Positions 1 to 64,000 of a stretch of 64,000 nucleotides of DNA are shown in pieces. The stretch is from the NCBI GenBank assembly GCA_015068925.1, contig SVJP01000001.1, positions 1,805 to 65,804 of the forward strand, read 5' to 3'. A program made the translations under genes and the position numbers. The notes under the pieces are model-generated. The model was not told where the DNA came from, did no database searches, and worked only from the letters and a program-made list of their open reading frames with translations. How positions within the stretch are numbered: the first letter of the stretch is position 1; the number at the start of each line of letters is the position of its first letter. Source of the stretch: Oscillospiraceae bacterium (lineage in GTDB: Bacteria > Bacillota > Clostridia > HGM11514).

Positions 1-2
1 TT

Positions 3-146
3 ATCCACCAAGAAGCTGCTATTTATGCTGATAAAGTAATGGTAAACTGCAACAAGTGCGGTCAAGCTTCCAGAACCGGTGTAAAAATGCTGGCAGACGG
101 ACAAAAAGCTCGCTACTGCAAAAAATGCGGCGAAATCATTGAGTAA
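3..146 (+). CDS. rplX: 50S ribosomal protein L24, C-terminal fragment. The gene starts upstream of the window.
   Basis: In-frame translation is IHQEAAIYADKVMVNCNKCGQASRTGVKMLADGQKARYCKKCGEIIE. It aligns with the Bacillus L24 C-terminus (EAPIHVSNVM...KVRVAKKSGQVL). It lies directly upstream of rplE, as in the spc operon. Confidence 0.7.
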   Translation: MHQEAAIYADKVMVNCNKCGQASRTGVKMLADGQKARYCKKCGEIIE

Positions 147-164
147 GCGAAAGGAGGTTAAAGC

Positions 165-707
165 ATGTCAAGAATTAGCGAAAAGTATAAGAGTGAAATG
201 GCGCCTGCCTTGATGCAGAAGTTCGGCTATAAAAGCCCGATGCAAATCCCTAAGCTGGATAAAGTCGTTGTGAACGTTGGCGTTGGAGAAGCGAAGGAAA
301 ATGCTAAGGCACTGGATGCTGCTATGAGCGATATTGCTCAGATTACAGGGCAGAAACCCACTGTCACAAAAGCAAAGAAGTCTGTTGCTGCTTTCAAAGT
401 CAGAGAAGGCATGAACATCGGCTGTAAGGTAACTCTTCGCGGCGAAAAAATGTATGAATTTGTGGATAGATTGTTTAACGTGGCTTTGCCTCGTGTTCGT
501 GACTTCAGAGGAATCAATCCTAATTCCTTTGACGGACGCGGCAATTATTCCTTAGGTTTGAAGGAACAATTAATTTTCCCTGAAATTGACTATGATAAAG
601 TGGATAAAGTGCGTGGTATGGATATTATTTTCGTAACAACTGCTCAAACCGATGAAGAAGGTAGAGAATTGTTGAAACTGATGGGCGCACCGTTCCAGCA
701 GAACTGA
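165..707 (+). CDS. rplE: 50S ribosomal protein L5
   Basis: 180 aa. AAGGAGG Shine-Dalgarno site. Strong match to the L5 family (MSRISEKY...[18 protein letters not shown]). Confidence 0.95.
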
Positions 708-723
708 GAGGAGGGGAAACATT

Positions 724-909
724 ATGGCAAAAAAGGCTATGATTTTAAAGCAACAAAAAGCTCCCAAGTATCAGACAAGAGCTTATAACAGATGCAAAAT
801 TTGTGGTCGTCCGCACGGCTATTTGAGAAAGTTCGGCGTGTGCCGTATCTGTTTCAGAGAATTGGCATACAAGGGTCAGATTCCCGGAGTAAGAAAAGCC
901 AGCTGGTAA
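724..909 (+). CDS. rpsZ: 30S ribosomal protein S14 type Z (zinc-binding)
   Basis: 61 aa with [28 protein letters not shown], a CxxC...CxxC zinc-ribbon motif. Position follows rplE. Confidence 0.95.
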
Positions 910-942
910 AATAGAGTAGACGATTGGAAGGAGGAAAGACTC

Positions 943-1341
943 ATGCAAATTACCGATCCTATTGCTGATATGCTGACTCGTATCAGAAATGCAAATTCAG
1001 CAAAGCATGAAAGTGTTGATGTTCCTGCTTCTAATATGAAAAAAGCCATTGCGCAGATTCTGTTAGAAGAAGGATATATTAAGAACTATCAGGTAACCGA
1101 AGACGATAAACAAGGCGTTATTAAGGTTACTTTAAAGTACGGCGAGAATAAATCAAAAGTTATCTCCGGCCTGAAGAGAATCTCAAAACCGGGTCTGAGA
1201 GTATACGCAAGCTATGAAAAGTTGCCTCGTGTGTTGAATGGTCTGGGTATTGCAATCATTTCTACCTCTAAGGGTATTATGACTGACAAACAGGCAAGAG
1301 CACTGAAAATCGGTGGCGAAGTACTGGCATTTATTTGGTAA
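943..1341 (+). CDS. rpsH: 30S ribosomal protein S8
   Basis: 132 aa. [17 protein letters not shown] is the typical S8 N-terminus. Confidence 0.95.
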
Positions 1342-1377
1342 AAGACTATTTTTAGGTTGATTTAGGAGGTGTAACGA

Positions 1378-1923
1378 ATGTCACGTATTGGTAGAATGCC
1401 AATTGATGTACCTGCCGGAGTTGATGTGAAAATAGCTGAATCCAACTTTGTGACTGTAAAAGGTCCTAAAGGTACGTTAGAAAAGGCACTGCATAAGGAT
1501 ATGCTGATTAAACAAGAGGGTAACGTAATCGTTATCGAACGTCCCTCTGAAAACAAGATCCATAGAGCGATGCATGGTTTGACAAGAACCCTGCTGAACA
1601 ATATGATCGTAGGTGTGACCGAAGGATATTCCAAGGAATTGGAAGTCAACGGCGTTGGTTACAGAGCACAGAAGCAAGGGAAAAAGTTGGTTTTGAATCT
1701 GGGTTATTCTCATCCGATTGAAATGGAAGAACCCGAATTGATCACTTTTGAAGTGCCCGGACCCAACCAGATTATCGTTCGCGGTATTGATAAACAAGCA
1801 GTTGGACAGATTGCGGCTGAAATCAGAGAAAAGAGACCTCCGGAACCCTATAAGGGCAAGGGAATCAAGTATGCTGATGAACATATCAGACGCAAAGAAG
1901 GTAAAACTGGCGCTAAGAAATAA
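1378..1923 (+). CDS. rplF: 50S ribosomal protein L6
   Basis: 181 aa. [17 protein letters not shown] is the L6 signature. Operon position fits. Confidence 0.95.
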
Positions 1924-1942
1924 GGGAAAGGAGTGATTCAGA

Positions 1943-2305
1943 GTGGTAAATAAACCGGCATCTAATAAAAACAGATTGAAACGGCATGAAAGAGTTCGTA
2001 AGAACATTTCCGGTACTCCTGAACGTCCTCGTTTGAATGTATTCAGAAGTTTGAAGCATATGTATGCGCAGGTGATTGATGATGTGAATGGCGTAACATT
2101 AGCAAGCGCTTCCACATTGGATAAGGAATTTGCGGATACCTACGGCGGCAACAAATCTGCTGCCCGTGAGCTTGGTAAGCTGATAGCAGAGCGTGCTAAA
2201 GCTAAGGGGATTGAAGAGGTTGTATTTGACCGCGGCGGATACCTGTATCACGGTAGAGTTATGGAACTCGCTGAGGGTGCTCGTGAGGGCGGATTAAAGT
2301 TTTAG
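1943..2305 (+). CDS. rplR: 50S ribosomal protein L18
   Basis: 120 aa. GTG start 9 nt after [35 protein letters not shown] is L18-like. Confidence 0.93.
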
Positions 2306-2320
2306 TAAAGGAGGAACATC

Positions 2321-2824
2321 ATGACGGAACGAATTGATGCAAGCACATTGGATATCAAAGAAAAAGTTGTTGCAATAAATCGTGTCGCCAAGGTTGTAAA
2401 GGGCGGACGTACCTTCCGTTTTTCCGCTTTGGTGGTTGTTGGTGATGAAAATGGTCACGTAGGTTGCGGAATGGGTAAAGCTGCTGAAATTCCTGAAGCA
2501 ATCCGCAAGGGAATTGAAGATGCGAAGAAGAATATGATTACAGTAAATCTGCTGGGAACTACGGTTCCTCACGATGTCATTGGTGAATATGGCGCAGGTC
2601 GTGTGCTGGTTAAACCCGCCGGTGAAGGTACCGGGGTTATCGCAGGTGGTGCTGCCCGTGCGGTAATGGAACTGGCAGGCATCAAAGACATCAGAGCAAA
2701 ATCTCTGCGTTCTAATAATCCGAAAAATGTAGTGTGTGCTACTATTGCTGCACTGGCGGATCTGAAGAGTGCAGAAGAGGTAGCCAAGCTGAGAGGCAAA
2801 ACTACCGAAGAAATTTTAGGTTAA
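2321..2824 (+). CDS. rpsE: 30S ribosomal protein S5
   Basis: 167 aa. [24 protein letters not shown] is the S5 motif. Confidence 0.95.
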
Positions 2825-2836
2825 GGAGGTTGCGAC

Positions 2837-3019
2837 ATGGCTAAGATCAGTGTTACTTTAGTAAAAAGCACCATTGGCAGAAAAGATGACCAGATTGCGA
2901 CCGTAGCAGCCCTCGGTTTGAAGAAAATCAGAGATACCAAGGTATTTGAGGATGGTCCTGCGATCCGTGGTATGGTGAATAAAGTGTCACATTTGGTAGA
3001 AGTGAAAGAGGTAAAATAA
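2837..3019 (+). CDS. rpmD: 50S ribosomal protein L30
   Basis: 60 aa. [28 protein letters not shown] is L30-like. Confidence 0.93.
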
Positions 3020-3037
3020 CGAAGGAGGTGTGTGCAA

Positions 3038-3478
3038 ATGAAACTTTGTGAATTGTCTCCGGCTCCTGGTTCTGTAAAGGATCCGAAAAGAAAAGGCCGT
3101 GGTCATGCAACCGGTAACGGTAAAACCGCAGGCCGTGGTCACAAGGGACAAAAGGCTCGTTCCGGCGGCGGTGTGAGACCCGGTTTCGAAGGTGGACAGA
3201 TGCCTTTGTACCGTAGATTGCCGAAGCGTGGCTTTGTCAACATTTTTGCAAAAGAATATGTATCAATTAATGTTGCTCAATTAGAAAGATTTGAAAACGG
3301 AACAGAAGTAACACCTGCACTGTTAAAGGAAACCGGTGTTGTTTCAAAAATTTGCGACGGTATCGTTGTATTGGGCAGAGGTGAATTAACCAAGAACCTT
3401 ACCGTAAAGGCTGCAAGATTCTCTGAATCTGCGAAGAAGAAAATCACTGCAGTCGGCGGAAAGTTCGAGGTGATTTAA
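3038..3478 (+). CDS. rplO: 50S ribosomal protein L15
   Basis: ATG 7 nt after [45 protein letters not shown] is L15-like. The track ORF starts 2 codons earlier, at a GTG. Confidence 0.93.
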
Positions 3479-3479
3479 A

Positions 3480-4739
3480 TTGTTTAAAACAATTGTAAAT
3501 GCTTTTAAAATTCCGGATTTAAGAAAGAAGATTTTATACACCATTCTGTTGATGGTTATCTTCCGTTTAGGCTCTCACGTTCCTGTACCCGGTTTGGATG
3601 CCGAAGCGTTGAGTGACGCAGTAAGCAACCTGGATATGCTGGGTTTGATGGATATGATTTCCGGTGGTGCTTTGTCTCAGGCGACCATTTTTGCTATGAG
3701 CATTACCCCCTATATCAACTCTTCCATCATTATGCAGCTGTTGACTGTAGCTGTACCTGCTTTGGAAAGACTGTCCCGTCAGGGTGAAGAAGGCAGAAAG
3801 AAGATTGGTCAGTACACAAGAGCATTGACTATACTGCTTGCTTTCATTCAGTCTACCGGTATGTACTTTGGTCTTCAGAGTGCGGTTAAAAGTCCCGGAA
3901 TCATGACTTACTTTACAGTAATTTTGACCCTGACTGCCGGTACTGCATTTTTGATGTGGTTGGGTGAAAAGATTACCGATAAAGGGATCGGAAATGGAAT
4001 TTCTCTGATTATCTTTGCCGGTATTGTTTGCCGTTTCCCGCAGATTATTATGCAACTTGTTGGTAATATGCAGGGCGGTGGCTTAGGTTGGGTTTCTGCA
4101 ATCATCATTCTGGTTGCTTGTATTGTTCTGATTGGTGCAATCGTTTGGATGAATGAAGCAGAGCGCAGAATTCCTGTTCAGTATGCAAAACGTGTTGTTG
4201 GAAGAAAGATGTATGGCGGTCAAAGCACTCATATTCCGATTAAAGTGAGTATGGCTGGTGTAATGCCTATCATCTTTGCAATGTCAATTATGTCATTCCC
4301 TGCAACCATTATGCAGTTATTCGGTAAGGATACAACCGGTTGGGTTATGACCAACATCTTTGGTTATGGTTCAGTTGGTTACATGATTTTATACTTCTTG
4401 TTAATTCTGTTCTTTACGTTCTTCTACACAAAGATTCAGTTCAATACTGTAGAAATCGCAAATAACATGAAAAACAACGGAGGATTTATTCCCGGAATTC
4501 GTCCCGGAAGATCTACTTCCGAATTTATTGAAAAATCCTTAAACAAGATCACCATGGCAGGAGCACTTTTTATTGCTATTGTTGCTTTGTTCCCCATGGT
4601 TATCGCAACAGTTTTTGGTTTGACTTCCTTCAGTATCGGCGGAACTTCAATCCTGATTGTTGTCGGTGTTATTTTGGAAACCAGAAAACAGATTGAATCT
4701 CAGATGATGATTCGCCACTATAAAGGATTTTTAGAGTAA
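3480..4739 (+). CDS. secY: Preprotein translocase subunit SecY
   Basis: 419 aa polytopic membrane protein. TTG start. The N-terminus MFKTIVNAFKIPDLRKKILYTILLMVIFRLGSHVPVPG is SecY-like. Position follows rplO. Confidence 0.95.
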   Translation: MFKTIVNAFKIPDLRKKILYTILLMVIFRLGSHVPVPGLDAEALSDAVSNLDMLGLMDMISGGALSQATIFAMSITPYINSSIIMQLLTVAVPALERLSRQGEEGRKKIGQYTRALTILLAFIQSTGMYFGLQSAVKSPGIMTYFTVILTLTAGTAFLMWLGEKITDKGIGNGISLIIFAGIVCRFPQIIMQLVGNMQGGGLGWVSAIIILVACIVLIGAIVWMNEAERRIPVQYAKRVVGRKMYGGQSTHIPIKVSMAGVMPIIFAMSIMSFPATIMQLFGKDTTGWVMTNIFGYGSVGYMILYFLLILFFTFFYTKIQFNTVEIANNMKNNGGFIPGIRPGRSTSEFIEKSLNKITMAGALFIAIVALFPMVIATVFGLTSFSIGGTSILIVVGVILETRKQIESQMMIRHYKGFLE

Positions 4740-4792
4740 AGCATAAATGGCTGATTAAAGTCGGGCTTTTAAAGAAGGTGAATGACGTGAAT

Positions 4793-5422
4793 ATGATTCT
4801 GTTAGGTGCCCCGGGTGCCGGAAAAGGTACTCAAGCGGAACTACTTGCAGAAAAGTTATCAATTCCCACGATTTCCACCGGAGCGATGCTTCGTGCAGCA
4901 ATCCGGAAGGGAACAGAGCTTGGGAAAAAAGCGAAAGAACTGATTGATCGCGGACAGTTGGTAAGCGACGACGTGATGATCGGTATGATATCGGAGCGTC
5001 TTAAGGAAGAGGATTGCCAAAATGGATTTATTCTTGATGGCTTTCCTCGCACCATCGCCCAAGCAGAAGCGTTGGACGGTTTGGGAATCAAAATTGATTT
5101 GGCTCTTTCCTTTGATGCACCGGATGAAGTTATCATCAAGCGGTTGGGCGGAAGAAGGGAGTGTCCTAAATGCGGAGCTACCTTCCATGTTGACAACAAG
5201 CCTTCTGCAAACGGTGATTTTTGTGATAAATGCAATGCAGAGCTGAAAACCCGTGATGATGACAAAGAAGAGACAATCAAAAAAAGATTGCAGGTCTACT
5301 ATGCCCAAAGTGCACCGCTGAAGGAATATTATGGCGAAAAAGGCGTTTTGAAAGAAATCAGCGCAGATCAGCCGTTAGATGTCATTACAGCACAAGCCTT
5401 TGCGGTTGTGGGAGCAAATTAG
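4793..5422 (+). CDS. adk: Adenylate kinase with a Cys4 zinc lid
   Basis: MILLGAPGAGKGTQAE P-loop. The lid is CPKCG...CDKC. Start codon chosen at the ATG; upstream GTG starts at 4778 and 4787 are possible. Confidence 0.92.
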   Translation: MILLGAPGAGKGTQAELLAEKLSIPTISTGAMLRAAIRKGTELGKKAKELIDRGQLVSDDVMIGMISERLKEEDCQNGFILDGFPRTIAQAEALDGLGIKIDLALSFDAPDEVIIKRLGGRRECPKCGATFHVDNKPSANGDFCDKCNAELKTRDDDKEETIKKRLQVYYAQSAPLKEYYGEKGVLKEISADQPLDVITAQAFAVVGAN

Positions 5423-5423
5423 T

Positions 5424-6167
5424 ATGATTTCGATTAAATCAAAAAAAGAAGTGTCTCTGATGCGTGAAGCCGGTCTTGTAGCAGTTGAAGCACTGGGAAA
5501 AATCCAGAACTCATTACAAGAGGGTATCACAACAGCAGAGATTGACAAAATTGCTTATGACTGTATCACAGGTCACAATATGAGACCTTCATTCCTGAAT
5601 TATCGGGGATTTCCCGGTTCGGTCTGTGCTTCGGTAAATGAAGTGGTAATCCATGGAATTCCCGGAGAACGCAGATTACAGGAAGGAGATATCATCAGTA
5701 TTGATATCGGTGTTTGTCATAACGGTTACCATGCTGACTGTGCCAGAACCTTTGGCGTTGGGAAAATCAGCGACGAGGCTGCTCGATTGATTCAAGTTAC
5801 AGAGCAAAGCTTTTATGAAGGCATTGCTCATGCCAAGTCAGGAGAGCGGCTCAGCAATCTTTCTCATGCGATTCAGGTTTGTGCAGAAAGTGCAGGCTAC
5901 GGTGTTGTCCGTGATTTTGTGGGACATGGCGTAGGAAGTCAGCTTCATGAAGAACCCAGCATTCCGAATTATGGTGCTGCCGGACGGGGCGTAAGACTTT
6001 ATCCCGGAATGACTTTGGCTGTGGAACCTATGATTAATCAAGGAACCTATCAGGTCAAGGTGTTGGCAGATGGCTGGACAACGGTAACAGCGGACGGCAA
6101 ATTAGCTGCCCATTATGAAAACACAATTTTGATTACTGATCAAGAACCCGTGATATTAACAAAGTAA
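5424..6167 (+). CDS. map: Methionine aminopeptidase type I
   Basis: MISIKSKKEVSLMREAG. The metal ligands sit in the usual M24A context. Position follows adk. Confidence 0.93.
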   Translation: MISIKSKKEVSLMREAGLVAVEALGKIQNSLQEGITTAEIDKIAYDCITGHNMRPSFLNYRGFPGSVCASVNEVVIHGIPGERRLQEGDIISIDIGVCHNGYHADCARTFGVGKISDEAARLIQVTEQSFYEGIAHAKSGERLSNLSHAIQVCAESAGYGVVRDFVGHGVGSQLHEEPSIPNYGAAGRGVRLYPGMTLAVEPMINQGTYQVKVLADGWTTVTADGKLAAHYENTILITDQEPVILTK

Positions 6168-6177
6168 AATTTTTGAG

Positions 6178-6471
6178 GTGAAGAAATCGGTGGATGATAT
6201 TTATCCGTCCGCATTTGTAACATCAATTGCGGGACGGGACAAAGGAAAAATCTTTGTTGTATTGTCTGTGGAAGACGAGAATTATGTTGCTATCAGCGAC
6301 GGAAGGATGCGAAAAACCGATCATCCGAAACGGAAAAAGGTGAAGCATCTGAAAGCACTTGGAAGAAATAGTGATTTTATTGCGCAGAAGCTGAGTAATG
6401 ATTGTAAAGTAACCAATTTAGAACTCAGAACTGCCATCACGGAACTGACTACGCAGCAGAAAGACGTGTAA
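6178..6471 (+). CDS. KOW-domain RNA-binding protein (YbzG-like)
   Basis: 97 aa basic protein between map and infA, the same position as in Bacillus. The start codon is uncertain; GTG candidates at 6178 and 6190. Confidence 0.55.
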   Translation: MKKSVDDIYPSAFVTSIAGRDKGKIFVVLSVEDENYVAISDGRMRKTDHPKRKKVKHLKALGRNSDFIAQKLSNDCKVTNLELRTAITELTTQQKDV

Positions 6472-6504
6472 CGTCGAGCCAAAATTCTGGAAGGAGGTAT
6501 TCCT

Positions 6505-6723
6505 TTGGCGAAAGATGATGTTTTGGAATTGGAAGGTACGGTTGTTGAGGCATTGCCTAACGCAGTGTTCCAGGTTGAATTAGAAAACGGGCACAAGATA
6601 TTGGCTCATATTTCGGGTAAGCTTCGTATGAATTTTATCCGGATTCTTCCGGGTGACAAGGTTACGGTTGAGATGTCGCCCTACGATTTGACCAAGGGTC
6701 GGATTACATGGCGTGCAAAATAA
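6505..6723 (+). CDS. infA: Translation initiation factor IF-1
   Basis: 72 aa. [53 protein letters not shown] is near-identical in pattern to Bacillus subtilis IF-1. TTG start. Confidence 0.95.
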
Positions 6724-6753
6724 ACCGTCCATCGCTTAGTAAACTATTGTTAG

Positions 6754-6879
<126 letters not shown>

Positions 6880-7063
6880 TGATTTTATTCCGTATGCGGC
6901 TGGCGGAAGATCGGCAATTCCGGAAGACGGGGCCTTTGGCGGAAGCCTGTGGTGTGTGAACCGGCTTCGGGAAGGGCAACTCGGTTTTCTGCAATACGGA
7001 GTTCATCATAAAAGAATACACAAAAATGAATTGCATAGAAAATGCAGGAGGTGTAAACAGTAA
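6880..7063 (+). promoter_or_regulatory. Untranslated leader between rpmJ and rpsM. It is relatively GC-rich and contains a repeated GGCGGAAG motif. Candidate autoregulatory element of the alpha operon.
   Basis: About 185 nt with no plausible ORF on either strand. Repeats TGGCGGAAG, CCGGAAGACGG and GGCGGAAGCC. Because rpsD sits inside this alpha operon, S4-mediated translational control at an rpsM leader is plausible. Confidence 0.3.
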
Positions 7064-7432
7064 ATGGCAAGAATTGCAGGTGTTGATTTACCCAAGGAAA
7101 AGCGCGTAGAATACGGCTTGACTTATATTTTTGGTATCGGCGTTAGCAGCTCCAGAAAAATTCTTGAAGCAACCGGAATTGATCCGGATACAAGAGTTAA
7201 GGATCTGACAGAAGAACAGGTTGGTTTGCTGCGTGATGCAATCGATAAGGATTACACAGTTGAAGGTGACTTGCGCCGTCAGGTTTCTCTGGACATTAAG
7301 CGTTTGATGGAAATCGGGTGCTATCGTGGTCTGAGACACAGACGCGGACTGCCCGTAAGAGGACAGAACACCAAGAACAACGCACGTACCAGAAAAGGTC
7401 CTAAAAAGACTATGGCAGGTAAGAAAAAGTAA
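7064..7432 (+). CDS. rpsM: 30S ribosomal protein S13
   Basis: 122 aa. [26 protein letters not shown] is the S13 N-terminus. Confidence 0.95.
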
Positions 7433-7450
7433 AGAAGGAGGTTCGATACC

Positions 7451-7846
7451 ATGGCTAAAACAGTGAAAAAAACAACACGCAGAAGACGCGAGCGTAAAAA
7501 TATCGAACGCGGTGCGGTTCATATCCGTTCTTCGTTCAACAATACCATTGTTACCATTACCGATGTTGCCGGTAATGCGATTTCATGGGCGAGCGCAGGC
7601 GGAATGGGCTTTCGCGGTTCTAGAAAGAACACTCCCTTTGCTGCTCAGACTGCTGCAGAAACCGCTGCAAAAGCGGCTATGGAGCATGGCCTGAAAATGG
7701 TTGAAGTATATGTAAAAGGACCCGGCGCCGGAAGAGAGGCTGCAATCAGAGCATTGCAGGGAGCAGGCTTAGAAGTTACTATGATCAAAGACGTAACTCC
7801 CATTCCTCATAACGGATGCAGACCCCCCAAACGCCGCAGAGTTTGA
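7451..7846 (+). CDS. rpsK: 30S ribosomal protein S11
   Basis: 131 aa. [28 protein letters not shown] is S11-like. Confidence 0.95.
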
Positions 7847-7891
7847 TCTGTTGGTAATGCGGGATTACTATTAATTAATGGAGGTGCAGAT

Positions 7892-8518
7892 ATGGCACGT
7901 TATACCGAAGCGGTATGCAGACTTTGCCGCAGAGAAGGCCAGAAGCTTTTTCTGAAGGGCGACCGTTGTTATACAGGAAAATGCGCCGTTGACAGAAGAC
8001 CTTATGCGCCCGGTCAGCACGGCCAGAGCAGAAAAAAGGTTTCTGAATACGGAATTCAGTTAAGAGAAAAACAGAAAGCAAGAAGATATTACGGCGTTTT
8101 GGAAGGTCAGTTCGAAAAATATTTCGTAATGGCTGAAAAGAAAGCCGGAATCACAGGTGAAAACCTGCTGGCAATTTTGGAAAGCAGACTGGACAACGTT
8201 GCTTATAGACTGGGATTTGGAATGTCCCGTCCCGAAGCAAGACAGTTGGTTAGACATGGCCACTTTACCGTAAATGGCAAGAAGGTTGATATTCCTTCCT
8301 ACCTGGTTTCTCCCGGGGATGTAATTGCTGTTAAAGAAGGTAGCCGCGGCAAGACCAAGATTAAGGCAGTTCTGGAAGCAACCGAAGGAAAAGTAATTCC
8401 TAAGTGGCTGGATCTGGATCGTAATACTTTGCAGGCTAAGGTTGTTACCCTGGCAGCAAGAGAAGACATTGACCTCCCGTTGGAAGAACATCTTATTGTT
8501 GAGTATTATTCCAAGTAA
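7892..8518 (+). CDS. rpsD: 30S ribosomal protein S4
   Basis: 208 aa. [31 protein letters not shown] is the S4 N-terminal Zn motif, and an S4 RNA-binding domain follows. Confidence 0.95.
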
Positions 8519-8572
8519 TCAGAGTTCAATTTTTGAGCATTTAAAATTGAATATTGAAGGAGGGTTTTGTCA

Positions 8573-9529
8573 ATGATCGAGATCGAAAAACCAAGAATAG
8601 AGTGTATTGAAGAAAAGGACAACGCATCCTATGCCCGTTTTATTGTTGAACCTTTGGAGCGGGGATACGGAATGACACTGGGAAACAGCTTGCGCAGAAT
8701 TTTGCTGTCCTCGCTTCCCGGTGTTGCGGTAACCTCTGTTAAGATTGACGGAGTTTTGCATGAATTTTCTACTATTCCCGGTGTCAGAGAAGATGTTACC
8801 GAGATTGTGTTAAACCTCAAGAAACTGATTGCTAAGCTTCATTGCGACGGACCAAAAACTGTTTTCATTGAAGCAAAGGGTGCAGGAAAAATTTATGCTT
8901 CTGATATCAAGCCTGATTCAGATGTTGAAATTTTAAGTAACGATTTGTTAATTGCTACTTTAAATGAGGATGCAAAGCTGTATATGGAAATCACACTGGA
9001 CCATGGCCGTGGCTATGTTTCAGCAGAAAGAAATAAGGCGGCAATGGGAAATAATGTTATCGGAATTATCCCCGTTGACTCCATTTATACGCCTGTTGTA
9101 AAGTTTAATTACAACGTGGAAAACACCCGTGTCGGTCAGGATACTGATTTTGACAAGTTGGTGGTTGACGTTTGGACAGACGGAACCATCCGTCCGGATG
9201 AAGCTGTCAGCCTTGGTGCGAAGATTATGAATGAGCATCTAAACCTGTTTATTGATCTTTCTGATGATGCCAGAAATACTGAAATTATGGTGGAAAAGGA
9301 AGAAACCAAGAAGGAAAAGGTGCTGGAAATGCAAATCGAGGATTTGGATTTCTCTGTTCGTTCCTACAACTGCTTGAAGCGTGCGGGAATTAACACGGTG
9401 GAAGACTTGATTGGCAAAACTGAAGAAGATATGATGAAGGTCAGAAACCTGGGCAGAAAGTCTCTGGAAGAAGTCATCAACAAGCTGATTTCTTTAGGAC
9501 TCTCCCTGTCCGAATCTGAGGACCAGTAA
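8573..9529 (+). CDS. rpoA: DNA-directed RNA polymerase alpha subunit
   Basis: [50 protein letters not shown] 7 nt after GAAGGAGGG. Confidence 0.95.
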
Positions 9530-9564
9530 TAAGGCTAAATTCATGAACAAAGGAGGTATTTGAA

Positions 9565-9909
9565 ATGCCTGGAACAAGAAAATTAGGCAGACCTACCGAT
9601 CAGCGTCGTGCTATGTTGAGATCTTTGACTACTTGTGTATTGGAAAACGGTCAGATTGTGACCACCGAAACCAGAGCAAAGGAAGCAAGAAGCATGGTGG
9701 AAAAGATGATTACATTGGGTAAAACCAATACATTGCATTCCAGAAGACAGGCGCTGGCATACATTACCAAAGAAGATGTGGTTAAGAAGCTGTTTGATGA
9801 AATTGCACCTAAGTATGCAGAAAGAAATGGCGGATACACCAGAATCATTAAAATGGGTCCCCGCAGAGGTGACGCAGCTCCCATGGCTGTTTTGCAGTTG
9901 GTGGACTAA
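9565..9909 (+). CDS. rplQ: 50S ribosomal protein L17
   Basis: 114 aa. [35 protein letters not shown] is L17-like. Confidence 0.95.
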
Positions 9910-9922
9910 TCAGGTAATCAAA

Positions 9923-9955
9923 ACGACCAAAGCGAAATGCTTTGGTCGTTTTTTG
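9923..9955 (+). terminator. Rho-independent terminator of the alpha operon
   Basis: ACGACCAAAGC-gaaat-GCTTTGGTCGT followed by TTTTT. Confidence 0.75.
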
Positions 9956-10093
9956 TATGTTTTCCGCCGGATACTATCAGCTAAATTTTATATCAAGGAG
10001 ACAGATAACATGAGGTGTCAGAGAATCATCCCACTGACACCCCTGAAAGACATTTTCTTATTAAAACATAACGTGTTCCCGGATTACTGTTTT

Positions 10094-12289
10094 TTATACT
10101 TCAATCATCATACGACTCAAGAATTCATCTTGATATTCATCAGACAAATTGACAAACGGTGCTGAAAAACCGCACACACGAACAATGATGTGTCTGTAAT
10201 TCTCCGGGTTTTTTCGAGCTTCAATAAGCTCATCACGATTTACTATATTAGGTTGAATTGCCTGAATGCCGCTTTGAGCCGCTGCAAGAAACAAGGCGAC
10301 AATATTGTCAATATCCAGCTTTCCTGCCGGCAATGTAAGAGTGATTGACGTACTGCAGGCAAACTTTGACATATCAAGCTGTTGAAGTGTATAAAGCAGT
10401 TCGGATACGGATATGGTCCGCTGAAGCCTTGAGGGGCTGAAGCCCTGACTTAAGTAATCACCCCTTCTTCTACCGTTAGGCATTGCCGGAACAGAATCTG
10501 CATTAAAAAGTATCTCAGTATAAAGATGGGAACCGAGACGAAGTTCTCCTTGTTGTGCCATAGGCAAATCTCTTGTAATATCATAGATATCATCAATCAG
10601 TCGTTTTACAAGAGAGATTGATTCTTCTGAGCCATCACCGTAGGAGGGTGCATTTGTTGACATTAGTCGAAGTTCTTCGTTTTGCCATTCAAGTCTGCAT
10701 TGATTAAAAAGCTCTGAGACGGTGCACGCTTTTTTGTCAAAGCAAAGATGTTTTATCGCCAGAAGAGAATCAACCGCATCTGCAAAGAACATTAAATACG
10801 CGGTTTCTCTGTTATATTTACCACCGTTGTTTGTTATATCCTTCAGATTTTCGATACATGGCTTCATAAGGGCAGACAAAGCTCCTACAGGATTTACCTC
10901 GTGCCATACGCGTGTGCCTCTTGAAATTATCATATGCTTATGCATGAACATACGACGTAAAAACCCGATATACCTTACATACAGTTCTTCAAAGCTTTTG
11001 CATTCCTCAAGAGATTCAAAGTAAATCTCGTGCTTTCGCATAAGACTTGTATTATTGTGTATCGACCATTGTAACGGTTTCAAAATATCGACATATTCTC
11101 CGCTGTTATGTATTGAAACATCGCCGGTCAGAATATCCCAGCACCCACCAACGCTGTAGTTGAGTGCATCCTCTCTATCGATTCCGGACCGAATAAGTGC
11201 CGGAATAATGGAATCATCATTAGAGTAAAGACTGAAGCTTTTTCCCTGCATCAAAGGTTCAAATATAAGCTTGAGATATTCCCTGGGAGATTTTTGCGAA
11301 AAGCGGAGCATCATCTTCGGATATATAATATCCTCATTCTCTCTTGCTTTGAGAAACAGTCTTGTAACTCCATTAAATACAGGATTTCCTTCACTGTCAC
11401 ATCCGCCAAGAGTAAGTGTGTTTTCAAGCTCTTGCTCATAGGCATCTGAGATAACTGCCTCTCTTTTAAACAAGCAATCCTGTACTAATAAAAATTTCGT
11501 AACAAGATTAAGCATTTCGTCAGTCGTGACACCGTTTTTTAAATCATTTTCATACAGAGGAGCAAGTAAAACATCTACCCTGCCAAAGGAACTGAATCCC
11601 ATTCCTTCAAGAATACCCAGTGATTTTCGCATAAACGCAAGAGTACACAAGCCCTCGTGAAGTGTTTTCGGAGGATAAATCGGGATACGATTCGCAATTT
11701 CTGAAAGTTCATCGCATCCTACCTCTTTCAGTGCAACAGCAAATTTTTTTGACATTTTACAAAGAGCGTTTATCCCTGCCGTGCAGCAATCGATAAACTC
11801 GACCTGGGTTTCATCAGTACATCTGTTTTTAGCATCGCGAAGCTCGGAAAGAATCCCCGAAAGACCAATTTTGAAAACCTTTTCAAATGGAAGCTGAAGA
11901 TGCATCATATCCGCATATATTCCGGACTGAAGATACATGCCGCCACTGAAAATCATCCTGGCGTGAGGATCAATATCTGTAAAAAGATGACAATTTCTCA
12001 GATAAAGCCATCCATTGGCGTGATTCATACTGCGATTGAATTTACCGTCACCTCTCGGATGAAGCATACCTGCCTCGAAATAAAAAGGAATGTCTTTGAA
12101 TATAACAGGCTTTGCAGCATCAACAATAGCATCATAAAGCTTTGATTTCAGCTTATACGACGATAGATTGGGGTTTTCAGCGTCATAAGCGTCCATCACT
12201 GCGTAAACCTTCTCTGTCGCTTTGGCTGCGGACTCCGCCATCATACCGTGGTAGTATTCACTAAGCTCTTTTCTGATTTTTTTATACAT
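10094..12289 (-). CDS. Glycyl radical enzyme of the pyruvate formate-lyase superfamily, unknown specificity
   Basis: 733 aa from the MYKK start, which lies 5 nt after AAAGGAGG. The C-terminus ARKNPENYRHIIVRVCGFSAPFVNLSDEYQDEFLSRMMIEV matches the GRE glycine-radical region (RVxG[YF]...F..L...Q.E). The conserved P.GRR.GD.LS.G.SP segment lies upstream of it. The candidate Cys loop is NYSVGGCWDI. Confidence 0.85.
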   Translation of the reverse strand: MYKKIRKELSEYYHGMMAESAAKATEKVYAVMDAYDAENPNLSSYKLKSKLYDAIVDAAKPVIFKDIPFYFEAGMLHPRGDGKFNRSMNHANGWLYLRNCHLFTDIDPHARMIFSGGMYLQSGIYADMMHLQLPFEKVFKIGLSGILSELRDAKNRCTDETQVEFIDCCTAGINALCKMSKKFAVALKEVGCDELSEIANRIPIYPPKTLHEGLCTLAFMRKSLGILEGMGFSSFGRVDVLLAPLYENDLKNGVTTDEMLNLVTKFLLVQDCLFKREAVISDAYEQELENTLTLGGCDSEGNPVFNGVTRLFLKARENEDIIYPKMMLRFSQKSPREYLKLIFEPLMQGKSFSLYSNDDSIIPALIRSGIDREDALNYSVGGCWDILTGDVSIHNSGEYVDILKPLQWSIHNNTSLMRKHEIYFESLEECKSFEELYVRYIGFLRRMFMHKHMIISRGTRVWHEVNPVGALSALMKPCIENLKDITNNGGKYNRETAYLMFFADAVDSLLAIKHLCFDKKACTVSELFNQCRLEWQNEELRLMSTNAPSYGDGSEESISLVKRLIDDIYDITRDLPMAQQGELRLGSHLYTEILFNADSVPAMPNGRRRGDYLSQGFSPSRLQRTISVSELLYTLQQLDMSKFACSTSITLTLPAGKLDIDNIVALFLAAAQSGIQAIQPNIVNRDELIEARKNPENYRHIIVRVCGFSAPFVNLSDEYQDEFLSRMMIEV

Positions 12290-12434
12290 ATCTACGCCTC
12301 CTTTTATGATTATAAAACATAAATTTTCTATTACAATAGATTGTAATTTGTTTGTTGTACTTATTATATTATACCACAGGCAAAGTGAATTAGAATAGAC
12401 AATATGAATAATTTGTATAAAAGGGAACAATTTA

Positions 12435-12463
12435 TTGACAAAATATCATAATTATGCTATTAT
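12435..12463 (+). promoter_or_regulatory. Candidate sigma-A promoter for the AraC-family gene
   Basis: TTGACA, a 17 nt spacer, then TATTAT, about 20 nt upstream of the ATG at 12483. Confidence 0.4.
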
Positions 12464-12482
12464 ATTTGTAAAAAAGGGGTAA

Positions 12483-13259
12483 ATGATTATGAAGATAACA
12501 ATAAATTCAATACAGTCAATATACCGCTACAAAACAGACAGAAAAGCCTTCAAAGCTGCAAATCCAACCCGTAGCTTTCACATTCTTTCCTATCAGGAAT
12601 ACGGTCACTACGATCACTATGTGAACGGAAAAGAAATACCCGTAAAAAAAGATATGATATTCTTTATAAACGGGAATGACAACTATAGCGTAAAATGTCG
12701 CGAATACGGAGAATCGCTTTGCATAACTTTTGTTGGTGAAACAGTTTTTCCAACGATGACGATTGATTGCGCGGACAATCCGGAAATCAAAAACCTTTTT
12801 CGAAAACTTACGAAGCTGGGAAACATTGATTTGGACTACAACGCACTGAAAGCTTCAGCTATAATGTACGAAATTTTTGCCTATATGTCAAAAAAGGAAA
12901 ACTCAGAATATGTTTCACCGGACAAACGCGGAAAAATAAAAGAAATTCATTCCTATATTTACGAAAATTACAAAAAAGAGCTTCCAAATTCTTCAGAACT
13001 GTCAGCAAAATGCGGTATTGCTCCGAAATACTTCAGGACGCTTTTCAGGAAAATGTATGGGATAACCCCAACACAATATATCATAGAGTTAAGGCTCAAC
13101 GCCGCTGCAGAGCTTTTGTCGGAAGGAATTCTCAGTGTTGGAGAGGTTGCTGAAGCTGTTGGGTTTTCTGATGTTTATTATTTCAGTAAGCTATTCAAAA
13201 AGCATTTTCTTTCTTCACCAAAGAATTATAAAAGTGTGTCACGGGGACGGGACTCTTGA
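12483..13259 (+). CDS. AraC-family transcriptional regulator with a cupin-like sensor domain and a C-terminal double HTH
   Basis: 258 aa. The C-terminus YFRTLFRKMYGITPTQYIIELRLNAAAELL is a canonical AraC HTH. It is transcribed divergently from the glycyl radical enzyme. Confidence 0.85.
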   Translation: MIMKITINSIQSIYRYKTDRKAFKAANPTRSFHILSYQEYGHYDHYVNGKEIPVKKDMIFFINGNDNYSVKCREYGESLCITFVGETVFPTMTIDCADNPEIKNLFRKLTKLGNIDLDYNALKASAIMYEIFAYMSKKENSEYVSPDKRGKIKEIHSYIYENYKKELPNSSELSAKCGIAPKYFRTLFRKMYGITPTQYIIELRLNAAAELLSEGILSVGEVAEAVGFSDVYYFSKLFKKHFLSSPKNYKSVSRGRDS

Positions 13260-13432
13260 TACAGTGTGACAAAAGGACGGACAACCGGGTAAGACATAAG
13301 ATGCGTATTTAAGTTGACAGCGAAAAAATATATGGTATCATCCTAACTTTGTGTAAACAGGCGTTGTTTCGATTTCGTTAGAACTGTGTTAGAAGAGAGA
13401 TAGTAATTTTTTACGTGAATTTTAACCGAAAC

Positions 13433-13461
13433 TTGACAAATTATACCCGTAGGGGTATAAT
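13433..13461 (+). promoter_or_regulatory. Candidate sigma-A promoter with an embedded palindrome, TATACCC-gtag-GGGTATA
   Basis: TTGACA, a 17 nt spacer, then TATAAT. The 7 bp inverted repeat overlaps the spacer and the -10 box. A second upstream promoter-like site (TTGACA...TGgTATCAT) lies near 13314-13341. Confidence 0.45.
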
Positions 13462-13662
13462 GAAATCATGGATTGAAAGTGAATAATGAATATGGATTTG
13501 AGTTTTATGTGCCGATAGGAAAGATAATTACGAAATGCTTGTTTGCTTTATATAGATGAGCCCGGATATGAAGATGACAAAGAAAAGTGTTTTCGCAGAG
13601 AAATGGAAGAGGCTTATGACTTATTGAAACCATTATGTGATAAAACATTAGGGAGAATTAAA

Positions 13663-14025
13663 ATGTTAAATAAATTATTAAAAAGTGTATTAGACCAAGA
13701 CACAGCCCCTGTGGTTGTTTGCGATATGGATGATATTATTGTGTATATGAATCCGTCAGCGATAGAGCGTTATCACAAGGATTTGACGGGCAAAAGTATT
13801 AAAGGCTGTCATCCTTCATCCGCCAACGAAATGATAGAAAAGGTTCTCGTATGGTTTGGAGAAAGTAAGGACAATAACATCATCTACACCTATCGCAATA
13901 ACGAGGAGAACAAAGATGTGTATATGGTTGCTCTTCGTGATGATGACGGTAGTCTAATCGGCTATTACGAAAAGCATGAGTATAGGAATAGAGAAACAGT
14001 TGGACTTTATCAGCCGAAGAAGTAA
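13663..14025 (+). CDS. Small PAS-fold-like protein, hypothetical
   Basis: 120 aa from the ATG preceded by TAGGGAGA. The sequence VVCDMDDIIVYMNPSAIERYHKD...GCHP resembles a PAS sensor core. The track ORF extends upstream to a TTG at 13543 with a poor Shine-Dalgarno site. Confidence 0.5.
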   Translation: MLNKLLKSVLDQDTAPVVVCDMDDIIVYMNPSAIERYHKDLTGKSIKGCHPSSANEMIEKVLVWFGESKDNNIIYTYRNNEENKDVYMVALRDDDGSLIGYYEKHEYRNRETVGLYQPKK

Positions 14026-14047
14026 TAAAATTTAACGAGGTTGTATT

Positions 14048-14527
14048 ATGGAAAATTTAAACTTTAGATACGCAACAGAAACTGATAGTGCATTGATCTT
14101 GGAATTTATCAGAGAATTGGCTAAATATGAAAATATGCTTGATGAAGTAATCGCCACTGAAGAACTTCTGAAAGAATGGATTTTTGAAAAGAAAAAAGCC
14201 GAGGTTATTTTTGCTTTAGAAGACGGAAAAGAGGTCGGATTTGCTCTCTTTTTCCATAATTTTTCTACATTTTTAGGTCGTGCAGGAATTTATTTAGAGG
14301 ATTTATTTGTTAAACCTGAATATAGAGGCAAAGGTTATGGCAAAGGACTTTTGAAAAAGCTTGCACAGATTGCAAAGAAAAGAGGCTGTGGAAGACTTGA
14401 ATGGTGGTGCCTTGACTGGAACAAACCAAGCATTGATTTTTATTTGTCCTTGGGTGCAGAGCCTATGGATGAGTGGACTACCTATCGCATTGCCGGAGAA
14501 ACTTTGGAGAAACTTGCAGAAGATTGA
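14048..14527 (+). CDS. GNAT-family N-acetyltransferase
   Basis: 159 aa. LFVKPEYRGKGYGKGLLKKLAQIAKKRGCGRLEW is the acetyl-CoA-binding motif A of GNAT proteins. Confidence 0.8.
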   Translation: MENLNFRYATETDSALILEFIRELAKYENMLDEVIATEELLKEWIFEKKKAEVIFALEDGKEVGFALFFHNFSTFLGRAGIYLEDLFVKPEYRGKGYGKGLLKKLAQIAKKRGCGRLEWWCLDWNKPSIDFYLSLGAEPMDEWTTYRIAGETLEKLAED

Positions 14528-14546
14528 TAGTAAGAGGAATTTAAAA

Positions 14547-14684
14547 TGAACGAAGAATGTTTCATTTGCAAAGCATCCCTTGAATATCCGGAAACGGATG
14601 TGATGATGGAATGTGTGGTTTGCCATAAAAAAGAAAACAGCGAAACAAGATGCGTGAATGGGCATTTCGTTGCCAAAAACTAAA
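14547..14684 (+). CDS. Possible 45 aa Cys-rich zinc-ribbon-like mini-protein
   Basis: MNEECFICKASLEYPETDVMMECVVCHKKENSETRCVNGHFVAKN with CxxC...CxxC...C..H spacing. Its 3' end overlaps the next ORF by 27 nt. No clear Shine-Dalgarno site. Confidence 0.25.
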
Positions 14685-15320
14685 ATAGCATTTATTTGTG
14701 TACATAATTCCTGCCGAAGTCAAATGGCAGAAGCTTTTGGGAAAGTGTATCTTTCTGAAAAATACGAGTGCTATCCCGCAGGAACAGAAACAAAACCACA
14801 GATAAATCAGGATGCCGTTCGAATTATGAAAGAGCATTTCGGCAACCGTGTGTGGTTTGTTGGCATGCAAGGGAGTTTTGCCCGTGGAGAAGCGACAGAA
14901 AACAGCGATATCGATATGGTCGTGATACTTGATGAATTATCACCATCAGATGTTGCGACCTATAACACAATGCTGGATCCCTTACCCCATAGAGAACTGA
15001 TTTGCGGTTTTCTTTCAGGGAAAAATGAAATTTTAAATTGGGAGCCATCTGACCTTTTCCAGTTTTATTATGATACAAAGCCCATAAAAGGAAGTCTTGA
15101 TGAACTCTTGCCATTGATTGATGATACTGCTGTCACAAGAGCAATAAAATTCGGTGCATGCAATATCTATCATGGCTGTGTTCACAATATGCTATATGAA
15201 AAAAGTGAAGATGTTTTGCGAGGCCTATATAAATCCGCATCTTTTTTCATTCAGGCAATCCCGTTCAAGCAAACGGGGAAATACATCAAACATCAGAAAG
15301 ATTTATTGGAATTTGTTTCC
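14658..15320 (+). pseudogene. In-frame chimera. About 60 aa of an arsenate-reductase (LMW-PTP type ArsC) N-terminus, joined to a minimal nucleotidyltransferase domain whose own N-terminus is missing.
   Basis: KIAFICVHNSCRSQMAEAFGKVYLSEKYECYPAG aligns with B. subtilis ArsC (CTGNSCRSQMAEGWAKQYL). It continues without a stop into VGMQGSFARGEATENSDIDMVVILDE, the GS..RG..x..SDID motif of ANT/Lnu-like nucleotidyltransferases. The frame then runs on to 15389 over the next fragment. Confidence 0.5.
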
Positions 15321-15324
15321 CCAA

Positions 15325-16356
15325 CGGGGAATTCGCATTGTGTTAGACGGCGTGTTTCATCATGTGGGCAGAGGTTTTTTCGCCTTTGAAGATGTGAAAC
15401 AACACAGAGATCAATCCCGTTACCGTGATTGGTTTTATCTGGATTTTAACGGAAACAGCTGTTACAATGACGGATTTTGGTACGAAGGTTGGGAAGGACA
15501 TTGTGAATTGGTCAAGCTGAATCTGCAAAACAGAGAAGTGCAGGATTATTTAATTTCCTGTGTAAAGCAATGGATGGATTGGTGGCAGATTGACGGACTT
15601 CGTCTGGATGTAGCCTATTTGGTAAATGAAGATTTTATGGGAAGGTTACGGGCAGAATGTTGTCAAAAAAATCCTGAATTTTTCTTGGTAGGTGAAATGA
15701 TTCACGGTGACTACAATCGTTTGTTGGGATTTTTACACAGTGTGACAAATTATGAATGTTATAAGGGATTGTATTCCGCTTTTAATTGCAACAATATGTT
15801 TGAAATCGGACATTCGATTCATCGTCAATTCGGAAGTGAACAATGGTGCTTATATCGGGAAAAGCAGTTGTTTTCCTTTGCGGATAATCATGATGTGACC
15901 AGAATTGCTTCAATATTACAAAATAAAAATCACCTTCCTCTTGTGTTTGGTTTTCTGTTGGGAATGCCCGGGATTCCTTGTATTTATTACGGCAGTGAAT
16001 GGGGAATCGAAGGAGAAAAACAACAGGGAGATGCCGCTTTGCGACCTGCATTGGAATTGCCTCAATGGAACGAATTAACAAAAGCAATCAGTCAATGGGC
16101 AAAGGTCAGACAACAAAGTATGGCACTGTCTAAAGGAAGTTTTCGGATTGCGGTCATGACCAATCAACAGATTGTGTTTGAACGGGAATATGAAGGAGAA
16201 CGGATGCTGGTTGCTTGCAACTGTGCAGACTATGAGTATTGCGCTCGGGGAGATATCAGAGCGGAAAATGTGAAAAATTTGGTAACAGAGGAAATGGTTT
16301 CCTTCTCCGACGGAATTGTAATGCCGCCTTACAGCCTTAGTTATTGGCAGGTATAA
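15325..16356 (+). pseudogene. 5'-truncated GH13 alpha-amylase-family gene, missing roughly the first 100 codons
   Basis: Homology starts at GIRIVLDGVFHHVG (GH13 region I), followed by IDGLRLDVAYLV (region II) and FADNHDVTR (region IV). The first 57 codons of the 15154 track ORF are read-through from another frame. Confidence 0.55.
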
Positions 16357-16404
16357 AATTTAAAAAACATCTTATCCTAATGAAAAAAGGGATGAGGTGT
16401 TTTT

Positions 16405-18087
16405 ATGTTTCGTACAGAAATGATTGAGAATTCTGACCATTCATATGATGTTGTTTTTTATTTGTCAGATTATAATGCATCCACAGAAGCAGCTTTGGAA
16501 TTTTTAACAAAAAGTCCAAGTTTTCGAAAAATTAGAAATATTGTATTGGTGGGGGCGATAACGGTGGTGATTCCCTTATCTCAGGTTGTTTCTAAATCAG
16601 ACCGCTATGCTATGAGCTATGTATTTTTCGGCACTTACAGTCAACAATTGGAATATATTTCTGTTACCCAGGGTTCCTTGGGAGTGATTTCTCCTTCATA
16701 TTTTAACTTAGACCAAAACGGACAGTTAGAACAGGTAACCATTTCTCATGATTTTATTGAAAGTGTTCATCAGCAGGGAATGAAGGTAGTGCCCTTTTTG
16801 AGCAATCATTGGGATCGGGCTTCCGGTGTTGCAGCGTTGGAAAATCGGGAACAGTTGGCAGAAGAATTGTACCAAATGATTATGGAGCATCATTTGGACG
16901 GGATTAATGTAGATATTGAAAATGTGTCAGAAAAATATCGGGATGCTTACACCGATTTAGTCCGCCTCCTTCGGGAAAAAATACCTGCCGACCGAGAGGT
17001 TTCTGTTGCTGTGGCAGCAAATCCCGAGGGGTGGACATTGGGTTGGCACGGTTCCTATGATTACAAAGCTTTGGGTGAAATTGCTGATCATTTATTTCTC
17101 ATGGCATATGATGAGCATTATCAGGGAGGAGAATCAGGACCGGTAGCAAGCTTATCTTTTGTTGAACAATCGATCCAATATGCATTACATTTTGTGCCGC
17201 GTGAAAAAATAGTGTTAGGCCTTCCTTTTTTTGGTCGCATCTGGTCGGAGAATGGCGAGATTTCGGGTCAAGGCATTTCTTGTCAAAGAATTGAGTCAAT
17301 CATTGCCCGATATGATGCAAAGGTGACTTATGACAGAGTAACAAGAAGTCCAAAGGCAGAATTCAGCTTAACAGAAGCAGACAATCTGGTGATTAATGGT
17401 CAGACTATGAAGCCTGGAAAATATGTCATTTGGTTTGAAAACAGCAATTCTTTAAAAGAAAAACTTGCATTAGTTGACAAGTACGAGTTGAAAGGTGCAG
17501 GTTCCTGGGCATTAGGTCAGGAAACGGCAGATGTTTGGGATTATTTTTCTCTTTGGCTGAACGGAAAATATTTTGAAGACATTGCCGGGCATTTTGCGGC
17601 AGATGCCATTTTGTCTTCTGCTGAAAAAGGATATATGGTAGGCGTGAATCATACTGCTTTTGCACCCGAGGAAGCCATGACTCGCGCTCAGGCAGCGGCA
17701 ATCTGTGCCAGAATGTTACACCTTTCTGAGGAATTAAGCCCTTATGCGGATACGAAAGGACATTGGGCAGAAAAACAAATCGGTGCTATGGCAAAAAAAG
17801 GCTTGCTTTTTGGATATGAGGACGGTACCTTTCGACCTGATGAAGAAATGACAAGAGAAGAGGTGGCATCCCTTCTTTATCGGGTGATTGGTGCAGAATA
17901 TGAAGATGAGTCATCTCCTTTTACCGATGTTTCGCCTCAGAGATGGTCCTATAAAGAAATCACGGCTTTAGCAGGAAAAAATATTCTTTCAGGATTTCCT
18001 GACGGCACCTTTCGACCCGAGGCTTTTCTGACCCGTGGAGAGATGGCATATTTAGTTCAACAGGTAGAAAAAAACATTGACAGTTAA
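16405..18087 (+). CDS. GH18-family glycoside hydrolase (chitinase or peptidoglycan-hydrolase-like) with three C-terminal SLH domains
   Basis: LDGINVDIENVSE is the GH18 DxxDxDxE catalytic motif. Three C-terminal repeats of about 55 aa (FEDIAGHFAADAI..., YADTKGHWAEKQI..., FTDVSPQRWSYKEI...) are S-layer homology domains. Confidence 0.8.
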   Translation: MFRTEMIENSDHSYDVVFYLSDYNASTEAALEFLTKSPSFRKIRNIVLVGAITVVIPLSQVVSKSDRYAMSYVFFGTYSQQLEYISVTQGSLGVISPSYFNLDQNGQLEQVTISHDFIESVHQQGMKVVPFLSNHWDRASGVAALENREQLAEELYQMIMEHHLDGINVDIENVSEKYRDAYTDLVRLLREKIPADREVSVAVAANPEGWTLGWHGSYDYKALGEIADHLFLMAYDEHYQGGESGPVASLSFVEQSIQYALHFVPREKIVLGLPFFGRIWSENGEISGQGISCQRIESIIARYDAKVTYDRVTRSPKAEFSLTEADNLVINGQTMKPGKYVIWFENSNSLKEKLALVDKYELKGAGSWALGQETADVWDYFSLWLNGKYFEDIAGHFAADAILSSAEKGYMVGVNHTAFAPEEAMTRAQAAAICARMLHLSEELSPYADTKGHWAEKQIGAMAKKGLLFGYEDGTFRPDEEMTREEVASLLYRVIGAEYEDESSPFTDVSPQRWSYKEITALAGKNILSGFPDGTFRPEAFLTRGEMAYLVQQVEKNIDS

Positions 18088-18146
18088 TGCTGTTTATGAT
18101 ACAATTTAATTAAGAAAAAATCAAAAGAACTACGTGAGGAATGTTA

Positions 18147-19142
18147 ATGGATATGCACCAAATGATAATGGCTTCGGTGAAGCAAAAAATAAACGAAATC
18201 AGAAAAGAAGATTCCCTGGTGATGCCGATTTTTACTGATTGGCATGTTACATCGTGCGAGGATTCTGCAGTGAAAAATTTATTGGAAGCCCTTTTTTGTT
18301 TGAAGGAAATAAATCCAAATGGAGTGATTGATTTAGGCGATAATCTTGCGATGTTGGGCCGAAATGAACATATTGCCAATAAAGAAATATCCTCCCTTTT
18401 AACGGATTTGTTTCAAAAAGCGTTTCAGACTTGCGAAAGTCCAATCTATTTTGCAAACGGAAATCACGACGGAATCGGAACAGATTTTTTTAAAGCAGAT
18501 TTTTGGAACGAGATAGTAAAGAATCGCTACGGAAACGAAGCTGCCCAATATGGGGAAGAGGGTTCCTATTATTATGTTGATTTTGATGAAAGCAACACCA
18601 GATTGGTTTTTTTATCTGTTCCTTGTGATTCGGATATAGAAGCCAAAATGCCCCATCCTTGTTGGAAATTTGGAGAGAAACAGATTCGTTGGCTTGCTGA
18701 AAAGGCTTTGGATACCGATAAAAATGTAATTCTGATTTCTCATGTTCCTTTTTATTACTATTATGTAGGAGATGCGGAGAAAACACTTGAGGTGTGGAAC
18801 GGAAATTGTACGGCAAAGGCATATGTCAAAGACCTTTGCGGATGGATTGATGATATTGAAGACGTTATTTCGATTTTAAATGCTTTTCAACATCAAAACG
18901 GAAAGCTGATTGCAGTCTTAAGCGGTCATACCCATGTAGATTCTTTATGGGCTCCCGGAGAGTCGAAGGATGAATATACCAATTCGCTTCCTTGTTATCA
19001 GGTCGTGACAAGGTCTGTAAAGCCTTATGGCGAGGAAGGAGAATTTAGGGTTGCGTTGGATTTGATGGTTTGGACTCCCTCTGAGGGGACTCTTGATTTG
19101 ATTCGTTTTGGTGACGGTGAAGACAGAAAAATTACAATATAG
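18147..19142 (+). CDS. Calcineurin-like metallophosphoesterase
   Basis: GDNLAML...ANGNHDG...LSGHTHVD are the metallophosphoesterase motifs. ATG 5 nt after GAGGAA. Confidence 0.75.
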   Translation: MDMHQMIMASVKQKINEIRKEDSLVMPIFTDWHVTSCEDSAVKNLLEALFCLKEINPNGVIDLGDNLAMLGRNEHIANKEISSLLTDLFQKAFQTCESPIYFANGNHDGIGTDFFKADFWNEIVKNRYGNEAAQYGEEGSYYYVDFDESNTRLVFLSVPCDSDIEAKMPHPCWKFGEKQIRWLAEKALDTDKNVILISHVPFYYYYVGDAEKTLEVWNGNCTAKAYVKDLCGWIDDIEDVISILNAFQHQNGKLIAVLSGHTHVDSLWAPGESKDEYTNSLPCYQVVTRSVKPYGEEGEFRVALDLMVWTPSEGTLDLIRFGDGEDRKITI

Positions 19143-19174
19143 TATGACATAACAAATGAATAGGAGAGACTAAT

Positions 19175-21502
19175 ATGAAAAAACGGTTGAGTTTGCTTTG
19201 TCTGGTATTTATTATAATCAGCAGTAATTGTTACGGTGTAGCGGCAGAATCTGAATTTGCAACTCGGGGAAAAGTGTTGGAAATGATTTTGACTGCTGCG
19301 GATGCTTACAACGAAGAAATTGAAGCCTCTGATATTATGAAGGGTGACGGAGATGGAAATTTACGGAAAAATGACCCTGTTCGTCGTGTGGAAGCAATGG
19401 CGATGCTCAGTCGCGCCTTCCCGAATTTGCCTGCTCCCACAGAATATCAACTGACCATTGGTAATTTTGGAAATGAATTTACTGATTTGCCTGATTGGGC
19501 AGTTTCAGATTTGGCGAATTTAAGGCAAGCAGGGATTATTGCAGGATATCCTGACGGTCGTTTAGGTGTGGATGACAATGTAACAGAAGAACAAATGGAA
19601 TTGTTGATTCGTCGTATCTGGGCGTATCTGGGCAGCAATTTGAAGGATAATTTTTATATGACACAAAACAAGCAATGGTTAGATACCACAACGTTGTCTG
19701 CCGCTGATTTGTCTGTAGGAACCTTTTATGATGTCAGTCAAGTTACTTCGCAGCAGTTGGAAACCGTTATTATGGAGATGGTAGAAGGAGATTGGAAAGA
19801 AGATACCAAAGAACAAAGAGTTAAGGATTTTTATACTGCAGCAGCAGATGTGAATGCTCGAAATGGGCAGGGGATTAAACCCATTCAAGTACCGCTTCAA
19901 AGGATTGATGAGGCAAAATCCTTAAGCGAGTTATTGTACGTTCATGCTTATATATGCGAGGCTACCGGAAATATCAACATTTTGGGAATGTTTTCTGATG
20001 TTGATATAAAAAGCGGTGCATCTTATGTGGCATACGTGAGTGGAATGTCCGGAATTTTGGAAAAAGCTTATTTTGAAACAGAGGACCCGACAGCAAAGGA
20101 AGCATACCTGAATCTGGTTTCCGATACTTTGGAATTGGGCGGAGAATCAGCGAAAGATGCGGATGCGCATGCTGCTATGATGTATGAGATGGAGCGAGAA
20201 ATTGCTCTTGCCTCTTTGGACCTGAAGGATTATTATGATTTTGAGAAAACTTATGCCCGTTATGAATTCAGGGAATTTGCAAACTTACTGGATGGAAATG
20301 TACCGTGGTTTTTAATTACACCATGGGACAAAGGGGGCTTCTTTGTCTTGACAGACGAAGGCAGAGTGTTAAAAACCATTGAATTTTTGAAGGAAGAAAA
20401 TCTGGAAACAATAAAAAGTTATTTAAAATTCTGGCTTTTGCAGGATTCTGCTTCTTTGCTGTCCCAAGATATGCAACAGCCTTACATTGATTTTGTCAAG
20501 GCTATGTATGACGTAGAGATTCCTCTTGATCCGAAAGGGAATGCGGTTTCATTGGTGCAAACGTATTTACCGGAATGTTTGGAAGAGGATTATGCCAAAC
20601 GGTTTTGTTCTCCCGAAATTAAAGAAAAGGCAACTGCTCTTGTCAATCAACTAAAGGATGATTTTAAGATAAGGCTGGAACGTGCAGACTGGTTAAGTGT
20701 TACTACCCGCAACAACGCCATTGAAAAATTAGACCACATGATAGTCAATGTAGCATATCCGAAAGAGTTTTATGATATCTTTGAAGGGGTTACGTTTGAC
20801 GGTGATTTGTTCGCTAATGCTACTGTAATCAAATCCTTTTATGCTTATGTCAGTCAGGAAATGATTGGAGAAAAAACAGATCATACTTTGTGGCCTATGT
20901 ATTGCTATACGGTAAATGCAGCCTATATGCCAAATTATAACTCCATTACCATTCCTGCAGGAATTTTACAAGCACCCTTTTATGATGAGGATGCAAAGGA
21001 GGAGGAAAATCTTGCGGGAATCGGCGTGGTTATCGGACACGAGATTACCCACGCGTTTGATTCTTCCGGTGCTGATTATGATAAAAACGGAGCATATCAT
21101 AGTTGGTGGACGGAACAGGATCGAACTGTATTTGAGGAAAAATGCAAAAAGGTAGAATTGTTGTATGATGGTGTGGAAATCAGCAATCATGCCAAATGCG
21201 ATGGTGAATTAACCCTGTCGGAAAATATTGCTGATTTGGGCGGTATGGCAAGTGCATTGGATGTGATGAAAACCTTGGATGCTCCGGATTATCAATTGTT
21301 TTTCACTCATTATGCTACTGTCTGGAGACAGTATAGCCGTCAGAATTACGTAAATTATCTTGCTGAAAACGATGTTCATTCACCGGAGTTTTTGCGGGTT
21401 AATCATGTGGTCAAGAATTTCGGAGAGTTTTATGATGCATTTGATATTCAGCCGGGAGACGGAATGTATTTGCCGCCTGAAGAAAGAATAACAATTTGGT
21501 AA
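19175..21502 (+). CDS. M13-family zinc metalloendopeptidase (PepO/neprilysin-like) with a signal peptide and an N-terminal SLH-like domain
   Basis: VIGHEITHAFD is the HExxH zinc site and ENIADLGG is the M13 signature. The N-terminus has a signal peptide and an SLH-like repeat (FTDLPDWAVSDLANLRQAGIIAGYPDGRLG). Confidence 0.85.
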   Translation: MKKRLSLLCLVFIIISSNCYGVAAESEFATRGKVLEMILTAADAYNEEIEASDIMKGDGDGNLRKNDPVRRVEAMAMLSRAFPNLPAPTEYQLTIGNFGNEFTDLPDWAVSDLANLRQAGIIAGYPDGRLGVDDNVTEEQMELLIRRIWAYLGSNLKDNFYMTQNKQWLDTTTLSAADLSVGTFYDVSQVTSQQLETVIMEMVEGDWKEDTKEQRVKDFYTAAADVNARNGQGIKPIQVPLQRIDEAKSLSELLYVHAYICEATGNINILGMFSDVDIKSGASYVAYVSGMSGILEKAYFETEDPTAKEAYLNLVSDTLELGGESAKDADAHAAMMYEMEREIALASLDLKDYYDFEKTYARYEFREFANLLDGNVPWFLITPWDKGGFFVLTDEGRVLKTIEFLKEENLETIKSYLKFWLLQDSASLLSQDMQQPYIDFVKAMYDVEIPLDPKGNAVSLVQTYLPECLEEDYAKRFCSPEIKEKATALVNQLKDDFKIRLERADWLSVTTRNNAIEKLDHMIVNVAYPKEFYDIFEGVTFDGDLFANATVIKSFYAYVSQEMIGEKTDHTLWPMYCYTVNAAYMPNYNSITIPAGILQAPFYDEDAKEEENLAGIGVVIGHEITHAFDSSGADYDKNGAYHSWWTEQDRTVFEEKCKKVELLYDGVEISNHAKCDGELTLSENIADLGGMASALDVMKTLDAPDYQLFFTHYATVWRQYSRQNYVNYLAENDVHSPEFLRVNHVVKNFGEFYDAFDIQPGDGMYLPPEERITIW

Positions 21503-21507
21503 AACAG

Positions 21508-21553
21508 ATAAAGAAGGACGTAGCAAAATGCTTTTTGCTACGTCCTTCTTTAT
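21508..21553 (+). terminator. Long perfect hairpin (about 21 bp stem) after the M13 peptidase gene
   Basis: ATAAAGAAGGACGTAGCAAAA-tgct-TTTTGCTACGTCCTTCTTTAT. Only a weak U-tract follows. Confidence 0.5.
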
Positions 21554-21644
21554 CTCAGACCGTCGAAAAAGTCGGTCTACCGCAAGCACACAAAAGGAAA
21601 AAAGAGTGAATTATGGATGTTTCATCTATAATAAAATCGTAAAA

Positions 21645-21690
21645 AACCGCCTGGAAAATACTGAATTTCCCAGGCGGTTGCTTGCTTTTT
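21645..21690. terminator. Bidirectional rho-independent terminator
   Basis: AACCGCCTGG with a 15 nt loop, then CCAGGCGGTT, with AAAAAA upstream and GCTTGCTTTTTG downstream. It lies downstream of the convergent minus-strand operon ending at 21786. Confidence 0.55.
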
Positions 21691-21785
21691 GCCAAAATGA
21701 ACACTTGCGGATAGCCGTACTGTCTGCGATTCATTTTGACAAAATATCCCTTCCTTTTTCTTGGTCTGCCAGCCTGTCGATAGGT

Positions 21786-22361
21786 TTATCTCATTTCTTT
21801 TAAGTGTTTATCGTATTCTTCCGCTTCCTCCTCTGTCGGCAACCCGGTATCGAACTGAGATTGCATCACGGAATAATCCTGTGAAAAACATTCCAGGCTC
21901 ATTTGTGTAAATACTCCGTCGTTTGCCATGGTTTGCAACACGGAAGCGAGGAGGCTTTCAAACTCTTTATCGCCTTTGCGATATAATAATACATATTCTT
22001 CGCTGTCAATCTTTAAGATAACTTCCGAATATCCCAAAGCATGGTCGGGTTTTCCGAACGTAAGGTCGGCAACCTTCTTTTTGATATTTGCTTTGGCTTG
22101 TTTTGGAGAACAGGTTACCATTTCCAACGGAATGCCCAAGGCTTCTGCAATATATTCTGACAGAACTTCGGAAAAATGCTGCAACGAAGTATCGTCAGCA
22201 GTATGACAAAATACCATTTTTCCACGTTCGATGATCTCTTCCCACGAACTGTCTAATGCATTTTCAGAAGTGGGCGAGGGAGACGGCACCACTTCCTTTT
22301 TACCACATGCGGTCATAAGCATGCAACCTGCCAACAAAAGATAAATCCATTTTCTTTTCAC
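21786..22361 (-). CDS. Lipoprotein, hypothetical
   Basis: MKRKWIYLLLAGCMLMTACGKKE is a signal peptide with the lipobox LMTAC. GTG start 10 nt after AAGGAG. Confidence 0.6.
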   Translation of the reverse strand: MKRKWIYLLLAGCMLMTACGKKEVVPSPSPTSENALDSSWEEIIERGKMVFCHTADDTSLQHFSEVLSEYIAEALGIPLEMVTCSPKQAKANIKKKVADLTFGKPDHALGYSEVILKIDSEEYVLLYRKGDKEFESLLASVLQTMANDGVFTQMSLECFSQDYSVMQSQFDTGLPTEEEAEEYDKHLKEMR

Positions 22362-22375
22362 GGCTCTATGTCTCC

Positions 22376-23242
22376 TTACAAGGACAGGCTTTTCAAATAT
22401 GCCAAAAATTCATCTCTCAAATCCTCTCGTTTCAAAGCAAATTCTACCGTAGCTTCTAAAAATCCTTCCTTGTTTCCCACATCATAGCGTCTGCCAATAA
22501 AATCATAAGCATAGATGCATTGCTTTTGTGCAAGACGAACCAATGCATCGGTTAATTGGATTTCACCGCCTGCGCCGGGCGTGGTTTGTTCTAACTCTGT
22601 AAAAATTTCAGGAGTGATGATATATCGTCCCAAAATTGCAACATTGGAGGGTGCTTCCTCTACCTTTGGTTTTTCTACCAAGGTATTTACTTTATAAATA
22701 CGGTCTGCCACATTGGTTCCTGCTACAATACCGTATTTGCAGGTGTCTTGTTCAGGGACGGTTTGCACACCTAAAACAGAAGTTTGATATTGTTCAAACA
22801 CTTCAATCATCTGCTTCAAGCAAGGCTTTTGGGGTGCATCCACCACGTCGTCTCCCAACAAAACCGCAAAGGGTTCATTGCCCACAAAGGTTTTTGCACA
22901 ATGGATAGCATGACCCAGCCCCAGGGGCTCTTTTTGACGAATATAGTAAATGTTCGCTAATTTAGAAATATCTTGTACCAGAGAAAGAAGTTCTTCTTTT
23001 TTTCCTTTGGAAAGCTCTGCTTCCAATTCGTAGGATTTGTCAAAATGGTCTTCGATGGCACGCTTGCTTCTTCCCGTTACAATAATAATGTCTTCAATGC
23101 CCGATTGAACCGCCTCTTCAATAATGTACTGGATGGTGGGTTTGTCCACAATAGGGAGCATTTCCTTGGGTTGTGCTTTTGTGGCAGGTAAAAATCTCGT
23201 TCCCAGACCTGCTGCGGGAATCACTGCTTTTCTAACCTTCAT
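22376..23242 (-). CDS. galU: UTP--glucose-1-phosphate uridylyltransferase
   Basis: [44 protein letters not shown] is the GalU N-terminus. AAAGGAGGA Shine-Dalgarno site. Confidence 0.9.
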
Positions 23243-23978
23243 GTTTTTTCCTCCTTTTTTCTGTTCTGACTACTTTCCAGCCTTCTAATTCAGAACGTTG
23301 AATTGCTCCGAAGAAACGGTCCCGTAATCCGGGGTTTTCCCGTTCTAAATTTCGAAGCGTATCTTTAATGTACTGCCGTTTTGTATGTCCGTCTACGGGA
23401 CAGGGGTTGTGCACCACGGGAAAAGTATATTTTTCTTTTAATTTTACCACTTCTCGTTCGTGCAAATAAAGCATGGGACGAATCAGAGTTACTCCTTTTC
23501 TGTCAAGAAATGTGACAGGGGAGAAGCAATTGATTCTGCCTTCATAAAACAAACTGAGAAAAAAGGTTTCTACCGCATCGTCGAAATGATGCCCCAATGC
23601 TACTTTTTTACACCCTCTTGCAAGAGCGGCATCATGAAGTGCTCCCCGTCGCATTTTCGCACAAAGAGAACAAGGATTCGATTCCTGTCTTGCTTCAAAA
23701 ATAACGGGAGCAATATCGGTTTTGACTACGGTATAAGGAACCTCTAAGGTATCGCACAAGGCTTTGATTTTAGAAAAATCCAGTCCTTCAAAGCCCATAT
23801 CCAATGTGATTGCTTCCAGTTCGAATTTGTTAGGATAAAACCGTTTCAGATTGGCTAAGGCATATAACAAACAAAGAGAATCTTTTCCGCCTGAAATTCC
23901 TACAGCAATCCGATCTCCGGATTGAATCATATCATAGTCCTCCACACAACGGCGGACGTGGCTTAACAAATGTTTCAT
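23232..23978 (-). CDS. ttcA: tRNA 2-thiocytidine biosynthesis protein TtcA-like PP-loop ATPase
   Basis: SGGKDS PP-loop with [10 protein letters not shown] and NPCP Cys motifs. Start taken at the MKHLL Met, 8 nt after AAAGGA. The track ORF begins 6 codons upstream. Confidence 0.8.
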
Positions 23979-24155
23979 CGTTTCCATCCTTTCCATACTT
24001 CTATTATAACGGGAATTGCAAAAAAAAGCAAGGGTTATCCAGAAAACTGTTTGTTATTTTTTAAGTTTTTTGGTATGTTGTGGAATTCTATAAAGAGAAA
24101 ACAGAAAATATTAAAAAATTTTTAACTCTTTTTTCGAATTTCCTGTCAAAAACCA

Positions 24156-24184
24156 TTGACAGAATCCGAAGAAAAAGGTATAAT
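24156..24184 (+). promoter_or_regulatory. Candidate sigma-A promoter of miaB with an overlapping inverted repeat
   Basis: TTGACA, a 17 nt spacer, then TATAAT. The inverted repeat CTGTCAA-aaacca-TTGACAG (24143-24162) covers the -35 box. Confidence 0.45.
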
Positions 24185-24240
24185 TAAAGGATACTGGGGT
24201 ATTATGCTCAGTGAAAGTCTGATCAGAAAGGAAATCGGGT

Positions 24241-25641
24241 ATGGCAGAGAATAAAAATACAAAGAGTCAGCATATTTCCAAGCAGGAAATTGACCGTCAA
24301 AAACAGTATATGCAGCAGGTGGCAGACCTTTCTCTGACCGGTCGTATGGCGTGTGTTCAGACCTATGGATGTCAGCAAAACGAAAATGATTCCAGAAGAA
24401 TCTGCGGAATGTTGAAGGAAATGGGTTTTATGTTTACCGATGACCTGAATCAGGCGGATTTGATTGTGTTTAATACCTGTGCGGTGCGGGAAAATGCAGA
24501 GCTGAAGGTGTATGGAAAAGTGGGTGCCCTCAAGCATCATAAACGCCGTAAGCCTTCTTTGAAAATTGCTTTGTGCGGATGTATGACTCAGCAAGAGCAG
24601 GTGGCTATGACCATCAAACGAAAATATCCTCATGTGGATATGGTATTCGGCACCCATGCCTTGTACCGTTTTCCTGAAATTTTATATCGTTCCTATCAGG
24701 AGGAACGTGTGTTTGAAACAGAATCCTTTGACGGTGCCATCGCGGAGGATTTGCCGATTTTACGGGACAACCCTGTGAAGGCAGGTGTGTCGGTGATGTA
24801 TGGTTGTAACAATTTTTGTTCTTATTGCATTGTGCCTTATGTAAGGGGCAGAGAACGAAGTCGCGAAAAGTACGATGTGCTCAAAGAAGTCAGGCAGACG
24901 GTGGAATCCGGCATCAGCGAAGTGATGCTGTTGGGGCAAAATGTAAATTCCTATGCAGGAGGATGCGATTTTGCAGATTTGCTTTCTGAGGTTGCGCAAA
25001 CCCCGGGACTTCGCAGAATTCGGTTTATGACATCTCATCCCAAGGATATCAGCGAAAAGCTGGTGCGGACTATGGCAGAATTTCCCAATATCTGCAATCA
25101 GCTTCATTTGCCTTTTCAATCGGGGAACAATCGGGTGCTTCAGGTGATGAATCGGAAATATACCCGTGAGCATTATTTAGAGCTGATTACCATGGTTCGT
25201 TCGTATCTTCCCGATGTGGTGTTGAGCAGCGATGTGATTGTGGGATTCCCCGGTGAAACGGATGCCGAATTTGAAGATACCCTGTCGTTGGTGGAGCAGG
25301 TGCGGTATGACAGCTTATTTACTTTTATTTATTCCAAGCGTCACGGTACCCCAGCGGCAACCATGGAGGATTTTGCCACAGAAGAGGATAAATCGAGACG
25401 GTTTGGGAAATTATTAGATTTGCAAAACCGAATTTCACGGGAAATTAATGAATCTTATGTAGGAAAAACCTTTGAACTTCTGATAGAAGGTGCCGCAAAG
25501 CATGAGAAAGCAATGCTTGCAGGGCGGACAGAAGGAAATAAATTGGTTCATTTAAAAGGGTCAGAAGAACTGACTGGACAATATATTAATGTAACAATAA
25601 CAGAGGCACAAACCTGGTCTCTGATTGGTGAAAGGAGTTAA
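24241..25641 (+). CDS. miaB: tRNA-i6A37 methylthiotransferase MiaB
   Basis: 466 aa. MACVQTYGCQQNENDS is the MTTase N-domain, GCNNFCSYC is the radical-SAM CxxxCxxC, and a TRAM-like C-terminus follows. Confidence 0.9.
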   Translation: MAENKNTKSQHISKQEIDRQKQYMQQVADLSLTGRMACVQTYGCQQNENDSRRICGMLKEMGFMFTDDLNQADLIVFNTCAVRENAELKVYGKVGALKHHKRRKPSLKIALCGCMTQQEQVAMTIKRKYPHVDMVFGTHALYRFPEILYRSYQEERVFETESFDGAIAEDLPILRDNPVKAGVSVMYGCNNFCSYCIVPYVRGRERSREKYDVLKEVRQTVESGISEVMLLGQNVNSYAGGCDFADLLSEVAQTPGLRRIRFMTSHPKDISEKLVRTMAEFPNICNQLHLPFQSGNNRVLQVMNRKYTREHYLELITMVRSYLPDVVLSSDVIVGFPGETDAEFEDTLSLVEQVRYDSLFTFIYSKRHGTPAATMEDFATEEDKSRRFGKLLDLQNRISREINESYVGKTFELLIEGAAKHEKAMLAGRTEGNKLVHLKGSEELTGQYINVTITEAQTWSLIGERS

Positions 25642-25646
25642 GTAAA

Positions 25647-26033
25647 ATGGATATTTTGGAACAAGCCCAGATTTTGGGAAAACTGATTGCAGAAAGTGAC
25701 GAGTATTTGAATATGAAAAAGGCGGAGGAAGCACAGTTGGCAGATGAAACTGCTCAGGCACAGCTTGCCGCTTATAATGAACTGACCAACGAATTTTCTA
25801 TGAAGGTCAGAATGGGAGAACCTTCCAAAGAAGAAATGGAAGAATATAAGGAAAAACTGACTTCTGAGTATCAAAAGCTGAATGAAAATCCCACTATTAA
25901 GGAATATATTTATACCCAACAGGCATTTGATGCATTGATGAAAAAGATTAACACATTGATTGCTCAATATGTGGTTCCTCAAGGAAGCGGCGGTTGCAGC
26001 GGCAGCTGTGACAGTTGCGGAGGATGTCACTAA
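25647..26033 (+). CDS. ricA: YmcA/RicA-family regulator (com_ylbF superfamily) with a Cys-rich C-terminal tail
   Basis: 128 aa. Its position between miaB (ymcB) and mutS matches Bacillus ymcA. The N-terminus MDILEQAQILGKLIAESDEYLNMKKAEE fits, and the C-terminus ends CSGSCDSCGGCH. Confidence 0.7.
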   Translation: MDILEQAQILGKLIAESDEYLNMKKAEEAQLADETAQAQLAAYNELTNEFSMKVRMGEPSKEEMEEYKEKLTSEYQKLNENPTIKEYIYTQQAFDALMKKINTLIAQYVVPQGSGGCSGSCDSCGGCH

Positions 26034-26061
26034 ACCAAACCGGGAAAAGGAGGCGGGAGCA

Positions 26062-28668
26062 ATGGCGGAGCTTTCACCAATGATGAAGCAATATATGGAA
26101 ATAAAGCAGGCAAATGAAGATGCGATTTTGTTCTTCCGCTTGGGTGATTTTTATGAAATGTTTTTTCGCGATGCTGAGGTTGCCTCCAAAGAACTGGAAA
26201 TTACATTGACAGGTCGCGATTGCGGTCTGGAAGCCCGTGCACCGATGTGCGGTGTGCCCTTTCATTCAGCGGATGCCTATATTGCCCGTTTGATTGCAAA
26301 GGGATATAAGGTTGCCATCTGTGAACAGGTGGAGGACCCGAAAGCTACAAAAGGAATTGTGAGACGGGAAATTATCCGTGTAGTCAGTCCGGGAACGCTG
26401 ATTGATACCAATGTTCTGGACGAAAAAAAGAATAATTATTTGTGTTGTATCTATCGGGATGAAAAGGGTGGCGGTATTGTTTTTGGTGATATTACCACCG
26501 GTGAAATTTCTGCAACCCGATTTGAAGGGGACGGATATTTATTTCGTATCTATAACGAAATCGGAAGATATCATCCCAGCGAATTGCTGGTTAATGCAGG
26601 TTGTTCGGACGAAAAACAATTTTCAAGCTTTGTAGAAGAACGGTTTGGACTTCGTGTGGGAACTCTTGATGCAGAGTGCTTTTCTCCCCAACAGGCAAAA
26701 CTGGCGTTGGAACAACAGTTTCATACCACCGATTTTGCAAGTGTTGGTCTTGAAGAACAACACTACATCCTTCGTGCCTGTGGCGCCATGTTCGGGTTTT
26801 TACAGGAAACACAAAAGGTGTCGTTGGAGCATATTCGTGAGATTCATTCTTATACAGACGGGGAGTTTATGGATTTGGATTTGAACACCCGTCGTAATCT
26901 GGAAATCACCGAAACCATGCGGGAAAAAAGCAAGGCCGGTTCTTTGCTTTTCGTTTTGGATCGGACAGGAACTGCCATGGGAGCAAGACTCCTTCGGAAA
27001 TGGTTGGAACAGCCTTTGATTAACTGTGTTGCCATTCGAAAACGGTTAAACGGTGTGGAGGAATTGTTTACAGACAGCATCCGTCGTCAGGAATTGATGA
27101 GAGTGCTCAAAAGCATGTTGGATATTGAACGGCTGATGAGTAAAATTTCTTACAAAACTGCCAATGCCCGTGATTTGGTTTCTTTCCGTAATTCCATTCA
27201 GGTGCTTCCGCAAATCAAGCAGTTGCTTGCAAACAGCAAAAGCGGAATGGTTTCAGAGCAATATCAGAATTTAGATTCTTTGGAAGATTTATGTTTTTTG
27301 CTGGAGCGAGCTGTGGCTGATGAACCGCCTTTTTCCGTCAGAGAAGGTGGTATGATCAAGGAAGGCTATCATGAACAGGTGGACCAATACCGTCAAGCCA
27401 TGAAAAACGGCAAGCAATGGATTAACGAGTTGGAACAGGCAGAACGGGAACGGACAGGAATTAAGAATTTAAAAACCGGCTACAATAAAGTGTTCGGTTA
27501 TTACATAGAGGTAACCAAATCCTTTCAGGATAAGGTGCCTGAGCATTATATCAGAAAACAAACTTTGGCAAACTGTGAACGGTATATTACCGATGAACTG
27601 AAAAAGCTGGAGGATACCATATTAAGTGCAGGAGAACGGATTGCGGCTTTGGAATATGAGTTGTTTGAACAGCTTCTCGGGACTATTGGCGGCAATTTGC
27701 CGAAAATTCAGAAAACCATTCATGCCGTAGCGGTGACGGATTGTCTTTGTTCTTTGGCAGCTGTGGCAGCAGAAAACAATTACTGTATGCCCGAAATTAA
27801 TTTATCGGATAAAATTGTGATTCGTGATGGGCGGCATCCTGTGGTAGAGCAAATGCAACGAACAGATTTATTTGTTCCCAATGATACCTTGCTTGACCGC
27901 AATGAAAACCGCCTTGCTATGATTACAGGTCCCAATATGGCAGGAAAATCGACTTATATGCGTCAGGTAGCATTGATTATATTGATGGCGCAGATTGGTT
28001 CCTTTGTACCTGCCTCTTCCGCGCAAATCGGTGTGGTGGATAAGATTTTTACACGTGTGGGTGCATCGGATGATATTTCATCGGGACGCAGTACTTTTAT
28101 GGTGGAAATGAGCGAGGTGGCATATATTTTAAAACATGCTACCCCTAAAAGCTTACTTATCTTAGATGAAATTGGACGGGGAACCAGCACCTTTGACGGG
28201 CTTTCCATTGCATGGGCGGTTATTGAGCATGTGGTGGATCCGAAACTGCTGGGTGCAAAAACCTTGTTCGCTACACATTATCACGAACTAACGGAGTTGG
28301 AACATGAGTTACCCGGAGTGAAGAATTATTGTATTGCGGTAAAAAAACGGGGGGATGATGTGGTATTCCTGCGGAAAATCATTCGCGGTGGAGCGGATGA
28401 CAGCTTTGGAATTGAAGTAGCAAAGCTTGCAGGAGTTCCTTCCAATGTTTTAAAACGTGCAAAGAAGATTCTTGCATCATTGGAAGAAGGAAAACCGGAG
28501 AGTAAGTCTTTACCAAAAATAAAGGAAGAATCGGAAATGCAGATGGGGCTTGGTGATTTGGGAAGTGCAGAAGTGCTGGAGCAACTAAAGAATTTAGATG
28601 TTTCCACCATGTCACCCATCGAAGCGATGAATTGTTTGTATCAGATGCAACAAAAATTACAAGGATAA
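26062..28668 (+). CDS. mutS: DNA mismatch repair protein MutS
   Basis: Start at MAELSPMMKQYMEIK, after GGAGG. The Walker A site is GPNMAGKSTYMRQ. Full MutS domain order. Confidence 0.95.
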   Translation: MAELSPMMKQYMEIKQANEDAILFFRLGDFYEMFFRDAEVASKELEITLTGRDCGLEARAPMCGVPFHSADAYIARLIAKGYKVAICEQVEDPKATKGIVRREIIRVVSPGTLIDTNVLDEKKNNYLCCIYRDEKGGGIVFGDITTGEISATRFEGDGYLFRIYNEIGRYHPSELLVNAGCSDEKQFSSFVEERFGLRVGTLDAECFSPQQAKLALEQQFHTTDFASVGLEEQHYILRACGAMFGFLQETQKVSLEHIREIHSYTDGEFMDLDLNTRRNLEITETMREKSKAGSLLFVLDRTGTAMGARLLRKWLEQPLINCVAIRKRLNGVEELFTDSIRRQELMRVLKSMLDIERLMSKISYKTANARDLVSFRNSIQVLPQIKQLLANSKSGMVSEQYQNLDSLEDLCFLLERAVADEPPFSVREGGMIKEGYHEQVDQYRQAMKNGKQWINELEQAERERTGIKNLKTGYNKVFGYYIEVTKSFQDKVPEHYIRKQTLANCERYITDELKKLEDTILSAGERIAALEYELFEQLLGTIGGNLPKIQKTIHAVAVTDCLCSLAAVAAENNYCMPEINLSDKIVIRDGRHPVVEQMQRTDLFVPNDTLLDRNENRLAMITGPNMAGKSTYMRQVALIILMAQIGSFVPASSAQIGVVDKIFTRVGASDDISSGRSTFMVEMSEVAYILKHATPKSLLILDEIGRGTSTFDGLSIAWAVIEHVVDPKLLGAKTLFATHYHELTELEHELPGVKNYCIAVKKRGDDVVFLRKIIRGGADDSFGIEVAKLAGVPSNVLKRAKKILASLEEGKPESKSLPKIKEESEMQMGLGDLGSAEVLEQLKNLDVSTMSPIEAMNCLYQMQQKLQG

Positions 28669-28685
28669 AAAAGGAGGTGCAGGAA

Positions 28686-30524
28686 ATGGCTCAGATTAAA
28701 GTGTTGGACTCTTTGGTTGCGGATATGATTGCGGCAGGAGAAGTAGTAGAGCGTCCTGCATCCGTAGTAAAAGAGTTGGCGGAAAATGCCATTGATGCGG
28801 GAGCAGGAAAAATTACGGTAGAAATGAAAAACGGCGGTGTTAGTTTTTTGAGAATTTCTGACGATGGAAGCGGAATTACTGCCGAGGATTTGCCCACTGC
28901 ATTTTTACGTCATGCAACCAGTAAAATTGAACATGCTGAGGATTTGATTGCGATTGGTACTTTGGGATTTCGGGGAGAAGCCTTGGCAAGTATTGCGGCA
29001 GTCTCTCGTGTGGAGGTGTTTACCAAACCGAAGGAACAGCAATTTGGAATGTACCTTAGCATGAAAGCGGGGAAGATAGAGGATTCTCATGAAGCAGGCT
29101 GCCCTGACGGGACAACCTTTACCGTACGGGATTTATTTTTCAATCAGCCTGCCAGAATGAAATTTTTGAAAAAAGATGCAGCGGAAGCAGCAGCAGTGCA
29201 AGATGTGGTCATTCATCTTGCTTTGGGAAATCCCGAAGTATCCTTTCGTTTGATTTCGGACGGGAAGGAAAAATTGCATACTCCAGGTGACGGGAATTTG
29301 AAAAATTGTATTTATGCTATTTACGGCAGGGAATATGCCAATCAGTTGGTGGAATTGCAATATACAGATGCAGGTGTAACGGTAACAGGATTTTGCGGAA
29401 CACCTGCGATTGCACGTTCTACCAGAAGTTATCAGACTTTTTTTGTCAACGGTCGTCTAGTGAAAAGCCGAGGTATGACGGCAACCTTGGAGCAGGCATA
29501 TCAAGACGGGATGATGAAGGGAAAATATCCGTTTGGTGTTGTTTTGGTATCGTTGGAACGGTCTTTGACAGATGTGAATGTACATCCTGCAAAGCTGGAA
29601 GTGAAATTTTCCAATGAAAAAGCGGTTATGAGTGCCATTTATTGGGCAGTAAAAAATGCATTGTACGGTGCAACTTATCAACCGGAGATTACGTTACAGG
29701 AAAAGAAAAAAGAGGAAACACCCGAACCTTTGGAACAGGAGGTTATGATACCGTCTGTCCGGGAAAAAACAGAAAAACCGAGTTTTGTTCCGAAGTGGAC
29801 AGAACCTGTAAAAAAAGAAGTTTTACCTGAAATTGTTGAGAAGAAGGATGATCAAAGACAACCCTCTTTGCAGCAGCCTGTTGCGGAAATCAAAGCAGAA
29901 CCGTCGCAACAAAAAGAGACAGAACAACCAAAAACAGTTGTAACACCTACAGATGAGAATTGCGAAATTCGTATTTTGGGACAATTGTTTCAATCTTATA
30001 TTGTGGCAGAGCGCGGTGAAGAAATGTTGCTGATTGATCAGCACGCCGCCCATGAACGGTTTTTGTTTGAAGAACTGCTGCGCCAAAGAGAATCTAACCA
30101 TCCCATTACTCAAACGTTACTGATGCCTGTGGTGCTGGATATGACTGCATCAGATTTTGCAGCGGTGCAGGAACAATTGACTTTTCTGTCTTCTGTTGGG
30201 TTTGAATTGGAAGAATTTGGTGACCATGCCTATCGACTTACAGGTGCTCCCATCAGCAATGAAGGACAAAATGCAGAAACCCTCTTTTGGGAAACCTATC
30301 GGGCGATTCAGAATGCAGGTGACCGTGGAACAACAGAAAGTGAATTGTTATATTCCATTGCCTGTCATAAAGCACTAAAAGCAAATCACAATCTTCATCC
30401 CAGAGAAATGGAACAAATGGTAAAGGATGTACTGAATCTTCCGTCCACTTGTCCTCATGGTCGACCGATTGTGATTACCATGACCAAAACAATGATTGAA
30501 AAGCAATTTAAAAGGATTGTGTAA
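28686..30524 (+). CDS. mutL: DNA mismatch repair protein MutL
   Basis: MAQIKVLDSLVADMIAAGEVVERPASVVKELAENAIDAGA is the GHKL ATPase N-terminus. A low-complexity linker and a C-terminal dimerisation domain follow. Confidence 0.95.
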   Translation: MAQIKVLDSLVADMIAAGEVVERPASVVKELAENAIDAGAGKITVEMKNGGVSFLRISDDGSGITAEDLPTAFLRHATSKIEHAEDLIAIGTLGFRGEALASIAAVSRVEVFTKPKEQQFGMYLSMKAGKIEDSHEAGCPDGTTFTVRDLFFNQPARMKFLKKDAAEAAAVQDVVIHLALGNPEVSFRLISDGKEKLHTPGDGNLKNCIYAIYGREYANQLVELQYTDAGVTVTGFCGTPAIARSTRSYQTFFVNGRLVKSRGMTATLEQAYQDGMMKGKYPFGVVLVSLERSLTDVNVHPAKLEVKFSNEKAVMSAIYWAVKNALYGATYQPEITLQEKKKEETPEPLEQEVMIPSVREKTEKPSFVPKWTEPVKKEVLPEIVEKKDDQRQPSLQQPVAEIKAEPSQQKETEQPKTVVTPTDENCEIRILGQLFQSYIVAERGEEMLLIDQHAAHERFLFEELLRQRESNHPITQTLLMPVVLDMTASDFAAVQEQLTFLSSVGFELEEFGDHAYRLTGAPISNEGQNAETLFWETYRAIQNAGDRGTTESELLYSIACHKALKANHNLHPREMEQMVKDVLNLPSTCPHGRPIVITMTKTMIEKQFKRIV

Positions 30525-30527
30525 CAG

Positions 30528-31463
30528 ATGAAACAACCATTACTGATGATTGCAGGACCTACTGCTTCAGGGAAAACTGCGGTTGCAGTGGAGTTGGCGG
30601 TTCGACACGGTGGAGAAGTGGTTTCTGCAGATTCCATGCAAATATATCGTCGCATGGATATTGGAACGGCAAAACCAACCAAAGAAGAAATGAGAGGGAT
30701 TCCTCATCATCTTTTAGATGTTGCTGATTTAAATGAAAATTTTTCTGTCGCTGATTATACCACCAGAGCAGAGCGTGCGATTTGTGAAATTGCAAACAGA
30801 GGAAAGCTACCTATTTTAGCAGGCGGAACCGGACTGTATTTGCGTGCAGTTACGGACCATTTAGATTTTTCTGAAGGTCAATCCGATTTGAGTTTTCGGG
30901 AAAGTTTACAAAAAAGAGCAAAAAAAGAAGGAAGTCAGGTGCTTCATAGCGAATTAAATAATGTTGACCCTGAATCTGCAATGCGGATTCATCCCAATGA
31001 CGAGAAGAGATTGATTCGTGCTTTAGAGGTTTATCATGTGACGGGTATTACCATGACGGAGCATCAAAAGAAAGCGGCTTCCCGTCCTTCCCCTTATGCA
31101 ACATTGAGAATAGGTTTGCATTACGAACGGGAAAAGCTGTATGACCGAATCAACCATCGGGTGGACAAGATGCTGGAGCGGGGATTGGAAGAAGAAGTTG
31201 CTTCCTTATTGGAAAATATGAAAGGCACATCCTTTCAAAGTATTGGCTATAAAGAAATGGAGCAGTATTTTAAAGGCAACATGACTCTTTCACAAGCGGC
31301 TGATGAAATTCGTCAGGCTAGTCGAAGATATGCCAAACGACAGATGACCTTTTTTAAAGCTGACAAAAGAATGATATGGGTAGATGCTACCGACCGTACG
31401 GCGGCGGAAGTGGCAGATGAAATAGAAACATTGCAGGGGTTTCCTGAATTGTTCAAAATATAG
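30528..31463 (+). CDS. miaA: tRNA dimethylallyltransferase
   Basis: 311 aa. [18 protein letters not shown] is the P-loop. MiaA family. Confidence 0.93.
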
Positions 31464-31476
31464 GAGGAATAGAGTT

Positions 31477-31719
31477 ATGACAAAATCATCATTAAATCTG
31501 CAAGATGTTTTTTTGAACCAATGCAGAAAGGAACACGTATTCGTTACTATTTATTTGACAAACGGCTTTCAATTCAAGGGAGCTGTAAAAGGATTTGATA
31601 ATTATATCGTCATTCTGGATGTGGAGGGAAAACAACAGCTTGTGTATAAGCATGCGATTTCAACTATTGTTCCCTCAAAACCCGTCAGTATTATGACAGG
31701 AGAGGAAGCTGAAAAATAA
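31477..31719 (+). CDS. hfq: RNA chaperone Hfq
   Basis: 80 aa. [41 protein letters not shown] carries the Sm1 and Sm2 motifs. Confidence 0.93.
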
Positions 31720-31722
31720 GAC

Positions 31723-32940
31723 ATGAAAAAGACTGTTACAATTGCCGTTATCATATTGGCACTTGTTTATATTGTGGCTTTTACCATTATTTCTGCTGCC
31801 AGTAACCCTGTTAGCACGGAATTGGTTCGTCAGGGTGTGCTGGAAAATTCGGTGCAAGTGGAAGGAATGATTGTACGCGAAGAGTGGGTTTATACCATGA
31901 CCAATGGCGGTATTTTTGAAAGTCCGCATAACGACGGTACTCGTGTGGGTATTGGGGAACAATTGGGTGTTGCATATTTTGGTGAAGTTTCTTCGGATAC
32001 AACAGCAAAATTGAAACAAATCAATCAGGAAATTGACCGTTTGGAGCAAAAAGAAGAAATGTTCGAAAGCGGTTTGGATGATGTTGAAAAAATCAACACG
32101 AGAATTTCTGTATTGATGAAGGAAATCGTGGATGCTTCCGTTTGTTGCGATGGGAAAATGATTTCAGATTTGCAGAACGAAATTAGTCAACTTCATAGAA
32201 GAAGGTTGATTTTAGAAGGAAAAAAATCAGAAGAAACCGGAGAATTGGATCAGCTTTATTCCCAAAAGCAGGAGCTTGAGAGCGGATTGAAAACCGAGGA
32301 GCTTTACGCGCAACAGGCAGGTGTATTTACTTATTCGGTAGATGGATTTGAAGCTCGAGTGGGTACATCGAATTTGAGAAGCTTAACACCTAAAGATGTG
32401 GATACTTTGATGGAGACAGAAATTTCAAATCCAAAATCGGAATTTTCTTCTCCGCCGGTTGCAAAAATTGTAAACAATTATAAATGGTACTTTTTATTTA
32501 ATTTAACGGTACAGCAGTTGGATACCCTAAAGGTAGGGGATGTGGTTCATTTGCGTTTTAGCGGTGATTCTAACGAACGGATTACTGCCAAAATTGCCAC
32601 CATTTCTCCAGAACAGGACGGAAGAGTGAGCGTGTCTGTCAGCTGTATGACAGATGTGAAGGCGGCTTTGAATAATCGTAAATTGAAAGTAGAATTAATT
32701 AAGCATCGATATGAAGGAAGTTGTTTTTCACGTTCTGCCGTTCGTGTGAAGGGTGATATGTCAGGTGTTTATGTGATAAAAGATGGGGTGGCGGTGTTCT
32801 GCCCTGTGGATATTCTATATGGTACAGATGAAACTGTAATCATCAGTTCTGAACAAACAGAGGACAATCAAGTAAAACTGTATGATGAAATTATCAACGA
32901 GAAGACAAGCAACATCAAAGAAGGGGAATTGCTGCGATGA
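31723..32940 (+). CDS. Membrane-anchored coiled-coil protein, HlyD-family-like periplasmic adaptor
   Basis: N-terminal transmembrane helix (IAVIILALVYIVAFTIISAA), then a long coiled-coil segment and a C-terminal beta-rich domain. Confidence 0.5.
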   Translation: MKKTVTIAVIILALVYIVAFTIISAASNPVSTELVRQGVLENSVQVEGMIVREEWVYTMTNGGIFESPHNDGTRVGIGEQLGVAYFGEVSSDTTAKLKQINQEIDRLEQKEEMFESGLDDVEKINTRISVLMKEIVDASVCCDGKMISDLQNEISQLHRRRLILEGKKSEETGELDQLYSQKQELESGLKTEELYAQQAGVFTYSVDGFEARVGTSNLRSLTPKDVDTLMETEISNPKSEFSSPPVAKIVNNYKWYFLFNLTVQQLDTLKVGDVVHLRFSGDSNERITAKIATISPEQDGRVSVSVSCMTDVKAALNNRKLKVELIKHRYEGSCFSRSAVRVKGDMSGVYVIKDGVAVFCPVDILYGTDETVIISSEQTEDNQVKLYDEIINEKTSNIKEGELLR

Positions 32941-33653
32941 TGCAGGAAAATGAAATTCGAGAACGAATTGAACAAGTAAAGAAAAAGATTGAAGAAGCAG
33001 CAAAAAAAAGTGGCAGAAACGCGGAAGACATTACCTTAATAGCGGTCACAAAAACAGTGGAGGTTCCCGCGATTTTGCAAGCATTACAATGCGGAATCAA
33101 AGCTGTGGGAGAGAATCGTGTTCAGGAGTTGTGCCGCAAGCATCAGCAAATTGAACATGACGTTGATTGGCATTTGATTGGCCATTTACAGACGAATAAA
33201 ATCAAGCAGGTATTACCCTTTGCAAATTTGATTCATTCGGTTGACAGCCTTCATCTGCTGGATGCTTTGGAAAAGGAAGCATTGACTCAAAACCGTGATG
33301 TTAAAATATTGTTGCAAGTCAATGTTTCGGGGGAAGAGAGTAAATTTGGAATTTCTCCCAATCAGGCAATGAACTTTGCAGAATGTGTTGCAGGCAAACA
33401 AAAAATTCAGCTTTGCGGATTGATGACTGTACCGCCACCGGTGGCGCAGCCGTATGAAAATAAGCCTTATTTTGCAAAACTGAAGCAGCTTGCATTCCAA
33501 ATTGAGCAAGAGCATTATCAACATGTGAATATGGATATACTGTCTATGGGCATGAGCGGTGATTATACCGCGGCAATTGAAGAAGGTGCGACTATGGTGC
33601 GTGTCGGAACTTCAATTTTCGGAGCAAGAATTTATGCTGCAAATCAGCAGTAA
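32940..33653 (+). CDS. yggS: YggS-family pyridoxal phosphate homeostasis protein
   Basis: AVTKTVEVPAILQALQCGIKAVGENRVQE, the PLP-binding fold of the YggS/PLPBP family. The start overlaps the upstream stop (ATGATG). Confidence 0.85.
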   Translation: MQENEIRERIEQVKKKIEEAAKKSGRNAEDITLIAVTKTVEVPAILQALQCGIKAVGENRVQELCRKHQQIEHDVDWHLIGHLQTNKIKQVLPFANLIHSVDSLHLLDALEKEALTQNRDVKILLQVNVSGEESKFGISPNQAMNFAECVAGKQKIQLCGLMTVPPPVAQPYENKPYFAKLKQLAFQIEQEHYQHVNMDILSMGMSGDYTAAIEEGATMVRVGTSIFGARIYAANQQ

Positions 33654-33683
33654 ATTATAAAAAACAATCAGGAGGAAGTAAAA

Positions 33684-34127
33684 ATGATGCCTAAATTTGT
33701 AAAACAGATTATGGATTTTGTGGGGTTTGAGACAGCGGATGACGAAGAATTGATGGAATTTGAAGACGAAGTGGAAAGCACCGGTGATACCAGAACCCAG
33801 ACTGTAAATCCGCTGAACAAAAGAAGTAAGGTTGTGAATATTCACACAACTGCACAACTGAGAGTGGTAGTAATGTCCCCCATGAGCTTTGAAGAAGCAA
33901 AGGATGTAGCAGACTATCTGAAGACAAAAAATCCCGTTGTAATCAATCTGGAAACCTTGCCTAAAGATGTTACCAGAAGAATTGTGGATTTTTTGAGTGG
34001 TTCTGTTTATGCTTTGGGTGGAAATATTCAGAAAATTTCCAACGGAATCTTTTTGGTAACCCCCTATAATGTGAGCATTCTCGGAGATTTTAAGGATGAA
34101 TTGAAACGAGGCGGCTGGTCGCTTTGA
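33684..34127 (+). CDS. sepF: Cell division protein SepF
   Basis: 147 aa. The C-terminal SepF domain reads RVVVMSPMSFEEAKDVADYLKTKNPVVINLETL. Confidence 0.85.
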   Translation: MMPKFVKQIMDFVGFETADDEELMEFEDEVESTGDTRTQTVNPLNKRSKVVNIHTTAQLRVVVMSPMSFEEAKDVADYLKTKNPVVINLETLPKDVTRRIVDFLSGSVYALGGNIQKISNGIFLVTPYNVSILGDFKDELKRGGWSL

Positions 34128-34405
34128 TTGCCATATCGTTTATCGGTGCGGTCCGCATTTTCTTTTCGGCATTTAATATGTTGTTATTGATGCGGGTGTT
34201 GTTCCGCTTTTTTTCCATGGATGAGGATCATCCCTTGGGGAAATGGCTGATTATTTTGACAGAACCGATTTTGTATCCTGTCAGAATCTTTTTGGAAAAA
34301 CGATTTTCCTTACCCGGATTTTTTGATTGGTCGTATCTTGTGGTAATGATTGCAGCCGATTTTTGCGAGACAATACTGATTATGTTGATTCGGATAGTGT
34401 TATGA
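34124..34405 (+). CDS. yggT: YggT-family membrane protein
   Basis: 93 aa with two transmembrane helices. Position follows sepF. Confidence 0.75.
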   Translation: MIAISFIGAVRIFFSAFNMLLLMRVLFRFFSMDEDHPLGKWLIILTEPILYPVRIFLEKRFSLPGFFDWSYLVVMIAADFCETILIMLIRIVL

Positions 34406-35169
34406 TAGAAAAAAAGAATTTATTACAGCAGGTAGCTTGCGACGAAGATAAAATTCTCCTTTCAAGGCTTTATGATTTGGCAAGAGGAGCGAGAGGCGGT
34501 TGGAAGCCTTCCGTTTTTTTTCTTGATCCCGGAAAATGCCGTAAGATAAGACTTTGGTTTGGCGATTGCGAGCCTGTTTTATGGGGTGGATATCAAGGTG
34601 CAGAGCGTTGTATGGTTTCTTTTGGAGAAGAAGCAGCGGACGGAACATGGTTTCCTGTCAGTGCAGTTGAAGTGACTTCTTCGGTTGCATGGGAGGTCAG
34701 TCATCGCGATGTGCTGGGAGCTTTGATGAATTTGGGAATTGACCGTTCCAAAACGGGGGATATTTTGGTGACGGAGCATTCTGCAACGGTTTTTTGTGAA
34801 TCAGCATTGGTGGATTTTTTGTTGCAGGAAATTAAAACTATTGGCAGATATTCCGTAAAAACAAGAGAAATTGCGATTGATCAAGTGAAAATTCCGGAGA
34901 AAAAATTTCGAGAAGTGACGGATACTGTTGCATCTTTGAGGGCAGATTGTGTTATTGCAGCGATTTATTCGTTGCCAAGAGGGAAAGCGCAAGAAGCAAT
35001 TCGTTCCGGTCGTGTTACGGTGAATTGGGAAGAATTGACCTCGTTGAGTGCAGAATTGTGTACAGGCGATGTAATTTCTCTTCGAGGATTAGGAAGAGCA
35101 GAATTAGATGAAATTGGCGGTTTAAGCCGAAAAGGCAGAACTTATATAAAAGCAAAACGTTTACTGTAA
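34402..35169 (+). CDS. ylmH: YlmH-like S4-domain RNA-binding protein
   Basis: Start at MIEKKNLLQQ overlaps the yggT stop (ATGA). A C-terminal S4 domain. Conserved order yggS-sepF-yggT-ylmH. Confidence 0.75.
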   Translation: MIEKKNLLQQVACDEDKILLSRLYDLARGARGGWKPSVFFLDPGKCRKIRLWFGDCEPVLWGGYQGAERCMVSFGEEAADGTWFPVSAVEVTSSVAWEVSHRDVLGALMNLGIDRSKTGDILVTEHSATVFCESALVDFLLQEIKTIGRYSVKTREIAIDQVKIPEKKFREVTDTVASLRADCVIAAIYSLPRGKAQEAIRSGRVTVNWEELTSLSAELCTGDVISLRGLGRAELDEIGGLSRKGRTYIKAKRLL

Positions 35170-35206
35170 ATGTTGCAGTAAAAATAGACGAATGAGGTGA
35201 AAAACA

Positions 35207-37987
35207 ATGGAGAAGGTAGATTACAGCAGTACGCTGAACTTACCAAACAGCGAGTTCCCTATGCGGGCGAACCTTCCTAAGCGTGAGCCAGAAATGTTGA
35301 AAGCATGGGAAGAAAAAGATTTATATCAAAAATTGTTGGAGAAAAAGGCAGATAAGCCCATGTATATTTTGCATGACGGACCTCCTTTTGCCAACGGTGA
35401 CATTCATATGGGTCACACTCTGAATAAGATTTTAAAAGATTTTGTGATTAAATACAAAAATATGGCAGGTTTCCGTACTCCTATGATTCACGGATGGGAT
35501 ACCCATGGATTGCCTATTGAAACACAGGCAATCAAAAAATTGGGTGTAAACCGTGCAGAAGCAGGACCTGTAAAATTCCGCCAGATTTGCCACGATTTCG
35601 CTATGAAATATGTGAACAATCAGAAGGAACAATTCCGTCGCTTAGGTGTTCTGGGCGATTGGGATAATGAATACATCACCTTGCAACCCGAATTTGAAGC
35701 CAAGGAAATTGAAGTGTTTGGTGCGATGGCAAAAAAAGGCTTACTCTATAAGGGATTAAAGCCTGTTTATTGGTGTCCTACCTGTGAAACTGCATTGGCA
35801 GAAGCTGAAATTGAATATAAAGAAGACGGAACAGATTCTATTTATGTAAAATTCCCTGTGAAAGATGATTTGGGGAAACTTTCTCCTGTTACCGGTGATT
35901 TAGATAAGGTGTATTTTGTTATCTGGACCACCACTACCTGGACCTTACCGGGTAACGTTTCCATTTCTTTGAATCCACGTTTTGAGTATTCTTTGCTCAA
36001 GGTGAATGACGAGCATTACATTATGGCAAAGGATTTGGTAGAAACAGTTGCGGCAAAAATTGGTTTGAACGACTATCAGGAGGTTGCAACCTTCCGTGGA
36101 GAAGAGCTGGAGCTGATGAAGTGTGCACATCCTTTCTTGGAGCGTGAATCCCTGATTATTACCGGAGAGCATGTTACTCTGGATGCAGGTACCGGTTGTG
36201 TTCATACTGCTCCCGGTCTTGGTGCAGATGACTTTAATGTGTGTCAGGCTTATAAGCTTCCAACCATTGTTCCTGTTGATGGAAAGGGTGTTCTGAACAG
36301 CGAGGCAGGTCCCTTTGAAGGCCTTTATTATGCAAAGGCAAACAAAGTGATTGCAGAAAGCCTGAAAGAAAACAATTTACTTTTGGCAGTAGAGCATATT
36401 GAGCATCAATATCCTCATTGCTGGAGATGTAAGGATCCTATTATCTTCCGTGCCACCGAGCAATGGTTTGCATCTGTTGATGCCATCAAGGAAGATGCAG
36501 TAAAAGCAATTGACAGTGTCAAATGGGTTCCCTCTTGGGGTCAGGAACGAATTACCAACATGGTAAAAGACCGTTCTGACTGGTGTATTTCCAGACAACG
36601 TCTGTGGGGTGTGCCGTTGCCTATCTTCTATTGTAAGGATTGCGGTAAGGAATTGATTACCGATGAAACAATTGCAGCAGTTCGTGATTTATTTGCGGAA
36701 AAAGGTTCCGGTTCTTGGTATGCCATGGAAGCATCTGAAATTCTGCCTAAAGGAACAAATTGCCCTCATTGCGGATGTGCGGAATTTGACAAGGAACATG
36801 ATATTATGGATGTATGGTTTGACTCCGGTTCTTCTCATATGTCTGTATTGGAGCAGCGCCCTGATTTGCAGTGGCCGGCTGATATCTATCTGGAAGGAAA
36901 TGACCAGTATCGTGGTTGGTTCCAGTCATCCTTACTGACCTCTGTTGCCGTTACCGGAAAAGCACCTTATAAAACGGTGTTGACCCACGGTATGGTGGTT
37001 GACGGAGAAGGTAAGAAAATGTCCAAGTCCTTAGGAAACGGTTTGGATCCTATGGAATTGACCAAGGAATACGGCGTGGATATTTTGCGTTTGTGGGTTG
37101 CGTCTTCTGATTACCGTTCTGACATTCGTGTATCCAAGGAAATCTTAAAGCAGATGTCCGAGGTGTATCGTAAAATCAGAAATACTGCGAAATTTATGTT
37201 GGGGAACTTAAGTGATTTTGACCCCAATCAGAATTTGGTATGTTTTTCTGATATGACAGAAATTGACCGTTGGGCAATGATTACCCTGAACCGCCTTGTA
37301 GAACGCATCATCACAGCATATGAGAACTTTGATTATCATATTATTTATCATAGTGTTCATAATTTCTGTGTTGTAGAAATGAGTAATTTCTATCTGGATG
37401 TTTTGAAGGACAGATTGTATACCGAAAAGGCGGATTCGAAAAATAGACGGAGTACCCAGTCTGCCATGTATTTGATTTTGGATTCTCTCGTTCGGTTGCT
37501 TGCTCCTATCTTGGCGTTTACTTCTGATGAAATTTGGAGTTTTATGCCTCATCACGAGGGCGTGGAAACAGAACATGTTCTGTTGAATGAAATGCCGAAA
37601 GTAAATCCTGAATATCAAGATGACGCATTGATGAATCGGTTTGATGCTTTGCTGACCGTTCGTTCCGATGTATCCAAAGTATTGGAAGAAGCAAGAGCCG
37701 CTAAGGTAATCGGTCATTCTCTTGGTGCTAAGGTAACCTTGCAGGCAACGGATGAAACTTATGAGCTGTTGAAGGAATATGAAACCGAACTTGCAGGCTT
37801 ACTGATTGTTTCTGCAGTTGAGTTATTAAACGAAACCGGAACAGAAGGAAAAGCAGAACAAACAGAACATCTGTGGACTAAAGTGACCGTTGCAGAAGGT
37901 GAAAAATGCGAACGTTGTTGGATGTATTCTACCACAGTGGGAGAAGACCATTTGTGTCAACGTTGTCGGGATACTCTGGCAGAATAA
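35207..37987 (+). CDS. ileS: Isoleucine--tRNA ligase
   Basis: 926 aa. PPFANGDIHMGHTL is the HIGH motif and KMSKS is present. The C-terminal Zn finger reads CERCWMYSTTVGEDHLCQRCRDTL. Confidence 0.95.
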   Translation: MEKVDYSSTLNLPNSEFPMRANLPKREPEMLKAWEEKDLYQKLLEKKADKPMYILHDGPPFANGDIHMGHTLNKILKDFVIKYKNMAGFRTPMIHGWDTHGLPIETQAIKKLGVNRAEAGPVKFRQICHDFAMKYVNNQKEQFRRLGVLGDWDNEYITLQPEFEAKEIEVFGAMAKKGLLYKGLKPVYWCPTCETALAEAEIEYKEDGTDSIYVKFPVKDDLGKLSPVTGDLDKVYFVIWTTTTWTLPGNVSISLNPRFEYSLLKVNDEHYIMAKDLVETVAAKIGLNDYQEVATFRGEELELMKCAHPFLERESLIITGEHVTLDAGTGCVHTAPGLGADDFNVCQAYKLPTIVPVDGKGVLNSEAGPFEGLYYAKANKVIAESLKENNLLLAVEHIEHQYPHCWRCKDPIIFRATEQWFASVDAIKEDAVKAIDSVKWVPSWGQERITNMVKDRSDWCISRQRLWGVPLPIFYCKDCGKELITDETIAAVRDLFAEKGSGSWYAMEASEILPKGTNCPHCGCAEFDKEHDIMDVWFDSGSSHMSVLEQRPDLQWPADIYLEGNDQYRGWFQSSLLTSVAVTGKAPYKTVLTHGMVVDGEGKKMSKSLGNGLDPMELTKEYGVDILRLWVASSDYRSDIRVSKEILKQMSEVYRKIRNTAKFMLGNLSDFDPNQNLVCFSDMTEIDRWAMITLNRLVERIITAYENFDYHIIYHSVHNFCVVEMSNFYLDVLKDRLYTEKADSKNRRSTQSAMYLILDSLVRLLAPILAFTSDEIWSFMPHHEGVETEHVLLNEMPKVNPEYQDDALMNRFDALLTVRSDVSKVLEEARAAKVIGHSLGAKVTLQATDETYELLKEYETELAGLLIVSAVELLNETGTEGKAEQTEHLWTKVTVAEGEKCERCWMYSTTVGEDHLCQRCRDTLAE

Positions 37988-38080
37988 AAAACGATCTGTG
38001 GGCGGACGGAAAGTTCGCCCACTCTTATTACCGAAAAAACTATGCATTGCCATAAAAGATGTTTTTTGTTTGGAGGCAGT

Positions 38081-38569
38081 ATGAAGAAGAGAAAGAAAGA
38101 AAAGAAATTTTCCGTTGGTTTGTTGTTTCCTTATTTGGTGTTTGCTGTTTTGTTGATTGTAATTGATCAAATGACCAAATATTGGGCTCAAATGAAGCTG
38201 CAGCCAATAGGATGTATTGATGTAATAGATGGTGTTTTTTCTTTTACATATGTGAGAAATACCGGAGCAGCGTTTGGAATTTTACAGGGTCAGAAATGGT
38301 TGTTTTTGATACTGACTGTTTTGGTTTTGGCGGCAGCGCTTTGGTATCTGATACGAAATAAGATTACTAATCCTGTACTGTTAATCAGCGGTTCTGCCGT
38401 TTGGGCAGGGGCGGTAGGGAATTTGATTGACAGAATCCGTCTTTCCTACGTGATTGACTTTTTAGAGGTTCGTTTTATCTCTTTTCCTGTATTTAACGTG
38501 GCAGATTGTTGTGTTGTAGTAGGAATGATTGTGCTTGGATTTTATATATTGCGAGGAAAATCAAAATGA
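38081..38569 (+). CDS. lspA: Lipoprotein signal peptidase II
   Basis: Start at MKKRKKEKK, after GGAGG. Four transmembrane segments. FTYVRNTGAAFG and NLIDR are LspA motifs. Confidence 0.9.
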   Translation: MKKRKKEKKFSVGLLFPYLVFAVLLIVIDQMTKYWAQMKLQPIGCIDVIDGVFSFTYVRNTGAAFGILQGQKWLFLILTVLVLAAALWYLIRNKITNPVLLISGSAVWAGAVGNLIDRIRLSYVIDFLEVRFISFPVFNVADCCVVVGMIVLGFYILRGKSK

Positions 38570-39489
38570 CGGAAAAAATTTTTGTTGTACCCCAAGGTGC
38601 GGAGCCTGAACGAATTGATAAATATATCAGCCTTGTCTGTGAAGAAATGACCCGTTCTTATGTACAACGGTTAATCGAAGAAGGCAAGGTTATTTGTAAT
38701 GGAAAAAAGGTGCGAACCTGTATGAAGGTTTCTCCTATGGATGAAATTATTGTAACCGTCCCTCCTCCTCAGGAATTAGAGGTGGAGCCTGAGGACATTC
38801 CTTTGGATATTGTGTACGAAGATGAAACATTGATGGTGATTAACAAGCCGAAGGGAATGGTGGTTCATCCTGCCAACGGGAACGAATCCGGAACCTTGGT
38901 CAATGCAGTATTGTTTCATGCAAAAGGAAAGCTTTCGGGTATCAACGGTGTGATTCGTCCGGGGATTGTCCATCGGTTGGATAAGGACACCAGTGGAATG
39001 ATAGTGGTTGCCAAAACAAATGAAGCCCATTTGAGTCTTGCAGAGCAAATCAAAGAAAAAACCTGCAGACGGGTGTATGTTTGCCTGGTTCGCGGAAATC
39101 TTCGAGAGGATGAAGGTACTATTAACGCCCCCATCGGGCGTCATCCTACCCAACGGAAGAAAATGTGCGTTACCGAAAAAAATTCCCGTTCGGCAGTCAC
39201 TCATTATAAAGTGTTGGAACGGTTTGGGGAATATACCTTTGCAGAATGTCGTCTGGAAACGGGAAGAACCCATCAAATCAGAGTTCATATGCAGCATATC
39301 GGTCATCCTGTCATCGGGGATGAGGTGTATAGCGGCAGTAAAAATCCGTTCGGACTTCATACCCAGGCACTTCATGCAGTGGAGATTGGGTTTGTTCATC
39401 CATCATCGGGAGAATATATGAGTTGCTCTTGTCCCATCCCTGAATATATGGAATCTATCTTGGAACGATTGCGAAAGAACGGGAGGTAG
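38566..39489 (+). CDS. rluD: RluA-family 23S rRNA pseudouridine synthase (RluD-like)
   Basis: Start overlaps the lspA stop (ATGA). HRLDKDTSGMIVVAKT is the catalytic Asp motif. An N-terminal S4 domain is present. Confidence 0.88.
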   Translation: MTEKIFVVPQGAEPERIDKYISLVCEEMTRSYVQRLIEEGKVICNGKKVRTCMKVSPMDEIIVTVPPPQELEVEPEDIPLDIVYEDETLMVINKPKGMVVHPANGNESGTLVNAVLFHAKGKLSGINGVIRPGIVHRLDKDTSGMIVVAKTNEAHLSLAEQIKEKTCRRVYVCLVRGNLREDEGTINAPIGRHPTQRKKMCVTEKNSRSAVTHYKVLERFGEYTFAECRLETGRTHQIRVHMQHIGHPVIGDEVYSGSKNPFGLHTQALHAVEIGFVHPSSGEYMSCSCPIPEYMESILERLRKNGR

Positions 39490-39492
39490 ACT

Positions 39493-41109
39493 ATGCCGCA
39501 AAAAAATGAAATCATGACTTTGACCGCCTGCGGATATACCAACGAAGGAGAAGGCGTTTGTCGGGCGGAGGGATTTGTTGTTTTTGTTCCCGGGATGTTG
39601 GAAGGGGAGCAGGCAGAGGTCCAATTATTGAAGGTGAAAAAGACCTATGCTTATGGGAAAATTGTCCGTTTACTGAACCAATCGGAAGAAAGAAATGAGA
39701 TTGATTGCCCGTCCTTCCCCCAATGCGGAGGATGTAAGCTTCGGCATATGTCTTACGAGGAAGAATTAAAGTTGAAAAAGCAGCTTGTGACAGATGCGGT
39801 GGAGCGAATCGGCGGATTGCATCTGAAGGTTTGGGAGGTGAGACCTTCTCCCAAGCAATTTCATTATCGGAATAAAGCTCAGCTTCCTGTGGGAATGGAG
39901 AATGGTGTTCCTGTTACGGGATTTTTTGCAGCACGGTCTCATCGTTTGGTTTCTTGTCAAAATTGCTTGATCGGGGACGAACGAACCGATCTTGCTTCCA
40001 AAGCCTTGGCAGAGTATATGCAAAAGACAGGGGCAACCGTTTATGATGAAACCACTCACCGCGGACTCATTCGCCATTTGTATCTTCGGTATGGTACCGA
40101 AAAAACCATGGTTTGTGTGGTAACAAACGGCAAGAAATTACCAAATTCCGAGCTTTTGTGTGAAAAAATGAGGAATGCATTAGGAGAACAAATTACGGTA
40201 GTGCAAAATGTGAACACCGAAAAAACCAATGTGGTGTTGGGGAAGGAAATGATTCCTCTCTTTGGTGACGGAACCATCAGCGACCGTCTTTGCGGTTTGG
40301 AATTTCAGATTTCACCCCATTCCTTTTTTCAGGTGAATCATGCTCAAACGGAGCAACTATATCAAAAAGCGGTGGAATTATCAGCCGTTTCCAAAGAGGA
40401 TACCATCCTTGATTTGTACTGCGGAATCGGCACCATGACCTTGCTGTTTGCAGATAAGGCAAAGAAGGCGTACGGCGTGGAAATTGTTCCTCAGGCCATT
40501 GAAAATGCCAAGAAAAACGCAGAGAAAAACGGGATTGAAAATGTGGAATTTTTATGCGGTGATGCCTCAACTGCGGTGAAAAAATTTGAGAATGAACCTG
40601 TGGATGTGGTGGTTGTTGACCCTCCCAGAACGGGATGTTCAGCTGAATTAATAGATTCGATTTTGAAAATTTCTCCCAAACGGATTATTTATGTTTCCTG
40701 TAATCCTGCCACCCTTGCACGGGATATGAAACTGTTTGCAGAGTCCGGGTACATGGGAGAAGAGGTGTATCCTTTTGATATGTTCCCAAGAACTGCGCAT
40801 GTGGAGACAGTAGCACTTTTGACCAAACTGAAAGAAAGCGACTCTATAACAGTTGAACTTAATTTGGATGAACTTGAAGTAACTGCACCCGAAATGAAAG
40901 CAACATATGGTCAGATAAAAGAATATGTTTTAAACAAATATGGTTTTAAGGTGTCGTCTTTAAATATTGCACAAGTTAAAAAAGAATGCGGAATTATTGA
41001 AAGAGAAAACTATAATAAACCATCGGATGACTACAAACAACCAAATTGTCCGAAAACAAAAGCGGATGCTATTAAAGATGCTTTTAAATATTTTAAGATG
41101 ATAAATTAG
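39493..41109 (+). CDS. rlmD: 23S rRNA (uracil-C5)-methyltransferase RlmD/RumA with an extra C-terminal extension of about 85 aa
   Basis: The N-terminal TRAM domain is followed by the 4Fe-4S Cys ligands (CPSFPQCGGCKLRHM...C). The SAM-methyltransferase motifs are DLYCGIGTMT and VVVDPPRTG, and the domain ends ...DMFPRTAHVETVALL. The AT-rich tail encodes KESDSITVELN...KDAFKYFKMIN. Confidence 0.85.
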   Translation: MPQKNEIMTLTACGYTNEGEGVCRAEGFVVFVPGMLEGEQAEVQLLKVKKTYAYGKIVRLLNQSEERNEIDCPSFPQCGGCKLRHMSYEEELKLKKQLVTDAVERIGGLHLKVWEVRPSPKQFHYRNKAQLPVGMENGVPVTGFFAARSHRLVSCQNCLIGDERTDLASKALAEYMQKTGATVYDETTHRGLIRHLYLRYGTEKTMVCVVTNGKKLPNSELLCEKMRNALGEQITVVQNVNTEKTNVVLGKEMIPLFGDGTISDRLCGLEFQISPHSFFQVNHAQTEQLYQKAVELSAVSKEDTILDLYCGIGTMTLLFADKAKKAYGVEIVPQAIENAKKNAEKNGIENVEFLCGDASTAVKKFENEPVDVVVVDPPRTGCSAELIDSILKISPKRIIYVSCNPATLARDMKLFAESGYMGEEVYPFDMFPRTAHVETVALLTKLKESDSITVELNLDELEVTAPEMKATYGQIKEYVLNKYGFKVSSLNIAQVKKECGIIERENYNKPSDDYKQPNCPKTKADAIKDAFKYFKMIN

Positions 41110-41151
41110 CAGTTTATAGTTCGGTGTTTCAACAGAAAGGATATAAATAAT

Positions 41152-41547
41152 ATGATAGTATTTAGAATGAGTACAAAACAAGGTAAAAAAATTGAATTTT
41201 CATATAGTGGTTATATGAAATACAAACCTAACAAATCATCAACTAGCGGATATGGTTCTGATGATTGGTTTTATCTTTGTTTTAGTCAAGATGAATCATA
41301 CATGCTTATATTTTCTGACGATGCAGGATATGGGACTATATGGGAATGTTTTCAGCTTGTTGAAGGCGAGAACGAAAAACTAAAAAATGCCGAAATTGAT
41401 TTGTGGATAGATACATATTTCAAAAAACGTGATCGATTCAGCATTTCTGGTTTGCATCTTGAAAATATTGATGAAGTTAAAGCTATATTACCAAAATGTT
41501 CAAGGTGTTATAACTTCAACGATCAACACTATCGTGGAATGTACTAA
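41152..41547 (+). CDS. Hypothetical protein in the AT-rich islet
   Basis: 131 aa with no recognisable motif. Low GC. Preceded by AAAGGATATAAATAAT. Confidence 0.4.
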   Translation: MIVFRMSTKQGKKIEFSYSGYMKYKPNKSSTSGYGSDDWFYLCFSQDESYMLIFSDDAGYGTIWECFQLVEGENEKLKNAEIDLWIDTYFKKRDRFSISGLHLENIDEVKAILPKCSRCYNFNDQHYRGMY

Positions 41548-41914
41548 AATGGGTATAGTAATCGGCAAGATAACTATACATCCAAAAGGGTATATCATAG
41601 TAAATCTAAAATGAAAGTTGAATATTTTTAAAATATATAAAAACAACAACTCGACCACACAAATGGGAAAGTTGATTTCTTTCCTGATTGCATGGCGAAA
41701 AAACTTTGAAAAACACCTGTTTTAGCAGGTTTGCAAAATGCCATAAGCCCTTATTACATAAGAGTTTATGGCATGACATATATAGTTTGTACAAAGGGTT
41801 TCACGCCGAGTGCGTTGTACTGCTTCAATAACTAAGTTTACCTGACAAAAACAAGATTTGTATTACACCAAAAACCGGTATAGAATGAAATGAAAATACA
41901 ACAAGAGAAAGCAG

Positions 41915-42784
41915 ATGAAAGTAATGAAAAAAGAATATTGTTATGCAGGGATTTCTATCTTTTTATGGTCTACCACAGCGACGGTGACGAAATTGTTGCT
42001 GGGGAGTCTGAACAGTATGCAAATTATGCTTGCAAGCTCCTTGTTTTCCTTTGTCTTTTTGTTTTTTTTCAATCTGGCAAAGGGGACATTTTTGGAACTG
42101 AAAACATACAAGCTGACCGATTATGTTCAAATCAGCGTCATCGGAACCATCGGGATTTTTTTATACCATTTATTTTTGTATCTGGGAATTGACCGCATGA
42201 ATGCTTCCCAAGCCTTTATCATCAATTATTTGTGGCCTATGATGACAATGGTGTTTGCATGTATCCTGTTAAAGGAAAAAATGACTCTGCAAAAGGGGAT
42301 TGCGATTTTCCTTTCCTTTCTTGGGGTGGTGCAGGTTACCGCAAACGGAAATCTTCTGCAGGTGGAAAAAAGCAGTATTGTCGGAGCGGTTTATTGCATC
42401 ATGGCAGCTCTTTCTTACGGATTGTTTTGTGTACTGAACAAGCAAAAACGGTACAATAAATATTTAAGCATGATGTTGTATTATTTTGTAGCCATGCTCA
42501 TATCATTGTTCTATATTGTTTTTACAAAGGATTGGTTTGTCCTTTCTTGGAGCCAAACAGCAGGAATGTTTTGGATTGGAGTGTTTACAACTGCAATCGC
42601 CTTTACCACCTGGGCGTTGGCATTGGCAAAAGGGGATACGGCGAAAATTTCAAATTTGGCTTACATCACTCCTTTTTTGTCCTTGGTTTGGACTTGGCTG
42701 ATTCTGAAGGAACCGCTGACTCTTTCTTCGGTTGTCGGTTTGGTTATGATTGTAGCGGGAATTTTAATTCAATTAAAAAAATAA
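41915..42784 (+). CDS. EamA/DMT-family transporter
   Basis: 289 aa with about 10 transmembrane helices in a duplicated EamA-like arrangement. Confidence 0.75.
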   Translation: MKVMKKEYCYAGISIFLWSTTATVTKLLLGSLNSMQIMLASSLFSFVFLFFFNLAKGTFLELKTYKLTDYVQISVIGTIGIFLYHLFLYLGIDRMNASQAFIINYLWPMMTMVFACILLKEKMTLQKGIAIFLSFLGVVQVTANGNLLQVEKSSIVGAVYCIMAALSYGLFCVLNKQKRYNKYLSMMLYYFVAMLISLFYIVFTKDWFVLSWSQTAGMFWIGVFTTAIAFTTWALALAKGDTAKISNLAYITPFLSLVWTWLILKEPLTLSSVVGLVMIVAGILIQLKK

Positions 42785-42794
42785 GGAGATTGGA

Positions 42795-43325
42795 ATGAAA
42801 ACGATTGTAGTTTATAAAACCAAATACGGTTCCACAAAGAAGTATGCAGAGTGGATCGGAGAAGAACTGAATTGCCCCGTTGTTGAGGCGAAATCGGTAA
42901 AAGCGGAGGATTTGGCAGAGTATGACGCCATTGTTTACGGCGGAGGGCTGTATGCCGAGGTGATCAACGGTGTTACTCTATTGACCAAAAATATGGAAAA
43001 ATTGGAAGGGAAAAGGTTGGCGATTTATACTACGGGCATTACCCCCTTGGAATATGAGGAATATTACGGAAAAATGGTAATGGAGAAAAATTTCAAACCC
43101 GAAATCAGAGGAAAAATAAAAACATTCCATTTCTTGGGTAAAATGGTTTTGAAGGAATTGTCTCCCGTGCACAGAACTGCGCTGAAAACCTTGAAGAAAA
43201 TCATGTCCTCTAAGGAAAATCCAACCGAAATGGAGCGACTGTTGGTGACTCTTTGTGATGCAGACGGGGATTTTTCCGATCGGGAGTCTATCAAACCATT
43301 GATTGAATACATAAGAGAAGGATGA
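42795..43325 (+). CDS. Flavodoxin-domain protein
   Basis: MKTIVVYKTKYGSTKKYAEWIGEEL is a flavodoxin-like FMN-binding N-terminus. Confidence 0.7.
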   Translation: MKTIVVYKTKYGSTKKYAEWIGEELNCPVVEAKSVKAEDLAEYDAIVYGGGLYAEVINGVTLLTKNMEKLEGKRLAIYTTGITPLEYEEYYGKMVMEKNFKPEIRGKIKTFHFLGKMVLKELSPVHRTALKTLKKIMSSKENPTEMERLLVTLCDADGDFSDRESIKPLIEYIREG

Positions 43326-43329
43326 TAGC

Positions 43330-44013
43330 ATGAAAGGATTTTTAACAGGAAATCAATTAAAAATCATTGCGTTGATTCTGATGACCGTTGATCATGTGGG
43401 ACAGGAATTGTTTCCCGACCAACTGATTTTTCGCATCATCGGAAGACTTGCGTTTCCGATTTTTGCTTATATGATTGCAGAAGGTTGCACTTATACCAAA
43501 AACAAAAAACGTTATCTTGGCCTGATGGCAGGGTTGGCACTTGTTTGTCAGTTGGTTTATTTTATTGTTATGGATTCCTTGTACCAATGTGTTTTGGTTA
43601 CGTTTTCCTTATCCATTTGCTTGATTTATCTGGTAGACGATACCGTGAAAAAGAGAAGCGGAATGGGAATTGTGCTGCTTTGTCTTTCTTTGATTGGTGT
43701 GTTTTATCTGACAGAATTGCTCCCAAAAATATTGACAGGCAGTACTTTTCGAATTGATTATGATTTTTGGGGTGTTATGCTTCCCGTATTGATTTATTTG
43801 CCCAAAACAAAATGGGGAAAACTAGCGATGGCTGCATTGGGACTCATTTTGCTTTCCTTGTCTTTTGGCAGTATTCAATGGTATTCTTTGGTTTCTCTAT
43901 TGTTCCTTGCCTTGTATAACGGAAAACGTGGACCATGGAAGATGAAATATTTATTTTATGTGTATTATCCTTTGCATTTGATAGTAATTCATTTGATAGT
44001 AAGGTGTTTTTAA
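43330..44013 (+). CDS. TraX-family membrane protein
   Basis: LKIIALILMTVDHVG...LAFPIFAYMIAEGCTYTKNKKRY is the TraX family signature. Confidence 0.75.
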   Translation: MKGFLTGNQLKIIALILMTVDHVGQELFPDQLIFRIIGRLAFPIFAYMIAEGCTYTKNKKRYLGLMAGLALVCQLVYFIVMDSLYQCVLVTFSLSICLIYLVDDTVKKRSGMGIVLLCLSLIGVFYLTELLPKILTGSTFRIDYDFWGVMLPVLIYLPKTKWGKLAMAALGLILLSLSFGSIQWYSLVSLLFLALYNGKRGPWKMKYLFYVYYPLHLIVIHLIVRCF

Positions 44014-44090
44014 AGAAACCAACTTCGACCAAGTTAGTACTTCGTGATTTCTTGTAAGATTAAAAACAATAATGTTATTTCAGCTTTTTG

Positions 44091-44124
44091 AGGGGTGAAA
44101 TCCGTATTTCAGGATTTCACCCCT
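44091..44124. repeat. Perfect 13 bp-stem hairpin between the convergent traX and GH3 genes
   Basis: AGGGGTGAAATCC-gtatttca-GGATTTCACCCCT. No U-tract on either strand, so its role as a terminator is uncertain. Confidence 0.4.
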
Positions 44125-44197
44125 TAGTGATATGTTAGTATAAAAGCACAGGCATTTCAAGGAGAAGGAATTGACCTCTTGGATTCCATTCACAGTA

Positions 44198-45877
44198 TTA
44201 CCATTTCATATGATCCGGTATTAATTTTACCGGACTTTCTCCCACAAGGGGAATTTCACCATAAACGGCTTTTACAAATGCTTTCATGGAGTCCGGATTT
44301 TTTCCGTAGGTGTTAATAAATGCAGGAGCATTTCCCATGATATCATAATGAATATAAGGATACCCCATAGAAACACCGATGGATTTTTCTCGACCTTCTC
44401 CAAATGCATAAATATAGCTTCTGCATTCATCCCCGAATAAGGTGGGCCATCCCATGGGAACATGGCTTGCAACATATGCCACATAGATAATCAGGTCAGA
44501 GGTTTCGTTAAATCGTTTTACATCCGGCTTTCCGCCTACCCGACGTTGCATCGTAACGGTTGCTCCCCTTGCTTCAAACTCTTTCTTCATGCACTCCAAT
44601 TCGTTTGAAAATCCATCTGAATGAGAAGAACAAACAATGGTCACATGTTTGATATCACTTTGCTTTACGGGAATCAAACCATATTTATCTCTTACTAAAG
44701 TAATGCTCTTTTCCGCAATCTTTTGATTGAGTGCCTGGGTTTCTTTGACAACATCTTCCCCTTTGTAGGGAGGGGAAAAATAGTTATCTTCAAACAATCC
44801 CATTTTTTCTTTCATATCTATGATTCTTTGACAAGCATCATCAATTCTTGATTCCGGCAATTCCCCTTCCAGTACCGCTTCTTCCAGCAATGCAGCAGTT
44901 CTGAGTTCGCAACCTAAAATCACATCGTTTCCTGCTTTTAACAGTTCTACCATTCGTTTCTTATAATCACTGTAAGTTGAAACGCAGGATGCCATTTCCA
45001 CTGCATCCGTTACTACAACGCCCTTAAAGTTCATCTTACCCTTCAGCAAATCAGTTACAATCTTTTTGGAAAATGCAGACGGAATATATTCTTCATTGAT
45101 TTTGGTATCATCAATCGCAGGAAAAGAAGTAAATCCTACCATAACAGAATAAACACCGCCATCGAAAATTTCCTGAAAAATTCTTCCTTGTTCACTCCAC
45201 CATTCTTCTTCGGAAGAAGAAAGAATACTGTTACAAAAATGTCCATCACGATATTCATAACGATCATTTCCCGGAAAATGCTTTGCGGTTGCCGCTAACC
45301 CTTCTGACTGCATTCCCTTAATATAAGAATTGGTTAAACGAATCATTTTATCCGGATCATCAGGAGAAATGGACCGCATAACCGCCAACGAAAATCTGTT
45401 TGAAATATCTACAGGTGGTGCCCATCTCCAGTTAATTCCCGCACAACGAAGCTCTTTTGCAACACATTTGCCCAATTCGAACAAATCCTGCTCCGAATTG
45501 GCAGCACCTAAAGCCAAAGGACCGCAAATAGAGGTCAGCCCGTTAAACTGTGTTCCCGCACCTTCGTGTTCGGCATCTGCCGCCATGAGAGCAGGAATTT
45601 TTGTCCAACTGCTGTGCATTGCCAACATCTGACGATTCGTTTCGTAGTCCAGTTTTCCTGCCGCTTCGGGAACCAGGTCAACACCTTGATTGGCAACCTT
45701 TAATCCTTCCCAATAAGCACCAAATTGATTTTCCTGAATAAGAGCTTTTCGTTCTTCATCCGTTCTCTGAATCCGATAATCTGTTTCACATTCCCGATAA
45801 AAATACCAGGGATACGGAATCAGACATTGCCCGATTTTTTCTCTTAAGGTAAGCTCGCTTAATAAGGGCTTTTTCAT
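44198..45877 (-). CDS. GH3-family beta-N-acetylhexosaminidase-like glycosidase (NagZ-like)
   Basis: Start at MKKPLLSELTLREKIGQ, 8 nt after GAGGA. GH3 N-terminal catalytic domain plus a C-terminal domain. Confidence 0.8.
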   Translation of the reverse strand: MKKPLLSELTLREKIGQCLIPYPWYFYRECETDYRIQRTDEERKALIQENQFGAYWEGLKVANQGVDLVPEAAGKLDYETNRQMLAMHSSWTKIPALMAADAEHEGAGTQFNGLTSICGPLALGAANSEQDLFELGKCVAKELRCAGINWRWAPPVDISNRFSLAVMRSISPDDPDKMIRLTNSYIKGMQSEGLAATAKHFPGNDRYEYRDGHFCNSILSSSEEEWWSEQGRIFQEIFDGGVYSVMVGFTSFPAIDDTKINEEYIPSAFSKKIVTDLLKGKMNFKGVVVTDAVEMASCVSTYSDYKKRMVELLKAGNDVILGCELRTAALLEEAVLEGELPESRIDDACQRIIDMKEKMGLFEDNYFSPPYKGEDVVKETQALNQKIAEKSITLVRDKYGLIPVKQSDIKHVTIVCSSHSDGFSNELECMKKEFEARGATVTMQRRVGGKPDVKRFNETSDLIIYVAYVASHVPMGWPTLFGDECRSYIYAFGEGREKSIGVSMGYPYIHYDIMGNAPAFINTYGKNPDSMKAFVKAVYGEIPLVGESPVKLIPDHMKW

Positions 45878-45914
45878 AGTAATCATCCTCTTTCTTACAA
45901 TTTTTCTTTTCGTT

Positions 45915-46790
45915 CTAACCATGAATCAGCAATAATCCTCCAAATGCCAAAAGAATTCCGAATCCTGACCGCTTGGTCATCTTTTCACGGAAACAAAAGC
46001 TTGCCATCAAAGTAGACAAAATCAAAGCCACCCCCTGACACAAAGGATAAAGCTGAATAGGGTCTAAATAATTTGCTGCTAAAGTTTTGAAAAAGGAACC
46101 GGAGAAAAGGCAGATTGCCATAACCAGCAAATAACCAAAAATTTCCCTTAGCTTCACTGTAGGAGACGCTGATTTCTTCCCTGTTTGCAACAGAAAAACC
46201 AAAATGATCCCTGTGAATAAATAAGTATAAAAGTTAAATAATAATGCAGAATCCGAACCATATTCCGCGAACAATTTTTGGGACAAATCAGTAACTCCGT
46301 TTGACAATCCACAGGCAATCAAAGTAAGAATCGCTTTGGACGTCAATTTTCCTTTTACAGAGATATGGTAAGAACACATGACATAAGCTGCCAATACCAG
46401 CAAAAAAATCCCCATCCATTGCTTGGCGGACACTTGATTTCCAAACAGAACCATTCCGAATAAAACAGGAATCAGCAACCCGAGCATCAGCAATACTTCC
46501 ACCATTATATAAGCCCCTTGTCTGACCGAAAGCAGCCAGGAAACCAGAAAAACCGCGGTAGAAATTCCTGATAAGGCTGAAATCAGCACAGTAATTCCGC
46601 CAGGAATCAAATCAGAAATTCCTTCCCCAAATACCACCAACAAAAATCCGATGATAATACACATTCCCATTCTGAGACTGTTGGCAACCAAAGCATCCAT
46701 ATAGTGATTGGTATATCCGCTTATTTTCTTTCCGCAATACCCCTTTGCGGTTCCTGACAACACCGAAATCAATAACAATAAATAGCCCAT
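45915..46790 (-). CDS. DMT/EamA-like integral membrane transporter
   Basis: Start at MGYLLLLISV, 7 nt after AAGAGGAAAG. About 9 to 10 transmembrane helices. Confidence 0.55.
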   Translation of the reverse strand: MGYLLLLISVLSGTAKGYCGKKISGYTNHYMDALVANSLRMGMCIIIGFLLVVFGEGISDLIPGGITVLISALSGISTAVFLVSWLLSVRQGAYIMVEVLLMLGLLIPVLFGMVLFGNQVSAKQWMGIFLLVLAAYVMCSYHISVKGKLTSKAILTLIACGLSNGVTDLSQKLFAEYGSDSALLFNFYTYLFTGIILVFLLQTGKKSASPTVKLREIFGYLLVMAICLFSGSFFKTLAANYLDPIQLYPLCQGVALILSTLMASFCFREKMTKRSGFGILLAFGGLLLIHG

Positions 46791-46915
46791 CAATTCTTTC
46801 CTCTTTTGAATACGATTCTGCTTCTTTTCTGTTGCTCGAGACATTTTTTTCAGTATATCAAATCGATAGTAAAAAGTCAATGTCATTTTCTATCCAATTA
46901 TTGTATTATTCGATA

Positions 46916-47731
46916 CTACCGATTTCCTTTATCAAATTCCACCGCCTTTCTGATGCTCCAGTCATTTTGTTCCAAAAGTTCTTTTGCTTTTTCGTAATCA
47001 CAATCGCAAATTTCCGTCACAATCCGAACCATACGATCTGTTAACTTAATATTACTCGGTCTTAGGTTAATCATCATATTTTCATATACATAACCCATTT
47101 TTACCATGGAACAGGTGGTGAGAATATTCAAAACCATTTTATGGGCTGTTCCTGCCTTTAATCGGGTGGAACCGGTAATGACCTCGGCGCCTGTATCGGT
47201 GACAATAGCATAATCGCTGACAGCTTCTATTTTTGTTCCGTAATTACTGCTTAGGGAAACGGTTACTGCACCAAGGCTGCGTGCCATCTTCAATGCACCT
47301 TCCACATATGCTGCTCCTCCTGCAACAGAAATTCCGACTACCACATCACCCGACTTTACACCATTGGCTTTGATATCCTCGGCTCCCTTTTCTGCCTTGT
47401 CTTCCGCACCTTCTGCCGCCCTTCTCATGCAGTCGTCACCGCCTGCAATGATGCCGTTGACCATATCGTAATCTACACCAAAAGTAGGCGGACATTCTGC
47501 CGCATCCAGAACCCCCAGTCTCCCCGATGTTCCCGCACCGATAAAGAACAGGCGTCCACCCTTTTGAAAGGATTCTGCAATCACTTCTACCACTTTTTCT
47601 ATTTGCTTCGAAGCTTGCTCTACTGCCTTTACCGCATGATAATTTTCTTCACACATGACCGAAACCATTTCATGCACACTCATCTTGTCAATATGTTTGG
47701 TCTTTTCATTTCTCATCTCTGTTTTCAGCAT
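46916..47731 (-). CDS. murQ: N-acetylmuramic acid 6-phosphate etherase
   Basis: SIS domain GGRLFFIGAGTSGRLGVLDAAECPPTFG with the MurQ N-terminus MLKTEMRNEKTKHID. Confidence 0.88.
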   Translation of the reverse strand: MLKTEMRNEKTKHIDKMSVHEMVSVMCEENYHAVKAVEQASKQIEKVVEVIAESFQKGGRLFFIGAGTSGRLGVLDAAECPPTFGVDYDMVNGIIAGGDDCMRRAAEGAEDKAEKGAEDIKANGVKSGDVVVGISVAGGAAYVEGALKMARSLGAVTVSLSSNYGTKIEAVSDYAIVTDTGAEVITGSTRLKAGTAHKMVLNILTTCSMVKMGYVYENMMINLRPSNIKLTDRMVRIVTEICDCDYEKAKELLEQNDWSIRKAVEFDKGNR

Positions 47732-48890
47732 TGGTTTCCTCCAAAAATTTTTTATAGTGTTTTTTAAAACGGTTTAAGAAAGACGAATCTGTTTTCTTGA
47801 GCATGCGATAACATCCTAAAGCGGCGCCGCAAATCTGAGGTTCGTTTGCAAATAAAACTTCAAATTCCTTTTCAATTTTCTCAAGCAATGCCATTTGAAA
47901 CTCAGGATTTCCGCATACAATTCCTCCCGAGAGAACTACTTGTTTTCCGCAAGGATACTGCTCTGCCGCCCGATTGATTAAGAATGCTAAACTTTCTGCA
48001 TTGTGCTCAATAATTTCCTTTGCGTTTTTGTCTTTTTGTTGATATGCTTCAAATGCTACCTTAGCAAAAGAAGCAATAAAATCCGTACCGGAAGAATAAA
48101 TTACATCAATTTTGTTCCATACATTTCCGCCAAGCTTCTGTTCTACCAAATCCAACAGCACACTTTTTTCTTTTATACCGTCCTTTTGTTCCAAAGCAGT
48201 TCGAATCACATCACGACCAATATCAAATCCACTTCCTGCCTGGTCTAATAAATATCCCCAACCGCCCAAACGGTGCAGTTGGTTTCCGCATTTTGCATAC
48301 ACAATGGAACCGGTTCCGCAAATTGCTGCAATACAGTTTTCGTGTTTTCCCATACTGTAAATCACATTTAAAATATCGGTTTGCACCTCAATTTTCATGG
48401 TGCGGTAACGATTCTTCAAAAATGTCAGCATCTTTTTTCTGTTATCACCCGATGCCGCTCCTGCCACACCTGCATAAATTGCACAGATATTAATATTTTG
48501 TTCTAACATACTGTCAATGCCTTTTGCAAGCAAAAAACAGCTTTTTTCCATTCCGTAAGCATTGGGATTGCTTCCTTCCAACACAAGTCTGCTGAGAATC
48601 TCTGCCTTCTCTGTGAACAAAACAAATTCAGTCTTTGTACCGCCACCATCAATAGCGAGCATAACAGATTGTTTTTCTTCTTCATGAAGCCCCAATAAAC
48701 GATCAATAGATAGTTCGAAAATCTGAGCGATTTGGCAAAGCTTGTCTATATCAGGAACTGAAAGTCCCAGTTCCCATTTTGACACATTTTGTGCCGTCAT
48801 ATAAAGCTTTTTCGCAAGCTGTTCCTGAGTCATTCCTCTCATTTTTCTGAATTTTTTGATGTTGAAAGCCAAGGTTTTATAGTCAAACAT
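47706..48890 (-). CDS. XRE-type HTH fused to a BadF/BadG/BcrA/BcrD-type sugar kinase (MurNAc/GlcNAc kinase-like)
   Basis: N-terminal HTH (MTQEQLAKKLYMTAQNVSKWELG), then the ATPase domain LAIDGGGTKTEFVLF. Its 3' end overlaps murQ by 26 nt. Confidence 0.7.
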   Translation of the reverse strand: MFDYKTLAFNIKKFRKMRGMTQEQLAKKLYMTAQNVSKWELGLSVPDIDKLCQIAQIFELSIDRLLGLHEEEKQSVMLAIDGGGTKTEFVLFTEKAEILSRLVLEGSNPNAYGMEKSCFLLAKGIDSMLEQNINICAIYAGVAGAASGDNRKKMLTFLKNRYRTMKIEVQTDILNVIYSMGKHENCIAAICGTGSIVYAKCGNQLHRLGGWGYLLDQAGSGFDIGRDVIRTALEQKDGIKEKSVLLDLVEQKLGGNVWNKIDVIYSSGTDFIASFAKVAFEAYQQKDKNAKEIIEHNAESLAFLINRAAEQYPCGKQVVLSGGIVCGNPEFQMALLEKIEKEFEVLFANEPQICGAALGCYRMLKKTDSSFLNRFKKHYKKFLEETNAENRDEK

Positions 48891-48907
48891 ACAACCACTT
48901 CCTTTTT

Positions 48908-50854
48908 TTAAGAAATCAAAATCAACAATTTAGAGGCATATTCTTCCTTAGGTACGGTCAAGCATCCCTTTTCTGACCGATATCGTTTTCCAGAAAACAA
49001 GTCTTCATAAATGCCGTCTTCTTTTACATAAAGCACCGTATCTTCAAATGCATACACACCTAACAGACAATTGTTACGATATACAGGGTCGGTTTCGGAG
49101 TACAGATGCACTCCTGCAATACGGCAGATTTTTCTCAAAATTTCTGCATCTAATTTTCCGATGCCGCTGTAAACAGAGAGAAACCTCCCTGTATTTTTAT
49201 AGGCAACTGCAACCTTTCCGTTATCATATTTTGATAAGGCAACTGCATCTTTATCTGTAATACAAAAGCCGGGTGTGGGCAATCGTACGCCATGATCTGC
49301 AGAGGATGGTCTTTCTTTCATTTCTGACAATTCCATCTCGGTTAATTCCTTCATGCGCTTCAACCCACCATTACAAAAATCCGGCGCATACATCCAAAGA
49401 ATGGTTTTTCCTGCTTGTTTCAGATTTTCAATTACTTGAGCGTGTTGGGAAGTCATATCAAATCCATCCAGCAATACGACCAATTTATATTGAGAAAAAT
49501 CAATGTTTCCCAAATCACCTGCAACATAAGAATCAAAGGGCGCGCCCAATCGCATATATCCTTCTCTTTGACCACTTGCAAGACTGTAATGAATGTTATT
49601 TCTTTTGTTCACTTTGTACATAGATTGCGGAAATCCGATGATTGCCACCTCTGCCACTGAATGACAAGGTATTTTGGAAAGCCGGTTGGTAATTTCTACC
49701 ATTTTAGAAACTCCGTTCATTATTCCTTCGCTTGCATACCAACCTTCAAACATATCAAACCACCAAAGAGCTGTTCCGTTAGAGGCACAAAGCATAAAAT
49801 CCCGACGCATTAAATCTACTGCTTCACGGTCGGTCTTGCAGTAATATCCTGCGCCTGCCAAGGCAAATTCCTGAGAAAGATAGGTTCTTTGGTCATATTC
49901 AAAAAAGTACAGTTTATCATGAAGATCCAATGTTTTATACAAAGTCATAAAAGCGCTGGTGGAATCAGGCTCCCGAAACGAGTAGGAGGCAGGAGAAGAA
50001 ATCATGTTAATATCATCACTGAAATACACTTTTTCCAATGCCAAATGCCCTGCATCATTAATGTAATTCATGTTGGGATTTCCAAATTCAAAATAGTATC
50101 CGAAATAAAGACCTAACAGTTTTTTATGCTGAATCACCTTTTGCGCTTCTGTTGCAAAATACAAAATGGTATCTGCAATAAGTTCTGCATGTGCCCGCTG
50201 ATAGGAAATCACATTTTCATCCTCATAAAAAGAAAGTTCTGCTGAAAGCTCCATTTCTTCTTTCTTGGGAATTGTTGCGTTGGGATTGTTGGTATATTCC
50301 CGATAATAGGCTTCCTTAATGGGATGTGATTCCTGAAAATCAATATGGCTGAACCACTCCGTTCCTTTTCCGCACAGCATAAAATAGCCGTAAACACAGT
50401 CACCGTATTTTTCTTCTACATGCTCCATCATAGCCTTCAAATAATCGGCTGTTGCCTCTCGCCACTCCCGGTCCCAAATAACCTGAGACAGATAATCAAA
50501 GCTTTTCGGGAAATTCTCGTGGATTTGATGCCACCAATCTCTCGTGTCAAGGTGAATCATAATGGCATAATAACAACCGGGAGAATGTGCTCTAAAAAAC
50601 TCTATTTGCTTGTCCACCGCATCAAAATTATAATTTCCTTTCCCGAACCAACAATCTCCGTATAAGGAATAGGGAACATCATATCCGCATTGTAAACCGC
50701 TGACCAGGATGCTGAAAAGCTTTACTCCTGCCTTTGCAAAATCCGAAATATTCCGTTCTGAGGGGCGAAATGACTTGAAAGAAACCGGATCGTATAAAAC
50801 TCCATCAATTTCAACCTTTAATACGCCATTGCTTCTTTTTACCGAAACATCCAT
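48908..50854 (-). CDS. Large uncharacterised protein, putative glycoside hydrolase, in the MurNAc cluster
   Basis: 648 aa with no signal peptide. Judged by composition it looks like a TIM-barrel followed by beta-domains. It is co-oriented with the kinase, murQ and GH3 genes. Confidence 0.4.
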   Translation of the reverse strand: MDVSVKRSNGVLKVEIDGVLYDPVSFKSFRPSERNISDFAKAGVKLFSILVSGLQCGYDVPYSLYGDCWFGKGNYNFDAVDKQIEFFRAHSPGCYYAIMIHLDTRDWWHQIHENFPKSFDYLSQVIWDREWREATADYLKAMMEHVEEKYGDCVYGYFMLCGKGTEWFSHIDFQESHPIKEAYYREYTNNPNATIPKKEEMELSAELSFYEDENVISYQRAHAELIADTILYFATEAQKVIQHKKLLGLYFGYYFEFGNPNMNYINDAGHLALEKVYFSDDINMISSPASYSFREPDSTSAFMTLYKTLDLHDKLYFFEYDQRTYLSQEFALAGAGYYCKTDREAVDLMRRDFMLCASNGTALWWFDMFEGWYASEGIMNGVSKMVEITNRLSKIPCHSVAEVAIIGFPQSMYKVNKRNNIHYSLASGQREGYMRLGAPFDSYVAGDLGNIDFSQYKLVVLLDGFDMTSQHAQVIENLKQAGKTILWMYAPDFCNGGLKRMKELTEMELSEMKERPSSADHGVRLPTPGFCITDKDAVALSKYDNGKVAVAYKNTGRFLSVYSGIGKLDAEILRKICRIAGVHLYSETDPVYRNNCLLGVYAFEDTVLYVKEDGIYEDLFSGKRYRSEKGCLTVPKEEYASKLLILIS

Positions 50855-51081
50855 TTCTAATGCCTCCTTTTTGACTTTTTAAAAAATTTTATATTGCTAT
50901 TATATCACGAATTAGTTGTGTTTTACAAGCAACTGTTTTTACAGTATTCCAAAATTCAACCAGCGGTTGTTTTTTGCTTCTTTATTTAAAAAATATTCTT
51001 TCCAAAAATCCGCCTTTTTTATTGACTTTTGATTGAAAATAAGGTATGATAGAAGTAAGAAAAAGAAAGGATGAGATACCA

Positions 51082-52335
51082 ATGAAAAAATTATCGTTAG
51101 TACTACTTGTAACCCTTATTTGTTCCTTGCTTGCTTTTCCGGCAGGAGCACAAGATACCATCACCGTTTTGGTGGACGGAGAACCTGTTGTATTTGATGT
51201 AGCTCCCATATTTGATGCGGAGAATAACAGAGTGTTACTTCCTCTCCGGGCAGTAGGAGAATCTTTAGGTGCCTATGTAGGATGGGATGCGGAAACTCGC
51301 AGTATCACCATTGGCCGCAGAGGAATTTTGCAACGATTGACTTTGGATGACCCCACCATGGTGATTCAAAGTGATTCAGAGAAAAAAGAAACAGTTTTGG
51401 ACGTTGCCCCTTATGTAGTTGACGGCAGAACCTTGGTGCCTATTCGTTGCATTGCCGAAGGTTTCAATGCTCAGGTTGACTGGGATAACGAAACCAAAAC
51501 GGTAACCGTTACCACAAATCATCCCGTTTTTATGACCATTAACAAAACGGATGTTACAGAAGGGATTTACCAGTTCCTTCTGACTCAGTTTGATGTTAAT
51601 CCGGAAGCCCGTGCACTCTTTATGTTTGCATTTATTCAACCGGCGGAAGAAGCGGGAATCACAGTAAGCGAACAAGAAGTATGGGAGATTTTCGGAGTGG
51701 ATTCTGCTGAAACGTACAAAGCAGCTCAAAAAGAAATTCTGTCATACGGTATGTCTGCAGAAGAATTTGATTTGTGCAATAAAGCTTCTGTATATACCGA
51801 AAAACTGTTCAATAAAATTGCAGAAGACGTTACCTACGATGAATTAAAAGCTTTTTACGAATCTGAGTTTATCACTGCAAAACACATTTTACTGACCTAT
51901 AATGAAAACAAAGATCAGGAAACTGTCAAAAAACAGGCAGAGGAACTTTTGTCCCAAATCAATGACGGAGCCGATTTTGATGAATTAATGAATCGATACT
52001 CTGAAGACCCGGGTCTGGAAGATTATCCCACGGGCTATACCTTTACCAAAAATGAAATGATTGAAGTGTTTGAATCTGCTGCTTATGCTTTGGAAATCGG
52101 AGAAGTCAGCGAATTGATTGAAACAGATTACGGATATCACATTATCAAACGGATGCCCTTAGAAGATATGCTGCCTGTTGAAATTGAAGCGTTGCGTGAA
52201 ACATATGCAGACCAATTTATGCTTAAAGCGATTGAAGAAGCGATTGTAACGAAAAATCAGGAGTTGATTGACAGTGTTAACTTGGATTTACGACTTGCAA
52301 TTCTTGAAATGATTTATTATTCTACCCAACAATAA
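51082..52335 (+). CDS. Secreted PrsA-like foldase: signal peptide, copper-amine-oxidase N-terminal-like domain, then a PpiC-type PPIase domain
   Basis: MKKLSLVLLVTLICSLLAFPAGA signal peptide. Repeats of the type VLLPLRAVGESLGAYVGWD and TLVPIRCIAEGFNAQVDWD. C-terminal parvulin motifs HILLTY...GYHIIKR. Confidence 0.65.
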   Translation: MKKLSLVLLVTLICSLLAFPAGAQDTITVLVDGEPVVFDVAPIFDAENNRVLLPLRAVGESLGAYVGWDAETRSITIGRRGILQRLTLDDPTMVIQSDSEKKETVLDVAPYVVDGRTLVPIRCIAEGFNAQVDWDNETKTVTVTTNHPVFMTINKTDVTEGIYQFLLTQFDVNPEARALFMFAFIQPAEEAGITVSEQEVWEIFGVDSAETYKAAQKEILSYGMSAEEFDLCNKASVYTEKLFNKIAEDVTYDELKAFYESEFITAKHILLTYNENKDQETVKKQAEELLSQINDGADFDELMNRYSEDPGLEDYPTGYTFTKNEMIEVFESAAYALEIGEVSELIETDYGYHIIKRMPLEDMLPVEIEALRETYADQFMLKAIEEAIVTKNQELIDSVNLDLRLAILEMIYYSTQQ

Positions 52336-52355
52336 AAGAAAAAGGGGGATGTTCT

Positions 52356-53735
52356 ATGAAAAAAACTTGCTGTATGTTAATCATCGCATTGATGATTTCT
52401 GTGTTATCGCCCATTGCTGTTTTTGCGAATGAAATTCAAATTACAGTAGACGGGCAACCAATCAACGGAATGGCAGTCATGCAAAATGACAGAATTTATG
52501 TATGTTCCAATACAGCTGCAAATCTTGGAGTACTCGTTTCAGATATCGATACATTTACCGACAAAATGGATGGTGAAACCCTCACGATCATCTATCAAGG
52601 TCAAGTGATTTCTGTTTCACCGGATCGTGCCGTTGCAAAAGTTTCCTCTTCGGATGGTGAACAGGAATTGGATATGCATTCGGCTCCCATTATAACAGAT
52701 GGAACCTTATTGTTACCTGCACGGTTTCTGTCCGAATTAACGGGCTCGGATGTGGCATGGAACGGGGAAGAAAAAACCATTTCTTTCGTCACTCATCCTG
52801 ACGTGATTTTAAAAATCGGAGAAACGGAAATTACAGAAAATTTATATTTTCTTACGTCCTTTTTGGTATATTTTGTTCCACCGTTCGCAGAATTTCTGAT
52901 TGATGATGACAATGCATCGCTTCTGTTATCAACAAACACCTCGTCTATCATACAAAACTTTATGAAGTTAGTTGATACCAATCGGAACATCGAAAAGGAA
53001 ACAAATGATTTCTTTTTGGCATTGGAAACCATATATCAACAGAATGCAGATTCTGAAAACTTAGGATTGTTTTCAGATATGTTGCAAGAGTTCCAACTCC
53101 CTCTTACTCCTTCGGAACAGGTTTTGGCAACAAACTATTTGTTTACCTTGTTGGACTATGTAACAAACAATCTGGAAAATTGGGAAATTACCGAAGAACA
53201 ATATCAGGAGTTTTTAAAAACAAATTCTTTTTGGGAATTGATCGAAAGAGATTATGATGCGTTTTACTCTATCGACACCGAAGCAGACGATCGTTTCTTG
53301 GAAACCATAAAAGAAGTGGAAAGTAAAATCAACCAAGGGCAATTGCCTCGTGAAGTGTTGCTTGAATATGATGACTTTAAACCAACTAACTACTTTATCA
53401 GGACGGACTGGTTAGACAACATGGCTCCTTCCTTCCGATGGATTCCTGAGGGGAAAAACAGCGGATTTTTACCCCCACAGGAGTATTGGTGGGATGTGTA
53501 TTTTGCCAAACACCTTCCCTCGCCGAAATTAGAAGATTTGACAACAAAGCAAAAAGATGAAATCATATCCCAGTGTGAATGGGATATCATCAAGGAAATC
53601 TTCAAAACCTTACCGAAAGAGGGGGATTTGGAAGTTGTCAATCAACCATCGTATGCTCATATTTTTGATTTCTCTCTATCAGAAGTTTTGAAATCATTGG
53701 AAGAAATCGAAGACACGGAGCCTGCAATTCCTTAA
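52356..53735 (+). CDS. Secreted protein with a copper-amine-oxidase N-terminal-like domain and an uncharacterised C-terminal domain
   Basis: MKKTCCMLIIALMISVLSPIAVFA signal peptide. The motif LLLPARFLSELTGSDVAWN repeats the one in the upstream paralog. Confidence 0.55.
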   Translation: MKKTCCMLIIALMISVLSPIAVFANEIQITVDGQPINGMAVMQNDRIYVCSNTAANLGVLVSDIDTFTDKMDGETLTIIYQGQVISVSPDRAVAKVSSSDGEQELDMHSAPIITDGTLLLPARFLSELTGSDVAWNGEEKTISFVTHPDVILKIGETEITENLYFLTSFLVYFVPPFAEFLIDDDNASLLLSTNTSSIIQNFMKLVDTNRNIEKETNDFFLALETIYQQNADSENLGLFSDMLQEFQLPLTPSEQVLATNYLFTLLDYVTNNLENWEITEEQYQEFLKTNSFWELIERDYDAFYSIDTEADDRFLETIKEVESKINQGQLPREVLLEYDDFKPTNYFIRTDWLDNMAPSFRWIPEGKNSGFLPPQEYWWDVYFAKHLPSPKLEDLTTKQKDEIISQCEWDIIKEIFKTLPKEGDLEVVNQPSYAHIFDFSLSEVLKSLEEIEDTEPAIP

Positions 53736-53802
53736 CATGGTCTATTGCAAGTAAATAAAGAGATTGAGTATGAATTTCTAATCTAATATCTATCAAATCA
53801 GC

Positions 53803-53849
53803 AACCGTCAGGAAAATAAACGAATTTTCCTGACGGTTGTGTGTTTTTG
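53803..53849 (+). terminator. Rho-independent terminator
   Basis: AACCGTCAGGAAAAT-aaacga-ATTTTCCTGACGGTT then GTGTGTTTTTG. Confidence 0.7.
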
Positions 53850-53932
53850 TCACAAGATCCGTTTTGTTTTTCGGCCAACGGTAAACCATTTGTTTCACTA
53901 TAATTATTTTCATTGAAAAATGCAGGGAATGT

Positions 53933-53961
53933 TTGACAAATGAAATAGTTTTTGATATAAT
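53933..53961 (+). promoter_or_regulatory. Candidate sigma-A promoter of metG
   Basis: TTGACA, a 17 nt spacer, then TATAAT, about 37 nt upstream of TAGGAGG and the ATG. Confidence 0.5.
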
Positions 53962-53973
53962 AAATAAAAATGA

Positions 53974-55926
<1,953 letters not shown>

Positions 55927-55936
55927 GGAGAGCGTT

Positions 55937-56695
55937 ATGTTTTTTGATTCTCATGCCCACTATGATGATGGCCGTTTTGATGAGGACCGTGATCAGGTGG
56001 TTGGCGGATTATTACAACAAAATGTAAGCTATGTGATTAATGTGGGGGCTGACATGGTCAGCTCCCATAACAGTATTGAGCTGGCAGAACGGTTCCCTCA
56101 TGTTTATGCGGCAGTGGGGGTGCATCCTCACGAAGCGGAGAATATGAAGGAAGAAGATTTGGAGCAGCTGAAGGAATGGTTTTCTCATGAAAAGGTGGTC
56201 GCTTTAGGAGAAATCGGTTTGGATTATTATTACGATAATTCTCCAAGAGAGGTGCAACGGTATTGGTTTGACCGTCAGATGCAACTGGCGGTGGAACGGG
56301 AGATGCCTGTGGTGATTCATGACCGGGATGCTCATGGAGATACCATGGAAATAGTAAAGCGATATCCCAAAGTAAAAGGCGTGTTTCATTGCTATTCGGG
56401 CAGTGCCGACATGGCGAGAGAACTGATTAAAATGGGTTGGTATTTAGCATTTGGCGGTTCTTGTACCTTTAAAAATGCAAAGGCTTTGCCAGTGGTAATT
56501 GCAGAAATTCCTGAGGACCGTTTTTTGATTGAAACCGATTGCCCGTATCTTGCTCCTGTTCCCCATCGTGGAGAACGGAATCATTCGGGATTTTTGATTC
56601 ATGTAGCGGAGAAAATCGGTGCCATTCGTGGATGGACCGTGGAAGAGGTGGCAAGAAAAAGTCGGGAAAATGCAGAAAGACTGTTTGGGATTTAG
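55937..56695 (+). CDS. tatD: TatD-family metal-dependent hydrolase
   Basis: MFFDSHAHYDD...VVALGEIGLDYYY is the TatD signature. Confidence 0.9.
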   Translation: MFFDSHAHYDDGRFDEDRDQVVGGLLQQNVSYVINVGADMVSSHNSIELAERFPHVYAAVGVHPHEAENMKEEDLEQLKEWFSHEKVVALGEIGLDYYYDNSPREVQRYWFDRQMQLAVEREMPVVIHDRDAHGDTMEIVKRYPKVKGVFHCYSGSADMARELIKMGWYLAFGGSCTFKNAKALPVVIAEIPEDRFLIETDCPYLAPVPHRGERNHSGFLIHVAEKIGAIRGWTVEEVARKSRENAERLFGI

Positions 56696-56761
56696 CACAT
56701 TTTCTTTCTTTTTTCATACTATGATAATGAATGTTGTATGAGGAAGGAGAGTAAGGAGATT

Positions 56762-57019
56762 ATGTCAGAACTTGAACATTGCAAAAAAGAACAACAATCC
56801 TGTCAGATGCCCGAGGGAATGATGCCCTTTGTGGTCTATGGCTATCCCATGATGGGACAGATGCCCATGCCTTATCGGATGGGAATGACGGAGGAACGAT
56901 GCGCACTCTATGGCACGATGCCGCAATGTTTTCCCCAAATGAATGTGATGAATCCGGTGTTTTTCAAACCCTATACGAGACCCGGCTGCGGCTGCGGTGT
57001 GTCTGATTTAGAGGAATAA
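56762..57019 (+). CDS. Small Met/Pro/Cys-rich hypothetical protein, possibly a CotJA-like spore coat protein
   Basis: 85 aa from the MSELEH start. Alternative ATG at 56738. PMMGQMPMPYRMGMTEERCALYGTMPQCFPQMNVMNPVFFKPYTRPGCGCGV. Confidence 0.4.
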   Translation: MSELEHCKKEQQSCQMPEGMMPFVVYGYPMMGQMPMPYRMGMTEERCALYGTMPQCFPQMNVMNPVFFKPYTRPGCGCGVSDLEE

Positions 57020-57068
57020 AACAAATTGGTGCCGACAGACTTGTTTTGTTGGCACTTCTTTTTTTGGA
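57018..57068 (+). terminator. Probable rho-independent terminator
   Basis: GC-containing hairpin around GGTGCC...GGCAC followed by TTCTTTTTTT. Confidence 0.45.
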
Positions 57069-57075
57069 GGCTTCT

Positions 57076-57351
57076 ATGATAAAAAAGGAAGAACTGAAAT
57101 TACTTGCCCAATTATCAAAATTAAGTTTTTCGCAAGGGGAAGAGGAACAATTGCAAAAGGAATTGAACTCAATCCTTCTGTTTGCTGACCAAATTCAAGG
57201 AATCAAGAACAATAAAGAGTGGATATCCGAATATGCTTGTGAATTGCGCGAGGATGAGATCATTCTGCCTGTTTCACAGGAGGAATTGCTTGCCAATGCT
57301 CCCACCAAGAAAAATGGATTTTTTAAGCTACCAAGGAGGGGAGAGGGATGA
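57076..57351 (+). CDS. gatC: Glutamyl-tRNA(Gln)/aspartyl-tRNA(Asn) amidotransferase subunit C
   Basis: Start at MIKKEELKLLAQLSKLSFSQGEEEQ. Overlaps the gatA start. Confidence 0.9.
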   Translation: MIKKEELKLLAQLSKLSFSQGEEEQLQKELNSILLFADQIQGIKNNKEWISEYACELREDEIILPVSQEELLANAPTKKNGFFKLPRRGEG

Positions 57352-58802
57352 TCAGAGCGTTACATCATCAACTGGTCAATAAGGAATTGTCAGCCGTTGA
57401 ACTGACGGACAAGTATTTGCAGGGGATTCATACTCAAGATTCTGTCCTTCATGCATACATTACGGTAACGGAGAAAAAGGCAAAAACTGCTGCCCGTAAG
57501 GTGGATGAGAAAATTGCAAGAGGGGAAGAAATCGGATTGTTGGAAGGGATTCCCATGTCTGTTAAGGATAACATTTCCACCAAAGGAATTACAACCTCTT
57601 GCGGTTCTGCCATGTTACGAGACTATCAGCCTGTCTATGATGCCCATGTGGTGGAACAGCTGAAAAATGCAGGGGCAATACTTTTGGGAAAAACCAATAT
57701 GGACGAGTTTGGAATGGGTTCTACGGGAGAATCGTCTTATTACGGTGCTACAAAAAATCCATACCATACAGATTGTGTTCCCGGAGGAAGCTCGGGTGGC
57801 GGTGCGGTATCGGTTGCAGCGGATATGGCGGTGTTCGGCTTGGGGTCTGACACAGGGGGATCTGTTCGTCAGCCTGCCTCCTTTTGCGGTGTGGTGGGAT
57901 TCAAACCCACCTATGGTGCGGTGTCCCGTTTTGGCTTGATTGCGTATGCTTCAAGTTTGGATCAAATTGGTATTCTGGCAAAGAACACGGAGGATACGGC
58001 AATTGTATTTGATACCGTTTCCGAATTTGATTGCCGCGATGCTACTCACAGAAAACGAAACAAGATTGCTACCGTATCGGAGTTGCAAAAACCGTTAACG
58101 GGCAAAAAAATCGGTGTGCTAAAAGAACTGATGCAGGGGATTTCTTCTGAATTAGAGCAACTGTTATTGGCATCTGTGGAGGTGTTTTGTGGTTTGGGAG
58201 CAGAAGTAGTGGAAGTTTCTGTCCCTGAACTTGCTCTTTCTTTGCCTGTTTATTATATTTTAGCTTGCGGAGAATGTGCCTCTAATCTGGCACGATTTGA
58301 CGGCGTACGGTACGGAACCCGTACCAAGAATTATGATACCATTGAAGAAATGATTGTGAACAGTCGGACAGAAGGATTTGGATTTGAAGTAAAGCAACGA
58401 ATTATGATGGGCAATTACTTTCTTCGTTCTGTTAATTATGATAATTATTACAAAAAGGCACAGGAGGGTCGTGCTGCTCTTTGCGATGCTGTGAAGCAGT
58501 GTTTCGAAGAAGTGGACATGCTTCTTAGTCCTACTGTCCATACCACCGCTTTTCCTTTTGGAAGCTTAACAGATGCGGTGTCACGTTACAAAACAGACCT
58601 TTGTACCGTGCTTGCCAATTTGTGCGGACTTCCTGCCATCAGTATTCCCTGCGGTTATGATGAGAAGGGACTGCCTTTTGGTTTGCAGTTGATGGGAAAT
58701 CAATTTTGCGAGCATACTGTATTAAATTTTGCTTATCAATATGAGCAGGCAACCGGCGAGAGCCGTAAACCGACTGTGGGAGGTGATTCGGTTGGAATAT
58801 GA
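57348..58802 (+). CDS. gatA: Amidotransferase subunit A
   Basis: 484 aa amidase signature family. GGSSGG motif. Confidence 0.95.
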   Translation: MIRALHHQLVNKELSAVELTDKYLQGIHTQDSVLHAYITVTEKKAKTAARKVDEKIARGEEIGLLEGIPMSVKDNISTKGITTSCGSAMLRDYQPVYDAHVVEQLKNAGAILLGKTNMDEFGMGSTGESSYYGATKNPYHTDCVPGGSSGGGAVSVAADMAVFGLGSDTGGSVRQPASFCGVVGFKPTYGAVSRFGLIAYASSLDQIGILAKNTEDTAIVFDTVSEFDCRDATHRKRNKIATVSELQKPLTGKKIGVLKELMQGISSELEQLLLASVEVFCGLGAEVVEVSVPELALSLPVYYILACGECASNLARFDGVRYGTRTKNYDTIEEMIVNSRTEGFGFEVKQRIMMGNYFLRSVNYDNYYKKAQEGRAALCDAVKQCFEEVDMLLSPTVHTTAFPFGSLTDAVSRYKTDLCTVLANLCGLPAISIPCGYDEKGLPFGLQLMGNQFCEHTVLNFAYQYEQATGESRKPTVGGDSVGI

Positions 58803-60201
58803 AAGAATCATAGGGTTGGAAACCCATGTGGAATTATCCACCAACACCAAGATTTTTTGCGGATGTCCCATAGGCTTTGGCGGAGAGCCAAATACACGGT
58901 GTTGCCCTGTTTGCACCGGTCAGCCGGGTGCCTTGCCTGTGCTAAATCGTGCGGTGGTGGAATACGGCATCAAAGCCGGACTTGCGTTGCATTGTAGCAT
59001 CCATCATCATTCAAGCATGGATCGGAAAAATTATGTGTATCCCGATTTGCCCAAAAGCTATCAAATTTCCCAATATGAGGTGCCATTGTGTTATGACGGT
59101 TATCTGACATTAGGTGACGGAACAAAAATTCGTATCAATCGGATTCATATTGAGGAGGATGCCGGAAAGCTGATTCACACAGAGAATGCGGTTTTGATTG
59201 ATTATAACCGTGGTGGAGTGCCCTTGATTGAAATTGTGACAGAACCTGATTTTCGTTCAGCAGAGCAGGTAAGAGAGTATCTGGAACGGTTGCGGCTGAT
59301 TATGAAATATCTCGATGTTTCCGATTGTAAAATGCAGGAGGGGTCTCTGCGGTGTGATGTAAATGTCTCCGTCCGACCAAAAGGAAGCGAAGCATTTGGT
59401 GTGCGGACAGAAATTAAAAATGTAAATTCTTTTTCTTTTATTGAAAGAGCCATTGATTCAGAATACAAGCGTCAGATTGCATTACTGGAACGGGGAGAAA
59501 AGATTGTGCAGCAAACCCTGCGGTATGACGAAGAAAAGCGAGCGGTAGAACCCATGCGCTCCAAAGAGGATGCGGATGATTACCGTTTTTTTCCCGAGCC
59601 TGATATTCCCCAAATTGTTGTTTCTCAGCAGGAAATTGATGCAATAAAGGCTTCTCTTCCCGAGCTTCCTGCAGAAAAGCGAACCCGTTATGGTAAGGTT
59701 TGGGGCCTTTCGGACTACGAAAGCGAGCAATTGACCAAGTATCCTAACATTGCAAAATGCTTTGAACAAATGGTAGAAGAAACAAAGGAACCAAAGCTTT
59801 GTGCCAATGTAATGCTGACCCATTTGTTCCGCTTTTTGCATACAGAAGAAGAAAAGGAACGAGCAGAATTTCCTCTTAGTGTTCAGGAATTTTCTGTGGT
59901 GGTCAAGCATATTTCCCGGAGTGCTCTTTCCAACCAGTTTTTGAAACAAATAGTAGATACCATGATGGAACAACGAAAACCCTTTGATGCTTTGTTTGAT
60001 TTGAAGGAGTTTCAAGTGGATGAAGGTGAAACAGAGCGGGCGGTGATGATTGTCCTTGAGCAAAATGAGAAAATGGTTGCTGATTTTAAAAACGGAAAAG
60101 AAAAGGCGATCGGTGGGTTAATCGGACAAGTGATGAGAGCAACAAAAGGACGTGCAGATGCGAAAACTGTAGAGAAATTGATACGAGAACAATTAACGTA
60201 A
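58792..60201 (+). CDS. gatB: Amidotransferase subunit B
   Basis: Start chosen at a TTG. The resulting N-terminus MEYERIIGLETHVEL matches the Bacillus MNFETVIGLEVHVEL. The track ORF extends 21 codons upstream inside gatA. Confidence 0.88.
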   Translation: MEYERIIGLETHVELSTNTKIFCGCPIGFGGEPNTRCCPVCTGQPGALPVLNRAVVEYGIKAGLALHCSIHHHSSMDRKNYVYPDLPKSYQISQYEVPLCYDGYLTLGDGTKIRINRIHIEEDAGKLIHTENAVLIDYNRGGVPLIEIVTEPDFRSAEQVREYLERLRLIMKYLDVSDCKMQEGSLRCDVNVSVRPKGSEAFGVRTEIKNVNSFSFIERAIDSEYKRQIALLERGEKIVQQTLRYDEEKRAVEPMRSKEDADDYRFFPEPDIPQIVVSQQEIDAIKASLPELPAEKRTRYGKVWGLSDYESEQLTKYPNIAKCFEQMVEETKEPKLCANVMLTHLFRFLHTEEEKERAEFPLSVQEFSVVVKHISRSALSNQFLKQIVDTMMEQRKPFDALFDLKEFQVDEGETERAVMIVLEQNEKMVADFKNGKEKAIGGLIGQVMRATKGRADAKTVEKLIREQLT

Positions 60202-60259
60202 AAAATATTTTTTGGTGGTTTAAGGGGCTGTTATTTTTATTAAAACAGTCTCTTTTTTC

Positions 60260-60308
60260 TTGACAAATTTGAGAAAATCAGGTATAATATGAGAGTAATT
60301 CTCAAATT
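60260..60308 (+). promoter_or_regulatory. Promoter with palindromic operator candidates upstream of the Fur-family gene
   Basis: TTGACA, a 17 nt spacer, then TATAAT. The inverted repeat is AATTTGAGA...TCTCAAATT. An inner near-palindrome TGAGAgtaatTCTCA lies just downstream of the -10 box. Confidence 0.5.
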
Positions 60309-60320
60309 GGAGGAAGAAAC

Positions 60321-60716
60321 ATGGCATATCAGACCAAACAAAAACAATTGTTATTACAATTTTTAGCAGAACATAAAGAAGAACAGTTATCCATAGAAGA
60401 AATTGCTGAAATGATGCCGTCCGGCTTGGGAAAAAGTACGTTGTATCGTTTGATGAGTCAATTGACTGAGCAGGGATGGGTGATGCGGTTTCGTGGCAAT
60501 GACCAAAAAGCGGTTCGGTATCAGTTGGTGAATAAAGAGGACGGATGTGACGGCCATTTTCACGCCCAATGTACCTCCTGCGGAACCTTATTCCACCTTC
60601 ATTGTGATTTTATGAAGAATCTGGGCAGTCACATGGGTCATCATCATCAATTTTTGGTTGACTCTGCACAGACTATTTTATACGGTACATGCGAAAGTTG
60701 TCAAAAGGAGGGATAA
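60321..60716 (+). CDS. zur: Fur-family metalloregulator, probably Zur
   Basis: HTH N-terminus followed by CDGHFHAQCTSCG...HHHQF...LYGTCESC, the Fur-family metal and structural-Zn sites. It sits immediately upstream of znuABC. Confidence 0.8.
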   Translation: MAYQTKQKQLLLQFLAEHKEEQLSIEEIAEMMPSGLGKSTLYRLMSQLTEQGWVMRFRGNDQKAVRYQLVNKEDGCDGHFHAQCTSCGTLFHLHCDFMKNLGSHMGHHHQFLVDSAQTILYGTCESCQKEG

Positions 60717-60717
60717 C

Positions 60718-61599
60718 ATGAAAAAAGGGTTCCTTATTCTATTGATATTTTTATGTTGCTTTGGTGTAACTGCTTGTCGTGAAGGGGAAGAAGTCACAGG
60801 TGTTTCCGTGGTTACTTCAAATTTTCCCTTATATGATTTTGTCCGCGCTATCGGGGGAGAGCAGGTGAATGTGACCATGCTCATAAAACCAGGTTCGGAA
60901 AGCCATTCCTATGAGCCTACTCCGAAAGAGATAATTGCTATAGAACAGGCAGATTTGTTCTTGTATATCGGCGGTGAGTCAGAGGCTTGGGTAGAGAGTC
61001 TGTCAAGGACGGATGCTATCCCGTTGCTGGATGTTGTGGAGACGAAGGAAGAGCATGAGGGTCATGACCATGGTGCAGATGAGCATATCTGGACTTCACC
61101 GAAGAATGCAATGAAAATGGCAGAAGCAATTTGCGAGGAATTGAGTCGTGTGGACCCACAGCATCAAGAAATGTATCAACAAAATTTGGACCATTTTTTG
61201 GAAGAATTAACCCGTCTGGATGAGCGGTTTTTTCAAATTGTGCAAAAGGGAACAAGAAAGAAAGTAGTATTTGGCGACCGTTTTCCCTTTTTGTATTTTG
61301 CCGAACGATACGGCTTGTCTTATTTGGCAGCATTTCCCGGTTGCGCCTCTCAGGCAGAGCCAAGTGCAGGCACCATGGCAGAATTGATTGATACGGTAAA
61401 AAAGGAAGAAATTCCTGTTGTATTTTATTTAGAATTATCCAACCAATCCATTGCCAAATCCATTTCAGAGGCAACGGGTGCGGAGATGAGATTGTTTCAT
61501 TCCTGTCATAATGTAAGTCGACAGGAATTTGAGGAAGGAGAAACCTATCTTTCTCTGATGAATCAAAATGCAGAACAGTTAGAGGAGGCATTACATTGA
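60718..61599 (+). CDS. znuA: Zinc ABC transporter substrate-binding lipoprotein
   Basis: Lipoprotein signal ending in the Cys of GVTAC. The His-rich loop is EEHEGHDHGADEH. Cluster A-I solute-binding protein. Confidence 0.85.
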   Translation: MKKGFLILLIFLCCFGVTACREGEEVTGVSVVTSNFPLYDFVRAIGGEQVNVTMLIKPGSESHSYEPTPKEIIAIEQADLFLYIGGESEAWVESLSRTDAIPLLDVVETKEEHEGHDHGADEHIWTSPKNAMKMAEAICEELSRVDPQHQEMYQQNLDHFLEELTRLDERFFQIVQKGTRKKVVFGDRFPFLYFAERYGLSYLAAFPGCASQAEPSAGTMAELIDTVKKEEIPVVFYLELSNQSIAKSISEATGAEMRLFHSCHNVSRQEFEEGETYLSLMNQNAEQLEEALH

Positions 61600-62267
61600 C
61601 CATTGTAGCATGCGACCGAGTGAGCTTGGCTTATGAAAAACATCTTGTTCTGTCCGACCTTTCGTTTACTGTGTCGGAAGGGGATTATTTGTCTGTCATT
61701 GGAGAAAACGGAACAGGGAAAAGTACATTGTTAAAAGGAATGTTAGGATTGTTAACGCCTGTTTCGGGAAAGCTGACATTGGGAATTCGCCCCAATCAAA
61801 TCGGTTATCTTCCTCAACAGAAAGTTACCCAACGAAATTTTCCTGCCTCGGTGGAGGAAATCGTACTGTCGGGTAGGTTGAATCAAAAAGGTTGGCATCC
61901 ATTCTTTAATAAAAATGATAAACAGATTGCGGAACAAGCAATGGAGCGTCTCGGCATTTTAGATTTGAAAAAGCGGTGTTACCGTGAATTGTCAGGAGGT
62001 CAGCAGCAAAGAGTATTGCTGGCAAGGGCCTTATGCTCTGCATCAAAATTGTTGTTGCTTGATGAACCGACTGCAGGATTGGATAGAGCTGTAACGGAAG
62101 AATTTTATCACCTGATTGAAGCTTTGAATCAAGAAGGGTTGACAGTTGTCATGGTGACCCATGATATTCCTGCCGCATTACAGTATTCCGATCATATTCT
62201 CAGCCTGGAACAAAATCAGGTGTTTTTCGGAACAAGGGCAGAATATGAGGGAGGTGACCGAGGATGA
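61596..62267 (+). CDS. znuC: Zinc ABC transporter ATPase
   Basis: TTG start. Walker A GENGTGKST, the LSGGQQQR signature, and Walker B LLLDEP. Confidence 0.88.
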   Translation: MTIVACDRVSLAYEKHLVLSDLSFTVSEGDYLSVIGENGTGKSTLLKGMLGLLTPVSGKLTLGIRPNQIGYLPQQKVTQRNFPASVEEIVLSGRLNQKGWHPFFNKNDKQIAEQAMERLGILDLKKRCYRELSGGQQQRVLLARALCSASKLLLLDEPTAGLDRAVTEEFYHLIEALNQEGLTVVMVTHDIPAALQYSDHILSLEQNQVFFGTRAEYEGGDRG

Positions 62268-63070
62268 TTTTGGAGATGCTTTCTTATCCCTTTATCCAAC
62301 GTGCGTTGATTGCAGGCCTTCTGATTTCCTTGTGTGCGGCATTACTGGGTGTGAGTTTGGTATTGAAGCGATATGCCATGATTGGAGACGGACTTTCTCA
62401 TGTGGGATTTGGTGCTTTGGCAGTGGCAACGGCGGTCGGACTCTCTCCACTTTGGTTCACGATTCCCGTAGTGATTGTGGCGGCGGTGTTGTTACTTCGT
62501 CTGAACGAGACCAATGCAATTCGCGGTGATGGAGCAATTGCGGTATTATCCACCGGTTCTTTGGCGTTAGGGGTCATGGTGGTTTCTCTGACCTCGGGAA
62601 TGAATACGGATGTGACCAACTACTTGTTCGGCAGTATTTTAGCCATGAGCCGTGAAGATTTGATGTTAAGTATAGTGCTTGGTACAGTTTGTTTTTTGTT
62701 ATTTTTGCTTTGCTACCATCGTATCTTCGGAGTTACCTTTGATGAAACCTTTGCCCGTGCAACAGGGGTGAGGGCAGGTGTTTATAATTTGTTGCTTGCG
62801 GTATTGACCGCCATCACGGTAGTGCTCGGTATGCGGATGATGGGAGCATTGCTGATTTCTGCCTGCATGATTTTTCCCGCTCTGACCGCTATGAGAGTTT
62901 GCAAAACCTTTCGTGGCGTGACGATTCTGGCAGTGATTTTGTCTTTGCTTTCGTTTTTAATTGGTTTGACCCTTTCTTATTTTTTTGCCGTTCCTACGGG
63001 TGCGGGAATTGTATTGGTCAGTGTTGGATTTTTTATTTTGTTTTCCGGCATTGGTGCATTGAGAAAATAG
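62264..63070 (+). CDS. znuB: Zinc ABC transporter permease
   Basis: 268 aa with 8 or 9 transmembrane helices. ABC-3 family. Overlaps the znuC stop. Confidence 0.88.
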   Translation: MILEMLSYPFIQRALIAGLLISLCAALLGVSLVLKRYAMIGDGLSHVGFGALAVATAVGLSPLWFTIPVVIVAAVLLLRLNETNAIRGDGAIAVLSTGSLALGVMVVSLTSGMNTDVTNYLFGSILAMSREDLMLSIVLGTVCFLLFLLCYHRIFGVTFDETFARATGVRAGVYNLLLAVLTAITVVLGMRMMGALLISACMIFPALTAMRVCKTFRGVTILAVILSLLSFLIGLTLSYFFAVPTGAGIVLVSVGFFILFSGIGALRK

Positions 63071-63085
63071 AACATACACAAAAAA

Positions 63086-63132
63086 CTTCCTTTTGGCATA
63101 TACTAACTGCCGAAAGGAAGTTTTTATTTTTG
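63086..63132 (+). terminator. Rho-independent terminator
   Basis: CTTCCTTTTGGCA with a 9 nt loop, then TGCCGAAAGGAAG, followed by TTTTTATTTTTG. Confidence 0.6.
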
Positions 63133-63149
63133 AGAAAGGCGAGATGACT

Positions 63150-64000
63150 ATGTGTTCTATTTGCGGAATGATAGAATTTGAACAAAAGAATGGGCTGAAT
63201 CCTGATGTGCTGAATCGTATGGGCATGACCATGAAGCATCGGGGACCGGATCAGACCAACGCGTTTTATAGTGAATTTGCCATGCTGCATCATAATCGTC
63301 TGTCCGTCATTGATCCAGAAAACGGATTGCAGCCCATGACAGCAGAATGGCAAGGAGAAAAGTACACCATTGTCTATAACGGAGAATTGTATAATACTCC
63401 TGAGCTTCGGGATGAATTATCCCGTTTGGGCGTAATTTTCAAAACTCATTGTGATACAGAGGTTGTGCTTTATGCTTATATTTTGTTTGGAGAAAGGTGT
63501 CCCGAAAAGATGAACGGCATCTTTGCCTTTGGAGTTTATGATGAAGGAAAAAAGCAACTCTTTCTTGCCCGTGACCGTATAGGAGTGAAGCCACTTTTTT
63601 ATACGAAGGCAGGCTCAACCTTTTTGTTTGCCTCTGAAATCAAGGCGTTATTGGCTCATCCCGATGTGCAACCGAAGATAGACAGAGTGGGATTGTGGCA
63701 ATTGTTATACTTAACCCCTGTTACCATTGGCGGAAGCGGCGTGTTTCAAAATATTTATGAGGTAAAGCCCGGGTATTGCGGCGTGTTTTCAGAACAGGGG
63801 CTGCGTCTTCGGCCTTACTGGACCTTGGAGGCAAGAGAATGTCACGATACACCGCAACAAGCTGCTATGAAAACCCGGGAATTACTGACAGACGCCATTT
63901 CCCGACAGTTGGTCAGCGATGTGCCTTTGTGTACCTTTTTATCGGGAGGGTTGGATTCCTCTGTCATTACCTCGGTTGCGGCAGGGGAATATCGTCGGTA
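63150..64000 (+). CDS. asnB: Asparagine synthase (glutamine-hydrolysing), 5' partial
   Basis: The start MCSICGM carries the Ntn-amidotransferase Cys2. The Gn-AT class II domain is followed by the start of the synthetase domain (FLSGGLDSS near the window end). Confidence 0.9.
   Translation, partial: MCSICGMIEFEQKNGLNPDVLNRMGMTMKHRGPDQTNAFYSEFAMLHHNRLSVIDPENGLQPMTAEWQGEKYTIVYNGELYNTPELRDELSRLGVIFKTHCDTEVVLYAYILFGERCPEKMNGIFAFGVYDEGKKQLFLARDRIGVKPLFYTKAGSTFLFASEIKALLAHPDVQPKIDRVGLWQLLYLTPVTIGGSGVFQNIYEVKPGYCGVFSEQGLRLRPYWTLEARECHDTPQQAAMKTRELLTDAISRQLVSDVPLCTFLSGGLDSSVITSVAAGEYRR

Follow-up and report, generated by a model that had tools for sequence, protein, structure and literature searches.

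Characterized relatives of the enzyme

The anaerobic reactions which glycyl radical enzymes (GREs) catalyze in the gut microbiome are highly consequential (TMA, p-cresol, skatole, H2S precursors). The GRE described here is encoded in a 64 kb stretch of DNA (the window). Its nearest relatives of solved structure, according to profile scores, are the 1,2-eliminases CutC (5FAU; 375 bits), B12-independent glycerol dehydratase (GDH, 1R8W; 356 bits), propanediol dehydratase (PD, 5I2G; 327 bits), and HypD (6VXC; 321 bits). These share with the window GRE the 10-stranded barrel, one catalytic Cys on the Cys loop, a Gly loop of the type RVxG[YF], and a His corresponding to GDH His164; activases with ferredoxin-like Cys clusters are found for the eliminases as well as for the family of the window GRE. 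The eliminases are longer, however (787-850 aa compared to 731 aa, with a shorter N-terminal region in the window GRE), and show only about 20% sequence identity. Unlike them, the window GRE is paired with an AraC-type regulator and is not accompanied by microcompartment, aldehyde dehydrogenase, or transporter genes. The CXE motif of the Cys loop is retained by all eliminases and isomerases (PMC13450708) but is replaced by C-W-D in the window GRE.

The best single-sequence PDB match to the window GRE (1.1e-48) is PFL2 from Archaeoglobus fulgidus (2F3O), which is close to it in length (776 aa). PFL2 differs in being archaeal and hyperthermophilic and in having GCVE rather than GCWD, and we know of no AraC pairing for it. 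The function of PFL2 is disputed and not assigned (PMC13450708). The GRE isomerases YbiW/PflD and HplG (8ID7, 8ID0, 7VUA), which belong to the PFL2-like group, have the same fold as the window GRE, are encoded in small operons without microcompartments, and act on sugar-derived or ring substrates. They score lower against the window GRE than the eliminases (268-315 bits) and keep the Glu of CXE (Glu443, Glu433, and Glu429; PMC13450708). The arylacetate decarboxylases (HPAD, IAD, PAD, AAD) likewise form compact operons of enzyme and activase with no downstream pathway, and the HPAD Gly loop (RVAGF) has Phe after the Gly, as in the window GRE; nevertheless, these enzymes are far less similar (186-255 bits) and longer (800-900 aa).

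The GRE gene and its product

The gene product (Table 1) is an intact glycyl radical enzyme of the PFL-like branch. The protein is identical to MBE7041888.1 ("hypothetical protein E7399_00130" from a Ruminococcaceae/Oscillospiraceae MAG) and matches PF02901 (232.9 bits, cut-off 24.3) and PF01228 (Gly_radical; 50.2 bits, cut-off 22.2). While the longest mechanical ORF extends from 10094 to 12430 on the minus strand, the true start is the ATG at 12289, with AAAGGAGG just 5' of it. Counted from this ATG, the protein has two residues fewer than the 733 aa given in the first-pass annotation, which was correct in calling it shorter than most characterized GREs (759-1150 aa for the chains of the matched solved PFL-like GREs). 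The AlphaFold (AF2) model has a pLDDT of 93.9 and a pTM of 0.93, and Foldseek relates it to CutC, GDH, PD, and HypD with TM scores of 0.84-0.87 at a sequence identity of only 15%-21%. No second GRE copy is found in the 64 kb window.

Table 1. Features of the AraC-GRE locus and of the adjacent rplQ region (window positions)
Feature	Position	Strand	Remarks
rplQ (ribosomal protein L17)	9565..9909	+	PF01196 140.6 bits; TIGR00059 157.4 bits
Hairpin, candidate bidirectional intrinsic terminator	9920..9952		Separates rplQ from the convergent GRE gene
GRE CDS	10094..12289	-	731 aa + stop; uncharacterized GCW[DGS]/RVCGFSA family
Gly loop R704-V-C-G707-F	10166..10180	-	Read from the sequence; aligned with solved GREs
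Cys loop G381-G-C383-W384-D385	11135..11149	-	C-W-D in place of CXE of eliminases/isomerases
Glu289 (motif E-L-E-N-T)	11423..11425	-	Candidate relocated catalytic carboxylate
His130	11900..11902	-	Family-invariant (55 members); counterpart of GDH His164
Extended -10 TGGTATAAT of putative GRE promoter	12365..12373	-	TATAAT conserved in six family loci (intergenic alignment)
Operator-like 18-mer TGTTCCCTTTTATACAAA	12412..12429	-	Candidate AraC site, ~40 bp upstream of the -10
Promoter-like site of the AraC gene, TTGACA-17-TATTAT + TG	12435..12463	+	11/12 consensus positions; assigned by consensus match only
AraC/XylS-family regulator, 258 aa	12483..13259	+	Divergent from GRE; HTH_18, HTH_AraC

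Active-site loops and pocket residues

Alignment to solved GREs confirms both loops at the positions proposed from the initial inspection. RVCGF (residues 704-708), which contains the predicted glycyl radical site Gly707, aligns with RVAGY of GDH and RVAGW of A. fulgidus PFL2 as well as with the CutC loop, and its Arg and Gly are invariant in the 55 GRE family members compared. This loop had been considered a departure from RVSGY; it is ordinary for the family, which has RVCGFSA as its consensus (59/85), and both substitutions are known from other GREs: class III RNR has the Cys (RVCGYLG), and the Phe is shared by HPAD and IBSS (PMC13450708).

The Cys loop NYSVGGCWD aligns column by column with DYGIIGCVE of GDH (Cys433/Glu435) and also with the loops of CutC and PFL2. 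Cys383, the predicted thiyl radical residue, is present in 55/55 family members and the subsequent Trp in 54/55, while the +2 residue is Asp in 45, Gly in 7, Glu in 2, and Asn in 1; in some relatives, the position of Asp385 is occupied by Gly, Ser, or Asn. The reported distinction from GCVE of the 1,2-eliminases and from the CC pair of pyruvate formate-lyase (PFL) is thus real: C-W-D is conserved and the Cys is single.

Glu289 is kept in 53 of the 55 family members and aligns with GDH Tyr339 and with CutC Phe395, an essential active-site residue (PMC4453576). The residue pairs at positions 385 and 289 are D/E (45), G/E (7), N/E (1), and E/S (2). When 134 GRE representatives (50% identity) were compared, Glu289 was present in 13 and absent from 5 of those which have lost the Cys-loop Glu, while it was present in 2 and absent from 114 of those which have kept it; this association is essentially that of one clade and might stem from a single event or two in evolution, not from repeated covariation. 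Because loss of the Cys-loop Glu is accompanied by a near-invariant Glu289 within the clade, the data suggest that the catalytic carboxylate has been relocated from the Cys loop to Glu289. Glu289 is probably near Cys383, since the residues with which it aligns in CutC and GDH are known to be part of the pocket wall. Compared to GDH, Phe232 replaces His281, Glu289 replaces Tyr339, and Ser396 replaces Asp447. The invariant His130 is retained; its counterpart, GDH His164, has been proposed to protonate the leaving hydroxyl (PMC13450708).

Assignment to GRE classes

The proposal that the enzyme is a GRE of unassigned chemistry agrees with the HMM comparison to curated classes, which places it in no characterized class. 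The best NCBIfam match, TIGR01774 (PFL2-3), reaches 214.8 bits with a cut-off of 678, and all equivalogs stay below 200 bits with cut-offs of at least 994 (CutC 172.3 vs. 1050; HypD 163.2 vs. 1100; HpsG 199.4 vs. 1000; HpfG 155.6 vs. 1000; PRK09983, which covers isomerases, 154.6 vs. 1109).

Several candidate assignments were rejected. A GRE 1,2-eliminase or isomerase would have CXE in place of C383-W-D385, and all model scores are under their cut-offs. For pyruvate/2-ketobutyrate formate-lyase, the single Cys (GGCWD) does not fit, and TIGR01255 matches only the C-terminus (41.9 vs. 994.2 bits). The arylacetate decarboxylase models are far from their cut-offs (HPAD and IAD; NF033715 98.4 vs. 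1150, NF033718 120.7 vs. 1100). HPAD requires a small subunit, which is among its hallmarks together with Glu505/Glu637, and no small-subunit ORF was found between the GRE gene and its neighbors. The X-succinate synthases have genes for beta and gamma accessory subunits in addition to the alpha subunit; such accessory-subunit ORFs are absent, and BSS (201 bits) and MasD (247 bits) are the lowest-scoring profiles of full-length GREs besides HPAD (186 bits). In aminoacyl radical enzymes (AAREs), Ala, Ser, or Thr replaces the radical Gly, while Gly707 is present and invariant here.

It can hardly be expected that the enzyme belongs to an already characterized class (dehydratase, CutC, IslA/HpsG, YbiW/PflD, PFL, arylacetate decarboxylase) and is just divergent in sequence. 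Such a relationship would be in line with the 1,2-eliminases giving the best profile scores, with the TM scores to GRE eliminases, and with the correspondence of His130 to GDH His164. It is opposed by the distance of all equivalogs and of TIGR01774 from their cut-offs, by the low identity to solved GREs, by C-W-D in place of CXE, where relatives even have Gly, Ser, or Asn for the Asp, and by the absence of a PFL-type CC pair. In addition, the pocket residues Phe232, Glu289, and Ser396 differ from those of GDH, and microcompartment and small-subunit genes are absent nearby. As to the reaction, elimination or isomerization on a hydroxylated substrate is quite possible, if short of even odds, and the same applies to a reaction which is neither of these nor a decarboxylation; decarboxylation itself appears rather unlikely.

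Family architecture and the missing activase

The window GRE belongs to a large uncharacterized family of GREs from uncultured Clostridia of the gut. Clustering at 90% identity gives about 107 clusters, each annotated as "hypothetical"; at 50% identity, there are about 65 clusters with full-length alignment. At least 530 loci occur in GTDB species-representative genomes, of which 80, from 77 MAGs, were examined; without exception, these MAGs represent uncultured Clostridia from the gut. The unit typically reads AraC <-> GRE -> activase, with a divergent AraC gene for 73 of the 80 GRE genes and an adjacent activase for 45 of 77. The family activases pass TIGR02494 (249-273 bits, cut-off 174). 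No conserved transporter or downstream enzyme that might hint at the substrate was found: among 149 Pfam families in 139 flanking ORFs, none occurs more than five times.

The same genomes carry sister GREs which are also short (680-760 aa) and each linked to a divergent AraC gene, often in tandem and some with an activase of their own (e.g., L007 2006-4168 and 5189-7345; L036 18175-20343). With the family profile, these reach no more than about 260-330 bits; they keep CXE (GCNE, GCVE, GCYE), and have Gly loops of the type RVTG[FY]SD or RVCGWN[AV]. An SDR oxidoreductase gene directly adjoins several of them.

A six-frame scan for CxxxCxxC over the full 64 kb window finds no GRE activase, as had been reported for the vicinity of the gene; the matches are a MiaB-type methylthiotransferase (24241-25641; UPF0004 + Radical_SAM + TRAM) and two others which are not of the radical-SAM type. 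The designation "orphan" is therefore valid for the window copy but not for the enzyme family, which normally has an activase directly downstream. No activase from the source MAG is among the best 120 activase matches listed. One listed match is labelled Ruminococcaceae (MBE6912647); its accession is far from MBE7041888.

Copies without an adjacent activase account for 32 of 77 family genes (42%). Several of them adjoin paralogous AraC-GRE-activase cassettes (L035, L036, L038, L039, L082), and MAG CAKSHM01 carries an unlinked copy (L034) plus an activase-linked one (L080). The RVCGFSA Gly loop is common to unlinked (24 genes) and linked copies (35 genes), and cross-activation among GREs goes along with identity of the Gly loop (PMC13450708). 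The window gene is under purifying selection, with dN/dS values of 0.06, 0.14, and 0.07 versus the related loci L091, L092, and L007, and values of 0.06-0.26 were obtained for the regulator. Because unlinked copies are common, often found beside paralogous cassettes, and under purifying selection, we consider it likely that the window GRE is activated in trans.

One might instead suppose that the copy is stranded, non-functional, or decaying: with its activase gone, activation would no longer be possible, and the gene would be turning into a pseudogene. This would account for the absence of an activase from 64 kb, and the surrounding segment is indeed variable and contains decayed genes (e.g., an LMWPc/NTase fusion at 14658-15389), with gene content departing from that of L091 after position 13597. 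Decay is nevertheless very improbable: the ORF is intact with every family-invariant residue present, and the low GRE dN/dS extends across two lineages which both have no linked activase (window and L007, 16% protein divergence). Moreover, conservation extends to the regulator and to both upstream elements (operator-like and -10), and lack of linkage is common in the family.

Regulator and control region

The divergently encoded protein is an AraC-type regulator, as stated in the first-pass annotation (HTH_18 71.3 bits, HTH_AraC 53.6 bits, both over the cut-off). The cupin sensor attributed to it is weakly detected, with a sub-threshold match of the N-terminus to AraC_binding (PF02311; E = 0.0044, 17.2 bits, cut-off 21.1, profile positions 20-133 of 135); this domain is matched in 17 of 60 family regulators, with a best E-value of 1.5e-5.

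Upstream of the GRE gene, we assign an extended -10 element with no recognizable -35 element, the pattern expected for an activator-dependent promoter. The candidate operator contains the pattern TGTTCCNTTTTNTRYAAA, which occurs exactly once per locus in 18 loci, on the GRE strand and some 70-100 bp before the start of the GRE gene. There is one exact match in the window and a related copy at 12464-12478. The promoter and operator assignments are candidate elements, deduced from conservation. Control by a small molecule via a dedicated AraC protein, as previously proposed, is supported by the frequent AraC pairing together with the conserved operator-like element.

The junction downstream of rplQ

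The rplQ gene closes the ribosomal protein/rpoA cluster and is the upstream boundary of the GRE locus. The gene pair begins 184 bp past rplQ, with the GRE stop codon at 10094-10096. The hairpin between the convergent genes has a stem of 15 pairs (6 of them GC) and a 3-nt loop, preceded by an A-run and followed by a T-run (plus strand); for the GRE gene, no further canonical terminator was detected.

The locus had been interpreted as an insertion at a site usually occupied by ecfA-ecfT-truA-rplM. The junction indeed differs from that in the nearest related MAG available (L090), which has an identical L17 protein and 91.4% nucleotide identity over 9.9 kb of the ribosomal gene cluster, with homology stopping at 9923; in this relative, however, rplQ is followed by rpsB, not ecfA. 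A recently inserted mobile cassette which displaced the genes after rplQ is conceivable, although we would not favor it. It is consistent with this loss of homology and with DNA homology to the locus of the closest GRE relative (L007, 84% protein identity) being confined to 10100-13233, which is exactly the GRE gene, the intergenic region, and the AraC gene, within unrelated flanks. Cassette neighborhoods are unrelated across the family, and the GC content is 0.35-0.38 at 12-16 kb compared to 0.41-0.47 in the ribosomal cluster. However, neither rpsB nor ecfA/ecfT/truA/rplM is found in the next 54 kb, so that there is no second flank, and neither a transposase or integrase nor flanking repeats turned up around 9.9-13.3 kb. 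The difference could as well be a gain here as a loss or rearrangement in the relative. Lacking a second flank, the locus represents a lineage-specific junction or rearrangement rather than a demonstrable clean insertion. All seven contigs with 97%-100% identity share the rplQ-GRE junction, which indicates that it is fixed in a species-level lineage and argues against recent insertion.

Proposed function and significance

We consider it probable (about 0.6) that the locus is a self-contained, substrate-inducible AraC + GRE module of the uncharacterized gut-Clostridia family. The AraC protein would bind a small molecule and then turn on the GRE promoter through the operator-like element. Gly707 would lose a hydrogen atom to a ferredoxin-domain radical-SAM activase (TIGR02494); since this activase is not linked in the window lineage, it would have to be supplied in trans by a gene at another place in the genome. 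Acid/base help might come from Glu289, on a barrel strand at the position of CutC Phe395/GDH Tyr339, and from His130, while the Cys-loop position occupied by Asp385, being dispensable in relatives, would not be its source.

More tentatively, and somewhat doubtfully, the family may represent a new functional GRE class, defined by GCW[D/G/S] and Glu289, a carboxylate on a barrel strand. The reaction might be new to GREs and use a substrate which is membrane-permeant or otherwise independent of a pathway, with arrays of AraC-gated paralogues in gut Clostridia served by one shared trans-acting activase.

According to a 2026 review, whole GRE clades are still without experimental validation (PMC13450708). 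The locus opens one such clade, which is large and breaks the CXE rule. It raises the idea that the acid/base residue can shift within the GRE pocket, to Glu289, and that one activase may serve several paralogous GREs, which bears on the determinants of activase specificity. The dedicated AraC protein with its conserved candidate operator would offer a practical way to the substrate by a reporter screen.

The glycyl radical enzyme and its gene

The glycyl radical enzyme (GRE) encoded downstream of rplQ is identical to GenBank entry MBE7041888.1; this belongs to a Ruminococcaceae/Oscillospiraceae MAG and is recorded as "hypothetical protein E7399_00130". Two Pfam domains are recognised in it, a PFL-like barrel (PF02901 at 232.9 bits) and a glycyl radical domain (PF01228 at 50.2 bits). 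The first-pass annotation proved correct in its description of the sequence except for the length of the GRE, for which it had claimed 733 aa, a difference of two residues. A second copy of the GRE was not found in the window by tblastn.

Features of the GRE locus and its flanks in the window
Feature	Position	Strand	Basis or remarks
rplQ end	9909		upstream boundary of the GRE locus
Hairpin	9920-9952		15-bp stem, A-run and T-run at its sides; between rplQ and the GRE stop
Mechanical ORF enclosing the GRE	10094..12430	-	ORF call
GRE CDS (731 aa)	ATG 12289, stop codon 10094	-	ribosome-binding site AAAGGAGG ahead of the ATG
Extended -10 element TGGTATAAT	12365-12373	GRE strand	without -35; intergenic alignment
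Conserved 18-mer TGTTCCCTTTTATACAAA	12412-12429	GRE strand	intergenic alignment
AraC/XylS regulator (258 aa)	12483-13259	+	divergent from the GRE; HTH_18 71.3 bits (Pfam)
PAS-domain protein	13543-14025		L091 has a DUF5714 protein in this segment
GNAT	14048-14527		L091 has a DUF5714 protein in this segment
GH18 family protein (chitinase / endo-beta-N-acetylglucosaminidase type)	16405-18087	+	S-layer homology domains, cell-surface
M13 (PepO-like) metallopeptidase	19175-21502	+	S-layer homology domains, cell-surface

Relation to characterised GRE classes

The window GRE is outside every known GRE class, as it scores far under the cut-off of all NCBIfam equivalogs: HpsG (199 bits vs. a cut-off of 1000), CutC (172 vs. 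1050), HypD (163 vs. 1100), PRK09983 (155 vs. 1109), IAD (121 vs. 1100), HPAD (98 vs. 1150), and PFL (42 vs. 994). The broad PFL2-3 subfamily model gives 215 bits against a cut-off of 678. When a profile of the family was used, the nearest solved GREs were the eliminases: CutC (375 bits), glycerol dehydratase (GDH, 356), PFL2 (342), propanediol dehydratase (PD, 327), and HypD (321). Isomerases (268-315 bits) rank below the eliminases, and decarboxylases and X-succinate synthases (186-255 bits) below the isomerases; PFL is aligned at the C-terminus only.

In phmmer and profile alignments, the Cys loop NYSVGGC383WD falls on DYGIIGC433VE435 of GDH, and also on the Cys loops of CutC and PFL2, while the Gly loop RVCG707FSA falls on RVAGYSA. 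The numbering of the GDH chain was checked and gives the published Cys433/Glu435. The loop positions that had been proposed from the sequence are thus borne out. An AlphaFold2 model computed from 55 relatives (pLDDT 93.9, pTM 0.93) superposes on CutC, GDH, PD, and HypD with TM scores of 0.84-0.87 at an identity of only 15-21%.

The CXE motif, the Glu of which hydrogen-bonds the substrate, is kept in all GRE eliminases and isomerases (2026 superfamily review, PMC13450708), whereas the window GRE has C-W-D. Among the pocket positions of GDH, His130 (= His164) and Ser233 (= Ser282) are retained, and others are changed (Phe232 for His281, Ser396 for Asp447, His588/Asn for Tyr640). The earlier proposal of a GRE of unassigned chemistry is strengthened by the fact that an entire unstudied family shows the non-canonical Cys loop. 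In the GRE literature that was searched, we found no description of this AraC-paired family.

Size and conservation of the family

A word-indexed search yielded proteins of 733-750 aa in about 107 clusters (90% identity), all unnamed or "hypothetical", from Clostridia, Ruminococcaceae, and Lachnospiraceae MAGs. Family-specific peptide patterns detected at least 530 encoding stretches in GTDB species genomes. The best 80 of these represent 77 MAGs of uncultured Oscillospiraceae, Acutalibacteraceae, Christensenellaceae, and "Eubacteriales". They come from ruminants, from other animals, and from humans; Hadza and UMGS bins are among them. An exhaustive profile search retrieved about 65 clusters at 50% identity with full-length alignment before the scores blend into generic GREs.

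Among 55 aligned family members, Gly707, Arg704, Cys383, and His130 are invariant, and 54 have Trp384. At position 385, Asp predominates (45 members), with Gly in 7, Glu in 2, and Asn in 1. Glu289, in the motif E-L-E-N-T, is found in 53 of the 55, the residue pairs at 385/289 being D/E (45), G/E (7), N/E (1), and E/S (2). In the profile alignment, Glu289 shares its column with Tyr339 of GDH and Phe395 of CutC, the latter an essential active-site residue (PMC4453576); the Phe-to-Cys spacing of 94 residues agrees with the published CutC Phe395/Cys489. The count was widened to the 134 GRE representatives at 50% identity that are nearest to the family. Where the Cys-loop Glu is lost, Glu289 is present in 13 and absent in 5; where it is kept, Glu289 is present in 2 and absent in 114 (Fisher p = 2e-12, a value with few independent events behind it because the 13 form a single clade). 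The fact that position 385 tolerates Gly/Ser while Glu289 stays constant suggests that Glu289 is the important carboxylate, possibly a relocated catalytic residue.

A second Cys, Cys297 (motif LGGCD; window 11399-11401, minus strand), is conserved in 49 of the 55 family members. It is in the strand after the Glu289 position, about 7 residues on from the pocket position, where GDH and CutC have GGQ.

The cassette and the absent activase

Gene arrangements were surveyed for 86 family genes in the loci of relatives, using HMMs built for this analysis. An AraC gene is divergent and upstream of the GRE in 73 of 80 evaluable family genes, and an activase (radical-SAM GRE activating enzyme) of about 262 aa is encoded directly downstream in 45 of 77. 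These frequencies point to AraC <-> GRE -> activase as the ancestral unit. The activases carry GCPLxCxWCHNPE and two ferredoxin-like Cys clusters, and score above the TIGR02494 cut-off (249-273 bits vs. 174).

The first-pass annotation had noted that no activase is encoded near the GRE. This holds for the entire 64 kb, where a six-frame scan for CxxxCxxC yields only a MiaB-type methylthiotransferase (24241-25641). Its designation of the GRE as an orphan needs correction: the window copy is not exceptional, because 32 of 77 family genes have no adjacent activase. Many of these unlinked copies adjoin paralogous AraC-GRE(-activase) cassettes (relatives' loci L035, L036, L038, L039, L082, L001, and L007), and MAG CAKSHM01 has one unlinked and one linked family member. 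The closest relative of the window GRE (L007/L010, 84% aa identity), from a water-buffalo caecum MAG, is part of three consecutive AraC-GRE cassettes, with an activase absent within 7-10 kb.

In relatives, two to four AraC-GRE cassettes can stand in tandem, as at L007/L008/L010 (2006-12193) and also at L035, L036, L039, and L084. The cassettes of an array belong to differing GRE subfamilies and have their own regulator each, often with one or zero activase per array.

The GRE gene is under purifying selection, with dN/dS values of 0.06 and 0.14 against contigs at 97.5-98% nt identity and of 0.07 against L007; those of the regulator are similar. The Gly loop RVCGFSA is common to unlinked (24 genes) and linked (35 genes) copies, and known cross-reactivity of activases follows Gly-loop identity (PMC13450708). 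We infer that the window GRE is activated in trans; the unlinked activase would be encoded elsewhere in the genome. With the activase of L011, the closest activase-linked relative, as query, 6958 matches were obtained at E <= 1e-40. An activase from the window's own MAG was not found among the best 120 of these, which include a single Ruminococcaceae-labelled one (MBE6912647.1), its accession being far from MBE7041888.1.

Regulation

Six members with 54-84% protein identity were compared by aligning the region between AraC and GRE. In this alignment, TATAAT is conserved about 40 bp downstream of a conserved 18-mer. A degenerate pattern of the 18-mer occurs exactly once per locus in 18 loci, on the GRE strand and with 70-100 bp between it and the GRE start; the window has one exact match. 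An 18-mer followed by a -10 element without -35 is the layout expected of an activator-dependent promoter, with the 18-mer as a putative binding site. The regulator had been described as an AraC protein with a cupin sensor. Its AraC assignment stands (HTH_18), and the cupin is weakly matched: AraC_binding is sub-threshold in the N-terminal half (E = 0.0044), and 17 of 60 relatives match.

The sequence ATTTGTA[A/T]AAAAGGG occurs twice in the AraC-GRE intergenic region, 53 bp apart, and the pair is common to the window and L007. The copy at 12411-12425 partly coincides with the conserved operator-like element, and that at 12464-12478 adjoins the AraC start. The pair may represent autoregulation or two putative binding sites.

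Genomic position of the GRE-AraC pair

In Firmicutes, ecfA-ecfT-truA-rplM is a common arrangement after rplQ, and it had been proposed that the GRE-AraC pair was inserted there. The rplQ-GRE-AraC junction is common to seven metagenome contigs (97-100% nt identity). The related MAG GCA_045540615.1 (L090) has an identical L17, and its ribosomal cluster matches that of the window at 91.4% nt identity across 9.9 kb. Its homology stops at window 9923, after which it has rpsB (region L090 10001-11775). In the species-genome scan, the best 80 of at least 530 matches include no ortholog from this MAG above 61% identity to the window GRE; a 38%-identical family member (L040) does occur in it. At the DNA level, the window is homologous to L007 solely from 10100 to 13233, a stretch that coincides with the GRE and AraC genes, the L007 flanks being unrelated. 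GC is 0.35-0.38 at 12-16 kb versus 0.41-0.47 in the ribosomal cluster.

Taken together, the two-gene homology to L007, the lost homology to L090, and the lower GC indicate that the pair behaves as a relocatable two-gene unit, with a position after rplQ that is lineage-specific. The insertion proposal is partly supported. A clean insertion is not supported, since a second flank, rpsB, ecfA/ecfT/truA/rplM, and mobile-element genes are all missing from the window. Displacement of ecfA-ecfT-truA-rplM needs correction: these genes are absent from both L090 and the window, and the expected arrangement fails in this lineage even without the GRE because L090 has rpsB after rplQ.

After AraC, window 13597-14480 differs in gene content from 4756-5530 of the near-identical contig L091 and is a strain-variable segment adjoining the cassette. 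The ORF at 14658-15389 (plus strand) joins an N-terminal LMWPc/arsenate-reductase-like segment to a nucleotidyltransferase domain. In L091 (97% identical), these are separate genes of 128 aa and 219 aa (5534-6582). Because about 260 bp of L091 (5709-5967) are missing from the window according to BLAST, the ORF is a fusion by deletion or a pseudogene. An alpha-amylase-family ORF (15154-16356, plus strand; 400 aa, GTG start) shares 236 bp with the ORF before it. Its match to the Pfam catalytic domain sets in only at profile position 78, and the ORF may be N-terminally truncated. A calcineurin-like phosphoesterase gene is located between the GH18 and M13 genes.

Neighbouring genes and substrate clues

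Clustering of 542 neighbouring ORFs revealed no conserved partner gene. A Pfam census of the 139 immediate flanking ORFs gave 149 families, none in more than 5 ORFs. A link to glycan degradation, considered because GH20, GH3, GH38, GH39, and GH18 are near the first loci, is unsupported by this census and was dropped. By loci, the neighbours include SDRs (9, mostly beside sister paralogues), ABC exporters (9), and beta-lactamase-fold proteins (7).

Exporter genes (ABC_membrane and ABC_tran where checked) directly follow the activase at L016 (9649-13171), L052 (10709-14315), L029 (8905-10709), and L030 (13033-13986). These loci represent a closer subfamily, with 47-52% identity to the window GRE.

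Sister short GREs in family loci keep CXE (GCNE, GCVE, GCYE), often with an adjacent SDR. One sister family, of 680-730 aa, has the Cys loop GCNE/GCVE and the Gly loop RVTG[FY]S[DG] or RIGGFNA. Its genes are directly beside that of a short-chain dehydrogenase/reductase at L036 (17437-20343), L069 (5065-7911), L080 (5747-8550), and L083 (2912-5709). Given the adjacent SDR, this sister family may act on or produce a carbonyl compound.

The cassette itself is self-contained, being devoid of a transporter, a microcompartment, and a downstream enzyme. Such a make-up is compatible with a permeant substrate and an excreted product, as in arylacetate decarboxylases, or else with a product that goes straight into central metabolism.

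Follow-up and report, generated by a model that had tools for sequence, protein, structure and literature searches.

At this locus, an rlmD (rumA) gene encodes a protein of 538 aa (positions 39493-41109 of the window, that is, of the entire stretch of 64,000 nucleotides analyzed here) and is followed by an orphan gene, and the GC content falls from ~0.44-0.45 in rlmD to 0.27-0.34 at about 40.8-41.9 kb; the question is how this composite arrangement originated. The initial annotation noted the drop in GC content near position 40800 and proposed that the AT-rich islet remains from a lost or decayed element. Under the interpretation that we consider very probable, the islet is a recombinase-less element inserted by a large serine recombinase (LSR) at the canonical rumA/rlmD target, namely, the GA within the Glu codon of the C-terminal HVE motif. 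The odd 'RlmD' and the orphan gene would then be explained as the scar of a mobile element, and the analysis provides the exact boundaries of the islet along with a reconstructed native rlmD.

Boundaries and attachment sites of the islet

The islet is a discrete insertion of 1,004 bp (40806-41809). Its GC content of 0.313, compared to the window mean of 0.413 (sd 0.028, 1,004-bp windows), is the lowest for any stretch of this length in the 64 kb, in full agreement with the compositional drop reported originally. The only coding content of the islet is the 3' extension of rlmD (hereinafter ext) and a gene for a 131-aa protein (ORF131); no conjugation, mobilization or phage modules were detected within the 1,004 bp. 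The lack of an integrase, which had been pointed out from the outset, holds both for the islet and, in a tblastn search with three LSRs (E <= 1e-5), for the whole 64-kb window.

The chromosomal part of rlmD (39493-40805, on the forward strand like all parts of the locus given coordinates here) consists of codons 1-438, up to the GA of the HVE-motif Glu438, as indicated by the match to the rumA family model TIGR00479 and by collinearity with the two closest relatives (L178 and L179). The TIGR00479 match (E 3e-136; 454.6 bits vs the cutoff of 183.55) covers residues 17-438, including the catalytic domain, and the PF05958 match stops at residue 445. Residues 439-538 are encoded by the element and replace 6 native residues (CVVLLQ); thus, the AT-rich extension past the family terminus is real but amounts to 100 codons, not the ~85 estimated previously. 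RlmD probably remains active, its catalytic domain being complete as far as the HVE motif.

The evidence for the empty site comes from an RlmD protein search and from two NCBI MAG loci. The nine nearest RlmD relatives in the protein search (62-80% identity) are all 446-459 aa long. In L178 and L179, RlmD is of normal length and 78-80% identical to that in the window, and the backbone ileS-lspA-rluD-rlmD-(EamA)-flavodoxin-TraX is common to all three loci; ext and ORF131 are absent at the rlmD locus of both relatives. Conservation of the extended RlmD and ORF131 in related core genomes is thus not observed in these comparisons. Collinearity at 77-80% identity ends at 40806 (L178) or 40811 (L179), and beyond the islet, homology is not regained before the EamA or flavodoxin genes downstream. 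At the insertion point, L178 reads on as GAG TGC..., and the native rlmD end of L179, ATGCTTCAACAAGGTAGTTTGCCT, aligns to window positions 41821-41846. The alignment of the rlmD 3' end with relatives that the initial annotation called for therefore places the break in homology at the GAG of the left attachment site, attL, and the native end behind the right one, attR, where the adjoining segment and the native 3' ends of rlmD in both relatives are orthologous.

The search for att direct repeats was similarly productive. The attL core is GAG (40804-40806), with the crossover dinucleotide GA at 40804-40805, which is the published target (PMC4120198); the core is common to attL, attR and the attP-type joints. 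The segment at attR (41808-41831) consists of the GAG core (41808-41810) and the displaced native 3' end of rlmD, which was identified by rejoining the flanks and by comparison with the native ends of L178 and L179. This displaced tail reads GAG TGC GTT GTA CTG CTT CAA TAA (E C V V L L Q stop), that is, 7 native codons, Glu included. The rejoined flanks yield a 444-aa RlmD with the C-terminus HVECVVLLQ and the attB junction sequence ...CCAAGAACTGCGCATGTGGAGTGCGTTGTACTGCTTCAATAA. Together, the two ends of the islet form an LSR-type attP with the junction sequence ...AGTTTGTACAAAGGGTTTCACGCCGAGACAGTAGCACTTTTGACC..., in which imperfect inverted repeats surround the GA: AGTTTGTACAAAG (41784-41796), the P half-site in the right arm of the islet, and CTTTTGACCAAACT (40816-40829), the P' half-site in ext. 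The only block common to attL, attR and the attP-type joints is CAYGYSGAG, which includes the core. The direct repeat at the islet ends is limited to 3 bp (GAG) because the LSR acts at the GA dinucleotide; a repeat this short is usual for LSRs and weak evidence by itself.

In two contigs from other metagenomes (L091 and L092), the right end of the islet is joined straight to the left end; these joints could represent a circle or, instead, tandem copies. The rebuilt attB, used as an exact or gapped DNA pattern, had no matches in metagenome contigs, and a search for related loci in genome and metagenome contigs recovered no relative above 52% identity. Neither an empty site at the strain level nor a circular form was found for the exact islet, the nearest relatives being just 78-80% identical.

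The extension, the cargo and the right arm

The ext module (40807-41109) consists of 100 element codons and a stop codon, in frame with rlmD, and holds the P' half-site. Its homologs, among them streptococcal copies, number 756 at 90% clustering; at 50% identity, 3,476 clusters were obtained. The module is always C-terminal and is carried by RumA or by LSRs, including full-length ones. For example, P0191 combines Resolvase, Recombinase and Zn_ribbon domains with ext at residues 542-648, and P0014, a C-terminal LSR fragment, carries an ext 73% identical to that in the window; the Streptococcus equi copy (P0056) is 62% identical, and ext occurs also in phages and on plasmids. The module matches no Pfam family; its AF2 model consists of three helices (pLDDT 72.6). 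Within the recombinase-less group, ext evolves under strong purifying selection (dN/dS 0.07-0.15 at dS 0.4-1.1). The RlmD tail is more than filler: ext is a conserved module that is found on serine recombinase C-termini as well. The module is already known from the left end of the serine-recombinase elements that target rumA and was described in 2014 as 'of unknown significance' (PMC4120198). In the autonomous rumA elements, ext belongs to the recombinase in the excised state, as its C-terminus, and passes to RumA on integration.

ORF131 (41152-41547) is the single cargo gene. As stated originally, its product lacks detectable motifs: there is no match in Pfam, NCBIfam or PADLOC, the best PHROG hit has an E-value of just 0.035, and a comparison with phage records gave no match. 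Only 7 homologous clusters were found among 5.8 billion proteins, and a rumA-type att core or tail adjoins the gene in all five genomic contexts open to examination. With dN/dS of 0.19-0.28, ORF131 is a real gene under selection, and the AF2 model (pLDDT 80.4, pTM 0.78) contains a five-stranded sheet and helices, with no match in PDB or BFVD. No fold or family match thus points to the orphan immunity protein that the initial annotation suggested as a possibility. The case for ORF131 as element cargo is strong but not airtight because in two contigs (L003 and L004), its homolog lies directly 3' of a rumA-type tail, with neither ext nor a recognizable right arm.

The non-coding stretch downstream of ORF131, reported as 300 bp, measures 367 bp (41548-41914). 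It contains the conserved non-coding right arm of the element (P arm, 41617-41807), which ends in the P half-site and is 70-73% identical to the arms in L091, L092 and a third contig, L093; the 15-mer AGTTTGTACAAAGGG is unchanged in all four arms. In these three contigs, the right arm is joined either to ext or to the native rumA tail, and both the P and the P' arms are conserved; the right-arm pattern had no matches in viral contigs. The right arm does not resemble LSR 3' ends at either the nucleotide or the protein level, and its derivation from a degenerate recombinase 3' end was therefore rejected. Inside the arm, an inverted repeat (41651-41698) folds as an RNA hairpin (-16.8 kcal/mol, z = -4.5), and RNAalifold analysis of the four homologous arms retains the stem, with one compensatory pair and partial conservation. 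The nested palindrome (41738-41774; 17-nt arms, 88% complementary) that was highlighted in the initial annotation is present and folds as ssDNA (-9.7 kcal/mol, z = -5.2 vs shuffles) but is specific to the window copy, the homologous segments of L091, L092 and L093 being unfolded (z -0.3 to +0.1). Given that the homologous arms do not fold and that the palindrome lies 35-70 bp outside the core, it was rejected as an att site or a structural feature of the element.

The scans of the islet for other signals gave nothing beyond a sub-threshold chance match to a snoRNA (Rfam) and no excess of promoters over the shuffled background; the terminator scan returned two minus-strand terminator-like hairpins. 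A GC-skew switch near 44 kb was considered as a special feature and dismissed, since it merely tracks a minus-strand operon.

Origin and mobility of the islet

The attL and attR sites, the displaced tail and the attP-type joints uphold the original proposal of an element remnant, in the form of a derivative residing at the rumA hotspot. Insertion swapped the last six native rlmD codons for the 100 codons of ext, so that RlmD reads through attL into the left end of the element, and the native tail is left untranslated directly 3' of attR. The islet itself is most likely unable to move on its own and appears to be either a non-autonomous member of the rumA-element family or a derivative that decayed and subsequently spread. 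Integration and, in principle, excision would occur only with an LSR supplied in trans by a co-resident element; no helper recombinase was found in the 64 kb.

The related copies are informative in this respect. The same ends enclose alternative cargo, which is ORF131, a protein of 229 aa, or one of 800 aa together with a HEPN AbiU2; PADLOC yielded no match for ORF131, ext or the cargo of the related elements. The elements of the window and of L093 contain no recombinase, nor do the L091 and L092 contigs as far as they are sequenced. In L093, the related copy is in tandem with an LSR-carrying island, and its right arm is followed by the native tail of that host, HVECLVLMSRGDK-stop. The peptide P0017, which spans the junction of a right-arm variant and ext, represents a cluster of 45 member sequences.

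A more elaborate possibility, which we put forward only tentatively and consider rather unlikely, is that the islet belongs to a dedicated cassette family that parasitizes the rumA serine recombinases, with ext as a functional switch or adaptor between the recombinase and RumA. Such cassettes would start with ext on the left, contain one to three cargo genes and end with the conserved right arm of ~190 bp; ext, located on the recombinase in the excised state and on RumA in the integrated state, would govern either the directionality of the recombination reaction or access to this reaction, and would be kept under selection because it gives access to the recombinase of the helper. Alternatively, the islet might be an inert remnant formed in situ: an internal deletion in a full-size ICE, IME or prophage integrated here would have removed all of the sequence separating ORF131 from the last ~190 bp, so that the 1-kb unit was never mobile. 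Decayed elements are common at rumA (PMC4701971, PMC4120198); in L015, a ~0.9-kb remnant of independent origin shows a truncated ext and the residue of a recombinase C-terminus, SWDNEKHVE; the ext of P0014 sits on a recombinase C-terminus; and the window lacks a helper. However, three other contigs contain the same right arm alongside different cargo; this arm is not adjoined by a recombinase in the available sequence and is unlike recombinase 3' ends; furthermore, the junction peptide P0017 stands for many sequences, and ext is under purifying selection in the recombinase-less group. Taken together, these observations make inert decay in place improbable.

Vertical inheritance of a lineage-specific RlmD C-terminal domain and a core downstream gene, with the low GC content being incidental, would be compatible with the purifying selection on ext and ORF131 and with the presence of some form of ext on RlmD in 17 of the 68 related species representatives with a readable rlmD 3' end. 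Nevertheless, this scenario is highly unlikely: the nine nearest relatives are unextended, the two examined loci lack ext and ORF131, the displaced native tail is present downstream, and ext is found also in phages, on plasmids and as part of serine recombinases; moreover, its distribution is patchy, and the flanking genes vary and are often defense-like. We consider negligible the chance that the junctions are an assembly chimera, in which rlmD was linked to foreign reads through a short common motif, even though the source is a metagenome and a contig from a second sample (L002) ends near the islet boundaries (window positions 40776 and 41793). An independent JGI contig (L001) covers both junctions and encodes identical proteins, L002 crosses attL at 99.9% identity, and the positions of the junctions coincide precisely with the published recombination core, with the reading frame maintained.

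Relationship to known mobile elements

The 3' end of rumA is indeed an integration hotspot, as the initial annotation stated with reference to Tn5252-type ICEs; the recombination system involved is an LSR acting at GA, and the published rumA elements with this target carry Tn5252-, Tn1549- or vanG-type conjugation modules. The target is a GA in a Glu codon near the rumA 3' end that precedes the stop by a few codons, the insertions create in-frame left-end fusions of 101-115 codons, and the recombinase gene has no stop codon and is fused to native rumA codons (PMC4120198, Srinivasan et al. 2014); a reciprocal exchange in which rumA and the integrase gene trade their 3' parts has also been described (PMC4701971, Ambroset et al. 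2016). The islet shares with these elements (ICE-r, vanG elements, Tn1806/ICESp2905-type ICEs/IMEs and 'rum' prophages) the Glu-codon GA target, the in-frame fusion of rumA to ~100 homologous left-end codons, the displacement of the native tail to the right junction and the imperfect terminal inverted repeats around the core; tandem accretion and variable cargo are likewise seen in its group. In contrast to these elements, the right end of the islet is a non-coding arm of ~190 bp instead of a serine recombinase gene, and there are no conjugation, mobilization or phage genes. At 1.0 kb, the islet compares with roughly 16-71 kb for the GBS rumA insertions sized in PMC4120198 and with the mean sizes of streptococcal IMEs (about 10 kb) and ICEs (about 41 kb; PMC5357655). 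Its host, an uncultured Ruminococcaceae/Oscillospirales bacterium, is also unlike those of the described elements. The rumA hotspot, so far characterized mainly in streptococci, enterococci and Roseburia, is thereby extended to uncultured Oscillospirales, where the neighboring cargo is often defense-like, and mini-elements that lack a recombinase but have conserved ends are shown to occur repeatedly at rumA.

These findings also draw attention to the ~100-residue ext, with its >3,400 clusters at 50% identity and its swap of partners between serine recombinase and RumA on integration, which leads to the testable hypothesis of a built-in directionality switch in LSRs. These recombinases are widely used genome-engineering enzymes.

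Two categories of recombinase-less elements invite comparison. The psiSCC and SCC-like cassettes of staphylococci depend on LSRs (Ccr) and target the 3' end of rlmH (orfX), a 23S rRNA methyltransferase gene, the last codons of which they re-supply; they form tandem arrays, and recombinase-less members exist. The target gene, the recombinase clade and the att sequence all differ from those of the rumA islet, and SCC elements are not known to have an equivalent of the 100-codon ext fusion. The described CIMEs (cis-mobilizable elements) belong to tyrosine-integrase ICEs of Streptococcus thermophilus. CIMEs (Pavlovic et al. 2004, as cited in PMC5357655) and decayed ICEs (dICE) resemble the islet in combining functional-looking att sites with the absence of recombination and transfer modules; the use of an LSR in trans proposed here would correspond to the behavior described for CIMEs, and CIME-like accretion with an autonomous element at the same site is seen for the related copy in L093. 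The islet can be likened to a CIME or a psiSCC because it lacks a recombinase and has relatives with the same ends and other cargo; recombinase-less remnants at rumA/rlmD are an already known type, of which the islet is one more example.

Boundaries of the insertion in rlmD

The rlmD (rumA) gene (39493-41109) is embedded among housekeeping genes (ileS, lspA and rluD upstream; EamA, flavodoxin and TraX downstream) and encodes a protein of 538 aa in which the match to TIGR00479 (rumA equivalog) stops at residue 438 and that to PF05958 at residue 445. The protein thus reaches past the usual family terminus, as the initial annotation had it, with an extension of 100 rather than about 85 codons. 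The sharp fall of the GC content noticed near position 40800 is real: from approximately 0.44-0.45 across rlmD, it drops to 0.27-0.34 between ~40.8 and 41.9 kb, and the AT-rich islet of 1,004 bp delimited below has a GC content of 0.313, the minimum among all 1,004-bp windows of the 64 kb (mean 0.413, standard deviation 0.028). After the islet, the GC content is lowest at 12000-14000 of the window (0.36), around a gene for an AraC-family regulator (12483-13259); the adjoining gene (10094-12430), encoded by the opposite strand, specifies a glycyl-radical (PFL-like) enzyme.

At 40798-40806, rlmD reads CAT GTG GAG, the HVE motif that holds the target Glu, and AT-rich DNA follows. Further downstream, 41808-41831 reads GAG TGC GTT GTA CTG CTT CAA TAA and translates as E C V V L L Q stop, a typical RumA C-terminus, in frame with a preceding His-Ala that resembles the HVE motif. 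Rejoining the flanks at the GA yields a 444-aa RlmD ending ...FPRTAHVECVVLLQ, a form backed by three independent kinds of evidence: the nearest relatives, their native rlmD ends and junctions in other metagenomes. The closest RlmD proteins in a collection of 5.8 billion proteins (62-80% identity) are all 446-459 aa long. The two best relatives by RlmD identity, L178 (80%) and L179 (78%), share the backbone ileS-lspA-rluD-rlmD-(EamA)-flavodoxin-TraX, and neither the extension nor the 131-aa ORF that follows it is present in their rlmD loci; hence, these features are not conserved in the related core genomes. Nucleotide homology with the window ends at the attL GAG (40806 versus L178, 40811 versus L179) and picks up again only at 41901 (EamA) for L178 and at 42795 (flavodoxin) for L179. 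Because the uninterrupted rlmD of L178 runs on as GAG TGC..., like the attR side of the window, and because window 41821-41846, CTGCTTCAATAACTAAGTTTACCT, can be aligned with ATGCTTCAACAAGGTAGTTTGCCT, the native rlmD end of L179, the displaced tail is orthologous to a native rlmD 3' end. L178 itself (GCA_045540615.1) holds a different low-GC insert between rlmD and EamA (L178:7314-8058; GC 0.33 versus 0.41 for the contig), which encodes a 210-aa GDSL-lipase-like protein overlapping the end of the 459-aa RlmD (tail HVECCVLLCQESIIQLKEGVKNER); therefore, the rlmD-EamA position is variable even in close relatives.

In two contigs from other metagenomes with a similar right end, L092 and L091, this end (window 41617/41668-41810, 72-73% identity) directly abuts the left end (from window 40797/40798 on, 88-91% identity), the junction expected from an excised circle or a tandem array. 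In an alignment of attL and attR, sites of the kind that the initial annotation had proposed to look for, with these joints, the only shared sequence is CAYGYSGAG; to its left, the arm tracks the right end, and to its right, the left end. The alignment therefore places the element at 40806-41809 (1,004 bp) and the crossover at the GA, and the rebuilt attP has an imperfect inverted repeat, AGTTTGTACAAAG ... GA ... CTTTTGACCAAACT.

A module shared by RumA and serine recombinases

The 100 element-encoded codons fused in frame to RlmD (40807-41109 including the stop codon) belong to no Pfam or NCBIfam family, and their sole library match is PHROG 27283 (E 7e-7). At 90% identity, the extension matches 756 clusters, and at 50% identity 3,476 (2,097 at E <= 1e-10), in the latter almost always at the extreme C-terminus of the protein. 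Pfam scans of representative carriers reveal two architectures, RumA and large serine recombinase (LSR). The latter is exemplified by P0191, a full 648-aa Resolvase+Recombinase+Zn_ribbon protein with the extension at residues 542-648, by three partial LSRs (P0142, P0248 and P0210), and by P0014, an LSR C-terminal fragment with an extension 73% identical to that of the window. The extension is thus the part that makes the recombinase complete while the element is excised and that passes to RumA when it integrates. The dN/dS values of 0.07-0.15 among the window, L091, L092 and a third contig with a similar right end, L093 (at dS 0.4-1.1), identify the extension as a genuine protein; its AF2 model consists of three helices, with moderate confidence (pLDDT 72.6), and has no match among solved structures.

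Among the 68 GTDB species representatives with a readable rlmD 3' end, which have <=52% identity to the RlmD of the window, 51 carry the short native tail, 9 the full extension and 6 a truncated one; in 2, the end is off contig. The genes behind the extension vary by locus and are often defence-like (GmrSD, a C5 methylase with an HNH nuclease, AAA_13/AAA_21 ATPases, Sel1; in L093, Tox-GHH/SUKH, dynamin-like GTPases and HEPN AbiU2). The extension is also present at the ends of phage records, two of them named '..._rum', and on plasmids, mostly of Enterococcus (90/96 plasmid records). The plasmid homologues are divergent (36.5% identity over the full length, e.g. NZ_KR936172.1:16900-17199) and, among the matches listed, are labelled 'hypothetical protein' or unannotated, many of them coming from swine isolates. 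One 1,090-aa protein without a Pfam domain, P0203, ends ...NNKTVETVVQLVRKKPDT followed by the full extension, which may reflect insertion of such an element at a secondary site, in a gene other than rumA.

Cargo, right arm and recombinase-less relatives

The 131-aa protein (ORF131; 41152-41547), described from the outset as having no detectable motifs, indeed has no match in Pfam, NCBIfam or PADLOC. It is rare (7 clusters in the whole 5.8-billion-protein collection) and evolves under purifying selection (dN/dS 0.19-0.28); its AF2 fold, a five-stranded sheet with helices, is confident (pLDDT 80.4, pTM 0.78) and has no counterpart in PDB or BFVD. These results speak neither for nor against the orphan immunity role suggested initially. 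In 5/5 examinable contexts (the window, L092, L003, L004 and L005), ORF131 directly follows the extension or a short rumA-type tail, which argues for left-end cargo of elements at the rumA site; the case is not airtight because L003 and L004 have no recognisable right arm.

The 367 bp of non-coding DNA after ORF131 include the right arm (~190 bp; 41617-41807) and the nested palindrome reported earlier (41738-41774; 17-nt arms, ssDNA fold of -9.7 kcal/mol, z = -5.2). The palindrome is statistically supported in this copy but probably incidental, given that it lies outside the att half-site and that no fold is seen in the corresponding arms of L091, L092 and L093 (z about 0). A second hairpin (41651-41698) is partly conserved. 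A 47-aa ORF across the right arm and the displaced rlmD tail (41688-41831; MHGEK...SLYKGFHAECVVLLQ) is most likely not a gene; the equivalent frame in other contigs runs into the extension and is called as proteins of 107-120 aa (P0001, P0004 and P0017), of which P0017, a junction peptide across a variant right arm and the extension, stands for a cluster of 45 member sequences.

Consistent with the integrase absence noted initially, the islet encodes no recombinase, and the search of the entire 64-kb window did not detect one either; the right arm shows no similarity to recombinase 3' ends. An islet of this kind could have arisen by a single in-situ deletion, and in-situ decay does happen at the rumA site: an independent ~0.9-kb remnant in the rlmD of an Oscillospiraceae MAG (fecal_MAG_370; L015:5318-6260) has an extension truncated after 68 residues, a membrane-like ORF and a right junction, ...SWDNEKHVE|TVALISKK-stop, in which SWDNEKHVE represents the last codons of a serine recombinase. 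However, the same right arm, with an invariant 15-mer, AGTTTGTACAAAGGG, recurs together with the extension but around other contents, namely, a 229-aa protein in L091 and an 800-aa protein with HEPN AbiU2 in L093, as well as around ORF131 in L092. The L093 copy (3.7 kb) ends in the native tail of the host, HVECLVLMSRGDK-stop, in tandem with an LSR-carrying island. Judging from these shared ends, the islet does not look like the product of a single deletion but rather like one member of a small family whose elements have conserved ends and no recombinase.

L093:1-20288 (ENA ERZ19289511 / NCBI, a 38.5-kb contig) is a tandem array at rumA, with a first island of Tox-GHH/SUKH immunity genes, a serine recombinase, a recombinase fragment and two dynamin-like GTPases, then the 3.7-kb element and the native tail, followed by Mac-1, NUDIX and caspase-like genes and by two or three further serine recombinases. 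In L091, a second, truncated copy of the extension (L091:3035-3208), 85.6% identical at the nucleotide level to window 41000-41103, is located ~1.3 kb downstream of the first copy and adjoins a gene of the 23S_rRNA_IVP family and an HTH-AAA_28-CYTH gene, which suggests repeated accretion and decay. A 1,018-bp contig from a second sample, L002 (JGI sample 3300029705), corresponds to window 40776-41793, is 99.9% identical to the islet and ends within ~30 bp of its boundaries; the assembly graph may have branch points at the att sites, a sign, if so, of polymorphism or of more than one context.

Integration and comparison with known rumA elements

The islet occupies a defined site, replaces the rlmD 3' end with the frame preserved, retains both att arms, lacks a recombinase and belongs to a group with shared ends. 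Integration would have been mediated by an LSR supplied in trans, and excision would be possible given such a helper and its directionality factor. RlmD activity is probably retained because the catalytic domain is intact up to the HVE motif. More speculatively, the extension itself might modulate the direction or access of the recombinase; in Olorunniji et al. 2017 (PMC5737554), recombination is reported to be controllable in its direction by fusion of a directionality factor and a serine integrase.

The insertion anatomy is already published. For the vanG and ICE-r elements, the insertion point is a GA in the 11th codon counted from the 3' end of rumA (native tail ECVALLQRSKG in GBS); the 5' part of rumA forms a translational fusion with 101 or 115 homologous left-end codons 'of unknown significance', and the right end holds a serine recombinase gene that has no stop codon and runs into the native rumA codons (Srinivasan et al. 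2014, PMC4120198). According to Ambroset et al. 2016 (PMC4701971), rumA and the serine integrase gene exchange their 3' parts reciprocally, and rumA is a target of elements that have a single serine integrase and a conjugation module of the Tn5252, Tn1549 or vanG type. The initial reading of an element remnant at the rumA hotspot is thus essentially right, the att sites seen here coinciding with the published GA target, and the islet is a decayed or non-autonomous element of a kind already known. Of slight added interest are the uncharacterised yet very widespread extension module and the recurrent recombinase-less cassette architecture. In the sequences compared here, the reading frame of the extension is identical in the RumA and recombinase fusions, as in Srinivasan et al. 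(PMC4120198) and in contrast to Ambroset et al. (PMC4701971), who mention a change of frame. Whereas the published elements carry a serine recombinase gene at the right end, the islet has a non-coding right arm; in combining conserved ends with the lack of a recombinase, the elements of the window and L091-L093 are comparable to cis-mobilisable elements (CIMEs) and, by analogy, would resemble the psiSCC cassettes at rlmH.
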